Of a stretch of 64,000 nt of DNA, positions 1 to 64,000 are shown one piece after another; position 1 is the stretch's first letter, and every line of letters begins with the position of its first letter. A program made the translations under genes and the position numbers. The stretch spans positions 322,646 to 386,645 of the forward strand of contig JAXHVD010000001.1 of assembly GCA_034189385.1 (NCBI GenBank), written 5' to 3'. Source of the stretch: Thermodesulfobacteriota bacterium. Lineage in GTDB: Bacteria; Desulfobacterota; Desulfobacteria; Desulfobacterales; C00003060. The notes beneath the pieces were generated by a model. The model searched no databases. It had not been told where the DNA came from and saw only the letters and a program-made list of their open reading frames with translations.

Positions 1-1796
1 TCAATGCACGAATTCTTCAACGGAGACACCCCGTGGCAGACATTACATAGTTCAGAGGCTGAGTATGTGGAAGAAAGCAGCGGCCCTTTTGGATCGGTGA
101 AATGCGTCGTATGGGAGGCACTCACGGGTTCGACACAGGATGGTGCGTACTGTCTCTTGTAGAACCCGTCGATACCTGAGCCGCAGTTGGCATATACGTT
201 GACGTTACATTCGGGATCAGGTGGCGCTGGGTCCAGATGGCAGACGGCGCAAAGGGAGCCCCAGTATGTCAGAGCCCCTTCTGTCTGAGCAGCGCCCTTG
301 CTGACGTCAGGATCGTGCCAGTCCATGGTATTGTCCATGTCACTGTCCGAGCCAAAAGCAATTTCGCAACCATTCGCATCAAAGTATATCAGATTGCCCA
401 TTTCCCTCCGAGTCATAGCCGGGTTGGACTGACCGTGGGGGTCATGGCAAAGTACGCAGGTGCCGTGAAACACTGGTGCATCAAGGGTTCCAGGAGCAGG
501 CCCGCCCACATGCATCAGGTGCAGGTTCTCCGGCCCTACGGCGACGCCGCAGGCATCTTTGAAATTCGTGTCCAAGTTCGCTGCCGAATCGTTAGTGGTA
601 ATGCACTGCTCATTGTGGCACTTGTAACAAAGGGCAAAGGCCCCGTCCGGGCCTGGGTCATAGGTGTTGTATGGCAGTTGCATGCCCATGTCGTCATCGG
701 AGTAGAACCGAAAGTTCGTAGGGTTCGAAGTGTCTTGGATGTAATCGAATATGGGAAGCCGGTGATCATCGATATGATCGCTGGAGGGGTCATGACACCA
801 CGTGCAGTTTAAAATAGTTCCGTGTCCGGTCGCATAGAACCCAGAGGTGGCATTGTCACGAATAACGTTTGGCGCATACTTCCAAAACTCCACAAACCGC
901 ATTGCATCGAACGAGACGTTCGCAGTCCAATTCAGTCCGCCACTGTTTTCATTGATAATGATTAGGATCTTCTTGATGGTGTTCACTGAGGGGTCAAATG
1001 ATCCGAAATCAGCAAAGGGCAAAGCAACAAATGACCAAGCCCCGTCTCTCAGGTCAGACTGGCGAATCTTCCCAGCAAACACGTTGGCAGATTGATCGAC
1101 GAGCTTAATCTTGATGTTTCTGATCCGCGTTTTTTTATCGACCTTGACATAGAGGACAAGCGCGTCTGTGCCACTGACGTCGAGGGGAGAGGGGAAGGCC
1201 CGCACCAATTTGCCAAACTCCTCTACGGCCCTGTCCCAGTTTAACTTCACTCTCATGTGCTTGGAGCCGTCAGGCCCCCCGTCATACTCAAAAAACGGTG
1301 GCTTGGCGTCTTTTTTGTTTATCCAATTCGTTCGGAGTTGTTCTTCAGGATCTGGAGGAGGGTTGTATTCAAAATCATCCACAAGGCGGGCAGATGGACC
1401 TCCTGTGTCCAGGTCATGACAGGTGGCGCACCACCGCTCTTTTCCTATCTTGAGTCGGCCATCGGTTTCATAAATGAGAGACTGTGTGGCGCCCGCGGAC
1501 GACATGACATTCTCCCAGTTGGCTATTGCCCCAACGGTGCTATCGTTGACACCATCGTAGACGCCACCTCGGCTGTGGCAGGGGTCGCAAGCGGCCTGCG
1601 AGGCATTTTGATAGGTCTCCGGGGTTGCCGTATGGCAGGCGCCGCAGTTGGTGCCAAGTTCCGGCCCCCTCAGCTCAGTCAGGTGGGTTTGATGGGGGGC
1701 GTCGTTTTGATCGGCGATGAGAAGAGTGTTACTCCCCGCGAAAAGTATCAGCCCCGAGGATAGCGAAAAAATCAAGAAAATCTTCAAGATACGCAT
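1..1796 (-). CDS. Large secreted multiheme c-type cytochrome with CBM11-like insert, 3' end outside the window; paralog of 3048..6941
   Basis: Hand translation from ATG 1796 (RBS AAGGAGGAGAGAG) stays open to the window edge: MRILKIFLIFSLSSGLILFAGS signal-like N-terminus, 8 CxxCH motifs (CGACH, CDPCH, CATCH, CTWCH, CYKCH, CVLCH, CAVCH, CNVCH), VDDFEY insert. Absent from the ORF track because no stop lies in the window. Confidence 0.9.
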   Translation of the reverse strand, partial: MRILKIFLIFSLSSGLILFAGSNTLLIADQNDAPHQTHLTELRGPELGTNCGACHTATPETYQNASQAACDPCHSRGGVYDGVNDSTVGAIANWENVMSSAGATQSLIYETDGRLKIGKERWCATCHDLDTGGPSARLVDDFEYNPPPDPEEQLRTNWINKKDAKPPFFEYDGGPDGSKHMRVKLNWDRAVEEFGKLVRAFPSPLDVSGTDALVLYVKVDKKTRIRNIKIKLVDQSANVFAGKIRQSDLRDGAWSFVALPFADFGSFDPSVNTIKKILIIINENSGGLNWTANVSFDAMRFVEFWKYAPNVIRDNATSGFYATGHGTILNCTWCHDPSSDHIDDHRLPIFDYIQDTSNPTNFRFYSDDDMGMQLPYNTYDPGPDGAFALCYKCHNEQCITTNDSAANLDTNFKDACGVAVGPENLHLMHVGGPAPGTLDAPVFHGTCVLCHDPHGQSNPAMTRREMGNLIYFDANGCEIAFGSDSDMDNTMDWHDPDVSKGAAQTEGALTYWGSLCAVCHLDPAPPDPECNVNVYANCGSGIDGFYKRQYAPSCVEPVSASHTTHFTDPKGPLLSSTYSASELCNVCHGVSPLKNSCI

Positions 1797-2317
1797 CGTC
1801 TCTCTCCTCCTTAATCTCGTTTGCGCAAAGGCAAATACACACAAAAGGACTGTCTGTCCTGACGCTTTCTAAAAAATCAGTCCGACCGCTTCCCAACGAC
1901 TAGTCTTTCAGTCCCAAATCTGGACCTGCCAACCGACACAACATATTAAAAATATCTCATTTTGTGCTTACATGCTACATCATTGGAAGGCAATTCGGGA
2001 TATCCCTAGTTTTGCCCAGAAAAAGAACGTATTTATTGGAAAATAATTACTTGGTAGATGAGCTAGTTTCCATCGAGAAATGGCCCTTTTCCGCAATCTC
2101 GGTATCAATCTGCAGCCCTACTGGCGCGACGCAGTTTGGTGCCTCCGCACAATTCCTTGATTTTTTTGGACCTTTTGACCTTGCGGAAAATTACTTATTT
2201 CTAAATTGGAAACTGACGCCAGCGCCCACCTCCTTTTTAGATATTCATTGTGGGTTACGCAGTGGGGGTTACAACATGAAGGAATGAAATTACAGGCCTA
2301 TTTTACGCCTATGCCAG

Positions 2318-2346
2318 AACTTAGCCAAGGGATGCGTCTTTGTCAA
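2318..2346 (-). promoter_or_regulatory. Putative sigma-70 promoter facing the first cytochrome
   Basis: Minus strand TTGACA-17 bp-TAAGTT. Confidence 0.5.
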
Positions 2347-2370
2347 CCCCATTACCCACCTTTTTTGAAT

Positions 2371-2386
2371 AGCAAGTGTCGTTCCA
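2371..2386 (-). promoter_or_regulatory. Putative sigma-54 (-24/-12) promoter
   Basis: Minus strand TGGAACGACACTTGCT (GG-N10-GC), oriented toward the cytochrome starting at 1796. Confidence 0.6.
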
Positions 2387-2799
2387 GAGAGGTAGAAGCG
2401 GTGCTTGGTAATCAAATCGGAGCATTAGGCAACATTGTCGACGGGAGCGAAGGATGCCTCGTATGTAAAAAAACAGCAATGAGTGAAAAAATACCATTTT
2501 TTGGCTTTTGGGGGGTGAAAGCATGTTCGTGTTGGGGAACACAAAACCGTTTTTGTAGGATTTCAATCTCAGCGGAAAAACGCTGAACGCGCCCCAGTAA
2601 AGGCCTTTGGCGAACGGGGCAGGCAGAGGGAATATATCTGTCTCTTTGGATTATCAAACAAATAAACTCCTCAGCCGGAAAAAGAACCGCAGGGGCGCCC
2701 TCATAGTGATGATGGGGCAGAAGGGTTTTACTATTCTGGCACGCCCAGGAATAGCTGATCGCCCCCAATGGCTCCCCGTTCCACATAGATCGTGCCGCT

Positions 2800-2997
2800 T
2801 CAGGTCTCGATAGTACCTGCAAGCTCGCACTTTCCATCCATTGTGAGCTGTCCACCAGTCACGTTTGAGGTCTCACCCATGAAGGTTGTGTACGTTCCCC
2901 CTGACGCAATAAGTCCACCGGCATCAATGGTCAGGGTGCACCGATCGCAGCATTGGGCCCCTGAAGCATCCCCGGCCCAGACCTCAGTGTCCCACAC
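2800..2997 (-). pseudogene. Possible gene remnant (Gly/Thr-rich beta-strand fragment of a secreted protein)
   Basis: TLTIDAGGLIASGGTYTTFMGETSNVTGGQLTMDG reads protein-like, AGGAG lies upstream, but it is short and has no signal peptide. Confidence 0.25.
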
Positions 2998-3047
2998 CCC
3001 AGGTCTCCTCGCTTCTGCCCTTCACCGTATTCAACTCAACTCCTCGC

Positions 3048-6000
3048 TTACGGGTAGGGGTCCCACTTAATGGCATCGGTAATGACATAGCCATTTGCAT
3101 CATCGCTCACTTCTACAGAGCCCGATGATGGTGATGCAGTAAAGGTGAAAGGGCCTCCTATATAATTCCAGTCTCCGGTCTGGATTTTCTGGTTGACGTC
3201 GATAGTTGTAGGCCCTCCACTATAATAAATAGTATAGGGCGCATCGCTGGCCCTGTTTGAACCTCCCGTCCACCAGCCATAAAGCTCGTAGTCTCCTGCT
3301 TCAGGTATCGAGAATGTCCAGGTGGCCTTGGCTGTGGCACCTCCACCACTTCCAGCATGGTAGTGCTCAGAATTCTTGTACGAATTAGCGCTTCCGCTGG
3401 TCAGCCACCCTGTGCCCTGGGTGGAAAATTCAGGGTCCAGATCATCCACATAGATCGCGCCAGGGGTGACGACAGTCAAGACAGCTGTGCCTTGCCCAGA
3501 ATTAGAGGCGTCATCTGTTGCCGTGATGACAAGGCTTTTGGGGATGTCAGGCGTGCTAGCGGGGACAGTGGCCTCGTAGCTGTATATACCATCACCAATA
3601 CTCTGGTCTCCATTGTTGCCATTGTCATTCATCGCTTGATTTGAACTGCCCCCTATGACACTCAGGTCAACTTCGATTTTGCTGGGAAGGGTATCGTCAA
3701 AATCGCCATCAGGATCGTACACAGAGGCCGTGATCAGTGTGGAGCCGCTTCCGTCGTTAGGCACCGTGTCCGGCGCTGCCTCTGCATTCAAGACCTTGGG
3801 ACTAAGGTTGGGTGTTCTTACATAAGTAATACCATTATGGCAGGCCTTGCAGACGCCGTTTGAGGCGATGGTCGATGACCCATAATTCATAAAGCCCCCC
3901 ACGCTTTGCGCCAGTGTCGCGTTCGGGTCTGAAGGGGGAACCTGCTTGGCATGGTAATGCTCATGATTAAGGTATGAATTAACGGACGTACTTGTAAGCC
4001 AGCCACTGCCTTGGGTGGAAAACCCGGCAGCCAAATCATCAACAATGATATCTGGCGTGGTATCTCCATTGGTATCCCATCCAATGGCATCGGCAATGAC
4101 ATAGCCATTGGCATCATCGCCTAAAACCACGGTGCCTGATGTTGCCCCAGCAAAGGTGAACGTGCCTATATAATTCCAGGCTCCGGTCTGGATTGTCTGA
4201 TCGACGTCGATGGTCTGAGAAAAGCTGCCGTAGCTTATCGTATAGGGCGCATCACTGGCCCTGTTTGAACCTCCTGTCCACCAGCCATAAAGGTCGAACG
4301 TACCCCCTGAAGGTACGGAAAAGGCCCATGTGGCCGTGGCTGTGGGCCCTGTGGATGGTATTAGATAGACAAAATTCAAGGCCGGCACTTTGTCCGTAGT
4401 GCCAGGGGTACTGATCATCTCTCCGTGCCTGATCATGGCCTGGCTAGGTGAACCATGGACATTGTGGCAGGCGATACAGCTTTCCCGTGAGTCGGCCGTG
4501 CCGTCCCAGTCAGAGTCAAAGTGATTGGAGTTGATTTTTAGATGGATATTATGGGAATTAGTTGGGCTTGTATCAGCGTTCCAGAAGTTAGTGCCGCTTA
4601 CACCGGACGAAAACAGATCCGTGGCGCTATGGCAATCCAGGCAAAGGGCAAAACTCTGGGAATTAAGCGAGGCCGTCAGTCTCGGCAGATTCATGGCCGG
4701 CTGACCATCAACGTCCTTTAAGCGGTAGCTATCACTATAGGGGTTCACTGCAACTGGCGGGCTGCCTTCTGTGACCTCATAGGTCCGCGGCTCACCATCA
4801 ATGTGGTTCTTCTCCGCATCATGGCAATTGGTGCAAACGATCTTGTGGCCCGTAATGTTATAGCCGTACGTGTCCCCATTGTTCTCATCACCGGCAATAC
4901 AGGGCGCATAGACACTGTCAATGATGGCAGATTCATTGGTACCCGTGGTGGCAGGATCGTCATCATGGCAGCCCAGACACCAGTTCTCCTTACCAACCTT
5001 TAAAGTCTTGCCGTCCGATTCGTAGACGCCATCCGCCCAGTTAGTCCAGGCACCGATAACGGAATCGTCTAAACCATCAAAGGCACCACCGGCACTGTGA
5101 CAATCATCGCAGGCACCAGAAGCGACGATGTCGTCTATATAGTAATTGTCACCAGCATGACATGTCTCACAGCCTGCCTCATCAAGGGATATCCCCGGGC
5201 CCTTGCCATCGCTGTCGAAGTGCGTCAGGTGACTCTGATTGCCGTGGCAGTCCGCTTCCATACAAGTCGCGCCAGGGTCTCCGCCATGAGCCACATATTC
5301 ATAATCCCTCGCGTACCAACCGTCCATCCCAAGGCCCCCTGTAAAGGGTACGCAAGGATCACTGGGTGGTGCTGCCGCGGTATGGCACACAGCATTACAC
5401 ATGGGATAACTGCCTGACCCTTGGTCTTCTTTCTGTGTCCCCCCCATGTTGATGTCAGCATCATACCAATCCATTGTCCCGTCGTCATCACTGTCCGAGC
5501 CAAAGGCTATTTCGCAGCCATCCGCATCGAAGTAAACGAGATCGCCTACGTCTTTACGAAGGTTGGCAGGGTTGGCCTCTCCATGCACATTGTGGCAAAG
5601 GACGCAGGTGCCGTGATAAACCACCGGAGACATGCAGCCGTAGGGACTTCCTGCGATATGCAGTAAGTGTAAATTATCGTGTGATCCGATAGGAATGAAG
5701 TTAGAGTCGGTAAAATTGGTAGTCAGGTTTGGATAATCAGCCTGCTGCGTAATGACCGCTTCCTGATGGCATTTGTAACAAAGGGCAAAGGCCCCATCCG
5801 GACCTGGATCATATGTGTCGTACGGTAACTGCATGCCATAATCATCGTAGAATCTGAAGCCTGTTGGGTTCGTGGTAGTGGTAAAATAGTCATACAGATT
5901 TGACAACTGTTCCCCATCAATGTGTGCTTTGGCGGAATCATGGCAGGAGGTACAACCGAAGCTATGTCCTGTCACGTACACGCCGTAACTCACATCATCT

Positions 6001-6941
6001 CCCACCACATTCGGTGGCTCAGGGTCAGACGATGCAGGCGCATCACTTTTGAGGAATTTGATATCATCAACCCAAAAAGATACGTGATAGTTGGTGCCAC
6101 CGTTTTCTATGGGACGTAACTGAATGGTCTTGATAGCGCTCCAGTCGCCATTGTTCGTGAAATCTTCTCTCGGGACTAAAACATATTTCCACTGCCAAGC
6201 CTCAATCCCATAGTCGGCGAAATTCACGGGAGCCATACTCCAAACCCCGCCGTTATTAAGCCTAACCTTGACCTTCTTGAACTTCGAAGTACTCTCCACC
6301 CTGAGATAGAAACCTAAGCTGTCCGCAGCGTTGACATCCGTTGCACTATCGACCTTTTTCACGGTGCCGTAAGTCTTGCTGCTGTTTTCCCACCAAACAT
6401 CTACATGCATGGACTCTGCACCCTGGGGCGCCTCGATGGTGGCCAGCTCGACGGTTTTACTGTCATCAAGCTTTTTCCACACTGCTTGGAGTGCACTGTC
6501 GCTGGAATATCCCTCAAAGTCATCCACTGCAAGGATGATTTCTGGGGCCGCTGCACCGCCTTCATCATGACAAGCGGCACACCACTTCCTTTTCCCCAAT
6601 TTCAGTTTGCCATCTGTCTTATAGATCAGGGACTGAGTAGCTTCACTGGGGGAACTCCGGTTCTCCCAGTTGTTCAGCGCGCCAACTGCGGGATCATTGA
6701 CCCCGTTATAGGGTCCGCCGGGGCTGTGGCAGGTGTCGCAGGAACTCGTATAGACGTTATTGTAAGCAGGCGAGCCATCGTGACAATGCCCGCAGCCCAT
6801 GCTGCCCGGCCCCCTGTCGGCCGTGAGATGCGTCTGGTGCGGAGGATCACTCTCACCAGCCACCAGGATCGAAGCACTTCCCATAAAACCTAGCAGACCC
6901 AGAGTTAGTAGAAAAACCGAAAAGATTCCGAGGCTACGCAT
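3048..6941 (-). CDS. 1297-aa extracellular multiheme cytochrome c with CBM11-like, two golvesin-like and a choice-of-anchor-X-like domain
   Basis: Signal peptide; 13 CxxCH plus CNAVCH and CMEADCH; repeat ATWxFSxPxxGxxxLYGWWTGGSNRASDAPYTI twice; MNDNGNNGDQSIGDGIYSY motif; DxDxDG Ca-loop-like motifs; RBS AAAGGAGG. Confidence 0.92.
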   Translation of the reverse strand: MRSLGIFSVFLLTLGLLGFMGSASILVAGESDPPHQTHLTADRGPGSMGCGHCHDGSPAYNNVYTSSCDTCHSPGGPYNGVNDPAVGALNNWENRSSPSEATQSLIYKTDGKLKLGKRKWCAACHDEGGAAAPEIILAVDDFEGYSSDSALQAVWKKLDDSKTVELATIEAPQGAESMHVDVWWENSSKTYGTVKKVDSATDVNAADSLGFYLRVESTSKFKKVKVRLNNGGVWSMAPVNFADYGIEAWQWKYVLVPREDFTNNGDWSAIKTIQLRPIENGGTNYHVSFWVDDIKFLKSDAPASSDPEPPNVVGDDVSYGVYVTGHSFGCTSCHDSAKAHIDGEQLSNLYDYFTTTTNPTGFRFYDDYGMQLPYDTYDPGPDGAFALCYKCHQEAVITQQADYPNLTTNFTDSNFIPIGSHDNLHLLHIAGSPYGCMSPVVYHGTCVLCHNVHGEANPANLRKDVGDLVYFDADGCEIAFGSDSDDDGTMDWYDADINMGGTQKEDQGSGSYPMCNAVCHTAAAPPSDPCVPFTGGLGMDGWYARDYEYVAHGGDPGATCMEADCHGNQSHLTHFDSDGKGPGISLDEAGCETCHAGDNYYIDDIVASGACDDCHSAGGAFDGLDDSVIGAWTNWADGVYESDGKTLKVGKENWCLGCHDDDPATTGTNESAIIDSVYAPCIAGDENNGDTYGYNITGHKIVCTNCHDAEKNHIDGEPRTYEVTEGSPPVAVNPYSDSYRLKDVDGQPAMNLPRLTASLNSQSFALCLDCHSATDLFSSGVSGTNFWNADTSPTNSHNIHLKINSNHFDSDWDGTADSRESCIACHNVHGSPSQAMIRHGEMISTPGTTDKVPALNFVYLIPSTGPTATATWAFSVPSGGTFDLYGWWTGGSNRASDAPYTISYGSFSQTIDVDQTIQTGAWNYIGTFTFAGATSGTVVLGDDANGYVIADAIGWDTNGDTTPDIIVDDLAAGFSTQGSGWLTSTSVNSYLNHEHYHAKQVPPSDPNATLAQSVGGFMNYGSSTIASNGVCKACHNGITYVRTPNLSPKVLNAEAAPDTVPNDGSGSTLITASVYDPDGDFDDTLPSKIEVDLSVIGGSSNQAMNDNGNNGDQSIGDGIYSYEATVPASTPDIPKSLVITATDDASNSGQGTAVLTVVTPGAIYVDDLDPEFSTQGTGWLTSGSANSYKNSEHYHAGSGGGATAKATWTFSIPEAGDYELYGWWTGGSNRASDAPYTIYYSGGPTTIDVNQKIQTGDWNYIGGPFTFTASPSSGSVEVSDDANGYVITDAIKWDPYP

Positions 6942-7271
6942 AATTTCCTCCTTTAGGTTGTGGGGGGGAGTAAAACTATATTAACTTTGGGTTATCTAAT
7001 AGCTTCGGGTTATGTGGTGGGGTCACAACTCAAGGGATGTTACTGCAGTCTGACACAGACAGAAATTGGTGTTTTGGCTGTGTCAACAAGAAATCGCCCT
7101 TTTTCTGCTCCCAAATTTGAAGCCAGATCTCTATTCCCAAAATCATGTTTCATCGCAACAGGTTAATCATACGAAAAGGAATTGGCAGCAGTTTATTTTT
7201 TTTCGGCCAAACGGCCTATTTCGCAAACGACCCTGTGCTGACCAAGGATCCACATAACCATCGAAGGTTCT

Positions 7272-7287
7272 AGCAAGAAGTATACCA
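7272..7287 (-). promoter_or_regulatory. Putative sigma-54 promoter of the 1297-aa cytochrome
   Basis: Minus strand TGGTATACTTCTTGCT (GG-N10-GC). Confidence 0.65.
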
Positions 7288-7716
7288 AGAGGACACATTG
7301 AAGGGCATGGCGGGCTTTCTTGCTATTGGCTGAAAACTTCTGGATACTTAGCTGCTTGCGGGCAAAATCCGCTTCCGGTGGGATGGGCCGAATGTGGGTA
7401 GAAAGTGTGCCATAAAGGGAAAAGAAAAGCCACTTTTTGATATTCTTCGTGCCTATTTGAAGGGGTCTTTTGATCTGCGCGATTTCAGCTCAGCATTGCT
7501 TGCCGAGGAAGTGGATGGGTTTGGCATCTGTATCGCACTTCTCCCCAAATTGCTCAATGTCGTTGGCAAAACAGAGTCTTTGAAGGTGTTAAGCGGAGAT
7601 TGGAGGACAAAATGTCTCAGTGTTCTTTGCGCCTTGAGTGAGAGGAGTGAAGGGGCGGTGAATAAAGACGCGCTCTTGGGCCTTATGAAGTGGAGGGTCA
7701 GTTGGAAAGAATCTTC

Positions 7717-7774
7717 TTGACAGCATTATAGCAGGGGCATATGGTTAAGGTTAGTCATATGGACTTAGTCATAT
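7717..7774 (+). promoter_or_regulatory. Sigma-70 promoter and probable autorepression operator of the TA module
   Basis: TTGACA-17-TATGGT followed by TTAGTCATAT twice (imperfect palindrome ATATGGACTTAGTCATAT). Confidence 0.6.
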
Positions 7775-7789
7775 TTTGAGGGGGTCAAT

Positions 7790-8011
7790 ATGATTGTAAA
7801 CATTCATCAGGCAAAGACACATCTTTCAAGGCTGATTTCAAAGTTCTTAGATGGCGAAAAAATAGTTATTGCCAAGAATGGCAAGCCACTTCTTCAGTTT
7901 GCGCCGGTTGAAAAAATAGAAGATCAGGCAAGACCTATTGGATTCTTCAATTGCGACATAGACATGTCCGCCTTTGACGACCCGATTGACGAAATGAAGG
8001 ATTATGAATGA
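7790..8011 (+). CDS. Phd/YefM family antitoxin
   Basis: VNIHQAKTHLSRLI...GEKIVIAKNGKP signature; overlaps the toxin start (ATGA). Confidence 0.9.
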   Translation: MIVNIHQAKTHLSRLISKFLDGEKIVIAKNGKPLLQFAPVEKIEDQARPIGFFNCDIDMSAFDDPIDEMKDYE

Positions 8012-8406
8012 ACTGCATCCTTGATACGCATGTGTTGATTTTTTTGGGGTGCGGTTATGAGAACAGTATTGGACAAAAAGCTCTTGAGATATATAAGGAC
8101 ACGGAATCAAAGGTTTTTGTCAGTCAGATTTCCTTCTGGGAAATGGCTATAAAGATCAATATTGGTAAGCTGACGATTCCAATAGGGCTGAAAAATGTCA
8201 TCGTCCACACACGGCAAGCAGGAATCGAAACCCTTCCAGTCCGCAATTCCCACATCCTCCATTATCAGTCGCTTGAGGTACATCAAAACCACAAAGATCC
8301 ATTTGATAGATACATTGTGGCTGCCGCGTTCTGTGAAGATATGAAAATCCTTTCCAGCGACAAGCGATTTGACCTTTATTCAAAGGTCGTTCGGGTCTGG
8401 GACTAG
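8008..8406 (+). CDS. vapC: PIN-domain (VapC-type) toxin
   Basis: ILDTHVLI, SQISFWEMAIK, HKDPFDR, SSD PIN motifs. Confidence 0.9.
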   Translation: MNCILDTHVLIFLGCGYENSIGQKALEIYKDTESKVFVSQISFWEMAIKINIGKLTIPIGLKNVIVHTRQAGIETLPVRNSHILHYQSLEVHQNHKDPFDRYIVAAAFCEDMKILSSDKRFDLYSKVVRVWD

Positions 8407-8418
8407 ATTACCTCCCCC

Positions 8419-8814
8419 TCATAAACCTGACCATTTCCACGAATGGATGATCCCCTTCTTGTTTACATAAAACATGCGTGTGGCTGCATAGCCTTCTTGC
8501 CTGGGTCTTGTTGGATAATGGGTGCCGCCCACGACACGCTTGTCCTTTTCTTCTCCCCAAGTCCCCTTGAGGGACTCGTAGGTCAAGACAGTTCCCCCCT
8601 CTTCATCGGGCACGACCCTGGTAGGTGGCCCCCAGGAAGCAATAAGTTCAGATTGATAGTGGCCGACCCATGAGTTCATCAAGGCGTCGATCTTCCTGGC
8701 CTTCTTGAAATCACTCACCCCCTGTGCACAGCCAGAAAGGCTGAGGGCAAACGAGGTGAGCAGACAGATGATAGGCCATCTGGGTTTACCAGGGGATCCC
8801 ATGGACAAGGCCAT
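8419..8814 (-). CDS. Small hypothetical lipoprotein
   Basis: Lipobox LSGC after a hydrophobic stretch; SWVG..SELIASWGPP motif; RBS GGAGG. Confidence 0.75.
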   Translation of the reverse strand: MALSMGSPGKPRWPIICLLTSFALSLSGCAQGVSDFKKARKIDALMNSWVGHYQSELIASWGPPTRVVPDEEGGTVLTYESLKGTWGEEKDKRVVGGTHYPTRPRQEGYAATRMFYVNKKGIIHSWKWSGL

Positions 8815-9191
8815 TCCAACAACCTCCTGTGGTCCTGTTTCTAGCCCTTGACTTCACCTATCCCATAAATCATCATGTGAATCAACCTTGGGTTTCTGCC
8901 GCAGAAGGTGGCTCAATGGTCTCCCCACTTTTGGCAAAACAGGTATTGGGGGATAGGTGGCAGAAAAAACACGAAAAAGATTGACATTATCTGATTTTTT
9001 TTCGTATACATTAATATTAAGTTGATATGCAATAGTCACTACCTTAACTGCACACATCGAAATATAATATAAAATTTAATATATATGTAATATAATTTAT
9101 ATAATTTATAATTAAAAACATTTATATTAGCAACAATTATTTGCTCCTTAACTACTGTTTCCTGAACACCTTGCCCACCAAGGCCTTGCTG

Positions 9192-10577
9192 ATGCATCTG
9201 ACAAAGCATCCTGTCATAATGGTTTTGCTGATAGCCCTCTGGCTAGCCCCATGGCATGTGGCCGCGGCTGATAATTGTGAGGAGGCCGCCACATGGTATC
9301 ATGAAGGCTTAGCCCTGGGGGACAATTCAGAAAGGGAGGCGGCATACTACGAAAAGGCCATCGAATTATGTCCCGACTATTTTGAGGCCCACAACAGGCT
9401 TGGGGAGATCTACACGGCCTGGGGGGCCTATGAACGGGCCATTGAGGAGTTTAAAAAGGCCGGCAGAAAGCCGTCATTTGTGGAGGCCTACTACAACCTT
9501 GGTGAGGTCTATAGGATGCAGGGCAGGTATGACTTGGCGGCAGAAGCATTCGTAAAGGCCGTCAGGATAAGGCCTGATTTCCGTGAGGCCCACAACCAGC
9601 TAAAATACGTCTATAAGAGGCTGGGTAAATATGATTTTGTCATGGACACCCCTCCAGAAACGATACCAATTTCAATCTTCACAAGGATCCCGGGGATGAC
9701 CCTTCCAAAGGGGACATTTCTTCTTGATCTCCAATATAGGTTCTGGGAACAAGAGGCAGGTCTGAACGAAGACATGTTTGTGGGGGAAATGCCTCCCCTT
9801 TTTGCCGCTCCCTCGAAGAGGAGGATAGACGTGAAAACGTGGGTTTTGGGCATACGCTATGGCTTAACCCACGATCTGACCATAGGCCTGATTCCCAAGT
9901 TTTTTTCAAGAACAGCAGAGGTGCCCGTGGAATTTTGGAGCATAGACGCTGAGCCAGCTGTTACTGGATTCGGAGATACAGTGCTCCTGACCAAGTATCG
10001 GCTTTGGGGCAGAGGAAGGACCCACCTCTCTGTCTATAACCTGCTTAGCATCCCTACGGGTGATGAAGATGCAGAAGCTGACGACGACCAAATTGCCCGT
10101 AGGATACCCTTGGGTTCCGGGGGTTATGATTTTACGCCAGGAATCGCCTTTACCACCGTGAAAGAACCCTTTACCATTCATGCTGGCATATCGTATGTCT
10201 TTACGGAAAGCAGACAGGCCGGCGATGAATTTTACGCTGACCTTGCGGTGTTGCTCCCTCGCTTTCATGGATTCATCGGCATTGCGGAGCTCAATTACCG
10301 GTGGAGGGACTCAGCGAAGAGGTCACAACTTTTCCAAACACGATTTGGGTTTCAGCCAGGTCCTGGCATGTCGGATGTCGAGCCCGGACCCTGGACAGTT
10401 GAAAGCATCTTGAAAGAGCCGGGAGGCTATATCCTTTTTCTGTCGCCAGGCGTTCAGATCCCGTTAGCCAAGGGGCTTGAGGCAGAACTTGGGCTCCAAA
10501 TTCCTATCATCCGATCAGGGCATGACTGGAAAGAAGAGATTGTGTTCCACATGGGGATGAGAAAGTATTTCTTCTGA
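9192..10577 (+). CDS. TPR-repeat protein fused to an outer-membrane beta-barrel (MetA-pathway/transporter-like)
   Basis: Signal peptide, TPR motifs (AHNRLGEIY, AYYNLGEVY), barrel motifs GFGDTVLLTKYRL, IPTG, LGSGGYD, C-terminal YFF; start placed at ATG 9192. Confidence 0.75.
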   Translation: MHLTKHPVIMVLLIALWLAPWHVAAADNCEEAATWYHEGLALGDNSEREAAYYEKAIELCPDYFEAHNRLGEIYTAWGAYERAIEEFKKAGRKPSFVEAYYNLGEVYRMQGRYDLAAEAFVKAVRIRPDFREAHNQLKYVYKRLGKYDFVMDTPPETIPISIFTRIPGMTLPKGTFLLDLQYRFWEQEAGLNEDMFVGEMPPLFAAPSKRRIDVKTWVLGIRYGLTHDLTIGLIPKFFSRTAEVPVEFWSIDAEPAVTGFGDTVLLTKYRLWGRGRTHLSVYNLLSIPTGDEDAEADDDQIARRIPLGSGGYDFTPGIAFTTVKEPFTIHAGISYVFTESRQAGDEFYADLAVLLPRFHGFIGIAELNYRWRDSAKRSQLFQTRFGFQPGPGMSDVEPGPWTVESILKEPGGYILFLSPGVQIPLAKGLEAELGLQIPIIRSGHDWKEEIVFHMGMRKYFF

Positions 10578-10688
10578 TGTTCTAGATTAGGATGGGGTCC
10601 TGTGAGCTTTTGGTCCCGACGGAGTCGAGAAAGGGGAACCCCAAAAGCTCACAATGAACGTTGAACGGAATGATACAAGTCTGAGGCC

Positions 10689-11987
10689 ATGTTGCGAATG
10701 ACCTTGCGGGGTTTTAGAAAGAGATGCTGGAGATGTCTTGTCTTGTGTGCAAGTTGCATCCTCCTTTGCGGAGCGTCCCATGGCATGGCTGGGGAAAACC
10801 TGTCCGGCGGAAGAAACCAGGGGGTGGCGGTCCTTTTTGAGGATAATGCGTTCTATCAAAACAGCCTCGCCGGCATCAGGGTGAGAGGAAACATGCCCGT
10901 GACGATTCGGACGTGTAAAATCTATTCGAATGGGAGGGCGGGAATCGCTATTGACAGGCAAGCAAACGTCGCCGTGACAGATTGTGATGTGTATGAGAAT
11001 GGAAGGGGAGGTGTTAATGTCGATGAGGCCGGACAGACAACCATAGAGCAGAGCAGGATTTACCAGAACAGGATGGCCGGTGTACGGGTATGGAGGAGCG
11101 GTGGCAAGGCCAGCCATGTACTGGACGTGGTGGATGTCAAGATTGCAAACAACAGAATATACATGAACGAACAGGCAGGCATCAGATCTATGCCGCAGCT
11201 TGAAAGTAAGGTGGACCTAGTTGTCACAGGAAATGAAATCTGTCGAAATGGCAAGGCCGGGGTCAGGGTTGAGAACAATACCCGGCTGACGGCAAAGGGG
11301 AACCACATCTGTGATAATGGGGCGGTGGGCATTATCTCCCACGAGTCTGTTATACCCCCACTGCTGGACATTTATCAGAATAGACTTAGCTTCAACAAAG
11401 GCCCGGGGCTCCATATCCTTAACGGTAAAACCGGCCACATCGGGATTCGGAACAACTGGGTCTACCATAACTTGCGTTCCGGCGTTGTTTGTGCCCTTTG
11501 GGGCGATCCTGATGTCGAGCAGTTAAACGTTGAGATTGTAAACAATACGGTGGTGGCCAATGGGAGCAGCGATCAGGGGGCTGGCATCAGAAATGACAGC
11601 AAGGGCAGGGCCCTCATCATGAACAACATTGTGGCCTACAATTATGTCTCTGGCATCAGGACTAAGGAATGCAAAGACGACTCCTATAATCTGCTCTTTG
11701 CCAATGGTGACGTAGCCAATTGTTGCGACGATCCCCATTCCGCGCCCTATTGGGTCGAGAGAGTCCAGATTGGGGGTTGTCCTGAACGAGGGATCGGAGA
11801 CCTCATTACTGATCCATTTTTTGTGGACCCGGACAACTACGACTTCCGCCTTAAGGACACTTCGCCTGCCATAGATGCTGGAAACGCCATGGATGCTCAC
11901 CACGACGTCTTCTTTCCTCCATCAAAGGGCACGAGGAGAAATGATATGGGGGCCACTGGTGGACCCTATGCCGTAGGGCAGGGCTGA
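10689..11987 (+). CDS. Secreted right-handed parallel beta-helix repeat protein
   Basis: Recurring NxIYxNxxAGIxV turns; C-terminal DPFFVD..DFRL..SPAIDAG...NDMGATGGP. Confidence 0.85.
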   Translation: MLRMTLRGFRKRCWRCLVLCASCILLCGASHGMAGENLSGGRNQGVAVLFEDNAFYQNSLAGIRVRGNMPVTIRTCKIYSNGRAGIAIDRQANVAVTDCDVYENGRGGVNVDEAGQTTIEQSRIYQNRMAGVRVWRSGGKASHVLDVVDVKIANNRIYMNEQAGIRSMPQLESKVDLVVTGNEICRNGKAGVRVENNTRLTAKGNHICDNGAVGIISHESVIPPLLDIYQNRLSFNKGPGLHILNGKTGHIGIRNNWVYHNLRSGVVCALWGDPDVEQLNVEIVNNTVVANGSSDQGAGIRNDSKGRALIMNNIVAYNYVSGIRTKECKDDSYNLLFANGDVANCCDDPHSAPYWVERVQIGGCPERGIGDLITDPFFVDPDNYDFRLKDTSPAIDAGNAMDAHHDVFFPPSKGTRRNDMGATGGPYAVGQG

Positions 11988-12083
11988 AACCGGCGGGTCA
12001 GGATGATAGCAAGCCTAAGGTTGACGGCTTAACGCTCAGTGATTAGGTTATAAGTCAAGTTAGCGCCTCGCGGCTTGAAAAGA

Positions 12084-12318
12084 GGCGAACCCCTCGTTTC
12101 CACTAATAGTAGGTGTGTCAAGACTTGTACCTCCTGGATTTGGCAACAGAGGGAAGGGGAAATTCGCTGAACGGAGGCCTACAGCCATTGCCACCCACAA
12201 TCTTTTCATAGCTACTAAAGGCATTGGAGGCCGAAGAGAAGCGGATTTCTTCATCCCGAGGTTTCAATTGCAGAGAAAAGACCCAGACCAGAGCCCTGCC
12301 GCTTCCTAGAAGCCATGG
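12084..12318 (-). repeat. Dispersed non-coding repeat, copy A (homologous to 31856..32252)
   Basis: Shared blocks CATGGCTTCTAGGAAGCGGCAGG, GCTTCTCTTCGGCCTCCAATGCCTTTAGTAGCT, TGTTGCCAAATCC, ACCTACTATT. Confidence 0.8.
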
Positions 12319-12462
12319 CACGGTTTAGCTTCTATTTCATACGGTTGATAAGGGTACAAAACTTGAGAAAATAGATAGACGACAACATACGATGCCGAAG
12401 TTGGCCCGGCATCTCGCCTGATGTCGCGGAAGGAGAAAGACAGGTTTTGGCCACGTGCTGTG

Positions 12463-12478
12463 TGGTGAGGCCCTTGCA
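12463..12478 (+). promoter_or_regulatory. Putative sigma-54 promoter of the dodecaheme cytochrome operon
   Basis: TGGTGAGGCCCTTGCA (GG-N10-GC) about 55 bp before the ATG. Confidence 0.5.
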
Positions 12479-12532
12479 TAAGTATTTCGAACGTTCAGTT
12501 TGGGCTCTTAATAACGATCCGGCTGCGGTGCC

Positions 12533-13441
12533 ATGTGCGTGAGACCTTCCAGACAGACGTCCCGCCCTTTTATCTCCCGGCTTTCATCTTCTCTTGGGCG
12601 GCATTTCCTCTGGATCGTATCCCTAAGCCTTACCGGATTGGGGCTGCCTCATGTTGTCTCTTTCGCAAGAGCCCCTCTTGAGCCTGCCGTTGTCCAGGAT
12701 ATGGCTGATCCATATGCTGCTCCAGTTCCATCCTTAAGCCCGCAAGAGTGTGGGCGATGTCACACCGAATTCTATTACCTCTTGAAGAAAAATGGCGGCA
12801 AGCACCGAATAGACTGCAGGCGATGCCATGTCCAATTTCACCTCTACCGACCGGGAAAGGTACCGTATGAAGCCATTTTACCCAAATGTGAAACATGTCA
12901 CGACTTGGTCCATGGAAAAGACTTGGCACAGTGTTCCGGGTGCCACAGTGAGGTCCACGCGCCATTGGAAATTCCCGGGCGGGGCCCCTTGGAGCAAGGG
13001 TGTGCTGTCTGCCATCCTGAAGTAGACAGGGAGATCAAGACATATATCACACATCACACGGAGTTCTATTGCTCTGCCTGTCATCATACGAGGCACAGAT
13101 ACGTTCCTGAATGCATGGAATGCCATCAGCCCCATTCCAAGGAGATGACCCATGCGGACTGCCTGACCTGCCACCCCGCCCATAAGGCCCTCGAAGTGGT
13201 CTATCCAGATGATATCCCTCAGGAGTCATGCATTGTCTGTCACCGAAATGCTTATGAAGTACTTGTGAGGAGTGGTACAAAGCACGGAGCTCTTGCCTGT
13301 ACCGAGTGCCACCCAAAGAAACATCGAGCCATCTTGAGATGCCGGCAATGTCATGGGGAACCCCACGGGCCCGGGATGCTCGAAAAATTCAGGGTTTGCG
13401 GACAGTGCCACGGAATAGCCCATAGTCTATGTCAGGGATGA
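12533..13441 (+). CDS. Dodecaheme cytochrome c
   Basis: 12 CxxCH motifs arranged as four triheme repeats with spaced distal His; N-terminal hydrophobic segment. Confidence 0.92.
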   Translation: MCVRPSRQTSRPFISRLSSSLGRHFLWIVSLSLTGLGLPHVVSFARAPLEPAVVQDMADPYAAPVPSLSPQECGRCHTEFYYLLKKNGGKHRIDCRRCHVQFHLYRPGKVPYEAILPKCETCHDLVHGKDLAQCSGCHSEVHAPLEIPGRGPLEQGCAVCHPEVDREIKTYITHHTEFYCSACHHTRHRYVPECMECHQPHSKEMTHADCLTCHPAHKALEVVYPDDIPQESCIVCHRNAYEVLVRSGTKHGALACTECHPKKHRAILRCRQCHGEPHGPGMLEKFRVCGQCHGIAHSLCQG

Positions 13442-16263
13442 CCACTAAAGAGAAGACCTGCATCACCTTGTTTGTAACCCTTATGGTGTGCATCACCTTT
13501 TCTCCACCGACCCATGGGGGCCAAATATGTAAGGTCATTGCCCCCAAACGCCTAGCCAAGCTGCATTACTTTCCGGTGAACGTCGTCGTCCAATTGAGCC
13601 AGGAAGCAAAACCAGAGACCTTCACGGCGTCGCTAAATGGAAAGGACATGACAGGCAAGTTTTCAGAAATGGAAAAGGGCTTGAGTGCCCTTGTGGGGCC
13701 AGAGGATGGGTTAAAAATCGATGTGAGAACAGGAGCCCATCGTAAGATCAACTTATTGAAAATCGGGGTCAAGGCAATAGAACCAGGACAAGACGTGAGC
13801 ATTGAGACCTTCTTTTTTGTTGAAATAGACAGACTGATGACCGTGGGGCCTGAAGGTGGCATCATTGAAAGCCTAGACGGAAATGTTTGCATAGACATTC
13901 CCAAGGGCACGCTCTCTTCTTCCGCAATCATAGGGGTTGCCAAAGTCCCTGGTTTGGCCCAGGTTGGAGAGGCTTATCAACTGCTACCAGTGGGGGCTAG
14001 TTTCAACGAGCCTCTTACCGTTACTATGACATACACTCCCGCCGCTTTGCCTCGAGGTGTAACAGAAGAAGACCTGTTCCTCATTCAAGGGGAGGCATTC
14101 CCAAGGAAACTGGAGAACATCAGGGTAGACAAGACGGCCCACACGGTAAGTGGGACCACTATGTCTTTTGCCAAGGTAACTCTTTCCCATTACATTGGAA
14201 TAGGGAAAACATTGGAGGACATTCCCCGTGCCAAGGATTTTAGACTTCCCATAGGAGATGATTCTGATGCACCCTATTCCTGTGGGCATGATTACCAGGC
14301 GCCCTCTAAAAAAGACCTTGGAGAGACTTTGAGCCTGTTGCATCGCTCATCGTATCCCAATCTTGATTATCCTAAGATCACATTCAATAGAGACGGAGCG
14401 GCGAACCAGTGGCAGGTTACGACAGCCTATGGCCGGACTAGGTCTGTCAACTCTCCATCGGGACCTACGAGGGACGCCAAGTCTCTTTATATGCAAGATG
14501 GGAAGATATTCAACAACGGTGAAGAGTGGATTGTCGGCGAGAGCAAAGATAGGAGTGAAAGGCTTTCTGTGCACGCCATGGCAGACGGCCTTGTCATGTT
14601 TAGTGGCCAGGGTTACGGAACCGCCATTGCCCTGGCACACCGGATACCTGCCGGTCCTATTTTGTCAATATACTCTCACCGGGGTGACAAGTCCCCCTGT
14701 GCTGTGGGAACCATGGTGCGCAGGGGTAACGTCATAGGAAAAGCGCCCGGTATTGGAACCCCGAGATCCTTTCTTCACTTTGCAATTGCAAAGGGATCGA
14801 TCATTGAGGTGGATTCTGAAACCGGGGAGCTCAAGGTCCCAGCTACCTGGTACGTGGACTGGCAAGAGGATTCAGTATATGAGAAATACTATGACCCCAC
14901 GAATTTTTTGCTCAACATAACGGGAAAATATCAATGGGGTTTTGATGTTGACGGCAACATGGATGGCTGGATCGTGGAAAGCTCTGAAAACGACAATGGA
15001 AGATATCCCACACAGGTAAAAGACGGACTGCTTTCTCTTAGATCAAGAGTAAGCAGTTTTCAGTTAGAGAGTTATCCGCTGAAGATAGAGGCTGAGCGTT
15101 TTGACTCCATTTTCATAAGGATGAGAAGTGACGCTTCTTCCGGGCACGGGGTGGTTTATTTTGCAACGGATGAAGAGTCTGAGTGGTCGGAAAAGAGAGC
15201 AGTGACTTTAGGGATAGTCCACGATGGCGAGTTTCACCAATACAGAGCTTTCATGGGAGATAATCCCCGGTGGAAAGGAGAGATTGCGGGAATTCGCTTG
15301 GTTTTTCTGGATATGCCCATTGGGGAAACAACAGAGACGGATTTCGATTACATCAGATTGGGAAGGGCCTATTTGTCGCGAACACCGGATACAGGACAGG
15401 CCAAGTGTTATGATGATATACAAGAGACCACGTGCCCTGCACCGCATGCGCCTTTCTACGGACAGGACGCTCATTACACCGTCAACGCACCAAGCTACGA
15501 GATCAAGCGTGTTGATGAGCATGAGGTCGTGATAGATCATGTCACAGGTCTCACATGGCAACGGCACGACGACGGCATGAAGCGGACTTGGCGACAAGCT
15601 GTAGACTACTGCGAGAATCTCTCCCTGGGTGGATATGCCGACTGGCGGCTTCCTACGAAGAAGGAATTGCAGAGTCTACTAAACTATCGCTTTTTCCGTC
15701 CGGCTTTGGACACAGCCTATTTTGCTTACTCTCACATGCCTGATGATTGTTACTGGTCAGCGACTACCCGGGTTTTTCTCTCGGTCTCTGCCTGGAAGCT
15801 CTCTTTCTGGGAAGGTCAGGCCGCCATCAGTGGTGAGAACGATCTCAACTATGTTCGGGCAGTACGTGGCAGAGCGTTAGAATTTGGCCACTTTGTCGAC
15901 AATGGAGATGGCACCGTGACTGATACGAGCAGTGGCCTTATGTGGCAGCAAACGGAGACAAAGGCCATGAGATGGAAAAAGGCATTGGCCTACTGTGAAG
16001 ACACTGAGCTTGGAGGATACCAAGATTGGAGACTGCCGAATATCCGAGAACTATTGAGCCTGGTGGATGAAAACGTTGACGCACCCGCTATCAACGCAGG
16101 GTTCTTTCCTGGCTGTCGGCCCCGTACCTACTGGTCAAGCACCACCCATACAGGGTTTCCAGGCTATGCCTGGGGTGTGCCTTTTGAGGGCGGGGCTCAG
16201 TCCCTTCGAGCGTCCCAGAAAGGACGCGCCAACTATGTGCGTGCTGTGAGGGGTGGGAATTGA
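13429..16263 (+). CDS. Secreted mosaic protein: ZU5-like + degenerate M23-like + CBM-like + two DUF1566 (Lcl) domains
   Basis: GPEGGII..IDIPKG (ZU5-like); VHAMADG..YSH..V.RG.VIG..LHF (M23 fold); two DxxxGLxWQ...WRLP..EL.SL...YWS.T...YVRAVRG repeats. Confidence 0.85.
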   Translation: MSGMTTKEKTCITLFVTLMVCITFSPPTHGGQICKVIAPKRLAKLHYFPVNVVVQLSQEAKPETFTASLNGKDMTGKFSEMEKGLSALVGPEDGLKIDVRTGAHRKINLLKIGVKAIEPGQDVSIETFFFVEIDRLMTVGPEGGIIESLDGNVCIDIPKGTLSSSAIIGVAKVPGLAQVGEAYQLLPVGASFNEPLTVTMTYTPAALPRGVTEEDLFLIQGEAFPRKLENIRVDKTAHTVSGTTMSFAKVTLSHYIGIGKTLEDIPRAKDFRLPIGDDSDAPYSCGHDYQAPSKKDLGETLSLLHRSSYPNLDYPKITFNRDGAANQWQVTTAYGRTRSVNSPSGPTRDAKSLYMQDGKIFNNGEEWIVGESKDRSERLSVHAMADGLVMFSGQGYGTAIALAHRIPAGPILSIYSHRGDKSPCAVGTMVRRGNVIGKAPGIGTPRSFLHFAIAKGSIIEVDSETGELKVPATWYVDWQEDSVYEKYYDPTNFLLNITGKYQWGFDVDGNMDGWIVESSENDNGRYPTQVKDGLLSLRSRVSSFQLESYPLKIEAERFDSIFIRMRSDASSGHGVVYFATDEESEWSEKRAVTLGIVHDGEFHQYRAFMGDNPRWKGEIAGIRLVFLDMPIGETTETDFDYIRLGRAYLSRTPDTGQAKCYDDIQETTCPAPHAPFYGQDAHYTVNAPSYEIKRVDEHEVVIDHVTGLTWQRHDDGMKRTWRQAVDYCENLSLGGYADWRLPTKKELQSLLNYRFFRPALDTAYFAYSHMPDDCYWSATTRVFLSVSAWKLSFWEGQAAISGENDLNYVRAVRGRALEFGHFVDNGDGTVTDTSSGLMWQQTETKAMRWKKALAYCEDTELGGYQDWRLPNIRELLSLVDENVDAPAINAGFFPGCRPRTYWSSTTHTGFPGYAWGVPFEGGAQSLRASQKGRANYVRAVRGGN

Positions 16264-16296
16264 CATAGGTCTTTCACCCCTGCTTGTTAAAGACGG

Positions 16297-19200
16297 CTAT
16301 TCAGGATAGTGATATCCTAAATCTACTATTCCAGCATCGCCCACCCTATCTGTCCTGGTGGTCTTGACATCCAGACCAAGTTCTGCAGCCGTTTTACTCC
16401 CTGCGTTTACACAGGGACTATTGGCATCTTGCCCGGCAGCCCGCTGGCTCAGAAAATAGTCGCCATTCTTTTCCGATGCAACAGCGGCAAACAAGGGATC
16501 TTTAGAAAAATCTTTGTCTCCAGCGACACAGCCGGCATATTCCTTGTCATTATTCCAAACGTTGTTGTGGTCGATGATCATGGTCGCTCCGGGTGCTGGG
16601 AATAACTCCGTCCCAGTATAGTTGGCAATTCCCGCCACCTTGTTGTTGGTAACAATGTTATCTTCCACGATGGCATCAAAATCCCCAGAGTAAGGCCAGC
16701 CAAAGATCAACCCTCCGCCTCTATCCTGCTTATCGTCGCGGTGATTGTTCGAGTCAATAGTATTGTTTGAGATGATGATCTTGCTAAGATTAAAGGACGT
16801 GACGCTGATCCCACCTTGGTGGTTGTTAATGATGAGATTGTTGTTGATGATGATGTCCTCTCCAGCAAACCTTCGTATGGTAGCCATGGGGCTGATCACA
16901 ATGCCAAAAACGTTGTCAAAGATGTGGTTCCCGTCAACACGTGGAGAAGCCACTTCCCGTGCCCCGATTCCGATTCTATTTCCGTAGATATAGTTTTCCT
17001 TGATTCGAGGTGCTGCAAGTCCCCTGCAACCTACACCAACGACGCGGTTGTTGTAAATATGGTTATTGAAGATATGGGCCGTGCTCCCCCTTCCGTTGCC
17101 AATGCCTATCATGTTCTCGTAGATCTCATTATTGTATATCTTTGTCTTGCCGCTCAGTATTTCCCTGCCATGGACCCCTATGGCATTGTGGTGATTGCGA
17201 GTAATCTTGTTGTTTGAAATAGTAGGCGAAGAATCCCATGCATTGATGCCGTGCCCCATGGGTCCCTTCCCGCCTCCTGTGATGATAAACCCTTCTATTT
17301 TACCGGCCCTATCACCAAGGTAGGGCACCATAATGGTGTTTACGTTTCCTTCTTGGCTTCCTCCGTCTATGGTGGGCCATCCTATGCCTATCAAGTTCAC
17401 ATTCTTGTCCATCACGATGGTTTCTTGGTAAATGCCTTTCTGGACCAGGATGTCGTCGCCTGGGTTCGCAGCATCCACTGCCGATTGCATGGTAGGATAC
17501 TCCTCTGGGACCCGTCTTTTGCCGTCAACTGCGTTGTGTTTCGTGCTGACATAAGCGGTGTCAGGACTGCTGTCTGTCTTCCCGTCACTTACGACCAGCT
17601 TCAACTCGTAGCAGCCCAATGCATCTACCGAAAGCGTGGGGCTCACGGCATTGGGATCTGAGAGGGCGGCCTGGCTTCCAGAAGGCCTAAAAGTGAGTTG
17701 CCACTTGTAACTGAGAGCATCACCGTCGGGGTCCTTACTGCCGCCTCCAAAGAGGGTCACCACATCACCCACATAGACGTTAGATATGAATTCTCCAGCA
17801 TTGGCTGTCGGGGGGTGATTGCCCAGAGTACCAATTCTGACGGTGTGGGGATCACCGGATGCGCCCCACCTGTCTTTTACTGTGAGTTGCACGACGTAGT
17901 CGCCCTGGACATCCACTGTAAAGGCTGGGTTCGCCGTTTTAGGATCAGAAAGCTTCGCCTGGCTTGTTAGCGGTCGGGAGATGAACGCCCATCGATAGGA
18001 TATGGCATCTCCATTGGGATCTGCGCTATGGCTGCCATCGAGGATGACGTTATCGCCTACATATACGCTTTGTGCCGGACCGGCGTGGGCTTGGGGAGGA
18101 TCATTCGGCCCTTTTTCTTCAGGCATGGCAAACGGTCCGCCATAGGCCCCCATATCATTTACTGACGAGCCTAAAGAAGCAGGGAAGTGCACATCGTCAA
18201 ACTCTGGACTGGGATCTCCCCTATCAATGGCCGGGGAGGCCGGTCGCAAATGATAGTCATGATGTGTCGCATCCACATACAGTGGATCGGCAATGATGTC
18301 GTTGTGTTTTAAGAAGCTCTTCTCGTCTTCAAACCCCCCATATTGGCGCCGAATGCACCAAAGGTAATGGGGGGCACAGTTGCCCGTTCTGTTATTAGAA
18401 AAGAGCAAGTTATAGGAATATCCCTCTCCGGAAGCCCGGATTCCAGCATCCTCATTATGGGTAATGATATTATTCTTTATGTCAGGCACAGCAGAGGGAT
18501 CCTCCACCACAATGCCCGACCGACCATTGGCCACCACCGTATTGTTGATCACGTCAAGGGGCGTAATGACGCACCTGATGCCGGCCGACTTGTTCTCATA
18601 GAGAATGTTGTTGGATATGGTCCCTGTGGCCGCCTTGGCCTCAATACCCGCTAGGGAGTTGTTGTGTATGATGTTGTTTAGGACCTCAAATGTAGAGGTC
18701 ACCATTCCCCCAGTGGCAATTCCGGCCATTCCATTTTCCCTGATGGTATTGCCTTTGATCTTCAGTGAGCACCCGTTTTCCAGGTAGATCCCCGCCTCTT
18801 CATTCTTTCTGATGAGATTATGGGCTATGATGGCAGAACTGCCGCCACAGTAGATGCCTGCAGGGGCATTTGCCTCTATGATATTGTTCCTTATGGTAGG
18901 AGACGTTGACTTGCAGTACACGCCTGCGCCTGAGCTAACTGTGGCCCCCGCGCCTTCAACGCGGGTGCCATTTACGATGGTAAAGCCGTCCAATGTGGCA
19001 TCGTCAGCGCCATATACGACCCATCCGCCCTTTTTTCTCCCATCTATGGTCGATATATATATGGATGTGTCTCGTTGCGAAAAATTGTCATTCCAACCCC
19101 CTTCTAACGTCACGCCCTTCTTCAACGTGATGTTCTCATAATACGTTCCCTGAGAGACCTGGACCGTGTCCCCCTTTGCCGCCGCATCCAAGGCTTCCTG

Positions 19201-19332
19201 AATGGTCCCATAGCCTTCTGGGACACGGATAGTGGCGGCCCAACACCGTTTTTCAAGGCCCAGTCCAGCTATCCATACTAAAACACCTGCCATGATGACT
19301 GAAGGCAGATAACATTTTCTCACGGTTTTCAT
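16297..19332 (-). CDS. Beta-helix / two PKD-like / beta-helix secreted protein
   Basis: Two VPExYxTxQ.A.DAA..GD beta-helix modules flanking two AxAG..V.L.G..S.DPxGD..SY.W PKD-like domains; start placed at ATG 19332 with RBS GGAGG. Confidence 0.85.
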   Translation of the reverse strand: MKTVRKCYLPSVIMAGVLVWIAGLGLEKRCWAATIRVPEGYGTIQEALDAAAKGDTVQVSQGTYYENITLKKGVTLEGGWNDNFSQRDTSIYISTIDGRKKGGWVVYGADDATLDGFTIVNGTRVEGAGATVSSGAGVYCKSTSPTIRNNIIEANAPAGIYCGGSSAIIAHNLIRKNEEAGIYLENGCSLKIKGNTIRENGMAGIATGGMVTSTFEVLNNIIHNNSLAGIEAKAATGTISNNILYENKSAGIRCVITPLDVINNTVVANGRSGIVVEDPSAVPDIKNNIITHNEDAGIRASGEGYSYNLLFSNNRTGNCAPHYLWCIRRQYGGFEDEKSFLKHNDIIADPLYVDATHHDYHLRPASPAIDRGDPSPEFDDVHFPASLGSSVNDMGAYGGPFAMPEEKGPNDPPQAHAGPAQSVYVGDNVILDGSHSADPNGDAISYRWAFISRPLTSQAKLSDPKTANPAFTVDVQGDYVVQLTVKDRWGASGDPHTVRIGTLGNHPPTANAGEFISNVYVGDVVTLFGGGSKDPDGDALSYKWQLTFRPSGSQAALSDPNAVSPTLSVDALGCYELKLVVSDGKTDSSPDTAYVSTKHNAVDGKRRVPEEYPTMQSAVDAANPGDDILVQKGIYQETIVMDKNVNLIGIGWPTIDGGSQEGNVNTIMVPYLGDRAGKIEGFIITGGGKGPMGHGINAWDSSPTISNNKITRNHHNAIGVHGREILSGKTKIYNNEIYENMIGIGNGRGSTAHIFNNHIYNNRVVGVGCRGLAAPRIKENYIYGNRIGIGAREVASPRVDGNHIFDNVFGIVISPMATIRRFAGEDIIINNNLIINNHQGGISVTSFNLSKIIISNNTIDSNNHRDDKQDRGGGLIFGWPYSGDFDAIVEDNIVTNNKVAGIANYTGTELFPAPGATMIIDHNNVWNNDKEYAGCVAGDKDFSKDPLFAAVASEKNGDYFLSQRAAGQDANSPCVNAGSKTAAELGLDVKTTRTDRVGDAGIVDLGYHYPE

Positions 19333-19339
19333 TACGCTT

Positions 19340-20413
19340 TTACCCTCCTGAATATGCTTTGGGTCCGCCGTATGCACCCATATCGTTCTTTGATCCGTCC
19401 GGATCATGATAGATCGGGTCAGGATTGCCAGTGTCTCTGCATGGGGACGCTGGCCTCAAGCGAAAATCGCCGTCCTTTGGGTTTACAAAGAGTGGATCAG
19501 CAGAGATATTCCCATTCAGGCCCCTGAAGCTACCGTCGCCTATGTCTGAATGATCGGGTCTGGAGGAAGGATTAAACAGCCCTGAATAGAGGTCATCCTC
19601 ATTGTTCCACAGAATCGTATTGATAATCCTCACAGAGCCTTTGTCAAAGAACAGCCCCCCTCCATGAGAGGCGGAATTCGCCGTAATCGTATTATTGATG
19701 ATCGTACAGGCCGACCGGTCACAAGAAATTCCACCACCTGATTTTCCCTGGTTTTCCCATATGCAGTTGTTAGTGATGCGGGGAGACCCCTTGTAGCAAA
19801 AGATGCCACCGCCGGCATTAGATGCCTCATTTCCTACTATCTTGTTGTTGCTGATGTTCGGTGAGGCCCTGTACGAGGCAATGCCTCCTCCAAACCTAGT
19901 AGCCTTGTTTCTCGATATAACATTGTTCGTGATGATGGGAGAAGAGTAAGGAGCACAATGGACCCCACCGCCAACGACTGCGCCATTTTCGGTAATGATG
20001 TTGTTCGTGATGGTGGGAGAGGATGAAGGAGCACAATAGACCCCCCCACCTTCAAGGCTTTGGGTAGCCTTATCGTCCATGGTCTTGATGGTAAATCCAT
20101 CGATAACGGAGTGAGAGTTTTCTACAAAGGTGATCACAGGACTGTTTCCCATTCCTTCAATGACGGTTTTTCGGGGTCCATGTGCACTTTTCAAGATGAT
20201 GGACTCTTTGCTGATCGTGATGTTCCCAGAGTAGAGCCGGTGTGTGCCTGACGCCACTATAATGGTGTCGCCAGGTTGAGCGGCGTGGATAGCCTCTTGC
20301 ATCGTCAAGTACTCATGGGGAACCCGAAGGGTGTTGGGCGAGGCATCGGTGGCAACCACCAACATGGAGACGATGGCCCACAGTGCCGTTTTAAACAAAG
20401 TCACCTTTTCCAC
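19340..20413 (-). CDS. Secreted beta-helix repeat protein
   Basis: GGGV/I.C...SP.ITNN repeats; DPLFV..DFRL..SPC.D.G...NDMGAYGGP tail. Confidence 0.85.
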   Translation of the reverse strand: MEKVTLFKTALWAIVSMLVVATDASPNTLRVPHEYLTMQEAIHAAQPGDTIIVASGTHRLYSGNITISKESIILKSAHGPRKTVIEGMGNSPVITFVENSHSVIDGFTIKTMDDKATQSLEGGGVYCAPSSSPTITNNIITENGAVVGGGVHCAPYSSPIITNNVISRNKATRFGGGIASYRASPNISNNKIVGNEASNAGGGIFCYKGSPRITNNCIWENQGKSGGGISCDRSACTIINNTITANSASHGGGLFFDKGSVRIINTILWNNEDDLYSGLFNPSSRPDHSDIGDGSFRGLNGNISADPLFVNPKDGDFRLRPASPCRDTGNPDPIYHDPDGSKNDMGAYGGPKAYSGG

Positions 20414-21579
20414 CCAACGAAATCCACGCCCGCCGTGAGATTGTCATAAATATGATTGCGCCTCATCATAGAGGCAGGGACATTTAACAGCCTTATTCCG
20501 GCAGTCAAATTGCCATGGATCTCATTATCCTCAATGATCGCTTCGTCCACGTTAAACAGGGATATGCCGGCCAGTGCGTTATCAAAAATCGTGTTGAACA
20601 TGATCTCAACCTTGTCTATCTTGGATGATAGAATGCCAGCCTTCAGGTTCCCGTATATCTTGTTATTCTCAATAACCGCCCTGATATTGGTCTCTGCGCC
20701 ACCGAGGCCCCTTAGACCAATACCGCCCCTTCTGTTATTGCATAGGATATTGTTCCGAATAATTAATGCCTGGTCCCGGGAATCCAGATTGATACCGCCA
20801 ATGCCGGCGTCATTTCTGGTACATAGGTTGTTCTCAATGATCGGGCGGGCATATTCTCTGATCCCAATACCCGGTGCCCCCGGATCTTTATCCGTGGCCC
20901 CGGGAAACCGATTGTCAAATATCTCATTATCGGCAATAAGGGCAGCAGAATTCGGCCCATTGGAGATTCCAGGGCCATGATTATCGTAAATGACATTGTT
21001 TCGAATAAGGGGGCTGGCCACTGTCTCAAGGGGTGGGCCCATCCCTATCCCCAAACCAGTGGATATCATGCCGCCCCAGCTGCGATTTTTTGCCACGATG
21101 TTGTTCACCACTTCAGGGGAACAACCTCGAATCTCGACTAAAAAGAGGTTGATGCCGGAGCGGTACTTGGGCATATTCACGATAGTGAATCCATCCAACC
21201 TCATGGGGGCCGTCGTGTCCTTGGGAAAGCTAATCAAATAGCCAGGGGCCTCGATGCCGGTGCCGTCAATGATGGTCCTGGCTGTCCTTTTGAGTATCTT
21301 CTTCTCTCCGGGGCCATCCACTAGGTCATTACCGTCGGTGCCTGCAAAGCTCACCAAGCTCACCCCTTCCGTGATCTCGATGCGCTCGTTGTATGTGCCC
21401 GCTTTCACATAGACCGTGTCCCCAAAGCGGGCTGCGTTCATGGCTTCTCCAATGGTGGCGTAATCTTCTGGTACGAAGATCTCCCCAGCCCAGGCTCCAT
21501 GGGTACTCCAGACTGTCAGAACCAGAAACAAAAAGCCCGTTTTGAGGTGCACAATCAACCGATTTCTTTCCATAATCAT
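20401..21579 (-). CDS. Secreted beta-helix repeat protein
   Basis: Signal peptide ending AWA, VPEDYATI.EAM.AA..GD start, NxIxxNxxAGI repeats. Start likely 21579 or 21573 (a TACTAT -10-like box lies just upstream), not 21795. Confidence 0.82.
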   Translation of the reverse strand: MIMERNRLIVHLKTGFLFLVLTVWSTHGAWAGEIFVPEDYATIGEAMNAARFGDTVYVKAGTYNERIEITEGVSLVSFAGTDGNDLVDGPGEKKILKRTARTIIDGTGIEAPGYLISFPKDTTAPMRLDGFTIVNMPKYRSGINLFLVEIRGCSPEVVNNIVAKNRSWGGMISTGLGIGMGPPLETVASPLIRNNVIYDNHGPGISNGPNSAALIADNEIFDNRFPGATDKDPGAPGIGIREYARPIIENNLCTRNDAGIGGINLDSRDQALIIRNNILCNNRRGGIGLRGLGGAETNIRAVIENNKIYGNLKAGILSSKIDKVEIMFNTIFDNALAGISLFNVDEAIIEDNEIHGNLTAGIRLLNVPASMMRRNHIYDNLTAGVDFVGWKR

Positions 21580-22003
21580 TAGTTTTTGATAGTAACATAC
21601 TTTCAGGGGTTGCGGCAAACACATTCTAGTAGCCATGGCCGTTTGCTCCCATGTCCAGCCCCCATTTGCGGAACATCCAGGCGTAGGACTGCCAGAGGCT
21701 TTTTTGCTCAAATTTCCACGCCAATTGAATAAAATAAGGCTCTCGTATAGCGATGTCAAAAGTCTTCGCCCATGGGAGTGAGGCCTTTTTGGCACAACTC
21801 CTTCTCACGTGACTCTGGAAGCTCTTTGATCCACCAGGGCGGACCGCTTAGTTCGACGGAGTGGGGAATGGGTAGCCCCAAAAACCCAACGTGGGCGTTC
21901 GGGCGCTTTAGGCAAGGCTCTCGGCGGGACGGTTGCCCTTTTTCTTGGCAGGAGGCGTGAAGAGGTCTCTTTACAGGTGTCAGGCGAGTTCCCGTCTAGC
22001 CCC

Positions 22004-22032
22004 TTGACAGGAAGGGGCTAACCTTGTATTCT
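22004..22032 (+). promoter_or_regulatory. Sigma-70 promoter of the metal ABC operon
   Basis: TTGACA-17-TATTCT; the -35 sits within the inverted repeat TAGCCCCTT-N6-AAGGGGCTA. Confidence 0.7.
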
Positions 22033-22042
22033 TACGTCAAAT

Positions 22043-22172
22043 TGAGCGGCTGAAGCCGCTTTTGTTCAGGGGCTGTCTAGGGGAAGAGTCCAACATACCG
22101 GAACGGTTCAATCGTGCTACGAAGGCACAGTGTCACGAGGAGGTGACGTGTTTCGTAGCTTTTTTGTTGAGA
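22043..22172 (+). ncRNA. Candidate cis-regulatory leader RNA (riboswitch/attenuator), copy 1
   Basis: Hairpin AGCGGC-TGAA-GCCGCT; CAACA..TGTTG pairing; AATCG; long stem GCTACGAA..TTCGTAGC plus T-run just before the SD; homologous to 26117..26234. Confidence 0.65.
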
Positions 22173-22182
22173 GGAGAGAGTA

Positions 22183-22857
22183 TTGGCTGAGGAAGTGGGG
22201 TACAGAGAGGTCCTTATTGCCCCCCTTGAGGCCCGCCGCGAGGCCATAGGCTTGCTAGGGGTCATCGTCCTGATTGCCCTGCTCATGGCTTTGCGCTTCT
22301 CCCTGCTTACCGGGACAACACCACAACAGGGCTTGAAGGCCTATCAGCGGCCCGACACTGTATTGACTGGCCAGCAGCCGCTTCTCTATCGAACCCTTTT
22401 GAGTGTTGTGGACGAGGTAGTGGACTTGCGCGATCAGGAGGGGGAGTGGCCGGCTGTAAAGGTCTTGGAAAGGGAACATATCCCCCCCTTTGACAAGAGC
22501 TTTTTGCCAGTGGCACTCAAGAGCTACGTCTGGTCCCGTCACGAGGGGAACTCCTGGGTGGACTACTTCGGTGAGAATCCCAAGCGGGCCGACGCGGATG
22601 CTGTTGCCCACGAACCCACCAGCTTCTTGTTGCGAATCATTGATCTTCACACGGAAAATCACCCCCATCCCCACCCTGGTATCGATTACGACCCGAATAT
22701 GCGATTTGCAGCCCAGGTCTGGACGTATCCGGCCAAACGCCCTTATCCTGGGGAACGCGTGGTGGAATTCGGCTGGAAATGGATCGTGGGCCCAAGTGAC
22801 CGTTCCTTATGGGCAAATCAGGAGATATCTGAAGCCCCTGGCGCCAAGAAGCCATAA
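22183..22857 (+). CDS. DUF6162 / FpvK-like membrane-anchored protein
   Basis: Single N-terminal TM, WP.V..L....IPPF motif, HPHPH; first gene before an FpvCDE-like ABC system. Confidence 0.65.
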   Translation: MAEEVGYREVLIAPLEARREAIGLLGVIVLIALLMALRFSLLTGTTPQQGLKAYQRPDTVLTGQQPLLYRTLLSVVDEVVDLRDQEGEWPAVKVLEREHIPPFDKSFLPVALKSYVWSRHEGNSWVDYFGENPKRADADAVAHEPTSFLLRIIDLHTENHPHPHPGIDYDPNMRFAAQVWTYPAKRPYPGERVVEFGWKWIVGPSDRSLWANQEISEAPGAKKP

Positions 22858-22895
22858 GGATTTTAGGGAAAGCTATGAGTCAACGGAGGTGACGA

Positions 22896-23822
22896 ATGAA
22901 TAGAAGAATTCTCTCAGTGCTACCATTAGTGCCCTTTCTGGTGGCCCTGGCGTTTCATGTCCATTCTGGAGAAGAAAAAAAGCTGAATGTTGGAGTGACA
23001 TTGCATCCCTATTACTCCTGGGCGAGCAACATTGTTGGTGACACGGCCGACGTCACGCCCATTATTCCCACGGATGCGGACCCCCATTCTTATCAGCCAA
23101 GGACACAGGACCTGGCTAATCTCAGAAATCTTGATGTTATTGTCATCAACGATGTAGGCCATGACGAATACATCAGACCCATGCTAAAGAGTGCAAGGCG
23201 TGAGGATCTGCACACCATCAATACCAGCATCGGTCTCCCATTGATTCCTATCTTCCAACAGACGTACGCCTTTGAAGGAGAGGCGGCCTCGGCTGTTGCA
23301 TACAACAGCCACACGTACATTGCCATCACGGGAGCCATTCAGCAGATCAACACCATTGCCCGGGAATTGAGCAAGCTTCGCCCCGGCTATGCTGACCTTT
23401 ACAAGAAAAATGCCCGTGCATACGCTAAACGTTTGAGGCGGATGCTGGCGGCGGCCTTGGAAAAGGTCAACGCCCTTGATACAAGCAAGGTGAGAATAGC
23501 CACGGTTCACGACGGCTACGCCTACCTTATGCAGGAACTGGGGCTGGAGGTTGCGGCGGTCATTCAGCCCCGGCATGGCATCGAGCCCAATCCGCGTCAG
23601 TTGCAGGACACCATCAACCGGATCAAAGGGGCGGGCGTAAACGTTCTTTTCACCGAACTCGACTACCAGAAGCGATACGTGGACATCATCTATGAGGAGA
23701 CGGGCTGTCGGATCTATCGTCTGTCTCATATCTCCCACGGCCCGTATACGGCGGACAAATTCGAGCGGGATATTCAGGGAAACCTGGATGACATCATAAA
23801 AGCGCTGACCGATGCAAAATGA
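22896..23822 (+). CDS. Metal ABC transporter substrate-binding protein (ZnuA/TroA fold, FpvC-like)
   Basis: GVTLHPYYS, DPHSY, NSHTY, TVHDGY, HGIEP, LSHIS motifs. Confidence 0.9.
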   Translation: MNRRILSVLPLVPFLVALAFHVHSGEEKKLNVGVTLHPYYSWASNIVGDTADVTPIIPTDADPHSYQPRTQDLANLRNLDVIVINDVGHDEYIRPMLKSARREDLHTINTSIGLPLIPIFQQTYAFEGEAASAVAYNSHTYIAITGAIQQINTIARELSKLRPGYADLYKKNARAYAKRLRRMLAAALEKVNALDTSKVRIATVHDGYAYLMQELGLEVAAVIQPRHGIEPNPRQLQDTINRIKGAGVNVLFTELDYQKRYVDIIYEETGCRIYRLSHISHGPYTADKFERDIQGNLDDIIKALTDAK

Positions 23823-24588
23823 GACACCCAAACAACAAGGGGCTGGCGCCACGGTAGCGCGGCCTCTTCTTGAGGTAAAGGGGCTCTCTGTCTCCTTAGG
23901 GGGGGATCAGATCTTAGATGACGTTAATCTGGAGGTCGCCTCGGGCAGCATTCATGCCCTCATTGGGCCCAATGGCGCCGGGAAAACCACGTTAATCCGG
24001 AGCCTTATGGGTGGCATGCCCCACCGGGGGACGATTCGCTTCCGTTTTCGCAAAAGCGGGCGTATCGGTTATGTACCCCAATTGTTGGAATTTGATCATT
24101 CCGTGCCCATCACTGTGGGCGATTTCATTACCATCATGCTGCAAGATTCTCCGGTCTTCATCACTGGTATTAAGAAAATGCGACCGCAAGTGCAGCAGAT
24201 ATTGGCAGCCACAGAAAGCGACCATTTGCTCGATCGGTTGATAGGCGGGTTGTCGGGTGGAGAGATTCGACGGGTCCTTCTGGCCCAGGCCCTTGCACCC
24301 TTGCCGGAGTTGCTCCTCTTGGACGAACCGGCCAGTAACGTGGATGAACAGGGTGCCTTGCTCTTTGAGGAGATCTTGTTGCGGCTTAAGGAGGAGCATG
24401 GTCTCACCATCCTGATGGTAGGGCACGACACGCGCATGATCCTGCGCCTTGCTGATATGGTAACCAGTGTCAACTGCAGAGTTACTTTTAGCGGGCCCCC
24501 GACAGAATTAGAGGATGAGGAAAGAATGGCTGGATTGTACAAGGCATCGTCTTCGCCTACTGCAACGAGATCAGGAGGGCCCCATTAG
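23812..24588 (+). CDS. Metal ABC transporter ATP-binding protein (FpvD/ZnuC-like)
   Basis: GPNGAGKT, IGYVPQ, LSGGE, LLLDEP. Confidence 0.92.
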   Translation: MQNETPKQQGAGATVARPLLEVKGLSVSLGGDQILDDVNLEVASGSIHALIGPNGAGKTTLIRSLMGGMPHRGTIRFRFRKSGRIGYVPQLLEFDHSVPITVGDFITIMLQDSPVFITGIKKMRPQVQQILAATESDHLLDRLIGGLSGGEIRRVLLAQALAPLPELLLLDEPASNVDEQGALLFEEILLRLKEEHGLTILMVGHDTRMILRLADMVTSVNCRVTFSGPPTELEDEERMAGLYKASSSPTATRSGGPH

Positions 24589-25481
24589 TGGATTGGTTGT
24601 ACGAGATCATCAGTGGCTGGGCTAAAGCCGGCTATTTGCCTGGTATTTTCGAGCACACCTTCATGATCCGCGGCATGCTGGCCGCCATGATTATTGGCCC
24701 TGTTCTTGGAGGGTTAGGTACGGTGGTCGTGACAAAGAAGCTTTCCTTCTTTACCCAGACCATTGGCAATGCCTCGCTCACCGGTGTGGCCCTGGGACTG
24801 CTTCTCGGCGAACCAGTGGAAGGGACTTACGCTGGGCTGTACGGCTTCTGCCTAGCGGTGGCGTTGGTAATGACCTTTGTCAAGAACCGGAGCCGCCTTT
24901 CCAATGACACGGTCATTGGTGTGGTGCTGGCCCAGGTGTTGGGTATCGGCATTATCATGCTCTTGCTGGTGACCAGCCAGTTTAATATCCACCAGGTGGA
25001 GGGGATTCTTTTTGGAAGCCTCATTACGCTCACGGATGGCGACCTCATCACCCTGGTTTTTTCGTCCCTCGTGGTAGCTGCAGTCTTTTGCATCACCTTT
25101 AACCGCACTATATTGGTAGCCTTTAATCCCGTTCTGGCCAATGCCCGTGGTCGGAATCCGGTCTTGTTGGAATATGTTTTTATTACGCTCATGACCACTG
25201 TGGTCGTGGCCAGCCTCAAGCTCATCGGTGCCTTGCTGGTCTTGGTCTTGATCGTGGTGCCGGCGGCTGGCGCGCAAAACATCGTGGGGAACTTGCGCCA
25301 GTTTTTGTGGGTAAGCATCGCCTTGTCCACTATCAGCACGGTGTCGGGATTATTCCTCTCAGCCCTGGTGCCTGTGCCTAGCGGTGCGGTCATTGTCCTT
25401 ACTTCCAGCATATTGTTTTACGCGACCTTGGTGATGAGGCCGTTGTTTGGCCGGAGTGCCGTCAGGCAGGGAGATGGATAA
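24588..25481 (+). CDS. Metal ABC transporter permease (ABC-3, FpvE/ZnuB-like)
   Basis: Multiple TM helices, IGPVLGGLGTVVV, ILFGS, IGALLV. Confidence 0.9.
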   Translation: MDWLYEIISGWAKAGYLPGIFEHTFMIRGMLAAMIIGPVLGGLGTVVVTKKLSFFTQTIGNASLTGVALGLLLGEPVEGTYAGLYGFCLAVALVMTFVKNRSRLSNDTVIGVVLAQVLGIGIIMLLLVTSQFNIHQVEGILFGSLITLTDGDLITLVFSSLVVAAVFCITFNRTILVAFNPVLANARGRNPVLLEYVFITLMTTVVVASLKLIGALLVLVLIVVPAAGAQNIVGNLRQFLWVSIALSTISTVSGLFLSALVPVPSGAVIVLTSSILFYATLVMRPLFGRSAVRQGDG

Positions 25482-25569
25482 GACCTGTGGCGGCCTTTCA
25501 GGACGCGCAGCATTGGACAGCGAGAATGATATGAAATAGGGATTACTAGGATAATTAGGAGGTTATATC

Positions 25570-25980
25570 ATGAGGTGCAAAGTGAGACGATGGATCCATG
25601 ATGGCAACAGGTGGGTTACTACTTTTGGCATCGGTTTGATGATGGTGGCCTCTGCAGCCCTTGCCTATGCCCATGCCGCTGTATTGTGGGCTTACGTGGA
25701 GAACAACCACGTCTATGTGGAGGCCTTCTTCATGGGCGGTGACAAGATCAAGAACGGGCGTCTCATCGTAGTGGACTCAAACGGGAAGAAGCTACTGGAG
25801 GGAAAAACCGATGAAGAAGGAAAATTCGATTTTGCCCCTCCAGCGATGGACGATATGACCATTCTCTTGAGACTTGACAAGGCCCACGGCTCCGAGTTCA
25901 CCATAAAAAAAGAGGATTTTCAGCAAGACCAGGAGTGCCCAGAACAACCAGCCAAGTCGCCAGCCAAGCCCCCCAAGTAG
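25570..25980 (+). CDS. Small periplasmic protein with N-terminal His after the signal peptide (NikL/CbiL- or FpvJ-like domain)
   Basis: AYA|H, LLEGKTDEEGKFDF; similar to the N-domain of 28992..29675. Confidence 0.75.
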   Translation: MRCKVRRWIHDGNRWVTTFGIGLMMVASAALAYAHAAVLWAYVENNHVYVEAFFMGGDKIKNGRLIVVDSNGKKLLEGKTDEEGKFDFAPPAMDDMTILLRLDKAHGSEFTIKKEDFQQDQECPEQPAKSPAKPPK

Positions 25981-26116
25981 AGGGTGGTTGATTCTTGTGC
26001 CAGTGAGAAGGGACGTCTCGTTGCCTACCCAACTGTTACTGGGTCACACCGCAGAGAGATGGGTCTCTTTTCTGTTGACACCGGGGTCGGGTTTTGTGTT
26101 AGGTAGGAGGCTACAA

Positions 26117-26234
26117 TGGGGGCTGAAGCTCCTGATCGCTGGTCAAGGAACCCCAACAATTCACATGAAAATCGAGCCATGAAGGTTTCAGGTCTGCAGA
26201 AGGGACCGATGTTCGTGGCTTTTTTTGTTGGGGA
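26117..26234 (+). ncRNA. Candidate cis-regulatory leader RNA, copy 2
   Basis: GGGGC-TGAA-GCTCC hairpin; CCCCAACAA..TTGTTGGGG; AATCG; AGCCATGAA..TTCGTGGCT plus T-run; TTGACA at 26075 at nearly the same spacing as in copy 1. Confidence 0.65.
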
Positions 26235-26254
26235 GCATCTTAAGAGAGGAGGTA

Positions 26255-27028
26255 ATGATGAAGAGAGAAATGATGAGTTGTTTTCTGGTGGTGATTGCCC
26301 TCATGATGGCAGTTCCGGCCCTTGCCCATTACGGCATGGTTATTCCTTCGGATCAAATGGTCATGCAGGGAGAAGAGAGGGAAGTGGAATTGAATCTTCT
26401 GTTCTGGCACCCTTTTGAGGGCCACGGCATGGAATTGGTCAAACCGGCCGCCTTTGGCGTCGTTGCCAATGGCGAGAAGCAAGATCTGCTGGGTGCTTTA
26501 GAGTCTACGAAGACAAAGGGGCATCAGACTTGGGCCGCCACTTACAAGATCAAGCGGCCTGGGGTGTATGTTTTCTATATGGAACCGCAGCCTTACTGGG
26601 AGCCGGCGGAGGACTGTTTCATCGTCCATTACACAAAGGCTGTGGTAACCGCCTTTGGGGATGACGAAGGATGGGACGAGGAGATTGGCCTGAAGACAGA
26701 GATCGTTCCCCTTTCCAAACCTTATGGCCTGTATGCCGGCAATGTGTTTCAGGGGATTGTGAAGCTGGATGGCAAGCCTGTGCCCTATTCTGAGGTGGAG
26801 GTGGAGTATTATAATGAGGATGGCAAGTGCCATGCCCCCACTGATTACATGGTGACCCAGACCGTCAAGGCCGATGCCAACGGTGTCTTCACCTATGCCG
26901 CGCCCACGGCCGGCTGGTGGGGTTTTGCCGCTCTAAACACCTCAGATGCCAAAAAGAAACACGATGGCGAGGAGAAAGACATAGAGCTGGGGGCGGTCCT
27001 TTGGGTCCAGTTTCACGACATGAAATAG
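26255..27028 (+). CDS. DUF4198 periplasmic protein (NikK-like nickel/cobalt uptake component)
   Basis: [59 protein letters not shown]. Confidence 0.85.
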
Positions 27029-27104
27029 TAACTAAGGGCTTTACCCGGTGTCAGAAGACACGGGAGATCTATAAAACAGGAGGAAGGTTAAAAGGAGGAA
27101 AGAG

Positions 27105-28199
27105 ATGAAGAAACCGGTTTGGAGGCTCGTTGGGGTGCTTTGTGTTTTGGGACTATTTGCCGTTGTCAACAGTGGCCACGCCATGCAGGAGCATGTGGGA
27201 GAAGTGCTTTCCGACATCCACTTTAGTGGCTTGATCGAAGTGGGTGGAGCCTGGCAGGATTTTGACTATGATGAGGGCGGTAGTGATGACGCCAGTGATC
27301 TTTGTCTGACGACGTTGGAACTGGAGGCGGAGGCAGAGATAAACGAGTGGGTCAGTGTGGCTGCATTGCTCTTGTATGAAGACGCCACTTCTTTTGAGGG
27401 AGAAAACGATGAAACAGATGTAGACATAGAAGAGGCCACGGTGACCATTGGCAATCCTGACGAATATCCTTATTACCTCACTGCGGGCAAGATGGTTGTC
27501 CCCTTTGGGGCGCTGTTTACACACTTCCCAGATGATCCTCTCATGGATGTGCCTGTAACCCTGGTAATGGGGGAGACGATTGAGAAGGCTGTCCTGGTGG
27601 GCGCAACGTGTCCATTAGGGTTTACGCTGTCCGGTTATGTGTTCAGCGGAGATGTGGATGAGGACGAAGACAACAATGTAGAGAGTTATGGCTTGGACGT
27701 GAACTATGCCATGGAGGATGAAGAGGGTCTGGATCTGTTGATCGGCGCCTCTTACATATCCAACATCGCGGACTCAGACGTTATCGAGGAGACCCTCGAA
27801 CACCATGGCGTGGAGGAGATCGAGGATTACGTGGATGGCTTTGATCTCTATTTTCTCGCCGACTGGGCCGGTTTCTTTCTGGGTGCTGAGTACATGACCG
27901 CCCTGGATGATTTTGACCACGACGAGTTGCATACAGCCGGCGGTGATGGCGCTGAGCCAGAGGTATGGAACATCGAGGCCGGCTATAATCTGGAATGGGG
28001 CAGGAATCTAGAAATCGCCTTGAAGTACGCTGGTTCTGATGAAGCGGAGGGTTTGGATATTCCTGAGGACCGATATGGGCTTTGTCTGAACCAAGAGATT
28101 TGGGAGGGCGTTGTGGGCTCCGTCGCATACCTTCATGATGAATATGAGAATGATGATGAGAGGGACGTGCTGTACGGACAGATCGCAGTAGAATTCTAG
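27105..28199 (+). CDS. Outer-membrane porin (LbtU-family-like), very acidic
   Basis: Signal peptide, SGLIEV, LLYE, AGK..VPFG, GASYISNIADSD, C-terminal AVEF. Confidence 0.75.
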   Translation: MKKPVWRLVGVLCVLGLFAVVNSGHAMQEHVGEVLSDIHFSGLIEVGGAWQDFDYDEGGSDDASDLCLTTLELEAEAEINEWVSVAALLLYEDATSFEGENDETDVDIEEATVTIGNPDEYPYYLTAGKMVVPFGALFTHFPDDPLMDVPVTLVMGETIEKAVLVGATCPLGFTLSGYVFSGDVDEDEDNNVESYGLDVNYAMEDEEGLDLLIGASYISNIADSDVIEETLEHHGVEEIEDYVDGFDLYFLADWAGFFLGAEYMTALDDFDHDELHTAGGDGAEPEVWNIEAGYNLEWGRNLEIALKYAGSDEAEGLDIPEDRYGLCLNQEIWEGVVGSVAYLHDEYENDDERDVLYGQIAVEF

Positions 28200-28250
28200 T
28201 AGAACAGAAGGCAGATTGTCCAAAGTGTGAAGGACAACTCCCAGTGGTGC

Positions 28251-28296
28251 TGCCCCCACCTGCGCTTTTTTCATCAGAGAGCGCAGGGTGGGGGCA
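28251..28296 (+). other. Intergenic stem-loop between the porin and cbiM (mRNA stabiliser or partial terminator)
   Basis: TGCCCCCACCTGCGCT...AGCGCAGGGTGGGGGCA. Confidence 0.55.
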
Positions 28297-28387
28297 AGGC
28301 GCTTAAAGAGGGAGGAAATGTCCGTTACATCAGGGTTCTTTCCAAATCATCCAGCGCGGTGATTGCAGGAGAGGGAGTCATCCCAGC

Positions 28388-29014
28388 ATGCATATTTCAG
28401 AGGGTGTGCTATCACCAACTGTTCTCATTGCAGGTGCAGCGCTTACAACAGCAGGTGTTGCTGCGGGGCTTAGGAAACTGGATAACAGGGAGATTCCTTC
28501 TACAGGGATACTGTCGGCTGCTTTCTTTGTAGCTTCGCTCGTTCATGTGCCTATCGGACCTGCTTCCGTCCACCTGGTCATGAACGGCTTACTCGGGCTC
28601 ATCTTGGGGTGGAAGGCCTTTCCTGCGATCTTGGTAGGCTTGGGCCTTCAGACCCTCCTTTTTCAGTATGGCGGCCTTACCAGTCTTGGTGTGAATACCC
28701 TGAACATGGCCCTTCCAGCGGTCATATGTTACTACGTGTTTGGCTGGGCCGTGAGAACCCGAACCAGCATCTTCGTGTTCACCGGCATGGCCTTCGGGTG
28801 TGCTTTTTGTGCTGTCCTCATCAGTGGTATCATGGTCGGGTTTTCCCTGTACTTGACAGGAGAAGCCTTCTTGCCTGCAGCAAAGGTCGTGGTAGTAGCC
28901 CATCTCCCCATCATGGTCATTGAAGGGATTTTAACGGCAGCCTGTGCCCTCTTTTTGAGGAGAGTAAAACCTGAATTATTGGAGGGACTCTATGTGCCAG
29001 AGCCCATTTCGTGA
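28388..29014 (+). CDS. cbiM: Co/Ni ECF transporter substrate component CbiM/NikM
   Basis: N-terminal MHISEG, AAFFVASLVHVPIGPASVHL, GGLTSLGVN. Confidence 0.92.
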   Translation: MHISEGVLSPTVLIAGAALTTAGVAAGLRKLDNREIPSTGILSAAFFVASLVHVPIGPASVHLVMNGLLGLILGWKAFPAILVGLGLQTLLFQYGGLTSLGVNTLNMALPAVICYYVFGWAVRTRTSIFVFTGMAFGCAFCAVLISGIMVGFSLYLTGEAFLPAAKVVVVAHLPIMVIEGILTAACALFLRRVKPELLEGLYVPEPIS

Positions 29015-29675
29015 GTCTAACCGGACCTGTTGCAGAGAGGTGGTTGTTTGTTTCCTCTTGGTAGTCCTGGGGCTTGGTTTTGGCGTTTTTCCCGCGTGGG
29101 CCCATAAGGTTACTATCTTTGCCTGGGTAGAGGGAGACACGGTCTACACGCAGAGCAAGTTCAGCGGCGGCAAGAAAGTCAAAAGGGGCACAATCGTGGT
29201 CTACGACAAGGAAGGAAATCAGCTTCTGGAGGGCAAGACCGATGATAAGGGTGCGTTCTCGTTTAAGGTGCCCAAGAAGACGACCCTCAAGATTGCGTTG
29301 AAGGCCTCCATGGGCCACTTTGCGGAGTGGACTATCCCTGAGAAGGAAATTGCGGGAGTGGCTGATAGTGCTGGAAGCAGGACCAGGGGAGGTGATGTTC
29401 AGGCTCCCACCCCGCAGGCTCCATCCTTGACGGAGCAAAAGGCCACCGATGAGGATGCTGGTGCCAAGGTTGTGGGTTTAAGCCGCGAAGAGATCCAAAC
29501 ACTCATCGATGGATCGCTGGACAGGAAGCTTGCGCCCGTTCTCACCATGCTTTCCGAGGCCGTGGATTCCGGCCCCAGGATGAGCGACGTGATTGGCGGT
29601 ATCGGCTATATCGTCGGTCTAGTGGGGGTGGGTCTCTATTTTACGGCCCGTGATAAAAGGAAAGACGCCAGGTGA
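28992..29675 (+). CDS. CbiL/NikL-like accessory component
   Basis: AWA|HKVTIFAWVEG, ASMGH, C-terminal TM DVIGGIGYIVGL. Confidence 0.8.
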   Translation: MCQSPFRESNRTCCREVVVCFLLVVLGLGFGVFPAWAHKVTIFAWVEGDTVYTQSKFSGGKKVKRGTIVVYDKEGNQLLEGKTDDKGAFSFKVPKKTTLKIALKASMGHFAEWTIPEKEIAGVADSAGSRTRGGDVQAPTPQAPSLTEQKATDEDAGAKVVGLSREEIQTLIDGSLDRKLAPVLTMLSEAVDSGPRMSDVIGGIGYIVGLVGVGLYFTARDKRKDAR

Positions 29676-30430
29676 TCAGAGAGGGATTTGTCCTCCGGAA
29701 TTCTGTGATTCACCGCCTTGATCCCCGCGTCAAGATGGTCCTTGTCTTTGTTTTTTCCGTTCTAGTGGCTATATCAAACCAGTTTTCCGTTCTCACCTTG
29801 GCCTTGGCGCTGGGGCTCTTTGCGACGCTCCTGGCCCGGATACCATTGGCGGAACTGATTCGCCGTCTTGTCCCTGTAAACCTCTTCATCCTCTTCCTGT
29901 GGGTCTTCCTTCCCTTTAGCGTGGAAGGCCGACCGCTTTTGTCCATTGGTCCGTTGGTTGGAACCCACGAGGGGGTGCTGTATGCGCTTCAGATTACCGT
30001 CAAGTCAAACGCCATCGTGGCCATGTTGATTACGCTGGTCGCTTCAACATCTATCCTTACGATGGGCCATGCCATGCACGAACTGAGAGTCCCCCAGAGA
30101 ATCGTCCACCTCTTTTTTTTCACCTATCGGTATGTCCATGTTATACGTAGGGAGTACCTCCGGCTGGTGAGCGCCATGAAAGTGCGGGGCTTTCGTGCCG
30201 GGACCAATATGCACACGTACAAGAGCATTGCCTACCTGGTGGGCATGCTCTTGGTGAGGAGTTCAGAACGAGCAGAAAGGGTACAAAAGGCCATGCTGTG
30301 CCGCGGATTCAGGGGGCAGCTTTACAGTCTTAGCGCATTCTCCGTGAAAAAGGGGGATGTGGTCTCCACTATTGTGATGTTTGCGTTTTTTCTCGTGTTG
30401 GCCATATTAGAGTGGACGGAAATAGCTTGA
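29672..30430 (+). CDS. cbiQ: Co/Ni ECF transporter T component
   Basis: HRLDPRVK, FTYRY, MKVRGF, AMLCRGF. Confidence 0.92.
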   Translation: MIREGFVLRNSVIHRLDPRVKMVLVFVFSVLVAISNQFSVLTLALALGLFATLLARIPLAELIRRLVPVNLFILFLWVFLPFSVEGRPLLSIGPLVGTHEGVLYALQITVKSNAIVAMLITLVASTSILTMGHAMHELRVPQRIVHLFFFTYRYVHVIRREYLRLVSAMKVRGFRAGTNMHTYKSIAYLVGMLLVRSSERAERVQKAMLCRGFRGQLYSLSAFSVKKGDVVSTIVMFAFFLVLAILEWTEIA

Positions 30431-31140
30431 TGATTGATCTTAAGGATATATCCTTTGGGTATCCGGGGGGCACCTTAGTCCTTGACCAACTCAACCTGTC
30501 ATTGCGGGCAGGTGACCGAACCGGCTTGATGGGAGCCAACGGAAGTGGAAAAACCACGCTGTTTCATATCATCATGGGCCTTTTGAAACCTTCTGAAGGC
30601 AGCATCGAGATATTTGGCAAGCCGGTGAGGACAGAAAAAGACTTTGAAGAAGTACGTCAAAGAGTGGGACTCCTTTTTCAGGATGCCGACGATCAGCTTT
30701 TCAGCCCAACAGTCTTGGAGGACGTTGCCTTCGGACCCTTGAATCTGGGCAAGTCAAAAGAGGAGGCCAAGACCATTGCCCAGAATACACTCATGTCGCT
30801 GGGTTTGACCGGGTTCGAAGACAGGGTGACCCACAAGCTGTCTGGAGGAGAAAAAAGACTTGTTTCACTTGCCACGGTCCTTGCCATGGAACCTGAGGTA
30901 TTGCTCCTTGATGAACCGACTACAGGTTTAGATCACGCAACGGAAAAGAGGCTTATTGAGATTCTGAAGGGCCTTGACCTCTCTTACATCCTTATTTCTC
31001 ACAGCATGGACTTCCTCATGGAGACGAGCCAGACCATCATGTGTATCCGGGATGGCAAAGTGCTTCTTGATGACGAGAGTATCCCCCACACCCATGTTCA
31101 CGTCCACCGACATGGGCGTTACGTCCACCGACATGATTGA
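30430..31140 (+). CDS. cbiO: Co/Ni ECF transporter ATPase with His-rich tail
   Basis: GANGSGKT, FQDADDQLF, LSGGEK, LLDEP; tail HTHVHVHRHGRYVHRH. Confidence 0.9.
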   Translation: MIDLKDISFGYPGGTLVLDQLNLSLRAGDRTGLMGANGSGKTTLFHIIMGLLKPSEGSIEIFGKPVRTEKDFEEVRQRVGLLFQDADDQLFSPTVLEDVAFGPLNLGKSKEEAKTIAQNTLMSLGLTGFEDRVTHKLSGGEKRLVSLATVLAMEPEVLLLDEPTTGLDHATEKRLIEILKGLDLSYILISHSMDFLMETSQTIMCIRDGKVLLDDESIPHTHVHVHRHGRYVHRHD

Positions 31141-31280
31141 ACGGGACCGGCTGGCCAATCCCTTGCTCGCCCTTTTCTTTATCGAATCGCCAGAAGCAGC
31201 GGCCGAGGTGCCCTGGATGTCGCCTGCCGCTGGATCCTCACCAAGTCGACCATCTGGTGGCCCTGCATGCTGGGTAAGCT

Positions 31281-31581
31281 AGTGTGCTGTCTCAGAAGTT
31301 CGTTTATAAAGTAGCGTATCGCCTTCAAGCCATTTTCCAGGCTCCGTGAGCCTTTTCGGGGCGTCAGCTTCGCTCCGCTGAATCATGCACGAAGTGGCTC
31401 TTTTCAAGCCGTAAGGCGCAACCGTTGGCGCCATGACTCTCCGCCGTCGCGGATCAAACAGTGTATGATTCTTGCCGCGTCACTCAGCGGACCTCTCATT
31501 CCGAAAATGCTCAATGTCGCGCGGAAAAGGCTTTCGGCTATACAGTGACTCATGACACTTATTTCTGGTTCATGGCACTAG
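31281..31581. repeat. Long imperfect palindromic MITE/REP-like element
   Basis: Nested complementary blocks: AGCCATTTTCC/GGAAAAGGCT, GAGCCTTTTCGG/CCGAAAATGCTC, CCGCTGA/TCAGCGG; ends TAGTG/CACTA. Confidence 0.5.
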
Positions 31582-31655
31582 CCTCATGCGTCTCGCTATC
31601 TCAAGATTCGTGTCCTTCTTAACCATATGAAATAACAGCTAAAACTTGCTATAGC

Positions 31656-31856
31656 GAGACCTTTGCACAACCCGTTCTCACTGAATCCTGTGAGCTTTTT
31701 GACCCATTTTGGGCCTTGCTCGCTAAATCGCAAAAACTCGGCCTAGGGGCCTCAAACAGTTTACGATTTGCCCACTATCGTGGGCCGCTCACTGTGGCCA
31801 AATGGGTACCCCAAATAGCTCACAATGACCGTTCGAAAGAGTTATGCAAAGGTCTC
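31656..31856. mobile_element. Non-autonomous MITE with IS5-family-like terminal inverted repeats
   Basis: GAGACCTTTGCACAAC ... GTTATGCAAAGGTCTC (15 of 16 bases complementary); no transposase. Confidence 0.7.
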
Positions 31857-32252
31857 ATGGCTTCTAGGAAGCGGCAGGCTCTGGTTTGGACTTTTTCTAT
31901 GCAACAGAAGCCTCGGGATAGGGAAATTTGTTAGTAACGTTCAAAAGTGTTGACTTAGTGGATTTCTGGACAACCGACTTCGGGATAGGGATAATCGCTT
32001 CTCTTCGGCATCCAATGCCTTTAGGTAGCCTATGCCATTGGTGTAGATGGCAATGGCTGTATGCCTGCGTTCAGCGATCATCCCTATCCCTCTAACTGCC
32101 TGCTGAAGGCCTTTGCCTCAACTTTTGAACGTTGCCAATCCGCTTCTCTTCGGCCTCCAATGCCTTTAGTAGCTGTGCGGAGGATGTTGCCAAATCCTGG
32201 GGGTACAGGTCTTGGCATACCTACTATTCGTGGAAAGGAGGGGTGCGAAACT
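31856..32252 (+). repeat. Dispersed non-coding repeat, copy B, with two extra inserts
   Basis: Collinear with the reverse complement of 12084..12318; block GCTTCTCTTCGGC.TCCAATGCCTTTAG occurs twice. Confidence 0.8.
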
Positions 32253-32343
32253 TGAGTCAATATGTTATTAGGTACCACTTGGTTTTCATGAGACCGCTTT
32301 CCATGATCCGTGAGCACCAACGACAAAAAAAGGGAGGAATTCT

Positions 32344-33168
32344 ATGATGCAGCGTCTGTTTTTTTACCTTGCGTCGTTTTCGTTGGGTGCTTTTCACGCA
32401 CTGGAACCAGGTCATGGAAAAACGGTAGTTGCCGCCTATTTGGTTGGCTCCAGAGGGCGGAAAGCTGATGCCGTATTTCTTGGGATTATTGTGACGGTCA
32501 CCCATACCCTGAGCATCATCGTTTTGGCTGTCATAGCCAAGGTGGCCTCTGTTAAATGGGCGTTGAGCGACGATGCCTTGCACGGATATGTTGGCCTGGT
32601 GGCCGGTGCTCTCATCCTTGTAGTGGGATTGTGGATGTTAGTGGCGAGATTGAGGGGCAAGGAGCCCCTGCACTTCCATTCGCATGACCACGATGTCCTT
32701 GAGAGAGGGGGGCATCATCATGAACACAGTCACCACGGCGCTGACAACTTCCGCTTTCATTCTCATGACGAGGGCCATTCTCATGATCATGACCATTCAC
32801 ATAAGCATGAGGGGCACCATATCGATTTGGAACCAGAAAGGAAAGTGGGCTATTGGCAGCTTTTTCTGTTAGGCATTTCTGGAGGACTGGTGCCCTGCCC
32901 AGCCGCTATGGCGTTATTGCTGGCGGGGATAGGGTCTGGCAGGGTGGGCGAGGCGCTTTGGCTTGTCCTGTTGTTTAGTCTGGGGCTGGCAGCGGCGCTG
33001 GTAGCCATAGGGCTGGCAGTGGTAACTGCAAGTCACTTTGCCAGCCGTTTTCTTGATGCAAAGAGGTTTGCAAGGAAGATGGCCATTGCCAGCGCAGGTC
33101 TCATCACCGTGATAGGAATGGGAACCATATTTGGTTCAGTGAGGCACATCGTTTCAGTCCCTTTTTAG
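32344..33168 (+). CDS. RcnA-like His-rich Ni/Co transporter (NiCoT/HoxN-HupN-NixA superfamily)
   Basis: HALEPGHGKT, His-rich loop, GGLVPCPAA. Confidence 0.85.
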   Translation: MMQRLFFYLASFSLGAFHALEPGHGKTVVAAYLVGSRGRKADAVFLGIIVTVTHTLSIIVLAVIAKVASVKWALSDDALHGYVGLVAGALILVVGLWMLVARLRGKEPLHFHSHDHDVLERGGHHHEHSHHGADNFRFHSHDEGHSHDHDHSHKHEGHHIDLEPERKVGYWQLFLLGISGGLVPCPAAMALLLAGIGSGRVGEALWLVLLFSLGLAAALVAIGLAVVTASHFASRFLDAKRFARKMAIASAGLITVIGMGTIFGSVRHIVSVPF

Positions 33169-33418
33169 GCAAGGGCTTGAGATCTGATTGCCTCAGGCAT
33201 TGTAGAAGTTCACGGGTGACATCACATTTTGTGTCTTTAAAGAGCCTCTTGAGTTTCCACTATCGGAAGCCCGCTTGCCTCGCTCCGAGGGCGAGATCGG
33301 TGGCCCGATCAGCGACAAATGCCGGTGCGCCCTTGTGAAATTGGCAAGTATGGAGTATAATAGTATTGTTTAAGTTGCTGAAAACGCTGACTGCGGGGTC
33401 CCCCAAGGCGAGTTCTTT

Positions 33419-34351
33419 ATGGGTCTTTACCTTTTTCCGGTGAGAAGTCCATGCCTCCTATCTGCGGCCGTTGGTCTATTTTGCTTCTGGATGCCATATT
33501 TGGGGGCGAGCCCGGATACCAGTCAAGGGCACTTGCTTTACTCCACAGTGGGCATCATCAATGACACGCCAAGCTTCCAATTAGAGGTGACCATAGATGG
33601 GCGAGGGCCATCTGTCATTGGTAAGGGAGAGACGAGAACGTTTTTTCTGAATGGCAAAGAGGTCCCCGGGAAACACAAGCTGGTGGCTAAGGCATACGTG
33701 CCTGCCAAATACCTTGGCAGATGTCAGATCGGCAAAGAAGTGACAATCCCGTTTCAACTGACCGGTGAGGAAAAAGACTCTCCAGCAGGAAGGGTAGGCT
33801 GGTATACGACTTTTACCCACAGGGATTTCTTGCCCCACCTGGGATCCTTTCCCTGGAAGGCGTATGGGAGGGTCGAGCCAAAGGGCCTGGGAAAGATCCT
33901 CTCTGAGGGATATTCCCTTGCCAGATATGAGGAACGCAGAAAAGAGGAGAATATCCGTGGTCTGATCAGTTGGGCATCCCAAAAATATCGCATTCCAGTT
34001 GCCTTGTTAACGGCGGTGATTGAAGTGGAGTCGGGATTTGACGCACGGGCCGTTTCCCACAAGGGAGCCCAAGGATTGATGCAGCTCATGCCGGCAACGT
34101 GCGAAAGATTTGGAGTTCAGAGGCCCTTTGATCCTCAGGAGAATGTTGAGGGTGGTTCTAAGTATCTCAACTACCTTCTTCATCAATGGTCTTTAAAATT
34201 CTCGTCCACTCGCAGACTGGCACTTTGTCTGGCGGCATATCATGCTGGGGAACGAAAGGTCGAACAGTATGGCGGGGTCCCTCCTATTAAAGAGACGAGA
34301 GACTATGTCCGGGAAGTCCTAAGAAGATACAGGTTCCCGGGAAAAACCTAA
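33419..34351 (+). CDS. Lytic transglycosylase (SLT domain)
   Basis: VIEVESGF..AVS.KGA.GLMQLMP, AAYHAG, ETRDYV. Confidence 0.88.
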   Translation: MGLYLFPVRSPCLLSAAVGLFCFWMPYLGASPDTSQGHLLYSTVGIINDTPSFQLEVTIDGRGPSVIGKGETRTFFLNGKEVPGKHKLVAKAYVPAKYLGRCQIGKEVTIPFQLTGEEKDSPAGRVGWYTTFTHRDFLPHLGSFPWKAYGRVEPKGLGKILSEGYSLARYEERRKEENIRGLISWASQKYRIPVALLTAVIEVESGFDARAVSHKGAQGLMQLMPATCERFGVQRPFDPQENVEGGSKYLNYLLHQWSLKFSSTRRLALCLAAYHAGERKVEQYGGVPPIKETRDYVREVLRRYRFPGKT

Positions 34352-34561
34352 TAGTCTGGCAAGAACTGAAACCTCTTCTCATCTGCGGGGAGGAGCCCTT
34401 TGGGCTGAAACATTTCGAGTCGCCAGTTTTCCGCTTTGCCAAAGTCTAATGGCAGAAAACCTTTGGATGCCCGCTAAGAGGAGTTTCGGTTTGGGCAGTA
34501 GCCCCCTTTATACTTGACCAAGACAAAGATAGACCGAATCTTGAACGGGGAGAGGGCAAAG

Positions 34562-35281
34562 ATGAAGCAGCTAAAAAAGGATCTTCAGGGCTTATCCAGG
34601 GAATTGACGGCCCTCAGAAAGAAAACCGAGAAGATCGCGACGGCGATTGAGAAGCTTGAGAAATCTAAGGTCCCCCGCCAAAGGGCCTCAAAAGCTAGGG
34701 GCTCAAGCAGTAAAAAGGCTTATGCCAAGAGATACGCTGCCGGAAGGAAGACGGCTACGCTCACTGCGACGGACCACATCGTTAACATCATCAACAGGGT
34801 CAAGAAAGGTGTTGATGTTCCCACGCTGATAGAGAAATCTGGGTTTGAGGATAAGAAGGTCCGCAATATCCTTGCGAGGACTCTCAAGCAGGGCAGGGTC
34901 TCGAGAGTGGGGAGGGGGATCTATGCGGCCAGGGAGGAGAGAAGAAGACATCGCAGAATGGATTCGCTGAACCTCGTTTCCTACACTTCTATGGACAACG
35001 AGAATCAGGTCATAGGGCAGGCAATGGGAAGGACCCTAGATGTGACTGAAGGGGGAATCCTTCTGGAAACACATGTTCCCATGGATCTAGCACATACCTT
35101 GTCGCTTACCATAGGTGTGAAAGAGGACCTAGTTGACGTAAAAGGAAAGGTGATCCATTGCAGGCCTGGAAAAGCCGGAAGGTTTCAATCAGGGGTGCAG
35201 TTTACCAAGATGCAAAATTCAAGCATTCGGATTTTAAAGAGATTTATAACAGCCTTCAAGAAGCAGCAACAGCGACTTTGA
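34562..35281 (+). CDS. Coiled-coil / basic / winged-helix-like N-terminus fused to a PilZ domain
   Basis: ERRRHRR and DVTEGG PilZ motifs, GVQF; start placed at ATG 34562. Confidence 0.75.
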   Translation: MKQLKKDLQGLSRELTALRKKTEKIATAIEKLEKSKVPRQRASKARGSSSKKAYAKRYAAGRKTATLTATDHIVNIINRVKKGVDVPTLIEKSGFEDKKVRNILARTLKQGRVSRVGRGIYAAREERRRHRRMDSLNLVSYTSMDNENQVIGQAMGRTLDVTEGGILLETHVPMDLAHTLSLTIGVKEDLVDVKGKVIHCRPGKAGRFQSGVQFTKMQNSSIRILKRFITAFKKQQQRL

Positions 35282-35330
35282 GCTGTTGGAATACGTCCCT
35301 TGCTAAACCGCCCTTCCTTTCGAGGTGGAC

Positions 35331-36110
35331 CTAACCTAAGATCTCGCCCGCCAAGGCCATGTAGTCGATGGCACCTGTGCACCAGCGCCTGAAAAAGACC
35401 ACTGGAACGCCGTAGTAGGCGCTTTCGGCTATGGTGGTATTGATACGGATGACCGTGTTGAAAAGCTTGCCCCTAAATCGCTTGTCTTCCTTGAGGGCTT
35501 CCAGGATGATGTTTGAAACCCTTGTCCGCTGGTCAAAAAGGGTGGCCACAACCCCCATGATCCTGATCTTGGGGTTGATTTCTTCCTTTATGATGGAAAT
35601 GGTCTCAAGGAGTTCATCCATAGCACTGTAAGCATAAGGGTGGGTTTGGCATGGAATCAAGACCTCACGGGCAAAGGCAAGCACATTGACGGTAAGCATG
35701 GAAAGACTGGGTGGGGTGTCCAACAAGATGAAGTCATAGAGATTTAAAACGGGTTCCAAGGCTTCTTTAAGCCGGTTTTCCCGACCCGCTTTGTTTGCCA
35801 GCTCCACCTCAAGACCAGAAAGGTCCACGTGGGAAGGAAGACAATCGAGGTGCTCCCACTGCGTATGCAGAATCACCGACTGTGCCGGGACAGGACGCTT
35901 CGGCTTCATGACATCGTAGACGGAAAGACTGTCCCCATCAGGACTGAACCCCAACCCTTTGGTAGCGTTGAGCTGTGGGTCCATATCAACAACCAGGACG
36001 TTCTTTCCTCTCAGGGAGAGCGCTGCTGCCAGGTTGATAACGGTTACTGTTTTTCCAACCCCGCCTTTTTCATTCACCACCGAGATGATTCGAGCTCTTC
36101 TTTTAGTCAC
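35331..36110 (-). CDS. Orphan ParA/Soj family ATPase
   Basis: NEKGGVGKT, DMDPQ.NAT, DTPPSL; no parB adjacent. Confidence 0.9.
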   Translation of the reverse strand: MTKRRARIISVVNEKGGVGKTVTVINLAAALSLRGKNVLVVDMDPQLNATKGLGFSPDGDSLSVYDVMKPKRPVPAQSVILHTQWEHLDCLPSHVDLSGLEVELANKAGRENRLKEALEPVLNLYDFILLDTPPSLSMLTVNVLAFAREVLIPCQTHPYAYSAMDELLETISIIKEEINPKIRIMGVVATLFDQRTRVSNIILEALKEDKRFRGKLFNTVIRINTTIAESAYYGVPVVFFRRWCTGAIDYMALAGEILG

Positions 36111-36236
36111 CGTAACCTCCTATCTTTTATCCGTTATCCTGTCTGTCTACCGATACCGAATACCCCACCTCCAGCCAGCTCGTTTTACGGGATCAATGTC
36201 ATGTGTCAAAAAGCAGTGTCTCTGATGTCCTCCTCT

Positions 36237-36405
36237 TTGAACCGAATAAGCGAGCGCATTCTCCACAGGAGAGCTACCGCAGCCCCCGTAGCAGCTTGCT
36301 GCGGGCTTCGCGAGCGCATAGTTAAAAAGACAACAACCTTACGGTGAACATTCCCCGTGGCTTGACTTCGACGAGCTCAGTCGAGTCGCCACGGGGAGGG
36401 TTTAA
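36237..36405. repeat. MITE-like repeat with IS200/IS605-type hairpins, copy 1
   Basis: Near-identical to 43737..43878; carries an extra 24-nt insert ACTTCGACGAGCTCAGTCGAGTCG. Confidence 0.85.
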
Positions 36406-36453
36406 ATCCCCTTGCGCAAGAAAAGGGGAGAAGCGTCAATCTTTGTCTAGACG

Positions 36454-38721
36454 TTACGATATGGCCCTATCTCCAATGAGGCCCTCAACATCCTTGATCT
36501 GATCCGACACAGTAGTAAGGGACGAGCCCATATAGGCGAATTGTTCCAGCAACTCATCTTTTTCTAGCCGCTGCTTCTGGATCACGCTTTTCATGTCTAC
36601 CAGACTGCCTGAAAAGGCGCGCATTCGGTCTATGAGGGCTTCATACAACCTGTTCGAGATGGTGTCAACGAGCTTGAAAACATACTGATATTTCAAATTT
36701 TCCTTGTAGTCCATGAAATGCTCCCGCACAGATTCCTGCATCTGTTCCTTGATGCGGCGGACACTGTCCTCTAGGGAGCGGATGGCACTCTCTGGTCCTT
36801 CGGAAACGGGTTTTTTTAGAAACTTCTTCACGGTTTTCAAAGTATTGTAGAACCCCAGCCTCAAGATGGCCTCGGTCTTAATGCGAGCCGTGTATCGCAT
36901 AGCAGTGGTGAGCCGAGGAATGCTCAATTGGGTATCGCTCTTGACCAAAGCCACGTCCGGGCTCCGAACGGCCTTGAAGGGACGTTCCTGGATGTTGATC
37001 CCCAGGCTTTTCACGGTGCGCTGTTGCTGGTCCACGGCGTCCTTGATCATCAGACTGTAAGGCCCGGAGACCTGTCCGAAGACATTTTCTATTTTGTTTT
37101 CCTCTTGAAGGACGAAGTTCACGAGCTTGGGATTGATCGATTCTGCTATGAAACGATTGGCACCCTGCTGCAAGGCCTGAAAGACACGATAAAGGGTTGC
37201 CAGGAAGCCCGACGTCCCAAGGTCCGATTCATAGTCCCGGACGGAAAAGCTGGAAGAGCCGATAAACTGGATAATCTCCTGGACGATTTCCCCGTACTGG
37301 GGATCGAAAAAGCGCTCCACGTCTGTGCCGAGCTCCTGTTTCAGCTTTCGCGTCGTGCCGTCTAAGGTGTCCTTGATCACGCCAATGATCTGATCAGAGG
37401 CCTCTTGCCGCCTATCCATCTCAAAGAAGGCCTCCTTAACCTTTCCGGCATCCTTCTTCAACAGGTCCTGGTTTATTTGGACCCAATCTCTGATGCTGGC
37501 GCACACGTTGGCGATCCGTTCCAGGTTGCTTTCCAGAAGCAAGGAAGACCGATCAAGAGATACCTTTTCAATGGCTGCCTTGAGAAACCTCTCTGTCTCC
37601 TGGTCTGAAAAGGAGATCATGTCGGCCTCCTCCTGCCATTGCTCCAGGCGGAGCCGGTCTTTTCTGGAGATGGGCTGCCCGCCGTCCTCATGGGAAACGA
37701 GGCTCCTGAACAGGTTATACAGGGCAGAAAAGGCGAATACACGGGGAGATGGCAGAATCATGCTGATCTCCTCTTCTGCCTTGCCCACAATCCTTTTAAG
37801 GTCTTCCAGGCTTTCGTGCTCGCTCAGGTCGGCGTTTACGACAAAGAGGATGTTTTTGGTAAGCCCCATCTTCTTGATCAAGGTCAGGAACTTGATGTCT
37901 GCCTGCCTCAGGCCTGTGCGGCTGCTCAGCACATAGATGATGAGGTGGGTCTGGATGAGGTAGTCCTGAATGGTGACCAGGTGCAACGGGTTGGGCGAAT
38001 CGCTTCCCTGGCAATCGGCGATCTCAAGGTTTTCTCCAAAGCCTTCAGGGGCCTCAAGGGTCAACTGAACGTCTTTTAAGAAGACAGCCAAGGATTCATC
38101 GCCCACAAATTCCTTTTGCTTGTGAAAGGCATCCGATTCAAAGGTGTGCGTCACCGGTTCAAAGGAGACCAAGTCCTTTACCCGGTCATAGCCCTTCATA
38201 TACTCCGTAAGGAGCACGCTGTTGGGATCGCGGGCATCGTCTGCAATCAGTTGTTCCGTCTTGAGTCTTGAAAGGTCCTGTTGGAGTTGGTGACGGTCTT
38301 GTTCGCGGTTGATGTCAAAGTCTTCTTGGGCAACAGGAGAGGGTGTGGAAGAGAACAGAATGAGGGCCTCGTTGATCTCGGCATTGATCTCGTCCCATGT
38401 CTTGAACTCCAATTCAGCTCTCGACTGTTGGCCAGGTCTTACCTTCGTGATGATAGAGGTAATAACTCCTGCGCCCCTCTTGACATAATCCCCCCCGAAC
38501 AGAGAGTTCGTAAGGGTGCTCTTTCCGGACTTGATGGAACCGACCACAGCTACACGAATGGTTTCTTCCGCCAATTGCCTTTCAATGCGGGCCGTGGTCT
38601 CATGCCATGCGTGGACGGGGTCGGAAGAGAGGCCATCAATAGACAAGGCGCCCTTAATGATGTGGCGAAGGTCCTGATTGATGGCCAACAGCTTGTTCTT
38701 GATATCGTTATAGGCTTCCAC
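36454..38721 (-). CDS. Bacterial dynamin-like GTPase
   Basis: VAVVGSIKSGKSTLTNSL (G1), DCQG (G3-like), long helical C-terminus. Confidence 0.85.
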   Translation of the reverse strand: MEAYNDIKNKLLAINQDLRHIIKGALSIDGLSSDPVHAWHETTARIERQLAEETIRVAVVGSIKSGKSTLTNSLFGGDYVKRGAGVITSIITKVRPGQQSRAELEFKTWDEINAEINEALILFSSTPSPVAQEDFDINREQDRHQLQQDLSRLKTEQLIADDARDPNSVLLTEYMKGYDRVKDLVSFEPVTHTFESDAFHKQKEFVGDESLAVFLKDVQLTLEAPEGFGENLEIADCQGSDSPNPLHLVTIQDYLIQTHLIIYVLSSRTGLRQADIKFLTLIKKMGLTKNILFVVNADLSEHESLEDLKRIVGKAEEEISMILPSPRVFAFSALYNLFRSLVSHEDGGQPISRKDRLRLEQWQEEADMISFSDQETERFLKAAIEKVSLDRSSLLLESNLERIANVCASIRDWVQINQDLLKKDAGKVKEAFFEMDRRQEASDQIIGVIKDTLDGTTRKLKQELGTDVERFFDPQYGEIVQEIIQFIGSSSFSVRDYESDLGTSGFLATLYRVFQALQQGANRFIAESINPKLVNFVLQEENKIENVFGQVSGPYSLMIKDAVDQQQRTVKSLGINIQERPFKAVRSPDVALVKSDTQLSIPRLTTAMRYTARIKTEAILRLGFYNTLKTVKKFLKKPVSEGPESAIRSLEDSVRRIKEQMQESVREHFMDYKENLKYQYVFKLVDTISNRLYEALIDRMRAFSGSLVDMKSVIQKQRLEKDELLEQFAYMGSSLTTVSDQIKDVEGLIGDRAIS

Positions 38722-38752
38722 GGTTTTTCACTGGGCGAGGCTGAACCGTACC

Positions 38753-38788
38753 AAAAAAAAGGGATGATGAAAGGGCCATCATCCCTTT
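38753..38788 (-). terminator. Rho-independent terminator after gap
   Basis: AAAGGGATGATG/CATCATCCCTTT stem followed by a T-run on the minus strand. Confidence 0.75.
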
Positions 38789-38863
38789 AGGTCCCAAGAA
38801 TTCGGTTCCAAGACTCCCTTACGGGAAATCCCTATACAACAGAACCCTGTGTCCTGTCAATCC

Positions 38864-40117
38864 CTATGAGCCAAGCATCGAAGCGATGGTGGCAGTCCGC
38901 TCAGTAAACATGTGCGTGTATCCGGCCATTTCGTTATCATACCAGCCGTACACCACCGCTTTGGTTACAGGAATGTCGATGGTCGTTCGGCCAAGGCATG
39001 ACCCAACCTCGTCTGTGTAGCCCTTGAGTTGTTTCAGGTCGAGAGAAATAGTAGCTGTGCCGGTTTGTGTCTCGTGGCCTTCGATAATAGCCGTAGCCAG
39101 AGGATGGCCCACAATGTCCAAGGATACGTTTTGTTCGTCTGAGTACTGAAGATAGCCTTTTTTGTCTCTCTCGGCAGCTTCCTTATAAATCCCATTGATG
39201 AGGTCGCGGTTTGTGGGCTCTCCGTCGGAAGCGTCTTGAATATCGATCACCAGAATGATGAGGGAGCCGCAAGTAAGGGGTACCCGCACCGATTCGGCCA
39301 TGAAGCCGATTTCTTTCATTTCTGGAATGACCGAGACGAGGGCCTTTGCTGCTCCAGTGGTGGTTAAGATGATATTGTTGAAGACGCTTCGGTTCCGCCG
39401 AAGGTCCACAGCCCCGGCCTTGGGGGATCGATCAATGGCCACCTGGGAACCGGTAATGGCATGGACCGTGGCCATGGAAGCCGTGAGAATCCTCTTCAGG
39501 CCAAAATGGTCCAACAGGGGTTTCATCATGTGGGCCAGACAATTTGTGGTGCAAGAGGCGTTTGATATGATGTTGTGTTTGGCGGGATCATAGTCCCTGT
39601 CGTTGATGCCCATGACCGTGGTCACGGCGTCGTCCGGCATGGAAGCCTTCTTATCAGCTATCTTGAACGGCGCAGACACGATGACCTTGCGTGCACCGGC
39701 TGCCAGATGGCCCCTGGCGCTTCCTGCCGGAGTGTCGGCAGGAGGGGTTGGATCCGTGAACTTTCCTGTTGATTCCACCACCACATCCACGCCGTGGGCC
39801 TTCCACGGGATGTCTTTGGGGTTTCGCACCTCCCGCAAAATGGTAACCGGGACGCCATCAATGGTCATGGAACCGGCCTTTTCGTCCAAGTTTTCAATCA
39901 CCCGTCCTGCCTTGAATCCATAGATGTAGTTGTGCAAGGTCCCATAGGTTGAATCCTTTTCAATAAAGGTGGCTAGATCCTCAAGGCCGGTCCCCACGGC
40001 CCGCCCAATGTTGACGACAATCCCTGGAAAGCTCTTCCGTCCCACATGCTGCCAAATAGAAAGTTTGGCAATACGACCCAGACCGTTGATCCCAAGTGCT
40101 CCCTGCTTCATGCGCAT
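38864..40117 (-). CDS. gap: Glyceraldehyde-3-phosphate dehydrogenase (long variant)
   Basis: GINGLGRI, VVESTG, ASCTTNCL, TTGAAKA, WYDNE. Confidence 0.9.
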   Translation of the reverse strand: MRMKQGALGINGLGRIAKLSIWQHVGRKSFPGIVVNIGRAVGTGLEDLATFIEKDSTYGTLHNYIYGFKAGRVIENLDEKAGSMTIDGVPVTILREVRNPKDIPWKAHGVDVVVESTGKFTDPTPPADTPAGSARGHLAAGARKVIVSAPFKIADKKASMPDDAVTTVMGINDRDYDPAKHNIISNASCTTNCLAHMMKPLLDHFGLKRILTASMATVHAITGSQVAIDRSPKAGAVDLRRNRSVFNNIILTTTGAAKALVSVIPEMKEIGFMAESVRVPLTCGSLIILVIDIQDASDGEPTNRDLINGIYKEAAERDKKGYLQYSDEQNVSLDIVGHPLATAIIEGHETQTGTATISLDLKQLKGYTDEVGSCLGRTTIDIPVTKAVVYGWYDNEMAGYTHMFTERTATIASMLGS

Positions 40118-40692
40118 ACCCCCTTCTACCCTGTTAAATGCCTCCGGTTGAACTCCGCAACACAGGAACTCCTCACCATCTACTCAGAACAAAGCCGCAG
40201 TTAGGCGTGTCTTACAAAGAATGTGCCGGCCTTCTCCCACACCGCACCGGGCACACGACGCTATCTCCATCTGTCCCATCCAGGCTATCCTTTGCCTGCC
40301 GTGCCTGGAGTTCTGGCAGCCGTGGACGTCCGTCAAGGAGGGAAGCCGTACGGGTGATTTGGAAACGAACTGAGGCCGCCAACCTCCGTATGAATATGAG
40401 GACGCCCATTTAAGGGTGCTGAACAGGAGTAGGTCTGAACCGTTTCGAGATCGGGGATGAACCGTGGTGTTGGGGGTCTGACAGATGAAATCCGTCCCCA
40501 CTTCAGGACCAACAGTGGATGCATGGCAAGCACCTCCGGCCCTGCTCCATGAGTGCCTGATGTGCAGGTCCTTTGGCAACAGGGGCATTCGCAGGTTCAC
40601 CTACTTAGAAGGTCGCAGTCCGCCTCTGTTGAGAGGCGGACACTGAAAATAATCTTATATTACAGAAAGTTAAGAGGGTTGAATATGTCCGC

Positions 40693-40721
40693 AATGTATG
40701 GGCCAATCTATTTTTTGTCAA
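40693..40721 (-). promoter_or_regulatory. Putative sigma-70 promoter upstream of gap
   Basis: Minus strand TTGACA-17-TACATT. Confidence 0.55.
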
Positions 40722-40872
40722 GGGAAAAAGGACCGGTCTATTTGGGGTTGATATTTAGCAATGTTGTGAATATGTTAAAATTTTAGAGTGAAGGGGGCAG
40801 TGCTTCCTTACAAGAAATGGTGTTTTTCTACTTTTTACGAAACCATCAAGATATGCAAACTCCATAGAATCT

Positions 40873-41886
40873 ATGATCATTCTGGGGATAGAAACCTCTT
40901 GCGATGAGACGGCAGCCGCCGTAGTCGATGACGGCAAGGACATCTTGTCCAGCGTCGTTTGGTCCCAGGTTGCCACCCACCATCCTTATGGTGGCGTGGT
41001 GCCGGAGCTGGCCTCTAGGAAGCATGTAGAGAAGATTATTCCTGTGGTGCAAGATGCCTTGACTCGTGCCGGGATAGACTCAGATGGGTTAGACGGCGTT
41101 GCTGTTACCTGTGGTCCCGGCCTTGTAGGGGCACTGCTGGTGGGGCTATCCTTTGCAAAGGCCTATGCCTATGCGCAGGGGCTACCACTGACGGGCGTAA
41201 ACCATCTCCACGGACACGTGGCTTCTGTTCTTCTAGAACCTGCCCCACCACCCTTTCCCTTTGTGGCCCTCTTGGCCTCTGGAGGGCATACGAGCCTCTA
41301 CTACGCAAGGGGGCCCATGAATCTTGAGCATATGGGCCAAACCAGGGACGATGCTGCTGGGGAGGCCTTCGACAAGGTGGCGAAATTGCTCGGCTTGGGA
41401 TACCCTGGGGGCCTGGTGATCGATCAGCTGTCCCGGGAGGGGCATGCGGGAAGAATTCACTTTCCAAGGGCGTTGCTCCAAGAACCAGGCTTTGATTTTA
41501 GCTTTAGCGGCGTCAAGACCGCAGTGGCCCGCTACGTCCATAGACAACAAGAGAGATGTTCCATGAGCCTACACGACATCGCAGCAGGATTTCAAGAGGC
41601 CGTGGTGGATGTGTTGGTTCAAAAGGCCATGTTGGCCGTACAAAAAGTGCGATGTCAACATCTGGCCGTTGTGGGAGGGGTGGCCTCAAACAGCAGGCTG
41701 CGTGTGGCAATCAGGGAAAAGGCTAAGCGTGCGGGCGTCTCTGTCCACATCCCCAGGCCAGAGCTCTGCACGGATAATGCGGCCATGATCGCCGCCATGG
41801 GCTACTACCACCTGTCTCAGGGTAAGAAGGCCTTTCTTGAGCTAGACGTGTATTCTAAGAAATGGAGACTTTCAGACAAGATATAG
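40873..41886 (+). CDS. tsaD: tRNA N6-adenosine threonylcarbamoyltransferase
   Basis: GIETSCDET, GGVVPELASR.H, HLHGH, SGGHT, CTDNAAMI. Confidence 0.97.
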   Translation: MIILGIETSCDETAAAVVDDGKDILSSVVWSQVATHHPYGGVVPELASRKHVEKIIPVVQDALTRAGIDSDGLDGVAVTCGPGLVGALLVGLSFAKAYAYAQGLPLTGVNHLHGHVASVLLEPAPPPFPFVALLASGGHTSLYYARGPMNLEHMGQTRDDAAGEAFDKVAKLLGLGYPGGLVIDQLSREGHAGRIHFPRALLQEPGFDFSFSGVKTAVARYVHRQQERCSMSLHDIAAGFQEAVVDVLVQKAMLAVQKVRCQHLAVVGGVASNSRLRVAIREKAKRAGVSVHIPRPELCTDNAAMIAAMGYYHLSQGKKAFLELDVYSKKWRLSDKI

Positions 41887-42140
41887 GCGGCCACAAGGGT
41901 TTATGGCCCAGCGAAGCGCATCTCACCCCCCTGTCTCACTGCCCTTGACCTTGAAGGTCACTGTCTGTCACGAAGAGGGATTTTCATGGTGGTTTCGCCT
42001 ATCCCAGGAAACATTTGGCACATATTGCCACGTTCCTGGTGGCCTTGTCTGAATGATCCGTGTATTTTAACGCGTTACATCGTCAATGAGAATTATGTTG
42101 TAAATGGGTTTTGTGTGTGCTAATTAAAAGGGTTTGCAAA

Positions 42141-42230
42141 TTTCGCACGTCCTTGGACCTTCATTCCGGTGCTTTCAGCGGCCAGCGCGAAAGTGGAGAG
42201 AAGGGGCGATGAGGACGGAGGCGCAACCAA
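42141..42230 (+). promoter_or_regulatory. Probable rpsB leader (S2 autoregulatory RNA)
   Basis: GCACGTCCTT...GAGGACGGAGGCGCAACC pairing directly upstream of rpsB. Confidence 0.5.
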
Positions 42231-42246
42231 AGAAAAGGAGGGGAGT

Positions 42247-43131
42247 ATGTCTTACGTTACTATGAAGGAGTTGTTGGAGGCAGGTGTCCATTTCGGCCAC
42301 CAAACCAGGCGATGGAACCCTAAGATGAAGCCCTATATTTTTGGTGCTCGAAATGGCATTTACATCGTCGATCTTCAGCAGACCGTCAGGATGTTCAAGA
42401 AAGCATACAATTTTATTGTGGAGACTGTTGCCAATGGCGAATCGGTCCTTTTTGTAGGCACCAAGAAGCAGGCGAGGGAGTCCATTTACGAAGAGGCCAA
42501 TCGTTGTGAGATGTTTTATGTCCACAACCGCTGGTTGGGTGGCATGCTGACAAACTTCCAGACCATGAGAAAAGGAATCGATAGACTGAACTATCTTACG
42601 AACATGACCGTGGATGGGAGCATTAGTCGGTTCCCTAAGAAGGAGATGCTGAAACTTGAGAAGGAGCGAGTAAAGCTTGACAATAATCTCGGCGGAATCC
42701 GCAACATGAAGAAGCTGCCCGGTGCTATGTTTGTCGTGGATACCAAGAATGAGAGTATTGCAGTCCGTGAAGGGAGGCGTCTGGGGATTCCAGTGGTTGC
42801 TATCGTCGACACGAATTGCAACCCCGACGAAATTGACTACATCATTCCGGGAAACGATGATGCCATAAGGGCTATCCGGCTCATGAGTTCGAGAATGGCT
42901 GATGCATGCATTGAAGGCCGTCAGCGAATGGAAGAGCGTCTGCGGGCCGAGGCAGACAAAGAGGTTGAAGGCGAAGAGTCAGCCCAAGGTCCTGGAGTCG
43001 GGGAGGTCGTAGAAAGGGCTGCCTTGTCTGACGGCTCAGAGGGGCCGATTGTGGAAGTGATCAGAAAGAAACCAGCTTCACCTGAAGACGGCGGCGTCAT
43101 TGCAACGGGTGAAGTAGAAGAGGGGGCATAA
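42247..43131 (+). CDS. rpsB: 30S ribosomal protein S2
   Basis: [22 protein letters not shown]; start at MSYVT. Confidence 0.98.
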
Positions 43132-43730
43132 TGGCAGAGGTGAGTGCGAGCATGATTAAGGAGCTTCGTGTAAGGACGAATGCAGGTATTATGGATTGTA
43201 AAGAGGCCTTGCAGGAAGCGAGCGGCGACATGGAAAAGGCGGTCGATTTTTTGCGTAAGAAGGGACTGGCTACGGCATTGAAGCGCGCTGGCCGGGAAAC
43301 CTCTGAAGGCCAGATAGGCTCATATATCCACATTGGAGGAAAGATTGGCGTGCTTGTGGAGGTGAATTGCGAGACCGATTTTGTGGGAAAGACTGAAGAG
43401 TTTAAAGAGTTTGTCAAGAATGTGGCCATGCATATTGCAGCGACCAAACCCTTGGGAATCGGCAGGGAGGATCTTTCTGAAGAAGTCGTAAAGCGTGAGG
43501 AGGAAATCTATCGAGCACAGGCGAAAGAAATGGGGAAGCCAGAAAAGATTCTCGACAAGATCGTACAGGGCAAAATGGAGAAGTTCTATAAGGAGGCATG
43601 CCTTCTGGAGCAGCAGTATGTCAAGGACACGGACATGAACATCCAGGACCTTATTAACGAGATGGTTTCAAAGACAGGTGAAAACATCGCTGTCAGACGA
43701 TTTGTCCGCTATCAGCTGGGGGGTGAATAG
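43131..43730 (+). CDS. tsf: Elongation factor Ts (short form)
   Basis: IKELR.RT.AGIMDCK.AL, EVNCETDFV. Confidence 0.98.
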   Translation: MAEVSASMIKELRVRTNAGIMDCKEALQEASGDMEKAVDFLRKKGLATALKRAGRETSEGQIGSYIHIGGKIGVLVEVNCETDFVGKTEEFKEFVKNVAMHIAATKPLGIGREDLSEEVVKREEEIYRAQAKEMGKPEKILDKIVQGKMEKFYKEACLLEQQYVKDTDMNIQDLINEMVSKTGENIAVRRFVRYQLGGE

Positions 43731-43736
43731 ATCGGA

Positions 43737-43878
43737 TTGAACCGAATAAGCGAGCGCATTCTCCACAGGAGAGCTACCGCAGCCCCCGCTGCTTGCGGCG
43801 GGGTTAGCGAGTGTATAGTTAAAAAGACATCATCCTTACGGTGAAGATTCTCCGTGGCTTGCCACGGGGAGGGTTCAA
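43737..43878. repeat. MITE-like repeat, copy 2, between tsf and pyrH
   Basis: TTGAACC...GGTTCAA ends; hairpins CCCCGCTGCTTGCGGCGGGG and CCGTGGCTTGCCACGG. Confidence 0.85.
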
Positions 43879-43917
43879 TGTTGAAAAATAGCAATCGACA
43901 ATCGATGATCGACAATC

Positions 43918-44649
43918 ATGACGACACCCAAGTATAAGAGAGTCCTAGTTAAACTAAGCGGAGAGGCCCTCATGGGTGATCGCAGCTTTGGCATTAGCCC
44001 GGATATGCTCAACTATCTCTCCGCTGAGGTGCGGTCAGTATACGATCTCGGGGTACAGGTCGCCTTGGTGGTGGGTGGTGGCAACATTTTTCGAGGTGTA
44101 GCAGCCAGTTCCTATGGCATGGACCGCACCTCGGCCGACCACATTGGGATGTTGGCCACAGTGATCAACAGCATTGGCCTTCAGGACGCCCTTGAAAAGC
44201 AGGGTGTTGAGACGAGGGTTCAGACAGCCATTGACATGGTTGCCTTTGCTGAGCCCTATATCCTTAGAAGGGCTGTTCGGCATTTAGAGAAGGGGCGCGT
44301 GGTGATCTTCGCGGCAGGCACTGGTAATCCGTACTTTACGACGGATACGGCGGCGGCCCTCAGGGCTCAGGAAATCCGTGCCGATGTGCTCATAAAGGGT
44401 ACCAAGGTAGATGGGATCTACAACGCCGATCCAGTGGTTGATGGGCAAGCCAAGAAGATAGACAATCTCAGCTACCTTGAGATCCTCAAAGGGCAACTAA
44501 AGGTGATGGATTTGACGGCTATCTCCTTGGCCATGGATAATCAGCTTCCTGTGATCGTTTACAACTTGAATGTTAAGGGCAACATGAGACGAGTTGTGTG
44601 CGGAGAAAATATTGGCACTTTGGTGAAGGAGGCATCAGAAGGTGGTTGA
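43918..44649 (+). CDS. pyrH: UMP kinase
   Basis: [23 protein letters not shown]. Confidence 0.98.
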
Positions 44650-45199
44650 TTCAGTTTACGATGACGCTCGACAGAGGATGGGGAAATCTATTGATGCCTT
44701 GAAGAATGAGTTTAAGAAGCTTCGAACAGGAAGGGCTTCCCTTGCCCTGTTTGAAGGCATAAGGGTGAATTACTACGGAACCCCCACCCCTTTGAATCAA
44801 ATGGCTTCCTTGTCTATCCCGGAAAGCAGGCTTATCATCATCCAGCCGTGGGATCAAACGGTTATTGGAGAGATAGAAAAGGAGATTCTCAAGTCCGAGC
44901 TGGGGCTTACCCCTATGAACGACGGAAAGGTGATTCGTGTTGCCATTCCGCCACTTACCGAAGAGCGCCGAAAAGAGCTTGTCAAGATTGTGCGCAAAAT
45001 CGAAGAGGACTACAAGGTATCGATCCGTAACATACGGCGAGATGTGAATGACTTCCTAAAAAGCATGAAGAAGGAAGGCGATATCTCTGAGGATGATTTT
45101 TTCAAGGCACAGGACCAAATCCAGAAGATCACCAACGAGCATATCGAGCTAGCGGATCAAGCCTGCCAGGAAAAAGAGAAGGAAATCCTTGAATTCTGA
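44642..45199 (+). CDS. frr: Ribosome recycling factor
   Basis: [20 protein letters not shown]. Confidence 0.98.
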
Positions 45200-45953
45200 T
45201 AGCTCTTCCCTGCAACCTGAATCACTCCCAAGACATATCGCCATCATCATGGACGGCAATGGCCGTTGGGCCAAGAAGCGTTCCTTAAACCGGATCAGGG
45301 GTCACAGGGTGGGAACGGAGTCGGTCCGAGACATTGTGCGAATCTGTCGAGAGATAGGGATAGGGGCCCTTACCCTTTATGCCTTTTCAACAGAAAACTG
45401 GAAGCGTCCCCGGGAAGAAGTCTCTGCCTTGATGAGGCTTCTTAAAGAGTTCCTCAAATCCGAGCTCCCTGAGATGATGGAAAACGGCATCCGTCTGAGG
45501 GCGTTGGGCGAGATCGAGCGGCTGCCTGACGGTGTTTTGAAGGTCCTTCGGGAGTCTATGGAGAAGACTCGGGAAAACCAAGGGATGGTGCTCAACCTCG
45601 CTCTTAGCTATGGGGGCCGCGATGAGATTGTAAGGGCGGCACAAAAGGTGGCGACCCTGGTCCAGGAGGGCCAACTTCGACCTGAGGAGATAACAGGGGA
45701 GCTTTTTTCCAGCCATCTTTACACCTGCGGAGTGCCCGATCCGGACCTTCTGATTCGGACGAGTGGTGAGATGCGTATTAGCAACTTTCTGCTGTGGCAA
45801 ATTGCCTATGCCGAAATCTTCGTCACCCAGACCCTCTGGCCTGACTTTAGAAGGGAGGAACTCATCCAGATCCTCCAAGCATACCAGAAGCGCGAGCGCC
45901 GGTTCGGTTTGACAGGAGAGCAGATCAGGGGAAGCTTCTCTAGGTCCGGATAG
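45189..45953 (+). CDS. uppS: Undecaprenyl diphosphate synthase
   Basis: HIAIIMDGNGRWA, FSTENW, IRTSGE.RISNFLLWQ. Confidence 0.97.
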   Translation: MNSDSSSLQPESLPRHIAIIMDGNGRWAKKRSLNRIRGHRVGTESVRDIVRICREIGIGALTLYAFSTENWKRPREEVSALMRLLKEFLKSELPEMMENGIRLRALGEIERLPDGVLKVLRESMEKTRENQGMVLNLALSYGGRDEIVRAAQKVATLVQEGQLRPEEITGELFSSHLYTCGVPDPDLLIRTSGEMRISNFLLWQIAYAEIFVTQTLWPDFRREELIQILQAYQKRERRFGLTGEQIRGSFSRSG

Positions 45954-46127
45954 AACCTGCAGGAAGACTACCAGGCCGCCTCTGGGAATTTAGGGGCTTG
46001 ATGAAACTGAGTGCGACGGCGGGTAATCCCACCTAAAAGGGCCGGAAGCTCCGCCAGAGGTTTAGCCCATAGGGCATTTTCAGAAGGCCCTTGCCGTGGG
46101 GACAGCCAAGACGGAAGAGAGCAGTCT

Positions 46128-46934
46128 TTGACTACTGCACACGTTAAACGCTGGATCAGTGCTGTGGTGGCGATCCCACTTTTGGCTCTGGTCATCCTAA
46201 TGGGAGGAAAGACCTGCTTTGCCCTTCTCGTCGGCCTCACGGCCATTATCGGCCTCTTAGAATACTATGCATTGGTTCTTCCTGGCGAGGCGAAGGTAGA
46301 AAAAGGGGTTGGGGTGGTGGTTTCCGCTGCAATGGTTTGCGCCTTTTATATGGCAGATGTCATGGCCATTTGCGGTATGCTTTCCTTGGCCCTGTTGATC
46401 TCGGCCGTCATCTGCATCGCACGGTTTCGGCCGGGTGGGTCTGTAGTGGGAACCATCTCAAGACAGGTGATGGGTATCGTCTATGTGCCCTTTTTGCTCG
46501 GCCATGTGATACTAATCCGGGATGGGGATAGAGGAATCGTCTGGACATGCTTTCTCCTTGCTGTTGTCTTTGCCGGCGATACAGGTGCTTATTACGTTGG
46601 CAAGGCCATGGGCCGCCACAAACTCTCCCCCCACGTAAGTCCTGGTAAGACGGTGGAGGGGGCAGCAGGTGGGTTGGCGGCGAATCTGGCCATAGGGGGA
46701 TGGTTCAAACAGTACTGGTTTCCGGAGCTTTCTTGGGGGCTCTGCGTGGCTTTGGTCGTGTGCATGGGCATTCTGGGGCAGGTTGGTGATCTGGTGGAGT
46801 CCGTCCTGAAACGTTCTGTTATTGTGAAGGATTCAGGAAGACTCCTCCCAGGTCACGGAGGGGTGCTGGACCGCATTGACGCCTTGCTTTTTGCCTCACC
46901 ACTGCTCTATTACTTCAAAACCTATCTGCTATGA
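46128..46934 (+). CDS. cdsA: Phosphatidate cytidylyltransferase
   Basis: DTGAY, SPGKTVEG, GDLVES.LKR..KDSG..LPGHGGVLDRID; start placed at TTG 46128. Confidence 0.95.
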   Translation: MTTAHVKRWISAVVAIPLLALVILMGGKTCFALLVGLTAIIGLLEYYALVLPGEAKVEKGVGVVVSAAMVCAFYMADVMAICGMLSLALLISAVICIARFRPGGSVVGTISRQVMGIVYVPFLLGHVILIRDGDRGIVWTCFLLAVVFAGDTGAYYVGKAMGRHKLSPHVSPGKTVEGAAGGLAANLAIGGWFKQYWFPELSWGLCVALVVCMGILGQVGDLVESVLKRSVIVKDSGRLLPGHGGVLDRIDALLFASPLLYYFKTYLL

Positions 46935-47025
46935 AACCAGCACTGCTGATGAACTGAAAAGAACTGCGATTTCTCTGCGCTTTTCAAACGAAATCGTCAT
47001 CATTGACCAATAGCTGACACTTAAG

Positions 47026-48174
47026 ATGAAACGCCTTTCCATATTGGGTTCTACCGGCTCCATCGGCAGGAATGTGTTGCGGATTGTCGAGCAATTTCCA
47101 GATCGATTCTCTGTCGTGGCCTTGGCAGGGGGTCGAAACATCGACCTGCTGTGTGAACAGATCAGGCTTTTTTCTCCTGAGGTGGCGGTAGTGCTGGACG
47201 AGGCCTTGGCCCGTGAACTGGAAGAGCGGGCCAATCCTGCAAACCGGGTAGAGATCCTTTATGGCAGGCAAGGATATGAGGTTGCTGCAACCCTTTCCGC
47301 TGCTGACCTGGTGGTTTCGGCAATGGTAGGCTCAGCAGGCCTGCTTCCCACGCTGGCGGCCATTGAGCATGAAAAACCAGTGGCCCTGGCCAACAAGGAG
47401 TGTCTTGTCATGGCCGGGGAGCTACTGATGGAGCGGGCCCGACAAAAGGGGATTCAGGTCATCCCCATAGACAGCGAACACAACGCCATTTTTCAGTCCC
47501 TGGCTGGACACCGACGGCAAGACCTAAAGCAGATTTTTCTTACTGCTTCTGGCGGCCCCTTTCTGGACAAACCCATGCAGGATTTGGACCATATGTCCCC
47601 GGAAATAGCCCTTCGCCATCCCACGTGGGACATGGGACCGAAGATTACCATAGATTCGGCCACGCTGATGAACAAGGGTCTTGAGGTGATTGAAGCCAGG
47701 TGGCTTTTTGATGTGCCCTTGGAGTGCATCCAAGTCATCATTCATCCCGAGAGCATGATTCATTCCATGGTGGCCTATAGAGACGGCTCTGTCATAGCCC
47801 AATTGGCTATTCCTGACATGAGGATACCTATTGCTTACGCCCTGTCTTACCCGGAGCGGCTTCTTCTGGGATTGCCGCCCCCTGATTTCGCTCAGCTGGG
47901 TGCCTTTACATTTCAAGAACCAGACCTGGAGCGGTTTCCGTGCCTGGCCTTAGCCATGGAGGCATGCAAGGCTGGCAAGACCTGTCCTGCCGTCTTAAAT
48001 GCCGCCAATGAGGTGGCCGTTCGTGCCTTCTTGGACTACCAGATCGGCTTCAGTGATATCGGCAGAATGGTGGAAGATATCATCGTGAAACATCAACCAG
48101 TTCCCGACCCAGGGCTTTCAGATATTTTATCGGCAGATGCCTGGGCTCGGCAAGAGGCTGCGAAGAGTATATGA
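47026..48174 (+). CDS. dxr: 1-deoxy-D-xylulose 5-phosphate reductoisomerase
   Basis: LGSTGSIG, LANKE, PIDSEH, TASGGPF, NKGLE. Confidence 0.98.
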   Translation: MKRLSILGSTGSIGRNVLRIVEQFPDRFSVVALAGGRNIDLLCEQIRLFSPEVAVVLDEALARELEERANPANRVEILYGRQGYEVAATLSAADLVVSAMVGSAGLLPTLAAIEHEKPVALANKECLVMAGELLMERARQKGIQVIPIDSEHNAIFQSLAGHRRQDLKQIFLTASGGPFLDKPMQDLDHMSPEIALRHPTWDMGPKITIDSATLMNKGLEVIEARWLFDVPLECIQVIIHPESMIHSMVAYRDGSVIAQLAIPDMRIPIAYALSYPERLLLGLPPPDFAQLGAFTFQEPDLERFPCLALAMEACKAGKTCPAVLNAANEVAVRAFLDYQIGFSDIGRMVEDIIVKHQPVPDPGLSDILSADAWARQEAAKSI

Positions 48175-49241
48175 TCACGTATATCGTCTCGTTTGCAATC
48201 GTATTGGGGGTGCTGATTTTTGCCCACGAGTTTGGCCATTTTATTGTGGCAAAGGCTCTAGGTGTAGGTGTCGAGAAGTTCTCTCTGGGATTTGGTCCTA
48301 AGGTTCTTGGGAAGAGGGTCGGGATGACCGATTACAGGATCTCGGCCATCCCCCTTGGGGGATACGTGAAGATGGTAGGGGAGGCCCCTGATTCAAAGCT
48401 TGATGAGTCTCAGATCCCGCTGTCCTTTTCACATAAGAGTCTTCTGAAACGGAGCCTCATCGTCCTGGCAGGGCCGGTTTTTAATCTTCTCCTGTCGGTA
48501 GTAATCTTTTTTGCCTTTCTTCTCATATCAGGCCTTCCCATCATGGAGCCGGAGGTGGGGAATATACAAGAGGGGATGCCTGCCCATGAGGCCGGCGTCC
48601 AGGCCGGTGACTATATCGCGGCGGTGGACGGGAGACCGGTGACGCAATGGGATGAGATGGCCGGGCTCATCAAGGCCAGTGAAGGGCGCCCCCTGACCTT
48701 TGACCTGCTTCGAAATGAAGCCGTTGTCTCAGTCCAGATTGTTCCAAGACTCGTCCCTTCTCAGAACCTCTTTGGAGAGACCATAGACAAGTACGTCATT
48801 GGGATAACCCCGTCAGGGGCCTATACCATAGAGCGGCTCAACCCGCTTGAGGCCATGGCCCGGGGGGTGTCAGAGACATGGAATATTGCCAAGGTTACGA
48901 TATTGGTCATTGGAAAAATAGTCACCGGCAGGGTTTCAGCCAAGAAGGCCATTGGCGGCCCGATTATGATTGCCCAGATCGCTGGCGAACAGGCCAAGGC
49001 AGGTATCACCAGCCTCATAGGGTTCATCGCAGCGTTGAGTGTTACCCTTGGCATCATCAACCTGCTGCCAATCCCTGTGTTGGACGGAGGGCACCTTTTG
49101 TTCTTTGCCATTGAAGCGGTGAGCCGCCGGCCAGTCAATCTCAAGATGCGGGAGGTCGCCCAGCAGGTCGGACTTTTCCTTCTCGTCCTGATTATGATCT
49201 ATGTGATCTACAACGATATATCGCGGATCTTGTTTGACTAG
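48171..49241 (+). CDS. rseP: RIP metalloprotease RseP
   Basis: HEFGH, IPLGGYVKM, PDZ domain, NLLPIPVLDGG. Confidence 0.96.
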   Translation: MITYIVSFAIVLGVLIFAHEFGHFIVAKALGVGVEKFSLGFGPKVLGKRVGMTDYRISAIPLGGYVKMVGEAPDSKLDESQIPLSFSHKSLLKRSLIVLAGPVFNLLLSVVIFFAFLLISGLPIMEPEVGNIQEGMPAHEAGVQAGDYIAAVDGRPVTQWDEMAGLIKASEGRPLTFDLLRNEAVVSVQIVPRLVPSQNLFGETIDKYVIGITPSGAYTIERLNPLEAMARGVSETWNIAKVTILVIGKIVTGRVSAKKAIGGPIMIAQIAGEQAKAGITSLIGFIAALSVTLGIINLLPIPVLDGGHLLFFAIEAVSRRPVNLKMREVAQQVGLFLLVLIMIYVIYNDISRILFD

Positions 49242-49367
49242 GAGGCTGTCGTAAAACGCCCGTCTGCGGCCTTATCCTCATCCTTCGTCACTGCGACGTA
49301 CCGCCCGGTACGCCTCATTCCTCAGTATCTCGGATGCCTTGCATCTGTGCATTTTCCATCAGCCTCC
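49241..49367. repeat. REP/MITE-like palindromic element between convergent genes
   Basis: Ends GGAGGCTG/CAGCCTCC; core CGTCACTGCGACGTAC..GTACGCCTCATTCC. Confidence 0.6.
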
Positions 49368-49466
49368 CCTTCTTTCAAAACCGTCAGGCGGAAAATAGGG
49401 TTTTGCGGGTTAGACCGGCTCCTAGCTGTTTACTTCCATGGACAGGGAATGGATGGGGGCAGGGTG

Positions 49467-50306
49467 CTATCCCACTTCATCAAAAGACACATGACCATCT
49501 TCATGGTTGAAGAAGAAATGATCGGCATAGGGGTTTTCCGGCAACTGATGAAGCAGGCCCTCGTCAACTAATGTCTCAAGAGAAGGGGGATAGGCGCCAC
49601 GATGATCCTTGTACTTTTTTACGGCATTCTCAAGGACCAGAACACCCTGTAAGGCAACCATTCTTTCTTTAATTTCCTTTTTGTCTGCTTCCTGAAGTTC
49701 CGGATCTCCAAGCATGGATTCAAGCAGCACGATGGCTGCTTCCGTCCTTCCGCCTTTCACGGCAAGGCGCCCACCAAGGACAGCCAGCAAGACAGGTGCC
49801 CCTTTGATCTTGGCTGTGTCCAGAAACACCTCTGATGCCCTGGCGTAGTCCTTGAGAAAGTAATAGTGATCAAAGCCCATGTAGTAGCCTGGGTACCAAT
49901 CCCATGGGCGGTGCTTTCTGGATATGTCCAGTAAGGAGATAGCCTTCTCTGGCATCTCTCCCCACCAGGTAAGATCACCCTGCACCTGGAGGTAGGTCTG
50001 TTGAAAATAAGGATCCAGCCGAAGGGACTGCTCAAAGGCCAGGGCGACTTTTTCCCATTGCTCTTCAGAGAGGTATTCATTGCCGCCGATGAATGCCCCA
50101 GCCTCCAGCACCAAGTAATCGGCCAAAAGGCCCTTAAACTCACCGGCAAATACCTTCATGAGACCAGCAGAAAAAGAGTCTATGTCGAGAGAGTAGCTGA
50201 TGCCAAGGTTTTCTCGCCTTTCCTTGACGGCGAGGTGGCTCGTGGAGAAAGAGAGAAGCAACATGCCCAAAGAAAAGAGCAATAGGACGGTCCCTTTATG
50301 CTTCAT
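49467..50306 (-). CDS. PilG-like (Myxococcus-type) pilus accessory TPR-like protein
   Basis: N-terminal TM, LDPYF, YYFLKDY, YP.SL..LV..G tail; follows the ABC pair downstream of pilA. Confidence 0.65.
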   Translation of the reverse strand: MKHKGTVLLLFSLGMLLLSFSTSHLAVKERRENLGISYSLDIDSFSAGLMKVFAGEFKGLLADYLVLEAGAFIGGNEYLSEEQWEKVALAFEQSLRLDPYFQQTYLQVQGDLTWWGEMPEKAISLLDISRKHRPWDWYPGYYMGFDHYYFLKDYARASEVFLDTAKIKGAPVLLAVLGGRLAVKGGRTEAAIVLLESMLGDPELQEADKKEIKERMVALQGVLVLENAVKKYKDHRGAYPPSLETLVDEGLLHQLPENPYADHFFFNHEDGHVSFDEVG

Positions 50307-51112
50307 GCCAATTGACGCCTCTGAAAGATGAGTATGCTCATCACAAGGCACACCCCGATATAGGAAAAACCGTAGGCTGCCACCCACATCAAGTAACCGG
50401 CGTCCACGGAAAGACCGTAGGCCGCCGTGGTCTTAAGGTCAAAGGCGGCCAGGTTGGGGAATATCCAAGAGGCATATTCAACCACCCTGGTGAGCATGGG
50501 GTTCTCCGCATACATCTGGCTCGTGATGATGATGCTTTTCACCGTTTCCACGTTTTGGCCAATGAAATAGGAAAAAAGGGAGAGCAGGAGAGCCGTAAAA
50601 GGATGGGTCGTTACAGTGACCCATAGAAGGGCAATGGCCAGGACCACCAGTAGGGACAACGTCAAAAAGGTCAGGCCCAAAAAGAAAGTGGGCCACGAAA
50701 AATGCATTGGCACATAACCCTTCACGTTATGAGTGGCCATCTCCACGGAAAGGGCGGCACAAGCCCCCAGAACGGAGCTTGAAAGCAAAAGGATCAAACC
50801 CAGTCCCGTGTATTTGCCCAAAATGTATTGAAGCTTGCCAACGGGTCTGGAAAGAATCAGGTATATGGTCTTTCTGTCCAGATCGTTTGATACGAGATTG
50901 ATGCTCAGGAAGAATATGATCACAAGCCCCGCAAAGGAGACCACAGATAGGCCTACATCCACGGCGACTTTTCCCAGCTCCCATGAGAACATGGCCGTGA
51001 TAATGATGTTTGCCGCAAACAAGACAAGGCCGAAAAAGAAGATGCCGTAAAGGGCCTTGTTGCGAATACTGTCTTTAAAGGTGACCCACGCTATGAGAAG
51101 TATCTTATGCAC
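50303..51112 (-). CDS. ABC-2 type permease (PilI-like)
   Basis: DLDRKTIYLILSRPV...ILGKY, FPNL..FD. Confidence 0.85.
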   Translation of the reverse strand: MHKILLIAWVTFKDSIRNKALYGIFFFGLVLFAANIIITAMFSWELGKVAVDVGLSVVSFAGLVIIFFLSINLVSNDLDRKTIYLILSRPVGKLQYILGKYTGLGLILLLSSSVLGACAALSVEMATHNVKGYVPMHFSWPTFFLGLTFLTLSLLVVLAIALLWVTVTTHPFTALLLSLFSYFIGQNVETVKSIIITSQMYAENPMLTRVVEYASWIFPNLAAFDLKTTAAYGLSVDAGYLMWVAAYGFSYIGVCLVMSILIFQRRQLA

Positions 51113-51848
51113 TCTTGGCCTTTTCGTGCTCTTCGATCAAACGTACAAAGGCGTCCTCCAGACTGGAGCCGTCTTGGACGATCTCTGACGCCGCCCCTGA
51201 GAATAGAAGCTCCCCTTTGTCCAAGATACCGATACGGTCGCAGAGCCTTTCCACGTCGCTCAGGATATGGGAACTAAAGAAAACGGTCTTTCCCTGCTTG
51301 CGCAGATCCAGGATGACATCGGTGATCAAGCGACGGCCCAGGGGGTCCAGACCGCTCATCGGTTCATCCAGGATATAGATCTGAGGATCATGAATCAGGG
51401 CCATGGCCAGGCCGAGGCGCTGCTTCATCCCCTTGGAATAGGTCCTTACAGGCCATGCGCCGGCTGTTTTGAGATCGAGGCGGCTCAATACCTGATGGGT
51501 GTTTTCCTTGATGCCCTGCCCGTCCATGCCAGAGGCCTTTCCTGCAAACCACAGGGTCTCCAGGCCGCTGAGGTTCTCGTAAAAGCAGGGAGTTTCAGGA
51601 AGATACCCAATGCGGTGCTGAAAGCGATCCCTCCCCACCACCAGGCCTTCCACCCGTACCGTCCCGCTGTCTGGCCTGATAAAGTTAAGCAGGATCTTGA
51701 TGGCCGTGCTCTTGCCCGCCCCGTTAGGTCCCAAGAATCCGAAGATCTCGCCACGATGGATGGCAAGGGACATCCCCTTTAGTGCCCTCTGGCGTCTGAT
51801 GCCGTGTCTAAAGGTCTTTGAGATATCGTCAAAGTCGATGGCTGCCAT
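51105..51848 (-). CDS. ABC transporter ATP-binding protein (PilH-like)
   Basis: GPNGAGKS, YSKGMKQR, ILDEP, SSH; start placed at ATG 51848. Confidence 0.9.
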   Translation of the reverse strand: MAAIDFDDISKTFRHGIRRQRALKGMSLAIHRGEIFGFLGPNGAGKSTAIKILLNFIRPDSGTVRVEGLVVGRDRFQHRIGYLPETPCFYENLSGLETLWFAGKASGMDGQGIKENTHQVLSRLDLKTAGAWPVRTYSKGMKQRLGLAMALIHDPQIYILDEPMSGLDPLGRRLITDVILDLRKQGKTVFFSSHILSDVERLCDRIGILDKGELLFSGAASEIVQDGSSLEDAFVRLIEEHEKAKSA

Positions 51849-51870
51849 GGCTTGTGGATGCAAAAACCCA

Positions 51871-51909
51871 ACAACCCCCTTCTGCTGTGTCAAACAGAAA
51901 GGGGGTTGT
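51871..51909 (-). terminator. Stem-loop after pilA
   Basis: ACAACCCCCTTCTG...CAGAAAGGGGGTTGT. Confidence 0.65.
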
Positions 51910-51935
51910 CGTTCTTGCAGAAAGTGGTTTTAATG

Positions 51936-52580
51936 TTACTTGATAAGCGGCGTCCAGGTCGCTGTCGGGGCACCACCACCGGCCGCACCGTTGAAATCGT
52001 CATTAGCTGCCGTAGGCGCCACTCGGAGTGCCACTAGGCCGTTGTTATCAGGGAAGGTGTTCGTATTAGAAACCGTGTACAAGAGACCCTCAACATCTGA
52101 GTCGATGCCATAGGCAGTGTCACCCTTGAAATGCCTTGTGTGGATAACATATGAGTCTCCCGCAACATCTTCTTGAGTGTCCGCTATGATATCATTTCCA
52201 AGGGCCGTTCCGATTGAATACTGTTTGGTTGAGCGGGTGTTTGTGCAGGAAATCCTCGCTCCGGCAACAACGTCGGTGGCGGCTGTTTGTAAGGCAATAA
52301 CGGCGTTAGAATCAGCAACACCCCACCCAGCATCCGCTGCAGTGGTTATCGCCGCTGCAGCCTCAGTATGACCGAACCAGTCGTTTTCTGCATTTACGTT
52401 GCTCTGGTCTGCCTTGCAATTTCCAGCCACGGCCCTTGCAGCGCCGTTCCAGGCCCTTGTCCGGTAGGCCATAAACTGGGGCACGGCAATGGCTGCCAAA
52501 ATGCCGATAATGGCGATAACGATCATCAACTCAATGAGTGTAAAACCCTTTTCGTTGTTTCCTCTCAGTCTCTGTAGCAT
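51936..52580 (-). CDS. pilA: Type IVa major pilin
   Basis: EKG|FTLIELMIVIAIIGILAAIAVPQF; RBS GGAGGT before ATG 52580; downstream of pilSR. Confidence 0.92.
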   Translation of the reverse strand: MLQRLRGNNEKGFTLIELMIVIAIIGILAAIAVPQFMAYRTRAWNGAARAVAGNCKADQSNVNAENDWFGHTEAAAAITTAADAGWGVADSNAVIALQTAATDVVAGARISCTNTRSTKQYSIGTALGNDIIADTQEDVAGDSYVIHTRHFKGDTAYGIDSDVEGLLYTVSNTNTFPDNNGLVALRVAPTAANDDFNGAAGGGAPTATWTPLIK

Positions 52581-52747
52581 TTTGATACCTCCTCGTTTGG
52601 TTGTCAAATGTTTGACATCTTTTTGATCATAAAGCCTTATTTTTTGACGCCTTGCATCACCACCCTTCGTGTTCTATTCCCCTAAGATAATGAAATCGCT
52701 TTGCCTTGTTGTCGTCACCTATGGATCCTTGTGTCGTCTCTAGGTCT

Positions 52748-52895
52748 AGCAACAAACGTACCAAGGACAAGGGTTCCGAAAAAAACAGTATAACAGCTTG
52801 ATATTAAAACAAAAAAATCCTGTGGCGAGAAAAGGGAGACGCACCTTTCATGACAGAACCGGTGATTTTCACCGGAAAGGCAGTGAATTTCACCG
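52748..52895 (-). promoter_or_regulatory. pilA sigma-54 promoter with IHF site and candidate PilR upstream activator sites
   Basis: TGGTACGTTTGTTGCT (52748-52763); TATCAAGCTGTTA IHF consensus match (52791-52803); palindromes CCGGTGATTTTCACCGG and CAGTGAATTTCACCG (52859-52895). Confidence 0.8.
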
Positions 52896-54257
52896 AAGGT
52901 CTAGTTTTTCAAGCCTGTAGCGCAGGGAGTCCAAACTCACGCTGAGGAGTTCGGCCGCCTTTGATTTGGAGCCCTTGGCCTTATCCAGGGCCTTTTTAAT
53001 GAAGGCGGTCTCGATTTTTGCCATCTCCTCGTTCAGGCTGATCCCTTCGTCGGGAAGGTCCATATCCAGGAGGGAACGCTGGCTATGTCCATCATCTTTG
53101 GACAGGACAAGATTCTCTGGCAGGACAATATTAGAAGTTTCCAGGGCCACGCTTCGCTCAATGATGTTTTCCAGTTCCCTCACATTGCCGGGGAATCGGT
53201 ACCCCATGAGAAGTTCCATGGCATAGGCAGATATCTTCTTGATTTCCTTCTCGAACTCCCTGGAGTATCTTTCGATGAAGTGTCTTGTTAAGACGGGGAT
53301 ATCCTCCTTTCTCTCCCTGAGCGGTGGAATATGCACAGGAATGACGTGAAGTCTGTAGTAGAGGTCTTCTCTGAAGCTGCCGTCTTCAACCTTCTTTTCC
53401 AGGTCCCGATTCGTGGCGGCAATGATCCTCACATCAACAGTAATGTCTTTTGATCCACCCACCCTCCTAAAGGCCTTCTCCTGAATCACTCTCAGGAGTT
53501 TGACCTGAAGAAGAGGCGGCAATTCGCCTATCTCATCCAAAAATATGGTGCCTCCCTGGGCCACTTCAAAAAGACCTGGCTTGTCCGAGTAGGCTCCAGT
53601 AAAGGCCCCCTTCATGTAACCAAAGAGCTCACTCTCGAGGAGGTGCTCGGGGATGCCCCCACAGTTTATGACCACAAAGGGTTTTTCCTTTCTGGCACTA
53701 TTTGCGTGGATGGCCTGGGCCACCAGTTCCTTGCCGGTGCCGCTTTCACCCAAGACAAGGACATTGGCCTTGGTGTCTGCTACCTTCTTGATGAGGGAAT
53801 AGACCTTGAGCATCTGATCGCTCTTTCCAATTAACTTGCCAAAGCTCACCGCGTCTTTCACGCCTTGGATGAAAAGGGCGTCATCCTTCTTAATCCCTTT
53901 CTTGTCCAGGGCGTCTCGGACGATACTCTTCAGGTCTTCTATGTCGAAATTCTTCTCAAGATAGTCGTAGGCCCCTTCTTGCATGGCGGTGACAGCACTC
54001 TCGCCCGAGGCGTAAGCCGTAATCAGGACGACCATGGTTTCAGGGGAAATACTTTTCACCCCTCTTAGGAAATCAATACCGTCGCCTTTTGGCATCTTCA
54101 GGTCCGTAATAACCAAATCAAATTCATGCTTCTTACAGAGGCCAAGGGCCTCTTGGCCTCCGCTGGCGCAACGTACCCGGTAGCCTTCCTGGGTCAACAT
54201 GATTTCCAGGAATTCCCTCATTCCTCTATCGTCGTCCACTACAAGGATCTCAGCCAT
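52890..54257 (-). CDS. pilR: Sigma-54-dependent response regulator PilR
   Basis: REC domain, GESGTGKE, GAFTGA, HTH; located between pilS and pilA. Confidence 0.88.
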   Translation of the reverse strand: MAEILVVDDDRGMREFLEIMLTQEGYRVRCASGGQEALGLCKKHEFDLVITDLKMPKGDGIDFLRGVKSISPETMVVLITAYASGESAVTAMQEGAYDYLEKNFDIEDLKSIVRDALDKKGIKKDDALFIQGVKDAVSFGKLIGKSDQMLKVYSLIKKVADTKANVLVLGESGTGKELVAQAIHANSARKEKPFVVINCGGIPEHLLESELFGYMKGAFTGAYSDKPGLFEVAQGGTIFLDEIGELPPLLQVKLLRVIQEKAFRRVGGSKDITVDVRIIAATNRDLEKKVEDGSFREDLYYRLHVIPVHIPPLRERKEDIPVLTRHFIERYSREFEKEIKKISAYAMELLMGYRFPGNVRELENIIERSVALETSNIVLPENLVLSKDDGHSQRSLLDMDLPDEGISLNEEMAKIETAFIKKALDKAKGSKSKAAELLSVSLDSLRYRLEKLDLR

Positions 54258-54266
54258 TTGTGAGCA

Positions 54267-55961
54267 TCACCCCCGCGCTTCCTCAATCCCTGCGCTCTTG
54301 GGCAGCAGGATTGTGCAGCTTGTCCCTTTCTGCAGTTCACTCTCGATCTTGATTTTTCCGCCATGGCTTTCCACAATCCTGTTAACAATGGCAAGGCCAA
54401 GGCCTGAGCCTCCCTCCTTTGTTGTGTAGAAAGGCTCAAATACCTTGCTGGACGCATCTGTTTCGATCCCAGAGCCCGTGTCGGTGATCCGTATCTCAAC
54501 ATATTTCTGGCCATTGTCCGGTGAGACCAGACTGGTTTGTATCTTCAATTCACCGCCATCTGGCATGGACTGCACAGCGTTTAGCACAAGGTTCCAGAGC
54601 GTCTGTCTGACTTCTGTTCTATTTCCGTACGTGCTGGCACCTTGGCATGCATCTTTTTCTACTTTTATACGCTCATGCCAATCAGGGGCATAGCGAAGGG
54701 ATTCCAAAACATCATCTATGACATCTTGGATATTGATTTGCTCGCGCTTTCCCAGACTAGGCCGTGCCAGGAGGATAAAGTTCTTCACAAGGTTCTCGAG
54801 TTGGTCTCGTCCCCTCAGGACGATCCTCATCAGCCTCTCATTGGTATCATCTAGCTTGAGATTCTTGTTCAGCATCTGAATAGACCCGTACAAGGATGCC
54901 AGGGGGTTCCTGAGTTCGTGGGCCAGACCAGCTGCCATCTCACCAATGAGGGCAAGTCTTTTGGTTTGTTCCATCTCCTTTTCCATGGCTTTTCGGGCAG
55001 TCAGATCCTGAAAGATGACGATGTCGCCAAGCCTTCTTTTTTTGCTGTCCACAAGGGATGACACGGAAAAACCAAGTATCATATCCCGGCCGGCTTTTCC
55101 CGGGATGACGATCTCGTGCCTGTTGATGAGGCGGTCTTCTCCTTTGCCATCCTCCACGTAGTTCAGTCCAAGAGGAAAGCCCGGGAAAACAGCATCTATC
55201 TTCTTGTCCCTCACCTCTGAAAACGTGAGGCCCGTGATTTCCTCGGCGGCCCTGTTAAAGGATTTCACTAGGCCACGGAGATCGATCGTGATGATCCCAG
55301 TGCTTACGGACTCAATAATACTTCTGTGCAAGAGGTCAAGCTGATAGAATTCCGTCTCCTTTTCCGCCAAGAGGGATCTGGCCTTTTTTTCCTGGGCGAC
55401 CACAAAGCTGATGAGGAGTGCGACAATATAAAAAGAGACCAGATGGATGAAGACCCTTGAGAGGACATATCCGGCGCTGTACCCGTGTCCCAAAGGAGCG
55501 GCATGGAGCGGTTCAAGAACGCCGTAGTATTCTAAATCGAGCAACAGACCATAGAGTATGCCACTGGCAGAGGCTGTAATGACGCCTCCCCTTCTTTCCA
55601 GAAACAGGGCTGAGTAGATAATGACCAGAGGGTACAACACGGAATAGACACTCTCAATGCCGCCCGTCACATACACCAGCACAGTGATGAGGGTCACATC
55701 GCAAATGACCTGAACGTAGACATTGACTTCGAGTATCTTGATCGTTTTTAGGAGAACAAGGTACAAAAAAGACAGAAGGTAGGTGGCTATAATAATGATA
55801 TAGACCCAAGAGAGCGATGCTGCCGTGAGGGATTCCGTCCCTTTGATCTGGATGAAGGCCGTGACACCGAGCAAGAAGGTAACGATCACAACCCTGAAAA
55901 ACATCAACCGACGCAGTCTTGGGTCCAGGTCGTGTACTTGTGACATGCTTTGCACTGCCAT
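54267..55961 (-). CDS. pilS: Sensor histidine kinase PilS
   Basis: N-terminal TMs with TGG..S, PAS, AHELRNPL, GSGLGL. Confidence 0.88.
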   Translation of the reverse strand: MAVQSMSQVHDLDPRLRRLMFFRVVIVTFLLGVTAFIQIKGTESLTAASLSWVYIIIIATYLLSFLYLVLLKTIKILEVNVYVQVICDVTLITVLVYVTGGIESVYSVLYPLVIIYSALFLERRGGVITASASGILYGLLLDLEYYGVLEPLHAAPLGHGYSAGYVLSRVFIHLVSFYIVALLISFVVAQEKKARSLLAEKETEFYQLDLLHRSIIESVSTGIITIDLRGLVKSFNRAAEEITGLTFSEVRDKKIDAVFPGFPLGLNYVEDGKGEDRLINRHEIVIPGKAGRDMILGFSVSSLVDSKKRRLGDIVIFQDLTARKAMEKEMEQTKRLALIGEMAAGLAHELRNPLASLYGSIQMLNKNLKLDDTNERLMRIVLRGRDQLENLVKNFILLARPSLGKREQINIQDVIDDVLESLRYAPDWHERIKVEKDACQGASTYGNRTEVRQTLWNLVLNAVQSMPDGGELKIQTSLVSPDNGQKYVEIRITDTGSGIETDASSKVFEPFYTTKEGGSGLGLAIVNRIVESHGGKIKIESELQKGTSCTILLPKSAGIEEARG

Positions 55962-55985
55962 AAGATCCGGTGCCTTGCACAGCTT

Positions 55986-57269
55986 CTAGCTGTTTGCTGC
56001 CACTACCTTTCCGCCTACCATGGTCATGGCCGCTTGTCCTCGGAGTCGCCAGCCATCAAACGGTGTGTTTCGACTCTTCGACTTCAGGGCATTGGCATCC
56101 AAGACGAATCTCTTGTCCAGGTCAAGAATAGTCAGGTCTGCGGGGTTCCCCACCTTCAAGCCCAGATGCGGCAGCCTTAAAAGGCGCGCAGGGTTGATGG
56201 ACATCTTGGCCACAAGGTCCTTCAGGCCTATAAGGCCCTTTTCCACAAGCCTCAGGCTCAAAGGGACGGAGGTTTCGAGCCCGATGAGCCCATTGGCCGC
56301 AGCATCAAACTCCACTTCTTTTTCTATACTGCTGTGCGGAGCGTGGTCAGAGGCGATGATGTCGATGGTGCCGTCTGCAAGTCCTTGGCGGACGGCCTCC
56401 CTGTCTCTGGCCGTACGCAAGGGCGGAGACACCTTGGCATGGGTATTGTAGTGGATGACGGCCTCTTCGGTCAAGGTGAAATGGTGGGGAGTCGTTTCCG
56501 CTGTCACCAGGGCCCCTCGTGCCTTGGCTTGGCGGATCATGCGCACCGATTCTTCTGTACTCACATGGGCAATGTGAAGGGGGGCTTCCGTGAGTTCACA
56601 AAGGGCAATGTCTCTTGCCACCACCACGGACTCTGCTGCATTCGGTATGCCTGCGAGCCCTAATCGGGTGGCCAAGGCGCCCTCGTTCATGACGCCTTTT
56701 GCCGTGAGGTCTAGGTCTTCACAATGGGAGATGACGACCAAGTCAAATCCTTTGGCATACTCGAGGGCACGACGCATGAGTTGTGCATTCATAACAGGGT
56801 TGCCGTCATCAGAGACCCCTTTTACGCCAGCGTCTTTCATCTCACCGTACTCGGCGAGACGCTCACCATGGAGCCCTTGGCTGATGGCGCCTACAGGATA
56901 GACCCGGACCGTTCCAGCCATCTTGGCCTTCTTGAGGATGTAGTCTGTCACGGACTGGTTGTCATTAACGGGTTCTGTGTTTGGCATACAACAAATGGCT
57001 GTAAAACCACCATGGGCTGCGGCCAAGCAGCCTGTTTCAATGGTTTCCTTGTATTCATGTCCAGGTTCGCGCAGATGCGTGTGGATGTCGATGAGGCCAG
57101 GAGTGACGACTTTCCCGGAAGCGTCGATGACTTCCCATGGTGCCTGTGGGGTGCCTGTTTCATGGCCCACTGCCGATATCTTCCCCTCTTCTACAAGGAC
57201 GTCCATAACGCCATCCACCCCAGTTTCAGGGTCAACCACATGACCTCCCTTGATGAGTGTTGGTTTCAT
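55986..57269 (-). CDS. pyrC: Dihydroorotase
   Basis: [20 protein letters not shown]. Confidence 0.96.
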
Positions 57270-58225
57270 CGTTGTCCCCCGATGACAAGATAAAGAATTG
57301 CCATGCGCACGGCCACGCCGTTGGTGACCTGGTCTAGGATGACCGAGTAGGGACCATCAGCCACCTCAGGCGCGATTTCAACACCCCTGTTGATGGGACC
57401 GGGATGCATGATCAGGACATCATCCCTGGCGCCGGCAAGGGTTACGGTATTGAGCCCGTAGCACTGGGCATATTCTCTTTCTGAGGGGAACAGGAATGCT
57501 TGCTGACGCTCCTTTTGGATACGGAGCATCATAATCACGTCAGCATCCTTGATCGCCTCCCGAACATGATACGTCACAGAAGCTCCAAGGGCTTCTATCC
57601 CTTTGGGAATCATCGTTGGTGGACCTGCCAGAACGACCTCTGCTCCCATCTTGATAAAGCCAATGGTATCAGAGCGGGCCACGCGGCTGTGGGCAATATC
57701 GCCTATGATGGCGACGCGGAGTCCCTTGAGATGGCCCTTTTTTTCACGCACCGTCATGATGTCCAGAAGCGTTTGGGAGGGGTGGGCGTGTGTTCCGTCG
57801 CCAGCATTGATGACAGAGGCCTGAACCAGCCGAGCCAGCATGTGTGGGGCCCCTGCTGCGTTGTGGCGAAGCACGATGGCGTCCGGGTTCATAGATTGGA
57901 GGTTTCTGGCCGTATCGATCAGCGTTTCTCCTTTGACAATGCTGCTGTTAGAGGCCGAGATGCTTACTGTGTCGGCACTCAACCTTTTGGCGGCAATTTC
58001 AAAGGACGTCCTCGTTCTCGTGCTCGGTTCATGGAAGAAATGGACAATGGTTTTACCTCGCAGGGTGGGGACCTTTTTGATAGGGCGGGTGGATATCTCT
58101 TTCAAAGATTCTGCCGTGTCGAGAATGAGCTCGATTTCCTTCACTGAGAGGCTCTCGATATCAAGGAGGTCCTTCTTCTCAAATTTCATTGGTTTGTCGG
58201 GGCTCATGGCGGCCTGTAAAATCAC
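57266..58225 (-). CDS. pyrB: Aspartate carbamoyltransferase catalytic subunit
   Basis: [23 protein letters not shown]; exact start uncertain (58225, 58207 or 58189). Confidence 0.96.
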
Positions 58226-58419
58226 TCCTCCTACGTGGGGCCAACGTCAGTCGGTTTTGTCAAGGGTTTTAACATGAAACTCCAGGGGACCGAATGAAGA
58301 TGACAAACGAGATCCAAATGGTTCAATGCCCGCGTCTTGGCCTGCGCTGCATCCATAGCAAGGTGTCGGCCCCGTGACACGGGAGATGCACGGGGAGGGT
58401 CCCTTTCGGCGTCAATCCC

Positions 58420-59076
58420 TTAATGGATAAGGCTTCCCAATCGTCGCCATCTGACGCCAGAGTCGTTAGTGTCCCATGACCAGTAGATGATGAACGCCTT
58501 GCCTCTTAGCATTGAAAAGTCCACAAATCCCCAGAACCGGCTGTCGTAACTGTGATCACGATTGTCGCCCATGACAAAGAGGGCCTCAGGTGGTACGGTG
58601 ATGGGGCCTAAATTGTCGCGGGGTCTTGCACTGCCTGGAATGATGTGAGGGTCCAGAAAAGTGCCGTGCATGTCCCCTTCCATTGGCTTGTGATTGAGAT
58701 ATATTTTCTTGTTCCGAATCTCCACCACGTCTCCAGGTGTGCCTATGACCCGCTTGATAAAATCCTTTTTAGGATCTTCAGGGAATTTGAATACCACAAT
58801 GTCTCCCGACTTGGGCTCTGCAATAGGGATGAGGGTGGTGTTAAGAAAAGGGAGTCTCACGCCATAGATGAACTTGTTCACGAGGATATGGTCCCCCACC
58901 AATAGGGTTGGCTTCATGGAACCTGAGGGGATCTTAAAGGCTTGTATGACAAAGGTCCGGATGAATAGGGCAAGGACAACGGCAATAACGATGGCCTCAA
59001 AGTATTCTCTAAAAATGCTCTTCTTCGGCTGAATGGGACCTTCAGATGGTCTGCCTTCTGATCTGTCTTCTCTCAA
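58420..59076 (-). CDS. lepB: Signal peptidase I
   Basis: IPSGSMKPTL, FIKRVIG, GDNRD.S.DSRFWG; start placed at TTG 59076. Confidence 0.95.
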   Translation of the reverse strand: MREDRSEGRPSEGPIQPKKSIFREYFEAIVIAVVLALFIRTFVIQAFKIPSGSMKPTLLVGDHILVNKFIYGVRLPFLNTTLIPIAEPKSGDIVVFKFPEDPKKDFIKRVIGTPGDVVEIRNKKIYLNHKPMEGDMHGTFLDPHIIPGSARPRDNLGPITVPPEALFVMGDNRDHSYDSRFWGFVDFSMLRGKAFIIYWSWDTNDSGVRWRRLGSLIH

Positions 59077-59098
59077 GGGGCTGGTTTCTTTCCTAACA

Positions 59099-60268
59099 TC
59101 ACACCGAGGGGAGAAATGCCTGTGGTTCCCCAAGGGTGAACTTTCCTTTCTGTATCCATTTTTTGAGAATTTGTGCAATCTCCCTGGCTCGGACCACACT
59201 CGACAGTGGAACAGTGGGTACCTCTTTGCCATTCACACGGATGGCACCACTCTTAAGTTCGCCATAACTGACCTTGCCGTAACTCTTGGATATGCCCTGT
59301 GGGTAGTCCCCTCCGTAGTCTACAATCTGGGTAAAGATGTCGTCGTCTGAAATAGCAGTAAACTGCACGATCTCTTCATTCATGATGGGAATAGGCACGC
59401 CGAGCCCCACGGCCAACGAGCAACCATAGCCTTGAATACTCACTCCGGCCAGCCACTTGGGACGCATTTTCTTGAGGTCGCCCATGACACACAGGGTGCC
59501 TGCTGGAGTCAGGGGGACCCCTTTTTTTGTCCGTTTTAGCTTGGGCTTATGTTGGGTGCCGTGCCAGACCACAAACCCCTCCCCGCCGCCAAGGAAGATC
59601 CTGGTGCCGACCCCAATCGTCCTGTAATAGGGGTCATTCATCAGGGGGCTTAGTTGCCCGGCAGAACAGTAGTTGGCATTGCCTGCGTGGGGCCTAAGGG
59701 TGCCCATGTATGTGTAAATGGTCTTGTTGCTGAAATTGACGGCGCAATTGTAGTTCTGATAGGCATTTCTTGGGTTACAGAGGGTTGCCTGCGGGAGCTT
59801 CTTTAAGGCAATTTCCTTTTCAATGCCCCGATTAGGATAACAGTCAGTTCCATAGGCCGTGGCCTTGAGGTGGATCCTTTCACCCGCCACAAGATCCTGA
59901 ATCACATGGCCGCCCCCATACTTGAACTCTCCGGGGTGTACCTTGTTCAGGGGGTCCTCTTCACACGGCTCCGTGGCCCCAATGTAGCAATCCACAGCGG
60001 CCAGACCAGCGTAGGCCGGAACATTGTTGAGCCAAACCTTGGAGGCCTTAATTCCCGGCGTTGAATGCCCGAAATTGATGAAGGCCCCAGAGGAACACAT
60101 AGGAGCGAAGGTTCCGGTGGTCACCACGTCCACCTGGTGGGCTGCCTGGACAGGACCATTTTCCTTTACAATATCAATGATTTCTTCGGCTGTGACGACA
60201 ACAGCCTTGCCAGCCCTGACCTTCTCGTTGATTTCCTGGAAGGTCTTTTGAATCCTATGCTTTTTCAT
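59099..60268 (-). CDS. Homocysteine biosynthesis protein (DUF39, aspartate-semialdehyde sulfurtransferase)
   Basis: VDVVTTGTF.PMCSSGA, YGGGHVI, GTDCYP, RNAYQNY, GQLSPL.NDP. Confidence 0.88.
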   Translation of the reverse strand: MKKHRIQKTFQEINEKVRAGKAVVVTAEEIIDIVKENGPVQAAHQVDVVTTGTFAPMCSSGAFINFGHSTPGIKASKVWLNNVPAYAGLAAVDCYIGATEPCEEDPLNKVHPGEFKYGGGHVIQDLVAGERIHLKATAYGTDCYPNRGIEKEIALKKLPQATLCNPRNAYQNYNCAVNFSNKTIYTYMGTLRPHAGNANYCSAGQLSPLMNDPYYRTIGVGTRIFLGGGEGFVVWHGTQHKPKLKRTKKGVPLTPAGTLCVMGDLKKMRPKWLAGVSIQGYGCSLAVGLGVPIPIMNEEIVQFTAISDDDIFTQIVDYGGDYPQGISKSYGKVSYGELKSGAIRVNGKEVPTVPLSSVVRAREIAQILKKWIQKGKFTLGEPQAFLPSV

Positions 60269-60332
60269 TTCTTGTCTCCCGGCGTCCAGAATGCTTCAAG
60301 AAGCACTTTCGTGAACCAAGTGCTGGAAAACC

Positions 60333-61721
60333 TTATCCTTTGTGGGCAATCTCATGGAGCTTGTCCGTGACGTTGTGTTTAATCCAGCTTGGGTCCCACC
60401 ACTCCACAGGGTTTACAAAGGTGTCATGAATCAGGGTCCCAAAGTGGAGATGGTCCCCTCCTGCCAGGCCTGTGCTGCCGGTAGAGCCGATAATGTCCCC
60501 CTTAGAGACTACCTGGCCAGGGGTCACCTGGATATGACTGAGGTGTGCATACATACTAAAAAGGCCGAAACCATGATCGATGAAAATGGTCTTGCCATAG
60601 ATGCCCAGATTTGCGGCAAAGGCCACACGGCCACTGTTGGAGGCAGGCACTGGCGAATTGGCAGTGGAGGCCAGGTCTACTCCGAGATGCACTTGATGGT
60701 CCACGTCGTGGCCCTCATATTGGTATGTGCGATGGTCCCCGAAAGCGGCTCTTCGGGCCGAACCTGGAAGCCTCAAAAATGGCCCTTCCCAGTGCCACTT
60801 GGCGTCACTGTAGTTGCACAGACCTTCAACCGTTTTGTGATTGGCCTGACGCACAGCCCTGTTCACTGCCAGAAACTTCTCAAGGAGAGAGGCAGAAGCC
60901 GTCTCTTTGTCTAACAGCCTTTCAAATTCAGGCGTCTTCTTCTTTAGAAAGGTCTCCGATAGGTTTAGCGTATCCTGTGCAAAAACCTTCCTGTTAATGT
61001 AATGGGTAAATCCCACCCGAGTCGCATTGCCAGCGCCATCGGTGGCCATCACATAGAGTTGGGCATCTGGGCTGCTATCGTAGGGGATGGCAAAAAAGGC
61101 AACAAAGACATTAGGATAAGAAGGGTTCTCCATTGATCCTGGAAAGAACCGGTCACCCACCTGCACGCCACTTTTGGCCACTGGCTCAGAGGTACGATAG
61201 ATGGCCAGACCAGCCCCTCCCTGATTGAGATTGTGTTGCCGGGAAACCATTTCCACATCAGGGGGCTGGGTGTCGATGGTCACCCGTTTCTCTTCATACG
61301 TTCGATTTCCCGACCACCACCTTCTAAAGGACTGATCCCAAACAGCTGTTCTGAGCAGTGCCTCCCCATCTTCTAGGCCGAGGCTCCGCACGTTGATGTC
61401 AACAGAGACCGGTCGCCTTCGAAGAGGTTCTCCCTTGAACAAGACCCTAGGAAACTCCTGATCAAGGAGGATCACTTCCCTTCCCTGTTGAAGGATGGCT
61501 ATCCATAGCCGTCTCAATCCGCTTTTTTGATCAAGGGCGGTTCCCTTCAACACCTTTGATGGGCCAATGAACTGGATCGGGCTGTCCCAAAGAAGTGTGG
61601 GCGATTCCCCCTCCAGGCCCTTGACCGCCAGCAACGTCAAAGGAACCACGATGGCAACTAAGGCTATTCCTAAGAAAAGGATGCCGCGCTTTGAGATTCT
61701 GAACCTACTTTTCCATGTCAT
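60333..61721 (-). CDS. M23 family metallopeptidase
   Basis: HLGVD, YAHL, GDHLHF; N-terminal TM. Confidence 0.9.
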   Translation of the reverse strand: MTWKSRFRISKRGILFLGIALVAIVVPLTLLAVKGLEGESPTLLWDSPIQFIGPSKVLKGTALDQKSGLRRLWIAILQQGREVILLDQEFPRVLFKGEPLRRRPVSVDINVRSLGLEDGEALLRTAVWDQSFRRWWSGNRTYEEKRVTIDTQPPDVEMVSRQHNLNQGGAGLAIYRTSEPVAKSGVQVGDRFFPGSMENPSYPNVFVAFFAIPYDSSPDAQLYVMATDGAGNATRVGFTHYINRKVFAQDTLNLSETFLKKKTPEFERLLDKETASASLLEKFLAVNRAVRQANHKTVEGLCNYSDAKWHWEGPFLRLPGSARRAAFGDHRTYQYEGHDVDHQVHLGVDLASTANSPVPASNSGRVAFAANLGIYGKTIFIDHGFGLFSMYAHLSHIQVTPGQVVSKGDIIGSTGSTGLAGGDHLHFGTLIHDTFVNPVEWWDPSWIKHNVTDKLHEIAHKG

Positions 61722-62013
61722 TAGGGTGGTCCCTCAAAAGTCGCGACGGACCATAACAATTTGTCTTTAAAGAATCAAGGTCGTTGTTTTCGCAAAGGGA
61801 ACTATTTCACCTACCCAGAGAGGCAGATGCCAGGGAGTAGATGTAACCATTTGAAAAACAAATATATTCGTCCTTTAGCTGTCTCCTCTAGGCGTTGGTG
61901 TCGGTCACACGACGTGCCTTGGGTCTTGACGGGGACAGCTTTTTGTACGACTCTGGCATTGAAGGAACGGATGGGGCTGTTTTTTTAAGCGACCTTAGGC
62001 AGTTCAGAAGATC

Positions 62014-62412
62014 ATGGCCAAGAGCACAACCCGTCATTTCTTGTATTATTGGCTCCCCGTTGTCGTGTTTTGCGCGCTCCTTTTTGCCCAATCCTCCTTT
62101 TCTACGCCGAAGTCAATGCCCGCCTTTCCTCACATGGACAAACTCCTACATCTTGTTGCCTACTCCATACTCGGGGCGTTGTTTCTCAGGGGATTTAGCA
62201 ATTCGAGATACAAGAGCCATGGATGGCTCATAAGGATAGCGAGCATCCTCCTGACGGGGATCTACGGCGCCACAGATGAGCTGCATCAGTATTATGTGCC
62301 CTTCAGGTCGGCCGACACATGGGATGTCACATGCGACTTCTTGGGTGGGTGCATCGGGGTCTATCTCTATCAAGTGATGGTGCGAAAGTATCCTAAACTC
62401 AGGCCCATCTAA
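62014..62412 (+). CDS. VanZ family membrane protein
   Basis: DKLLH...Y, DELHQ..VP.R...D...D. Confidence 0.85.
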   Translation: MAKSTTRHFLYYWLPVVVFCALLFAQSSFSTPKSMPAFPHMDKLLHLVAYSILGALFLRGFSNSRYKSHGWLIRIASILLTGIYGATDELHQYYVPFRSADTWDVTCDFLGGCIGVYLYQVMVRKYPKLRPI

Positions 62413-62597
62413 AACCGCACCCTCCACGGACCACTTATAGACGGCGCCAGGTGGGCATTCCAACACCGAAATCAGCCTTTTCCACGGGGGGGCACTCTGA
62501 CTCCCACAAGCAAATGCATGGAGAGTGGTCAGGCAAGCTCCGCAGCACCTCATCTAGAAGTGGCGCCCTTATAAGACAGAACTTCAGTAATCAGCTC

Positions 62598-63656
62598 TCA
62601 GTTGGACGATGAAGGCCTCAAGGAAAGGTGTGCCGTAAGATGACTATTGGCGCCCTGAGATATGGTCTGGCCTCTACGATCCACCCTGAGGCCATACTGG
62701 TTGAGCTTGTGTCTCAGCGTTCGGGAACTGATGCCCAATATCTTGGCCGCCTTTTTTCTGTCTCCCCCCATGCGGTACAATGCCGCCAAAATAGCCTTTG
62801 TCTCGGCCTCCTTCTTGACCTCCCGGAGCTCCCTCATATCAATTGGCTGTTCAAAATGCCACACGAAGTCAGAGGGAAGATGCTCCATTGCCACTACACC
62901 GGTATTATTGACAATGAACACCCTTTCTAAAAGGTTCTTCAGTTCTCGCACATTCCCCGGCCAATCATAGCGGCAAAAGATGTCCGTTACCTCTGGCGTC
63001 ACAGGAGGCTTGGGCTTCTTATATGTGGCAGCCAATTGAGTCAAGAAGTGATCCACCATCCTGGGGATCACCTCCTTTCTCTCTCTCAGAGGAGGAATGA
63101 ATATGGGAACCACCTGGAGCCTGTAGAAAAGGTCCTCTCGGAAGAGTCCTTTCTTGACCGCCTCTCTAAGATCCTTATTGGTGGCAGAGATGATCCGAAC
63201 ATCCACCTCAATGAGCTCATTTCCCCCTATCCGCAGAAACCGGGAGTCTTCCAGAATCCGAAGAAAATCCACCTGGTTCTCTTGAGGAACATCTGAGACC
63301 TCATCCAGAAAAAGGGTCCCCTTGTCGGACATCTCAAAACAACCTTTCTCTCGACGAATGGCGCCGGTGAAAGAACCCTTCTCGTGACCGAAGAGTTTAT
63401 CCTCAAACATGAGACCCGAAAGAACGCCGCAGTTGACCGGAACAAAAGGGTACTCGGCCCTCGGGCTCTGAAGATGAATAATCTTGGCAAGCATTTCCTT
63501 GCCCGTGCCACTCTCCCCGATGAGCAACACGTTCACATCGTACTTGGCTACTTCCTGCACCACCTTCATGATGGATCGCATCACATCAGAGCCCAAGATG
63601 AACTCCTGCATGATCGATTCCTCAAGGTGCTGTATGTAGGGGGATTGCAGTCTCAT
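62598..63656 (-). CDS. Sigma-54 enhancer-binding protein lacking an N-terminal sensory domain
   Basis: GESGTGKE close to the N-terminus, GSFTGA, FLDE, WPGNVREL, Fis-type HTH. Confidence 0.9.
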   Translation of the reverse strand: MRLQSPYIQHLEESIMQEFILGSDVMRSIMKVVQEVAKYDVNVLLIGESGTGKEMLAKIIHLQSPRAEYPFVPVNCGVLSGLMFEDKLFGHEKGSFTGAIRREKGCFEMSDKGTLFLDEVSDVPQENQVDFLRILEDSRFLRIGGNELIEVDVRIISATNKDLREAVKKGLFREDLFYRLQVVPIFIPPLRERKEVIPRMVDHFLTQLAATYKKPKPPVTPEVTDIFCRYDWPGNVRELKNLLERVFIVNNTGVVAMEHLPSDFVWHFEQPIDMRELREVKKEAETKAILAALYRMGGDRKKAAKILGISSRTLRHKLNQYGLRVDRRGQTISQGANSHLTAHLSLRPSSSN

Positions 63657-63748
63657 GGATAGGGCCTTGTTTAAATTGTGTTCACTTAGGGTCGTACATC
63701 CCCTTTACCCAATTGCCCAGTCGGTGTCAAACAGATTCCTCGTCAAAA

Positions 63749-63897
63749 CGGCAAGGTTTTGTCTATGTTGGCAAACTTTTGCCGAAATGACAGATCCAAG
63801 ACCCTGTGCAGCTAAAGATCTGAAAATATGATTCTATTAAATAACAATAGCTTATCTCGAAATAGAGGGGCCTGCTAGCCTTGGCACGGCCCTTGCT
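63749..63897 (+). promoter_or_regulatory. Sigma-54 promoter with candidate UAS and IHF-like site
   Basis: TTGGCACGGCCCTTGCT (63881-63897); GGCAAACTTTTGCC and GGCAAGGTTTTGTC about 100-130 bp upstream; TAACAATAGCTTA. Confidence 0.8.
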
Positions 63898-63913
63898 CAA
63901 AGGAGGGGGTCAT

Positions 63914-64000
63914 TTGGAGCAGGCGAAGATGGTGTCAAGAGAGTTGGTGAAGGACTTCGTGCGTCCCCTGGACAAGGGTTTGTATGTAGAAGAGGAGGAG
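63914..64000 (+). CDS. 5' end of a gene running off the window
   Basis: AGGAGG then an open frame (M)EQAKMVSRELVKDFVRPLDKGLYVEEEE. Confidence 0.5.
   Translation, partial: MEQAKMVSRELVKDFVRPLDKGLYVEEEE

What the first reader, a model, noticed from the sequence alone, without database searches (positions are those of the whole stretch)
22043..26234. Twin structured leader RNAs ahead of two metal-uptake operons: candidate unrecognised metal riboswitch or attenuator
Seen: 22043-22172 and 26117-26234 share an ordered architecture despite divergent sequence. Each has a 5' hairpin GGC-UGAA-GCY, then CCAACA, a small variable hairpin (ACCG-GAA-CGGU vs UUCA-CA-UGAA), AAUCG, a long stem (GCUACGAA/UUCGUAGC vs GCCAUGAA/UUCGUGGC, with a U-A to C-G compensatory change and different but still pairing inner arms), a U-run, and UGUUG that can pair back with CAACA. 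The GGCTGAAG core lies 44 and 46 nt after the start of a TTGACA, and each element ends just upstream of the first gene's SD. One precedes the FpvKCDE-like ABC operon, the other DUF4198-porin-cbiMLQO. Knowledge: I do not see the consensus of cobalamin, NiCo (czcD), yybP-ykoY, M-box or Moco riboswitches. Inference: a terminator-containing cis element sensing a metal (Ni/Co/Zn) or metallocofactor, or bound by an antiterminator protein.
Basis: partly seen in the sequence, partly recalled or inferred. Interest (0 to 1): 0.86.

Follow-up and report, generated by a model that had tools for sequence, protein, structure and literature searches.

The report
GAA-hairpin attenuator before nickel-uptake operons
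The two look-alike leaders are copies of a widespread, apparently undescribed RNA stop-or-go signal in front of nickel-import genes of anaerobic bacteria that mostly lack the usual nickel repressor, and it is probably read by an uncharacterised protein (DUF3842) rather than binding the metal itself.

Summary
Both leaders are real, have no Rfam match and belong to one conserved family. What is conserved: promoter, a covarying hairpin with a (A)NGAA loop at +5, a variable A-rich linker, then CCAYGAAGG, which is both the 5' arm of an intrinsic terminator and a second small GAA-loop hairpin. Copies precede nikK/nikM, NikA-like, TonB and FmdE genes. In a draw of 131 phylum genomes, 22 had the element; all 22 carry DUF3842 and 3 carry NikR. 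DUF3842, usually with nickel-binding CooT, is often itself the first gene behind an element. Best reading: protein-dependent antitermination that works like ANTAR but is not ANTAR, probably replacing NikR. RNA binding, the metal and the direction are inferred, not shown. The scan noted this family before on three other genomes.

The parts
22004..22032 (+). sigma70-type promoter of copy 1 (TTGACA-17-TATTCT)
   Evidence: 10 of 12 matches; mean 0.0 in 50 shuffles
22044..22061 (+). copy 1 P1 hairpin, loop UGAA closed by C-G, about 5 nt after the inferred start site
   Evidence: covariation in homologs
22062..22115 (+). copy 1 linker (holds CCAACA and AATCG; not conserved in the family)
22116..22126 (+). 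copy 1 P2 (GCU-ACGAA-GGC): alternative 3-bp hairpin inside the terminator's 5' arm
   Evidence: forcing it costs 6.8 kcal/mol
22116..22165 (+). copy 1 intrinsic terminator with inner hairpin 22132-22147 (loop lacks GAAG here) and U-run
   Evidence: (-22.2 kcal/mol)
22183..25980 (+). operon 1: DUF6162-like gene, ZnuA-family binding protein, ATPase, ABC-3 permease, NikL-family gene
26075..26080 (+). -35 box of copy 2 (no consensus -10 found)
26118..26133 (+). copy 2 P1 hairpin, loop UGAA closed by C-G
26176..26186 (+). copy 2 P2 (GCC-AUGAA-GGU) inside the terminator's 5' arm
   Evidence: forcing it costs 7.4 kcal/mol
26176..26226 (+). copy 2 intrinsic terminator with inner hairpin 26191-26207 (loop holds AGAAG, a third GAA site) and U-run
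   Evidence: (-22.7 kcal/mol)
26255..31140 (+). operon 2: DUF4198 (nikK-like), LbtU porin, nikM/cbiM, nikL, nikQ/cbiQ, nikO/cbiO
   Evidence: nikKMLQO layout as in PMC545781

Best explanation
Each leader is a transcription attenuator that is off by default. RNA polymerase makes hairpin P1 (loop (A)NGAA), a flexible A-rich spacer, and then CCAYGAAGG. Left alone, CCAYGAAGG pairs into a strong terminator (supported by covariation and folding). When nickel is scarce, an oligomeric protein binds the GAA loops of P1 and of the weak alternative hairpin P2 (a third loop often lies just behind). That holds the terminator's 5' arm away, so the uptake operon is read through (inferred). Nickel is probably sensed by its usual neighbour CooT or through a partner or cofactor, since DUF3842 has no invariant Cys or His (inferred, weakest step). 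The system fills the role that NikR has in other members of the phylum.
For: Family: 20 of 26 close DUF4198 orthologs had the terminator motif by regular expression and 3 more by eye; 1 lacked upstream DNA, 2 lacked the motif; 0 of 3 distant paralogs had it. Structure: in the 18 protein-guided rows 10 of 12 predicted pairs have a both-sided change. In 84 rows 94.6% of cells pair against 82.1% in shuffles. The GAAGG of the 5' arm stays fixed while its terminator partners pair in only 55-72 of 84 rows. P2's outer pair is AU 34, GC 29, GU 16, unpaired 5. Divergent leaders outside the training set keep the loop on other 5-6 bp stems. GAAG lies in the inner hairpin in 34 of 84 rows, shuffle mean 6.9, max 15. 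Targets: first genes behind 80 hits were DUF4198 39, TonB receptor 8, CbiM 6, ABC binding protein/permease 4, porin 4, methyltransferase 4, ECF-S 2, FmdE 1, DUF3842 1, NikL-like 1, other or none 10. One copy heads a unit with an [FeFe] hydrogenase, the nickel-free enzyme that NikR is predicted to control in Desulfovibrio (PMC545781). Profile: of 57 order-level genomes, 37 have element and DUF3842, 0 element only, 11 DUF3842 only, 9 neither; NikR in 1 of 57, element-negative. Of 131 phylum genomes, element 22, all with DUF3842 (50 have it); NikR 64, with element 3, with DUF3842 8. Upstream of 28 nikK orthologs: GAA hairpins in 12 of 20 DUF3842 genomes and 0 of 8 NikR-only genomes; NikR-operator-like sites in 0 of 20 and 3 of 8. 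DUF3842 is the first gene behind an element in several genomes; two show element-DUF3842-cooT-element-nik operon. K/R is conserved at DUF3842 positions 19, 22, 46, 51 and 100 in 27-34 of 34 rows. This genome has DUF3842 and CooT, no NikR, and five cobalamin riboswitches elsewhere, none here.
Against: No binding, read-through or metal response was measured. DUF3842 folds as a generic Rossmann-like domain (nearest UbiX/HFCD and USP by Foldseek, TM about 0.45; best Z 9.1) with no RNA-binding relative among the top hits. 28 of 50 DUF3842 genomes in the phylum draw and 11 of 48 in the order draw had no model hit. Some are misses (G018, G318; variants), but a looser terminator pattern found nothing in 4 of 5 retested. 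Single DUF3842 copies often sit among housekeeping genes (parB-like, ispH-like, trpA), so it may have another job. 3 of 22 element genomes also have NikR. Genomes are related, so the Fisher values overstate. 66 of the 84 alignment rows came from a pattern that fixes the GAAG positions and were picked for a paired P1. Some variants show no U-run terminator (G276, G349, G381). A few targets are cobalt-linked (CobN). CooT was not found in six element-bearing Bacillota genomes, so it cannot be the only sensor.
Confidence: 0.6

Rival explanations
1. Same attenuator, but the reader is another protein (CooT, or one not found here). DUF3842 is only a co-regulated nickel-handling protein.
For: CooT follows DUF3842 in most order-level genomes and is in 49 of 57; it binds Ni with Kd 9 nM as a dimer (PMC6006190). 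That it has an Sm-like fold and was once named a predicted RNA-binding protein is recalled, not checked. DUF3842 shows no RNA-binding fold. No genome-wide profile over all protein families was run.
Against: CooT was not found in 7 of 23 pattern-picked genomes, six of them with the element, while DUF3842 was found in all seven. CooT also occurs in two control methanogens and in CODH operons. DUF3842 is anti-correlated with NikR (8 of 50), which suits a regulator better than a chaperone. One other neighbour, a His-containing helical protein, was absent from 5 of 5 genomes tested.
Confidence: 0.2
2. A true riboswitch: the GAA loops dock around Ni2+/Co2+ or a metabolite with no protein.
For: Riboswitch-like position between promoter and SD, a terminator, tandem copies in some loci, no Rfam match.
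Against: About 15 conserved nucleotides in repeated hairpin loops, separated by a 20-55 nt A-rich linker without conserved structure. The terminator is the default fold; the only alternative (P2) costs a median 10 kcal/mol. A ligand that stabilised P2 would switch uptake genes on at high metal, the wrong direction. 0 of 59 element-positive genome entries in two draws lacked DUF3842 (37 + 22; three genomes are in both draws).
Confidence: 0.1
3. The mechanism is as described but the signal is cobalt, or divalent metal shortage in general, not nickel.
For: Pfam and NCBIfam call the transporter CbiM/CbiQ/CbiO; operon 1 is a ZnuA/MntA-type ABC system; CobN follows one copy, CbiK and FeoB lie near others.
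Against: The nikK-nikM-nikL-nikQ-nikO layout is the NikR-controlled type in PMC545781. NikA-like proteins, CooT and an [FeFe] hydrogenase are among the targets. The element is nearly exclusive with NikR. B12 uptake in this genome already has cobalamin riboswitches.
Confidence: 0.12
4. An ordinary ANTAR target read by the genome's GAF-ANTAR protein.
For: Two hairpins, the second overlapping a terminator; ANTAR found in 34 of 48 genomes tested, most of them element-bearing.
Against: Loops have 4 or 5 nt, not A1/G4 hexaloops. A 20-nt longer linker abolishes EutV antitermination (PMC8934654). ANTAR is missing from element-bearing genomes of 93-97% completeness (G210, G173, G224, G229). The own ANTAR gene lies directly upstream of a gene with its own hexaloop-terminator leader (read by eye), and Bacillota carriers have a different, receiver-type ANTAR.
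Confidence: 0.04

Closest known systems
ANTAR dual-hairpin antitermination leaders (EutV, AmiR, NasR/NasT targets; PMC8934654)
   Same: Stable first hairpin, weak 3-bp second hairpin buried in the 5' arm of an intrinsic terminator, repeated purine-rich loops suited to an oligomeric protein, default off.
   Different: Loops NGAA/ANGAA, not A1/G4 hexaloops; linker 20-55 nt or more; often a third loop; tracks DUF3842, not ANTAR; targets are nickel-uptake genes.
NikR regulon of Desulfovibrio, Geobacter, Desulfotalea (PMC545781)
   Same: Same targets: nikK, nikMLQO and a nickel-free hydrogenase.
   Different: NikR is a DNA-binding repressor at GTGTTAC-N13/14-GTAACAC; here control lies in the RNA after the start site, in genomes that mostly lack NikR.
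NiCo (czcD) riboswitch and other metal riboswitches (yybP-ykoY, M-box)
   Same: Metal-linked cis RNA with a terminator.
   Different: No Rfam match; no conserved multi-helix junction. NiCo turns export genes on at high metal (recalled), while this element precedes import genes.
Other protein-read attenuators: BglG/LicT, HutP, PyrR, TRAP (recalled, not tested)
   Same: Protein decides between terminator and read-through; the regulator gene is often in its own regulon.
   Different: Different RNA motifs and folds; none is known to me as a transition-metal homeostasis switch.

Membership tests
ANTAR-target RNA | Two hexaloops with A1 and G4 | tested here: not met
   P1 loops NGAA (84 rows) or ANGAA; P2 loop AYGAA; definition
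ANTAR-target RNA | Second hairpin overlaps the 5' arm of an intrinsic terminator | tested here: met
ANTAR-target RNA | Short, limited spacing between hairpins | tested here: not met
   linker 20-55 nt in 84 rows (upper end set by the pattern), longer in model hits; +20 nt abolishes EutV activity
ANTAR-target RNA | Cognate ANTAR protein in every carrier | tested here: inconclusive
   34 of 48 genomes; missing from four near-complete carriers; own ANTAR sits beside another target
Rfam riboswitch classes (cobalamin, NiCo, yybP-ykoY, M-box, Moco and the other 4227 models) | Covariance-model match at gathering score | tested here: not met
   0 hits in the window; best match over an element E=3.2, 19.7 bits against a cut-off of 56.1; the cobalamin model finds 5 hits elsewhere in this genome
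Riboswitch (any class) | Direct, selective ligand binding by RNA without protein | not testable with these tools
   needs in-line probing
NikR regulon | nikR gene in the genome | tested here: not met
   0 hits in G000, 90% complete; 1 of 80 genomes
NikR regulon | GTGTTAC-N13/14-GTAACAC operator at the promoter | tested here: not met
   0 of 20 nikK upstream regions in DUF3842 genomes, 3 of 8 in NikR-only genomes; not seen in the window by eye
Protein-dependent transcription antiterminator system | Protein binds the leader and raises read-through | not testable with these tools
   only co-occurrence, gene position and a basic patch
Dispersed repeat or stand-alone terminator | No bias of position, orientation or downstream gene | tested here: not met
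   70 of 80 first downstream genes fall in a few metal-uptake-linked classes, same strand

The most novel reading that the evidence does not exclude
Many anaerobes (most Desulfobacterales, other Desulfobacterota, some Nitrospirota and Bacillota) regulate nickel uptake with an RNA-binding antiterminator, DUF3842, that reads two or three GAA-loop hairpins and is switched off by nickel, passed on by CooT where present. This would be a metal-homeostasis regulator acting on nascent RNA, an alternative to NikR, with a Rossmann-like fold not known to bind RNA, and it would give CooT a sensing role outside CODH maturation.
Probability: 0.5. Interest if true: 0.9.

Novelty: new variant of a known kind. 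Interest (0 to 1): 0.8.

Why it matters
Sulfate reducers and other anaerobes depend on nickel enzymes, yet 79 of 80 genomes tested here at order level or picked by the motif had no NikR, so how they control nickel uptake is open. This element names a specific RNA site, a candidate reader (DUF3842) and a candidate sensor (CooT), all testable with short RNAs and two small proteins. The motif also marks TonB receptors, FmdE, methyltransferase and ECF genes as likely nickel-scavenging genes.

Tried and rejected
ANTAR as reader: rejected. Leader peptide: an ATG mini-ORF in 12 of 84 leaders only. P1 loop pairing with the terminator's 3' arm: partner positions are not conserved. Complex prediction DUF3842 x2 + CooT x2: no verdict, score 0.11 against a mark of 0.32; no evidence either way. 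Sequence search of PDB with DUF3842: nothing below E=0.07; the Atlas gave only DUF3842 clusters; no known fold stood out. One RNA run with a 0.10 share: contigs only, no cover of either leader, uninformative. A terminator-pattern hit in DUF3842-negative G036 lies inside a coding ORF without P1 or U-run: chance. The first gene of operon 1 had no match in 36 genus genomes, so copy 1 has no orthologous leader among them. L112 (pattern hit before larB/larC-like genes) has an unpaired P1 and no model hit: not counted as support. Rows left out of the 84-row alignment: 14 of 80 pattern loci (10 with unpaired or short P1 or weak terminator, 4 near-duplicates), the 41 pattern hits that came with short flanks, and, of the protein-guided loci, one long-linker row, one duplicate and five not cut out by the regular expression. 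Paper search was swamped by the software name Coot.
Full report
Observation. Each lies between a TTGACA box and the SD of the first gene, starts with a hairpin closed on UGAA and ends in a stem of about -22 kcal/mol with a U-run. Copy 1 has a clear promoter; no -10 box was found for copy 2. Rfam gives 0 hits at gathering score in the window and nothing better than E=3.2 over the elements. Operon 1 encodes a DUF6162-like protein, a ZnuA-family ABC system and NikL. Operon 2 is DUF4198, an LbtU porin, CbiM/NikM, NikL, CbiQ and CbiO.

What is conserved. I fetched DUF4198 orthologs by protein search, without using the motif, and read their leaders. Of 26 close orthologs, 20 had the terminator motif by regular expression and 3 more by eye; 1 had no upstream DNA and 2 lacked it; 0 of 3 distant paralogs had it. 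The shared core is: TTGAC about 45 nt before a hairpin P1 with loop NGAA (sometimes ANGAA) closed by C-G; an A-rich linker; CCAYGAAGG; an inner hairpin; YGUGGY and a U-run. On these 18 protein-guided rows RNAalifold predicts P1 and the outer terminator stem, with both-sided changes in 10 of 12 pairs. CCAACA is in 1 and AATCG in 2 of 82 other linkers, so those parts of the original description are particular to the two window copies, perhaps from a local duplication (inference).

A second, hidden hairpin. I aligned 66 of the 80 with full flanks together with the 18 rows above (dropped rows are listed under Tried and rejected; the pattern fixes the GAAG positions, so invariance counts rest on the 18). 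P1 and the terminator pair in 94.6% of cells against 82.1% in shuffles. The GAAGG of the 5' arm does not vary, yet its terminator partners pair in only 55 to 72 of 84 rows, so it is kept for something else. It can fold as R-CC-AYGAA-GG-Y; the outer pair is AU 34, GC 29, GU 16, unpaired 5. In distant genomes outside the training set the same loop sits on unrelated 5-6 bp stems, which is independent support for P2. The inner hairpin holds GAAG in 34 of 84 rows against a shuffle mean of 6.9. Forcing P2 costs 6.8 and 7.4 kcal/mol in the window copies, median 10 over all rows: the terminator is the default.

Targets. First genes behind the 80 hits: DUF4198 39, TonB receptor 8, CbiM 6, ABC binding protein or permease 4, porin 4, methyltransferase 4, ECF-S 2, FmdE 1, DUF3842 1, NikL-like 1, other or none 10 (biased toward DUF4198, from which the pattern came). 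A covariance model found up to 8 copies per genome. In 40 fetched regions around further hits they precede TonB receptors, NikA-like systems, nikK/nikM, FmdE-like genes, exbBD-tonB, DUF3842, CobN and in one case an [FeFe] hydrogenase. PMC545781 (passages) defines nikK, nikL and nikMQO as a NikR-controlled nickel transporter in deltaproteobacteria and predicts NikR control of an iron-only hydrogenase. This genome has five cobalamin riboswitches elsewhere, at least three ahead of TonB or B12-type binding-protein genes by my reading of the ORFs. Nickel is therefore the best guess, cobalt second.

The trans factor. The genome (90% complete) has no NikR; NikR was in 1 of 80 genomes, and that one lacked the element. 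Clustering the genes near elements showed DUF3842 as the most widely shared neighbour across phyla that is neither a transport component nor a methyltransferase. Among 57 order-level genomes the table is 37 both, 0 element only, 11 DUF3842 only, 9 neither; DUF3842 is also in 22 of 23 pattern-picked genomes. In a phylum draw of 131: element 22, all with DUF3842 (50 have it); NikR 64, of which 3 have the element and 8 have DUF3842 (kin are not independent). Upstream of 28 nikK orthologs, GAA hairpins occur in 12 of 20 DUF3842 genomes and 0 of 8 NikR-only genomes, and NikR-operator-like sites in 0 of 20 and 3 of 8; several of the 8 negatives among the 20 have nikK inside an operon or at a contig edge. 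DUF3842 is often the first gene behind an element, and two genomes show element, DUF3842-cooT, element, nik operon. CooT follows DUF3842 in most order-level genomes and binds nickel with Kd 9 nM (PMC6006190, passages), but was not found in six element-bearing Bacillota genomes. DUF3842 models with pLDDT 94.9 as a Rossmann-like domain with no close or RNA-binding relative among the hits. It has a conserved glycine-rich loop and basic residues, and no invariant Cys or His. ANTAR was tested and set aside.

Mechanism. Shown by comparison: promoter-proximal position, P1, terminator, P2 as an alternative, target class, co-occurrence with DUF3842 and near-exclusion with NikR. Inferred: that a protein binds the GAA loops and blocks the terminator, that it is DUF3842, that nickel turns it off, and that CooT relays nickel. 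Uptake genes need read-through at low metal, and no RNA-only antiterminator competes with the terminator, which is why a protein active without metal fits better than a riboswitch. Against: no binding data, an uninformative fold, 28 of 50 DUF3842 genomes without a model hit (some are misses; 4 of 5 retested stayed negative), 3 carriers with NikR, and variants without a U-run.

Literature. Full-text searches: DUF4198 + riboswitch 0 papers; DUF3842 1 unrelated paper; further searches listed nothing describing this motif (listings and abstract starts only). Term look-ups in the main texts of PMC6429828, PMC8632094, PMC11109978, PMC5737381 and 10.64898/2026.09.15.751765 found no nickel, cobalt or cbiM motif. 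PMC11672702 (first half held) and PMC11247825 were seen as passages. In PMC8040213 supplements, 8 files were searched and 2 were not; DUF3842 appears near three candidates, of which I saw two, each in a small minority of instances, and their sequences were not compared. The supplement of PMC11109978 could not be read, the supplements of the other motif surveys were not searched, and subscription papers are not in the library, so an earlier description cannot be excluded. Three earlier notes of this scan reached the same reading on other genomes; my own reading was written down before that look-up, and those notes are not independent evidence.

Verdict. A real, apparently undescribed attenuator family for nickel-uptake genes (about 0.9 that it is a regulatory leader of this kind; about 0.6 for DUF3842-dependent antitermination; 0.1 for a riboswitch). 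It works like an ANTAR leader but is not a member of that family. Novelty: new variant of a known kind. Interest 0.8.

Noticed in passing
window 21997-22020: A perfect 9-bp inverted repeat straddles the -35 box of copy 1's promoter; possibly a DNA operator adding a second control to operon 1.
   Followed up: no
window 32344-33168: RcnA-like, His-rich Ni/Co efflux gene just behind the uptake operon, without the element.
   Followed up: partly
L043:1486-2214 (-) and L043 about 1250-1175 (-); G000:C16: The genome's only ANTAR protein (GAF-ANTAR) lies directly upstream of a glutamate-synthase-like gene (label from memory of the sequence type) whose leader has A1/G4 hexaloops and a terminator; the gene pair recurs in relatives.
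   Followed up: partly
L280:1273-1695 (+); G000:C2: Here cooT is apart from DUF3842 and follows a 57-codon His-rich ORF that could bind nickel.
   Followed up: no
L314, L317, L322: Leaders with strong P1 and P2 GAA hairpins but no U-run terminator ahead of nikK: possibly a translational or Rho-dependent version.
   Followed up: partly
L227/L241, L238, L234, L294: Tandem copies of the element ahead of one operon.
   Followed up: no
L220:6000-6839, L217:310-1260, L224:6973-7752: A 260-300 aa protein family without Pfam match recurs directly behind or within element-led units; one precedes an [FeFe] hydrogenase.
   Followed up: partly
window 16297-21795 (-): Three consecutive genes with beta-helix (NosD-like, shown for the first) repeats divergent from operon 1.
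   Followed up: no
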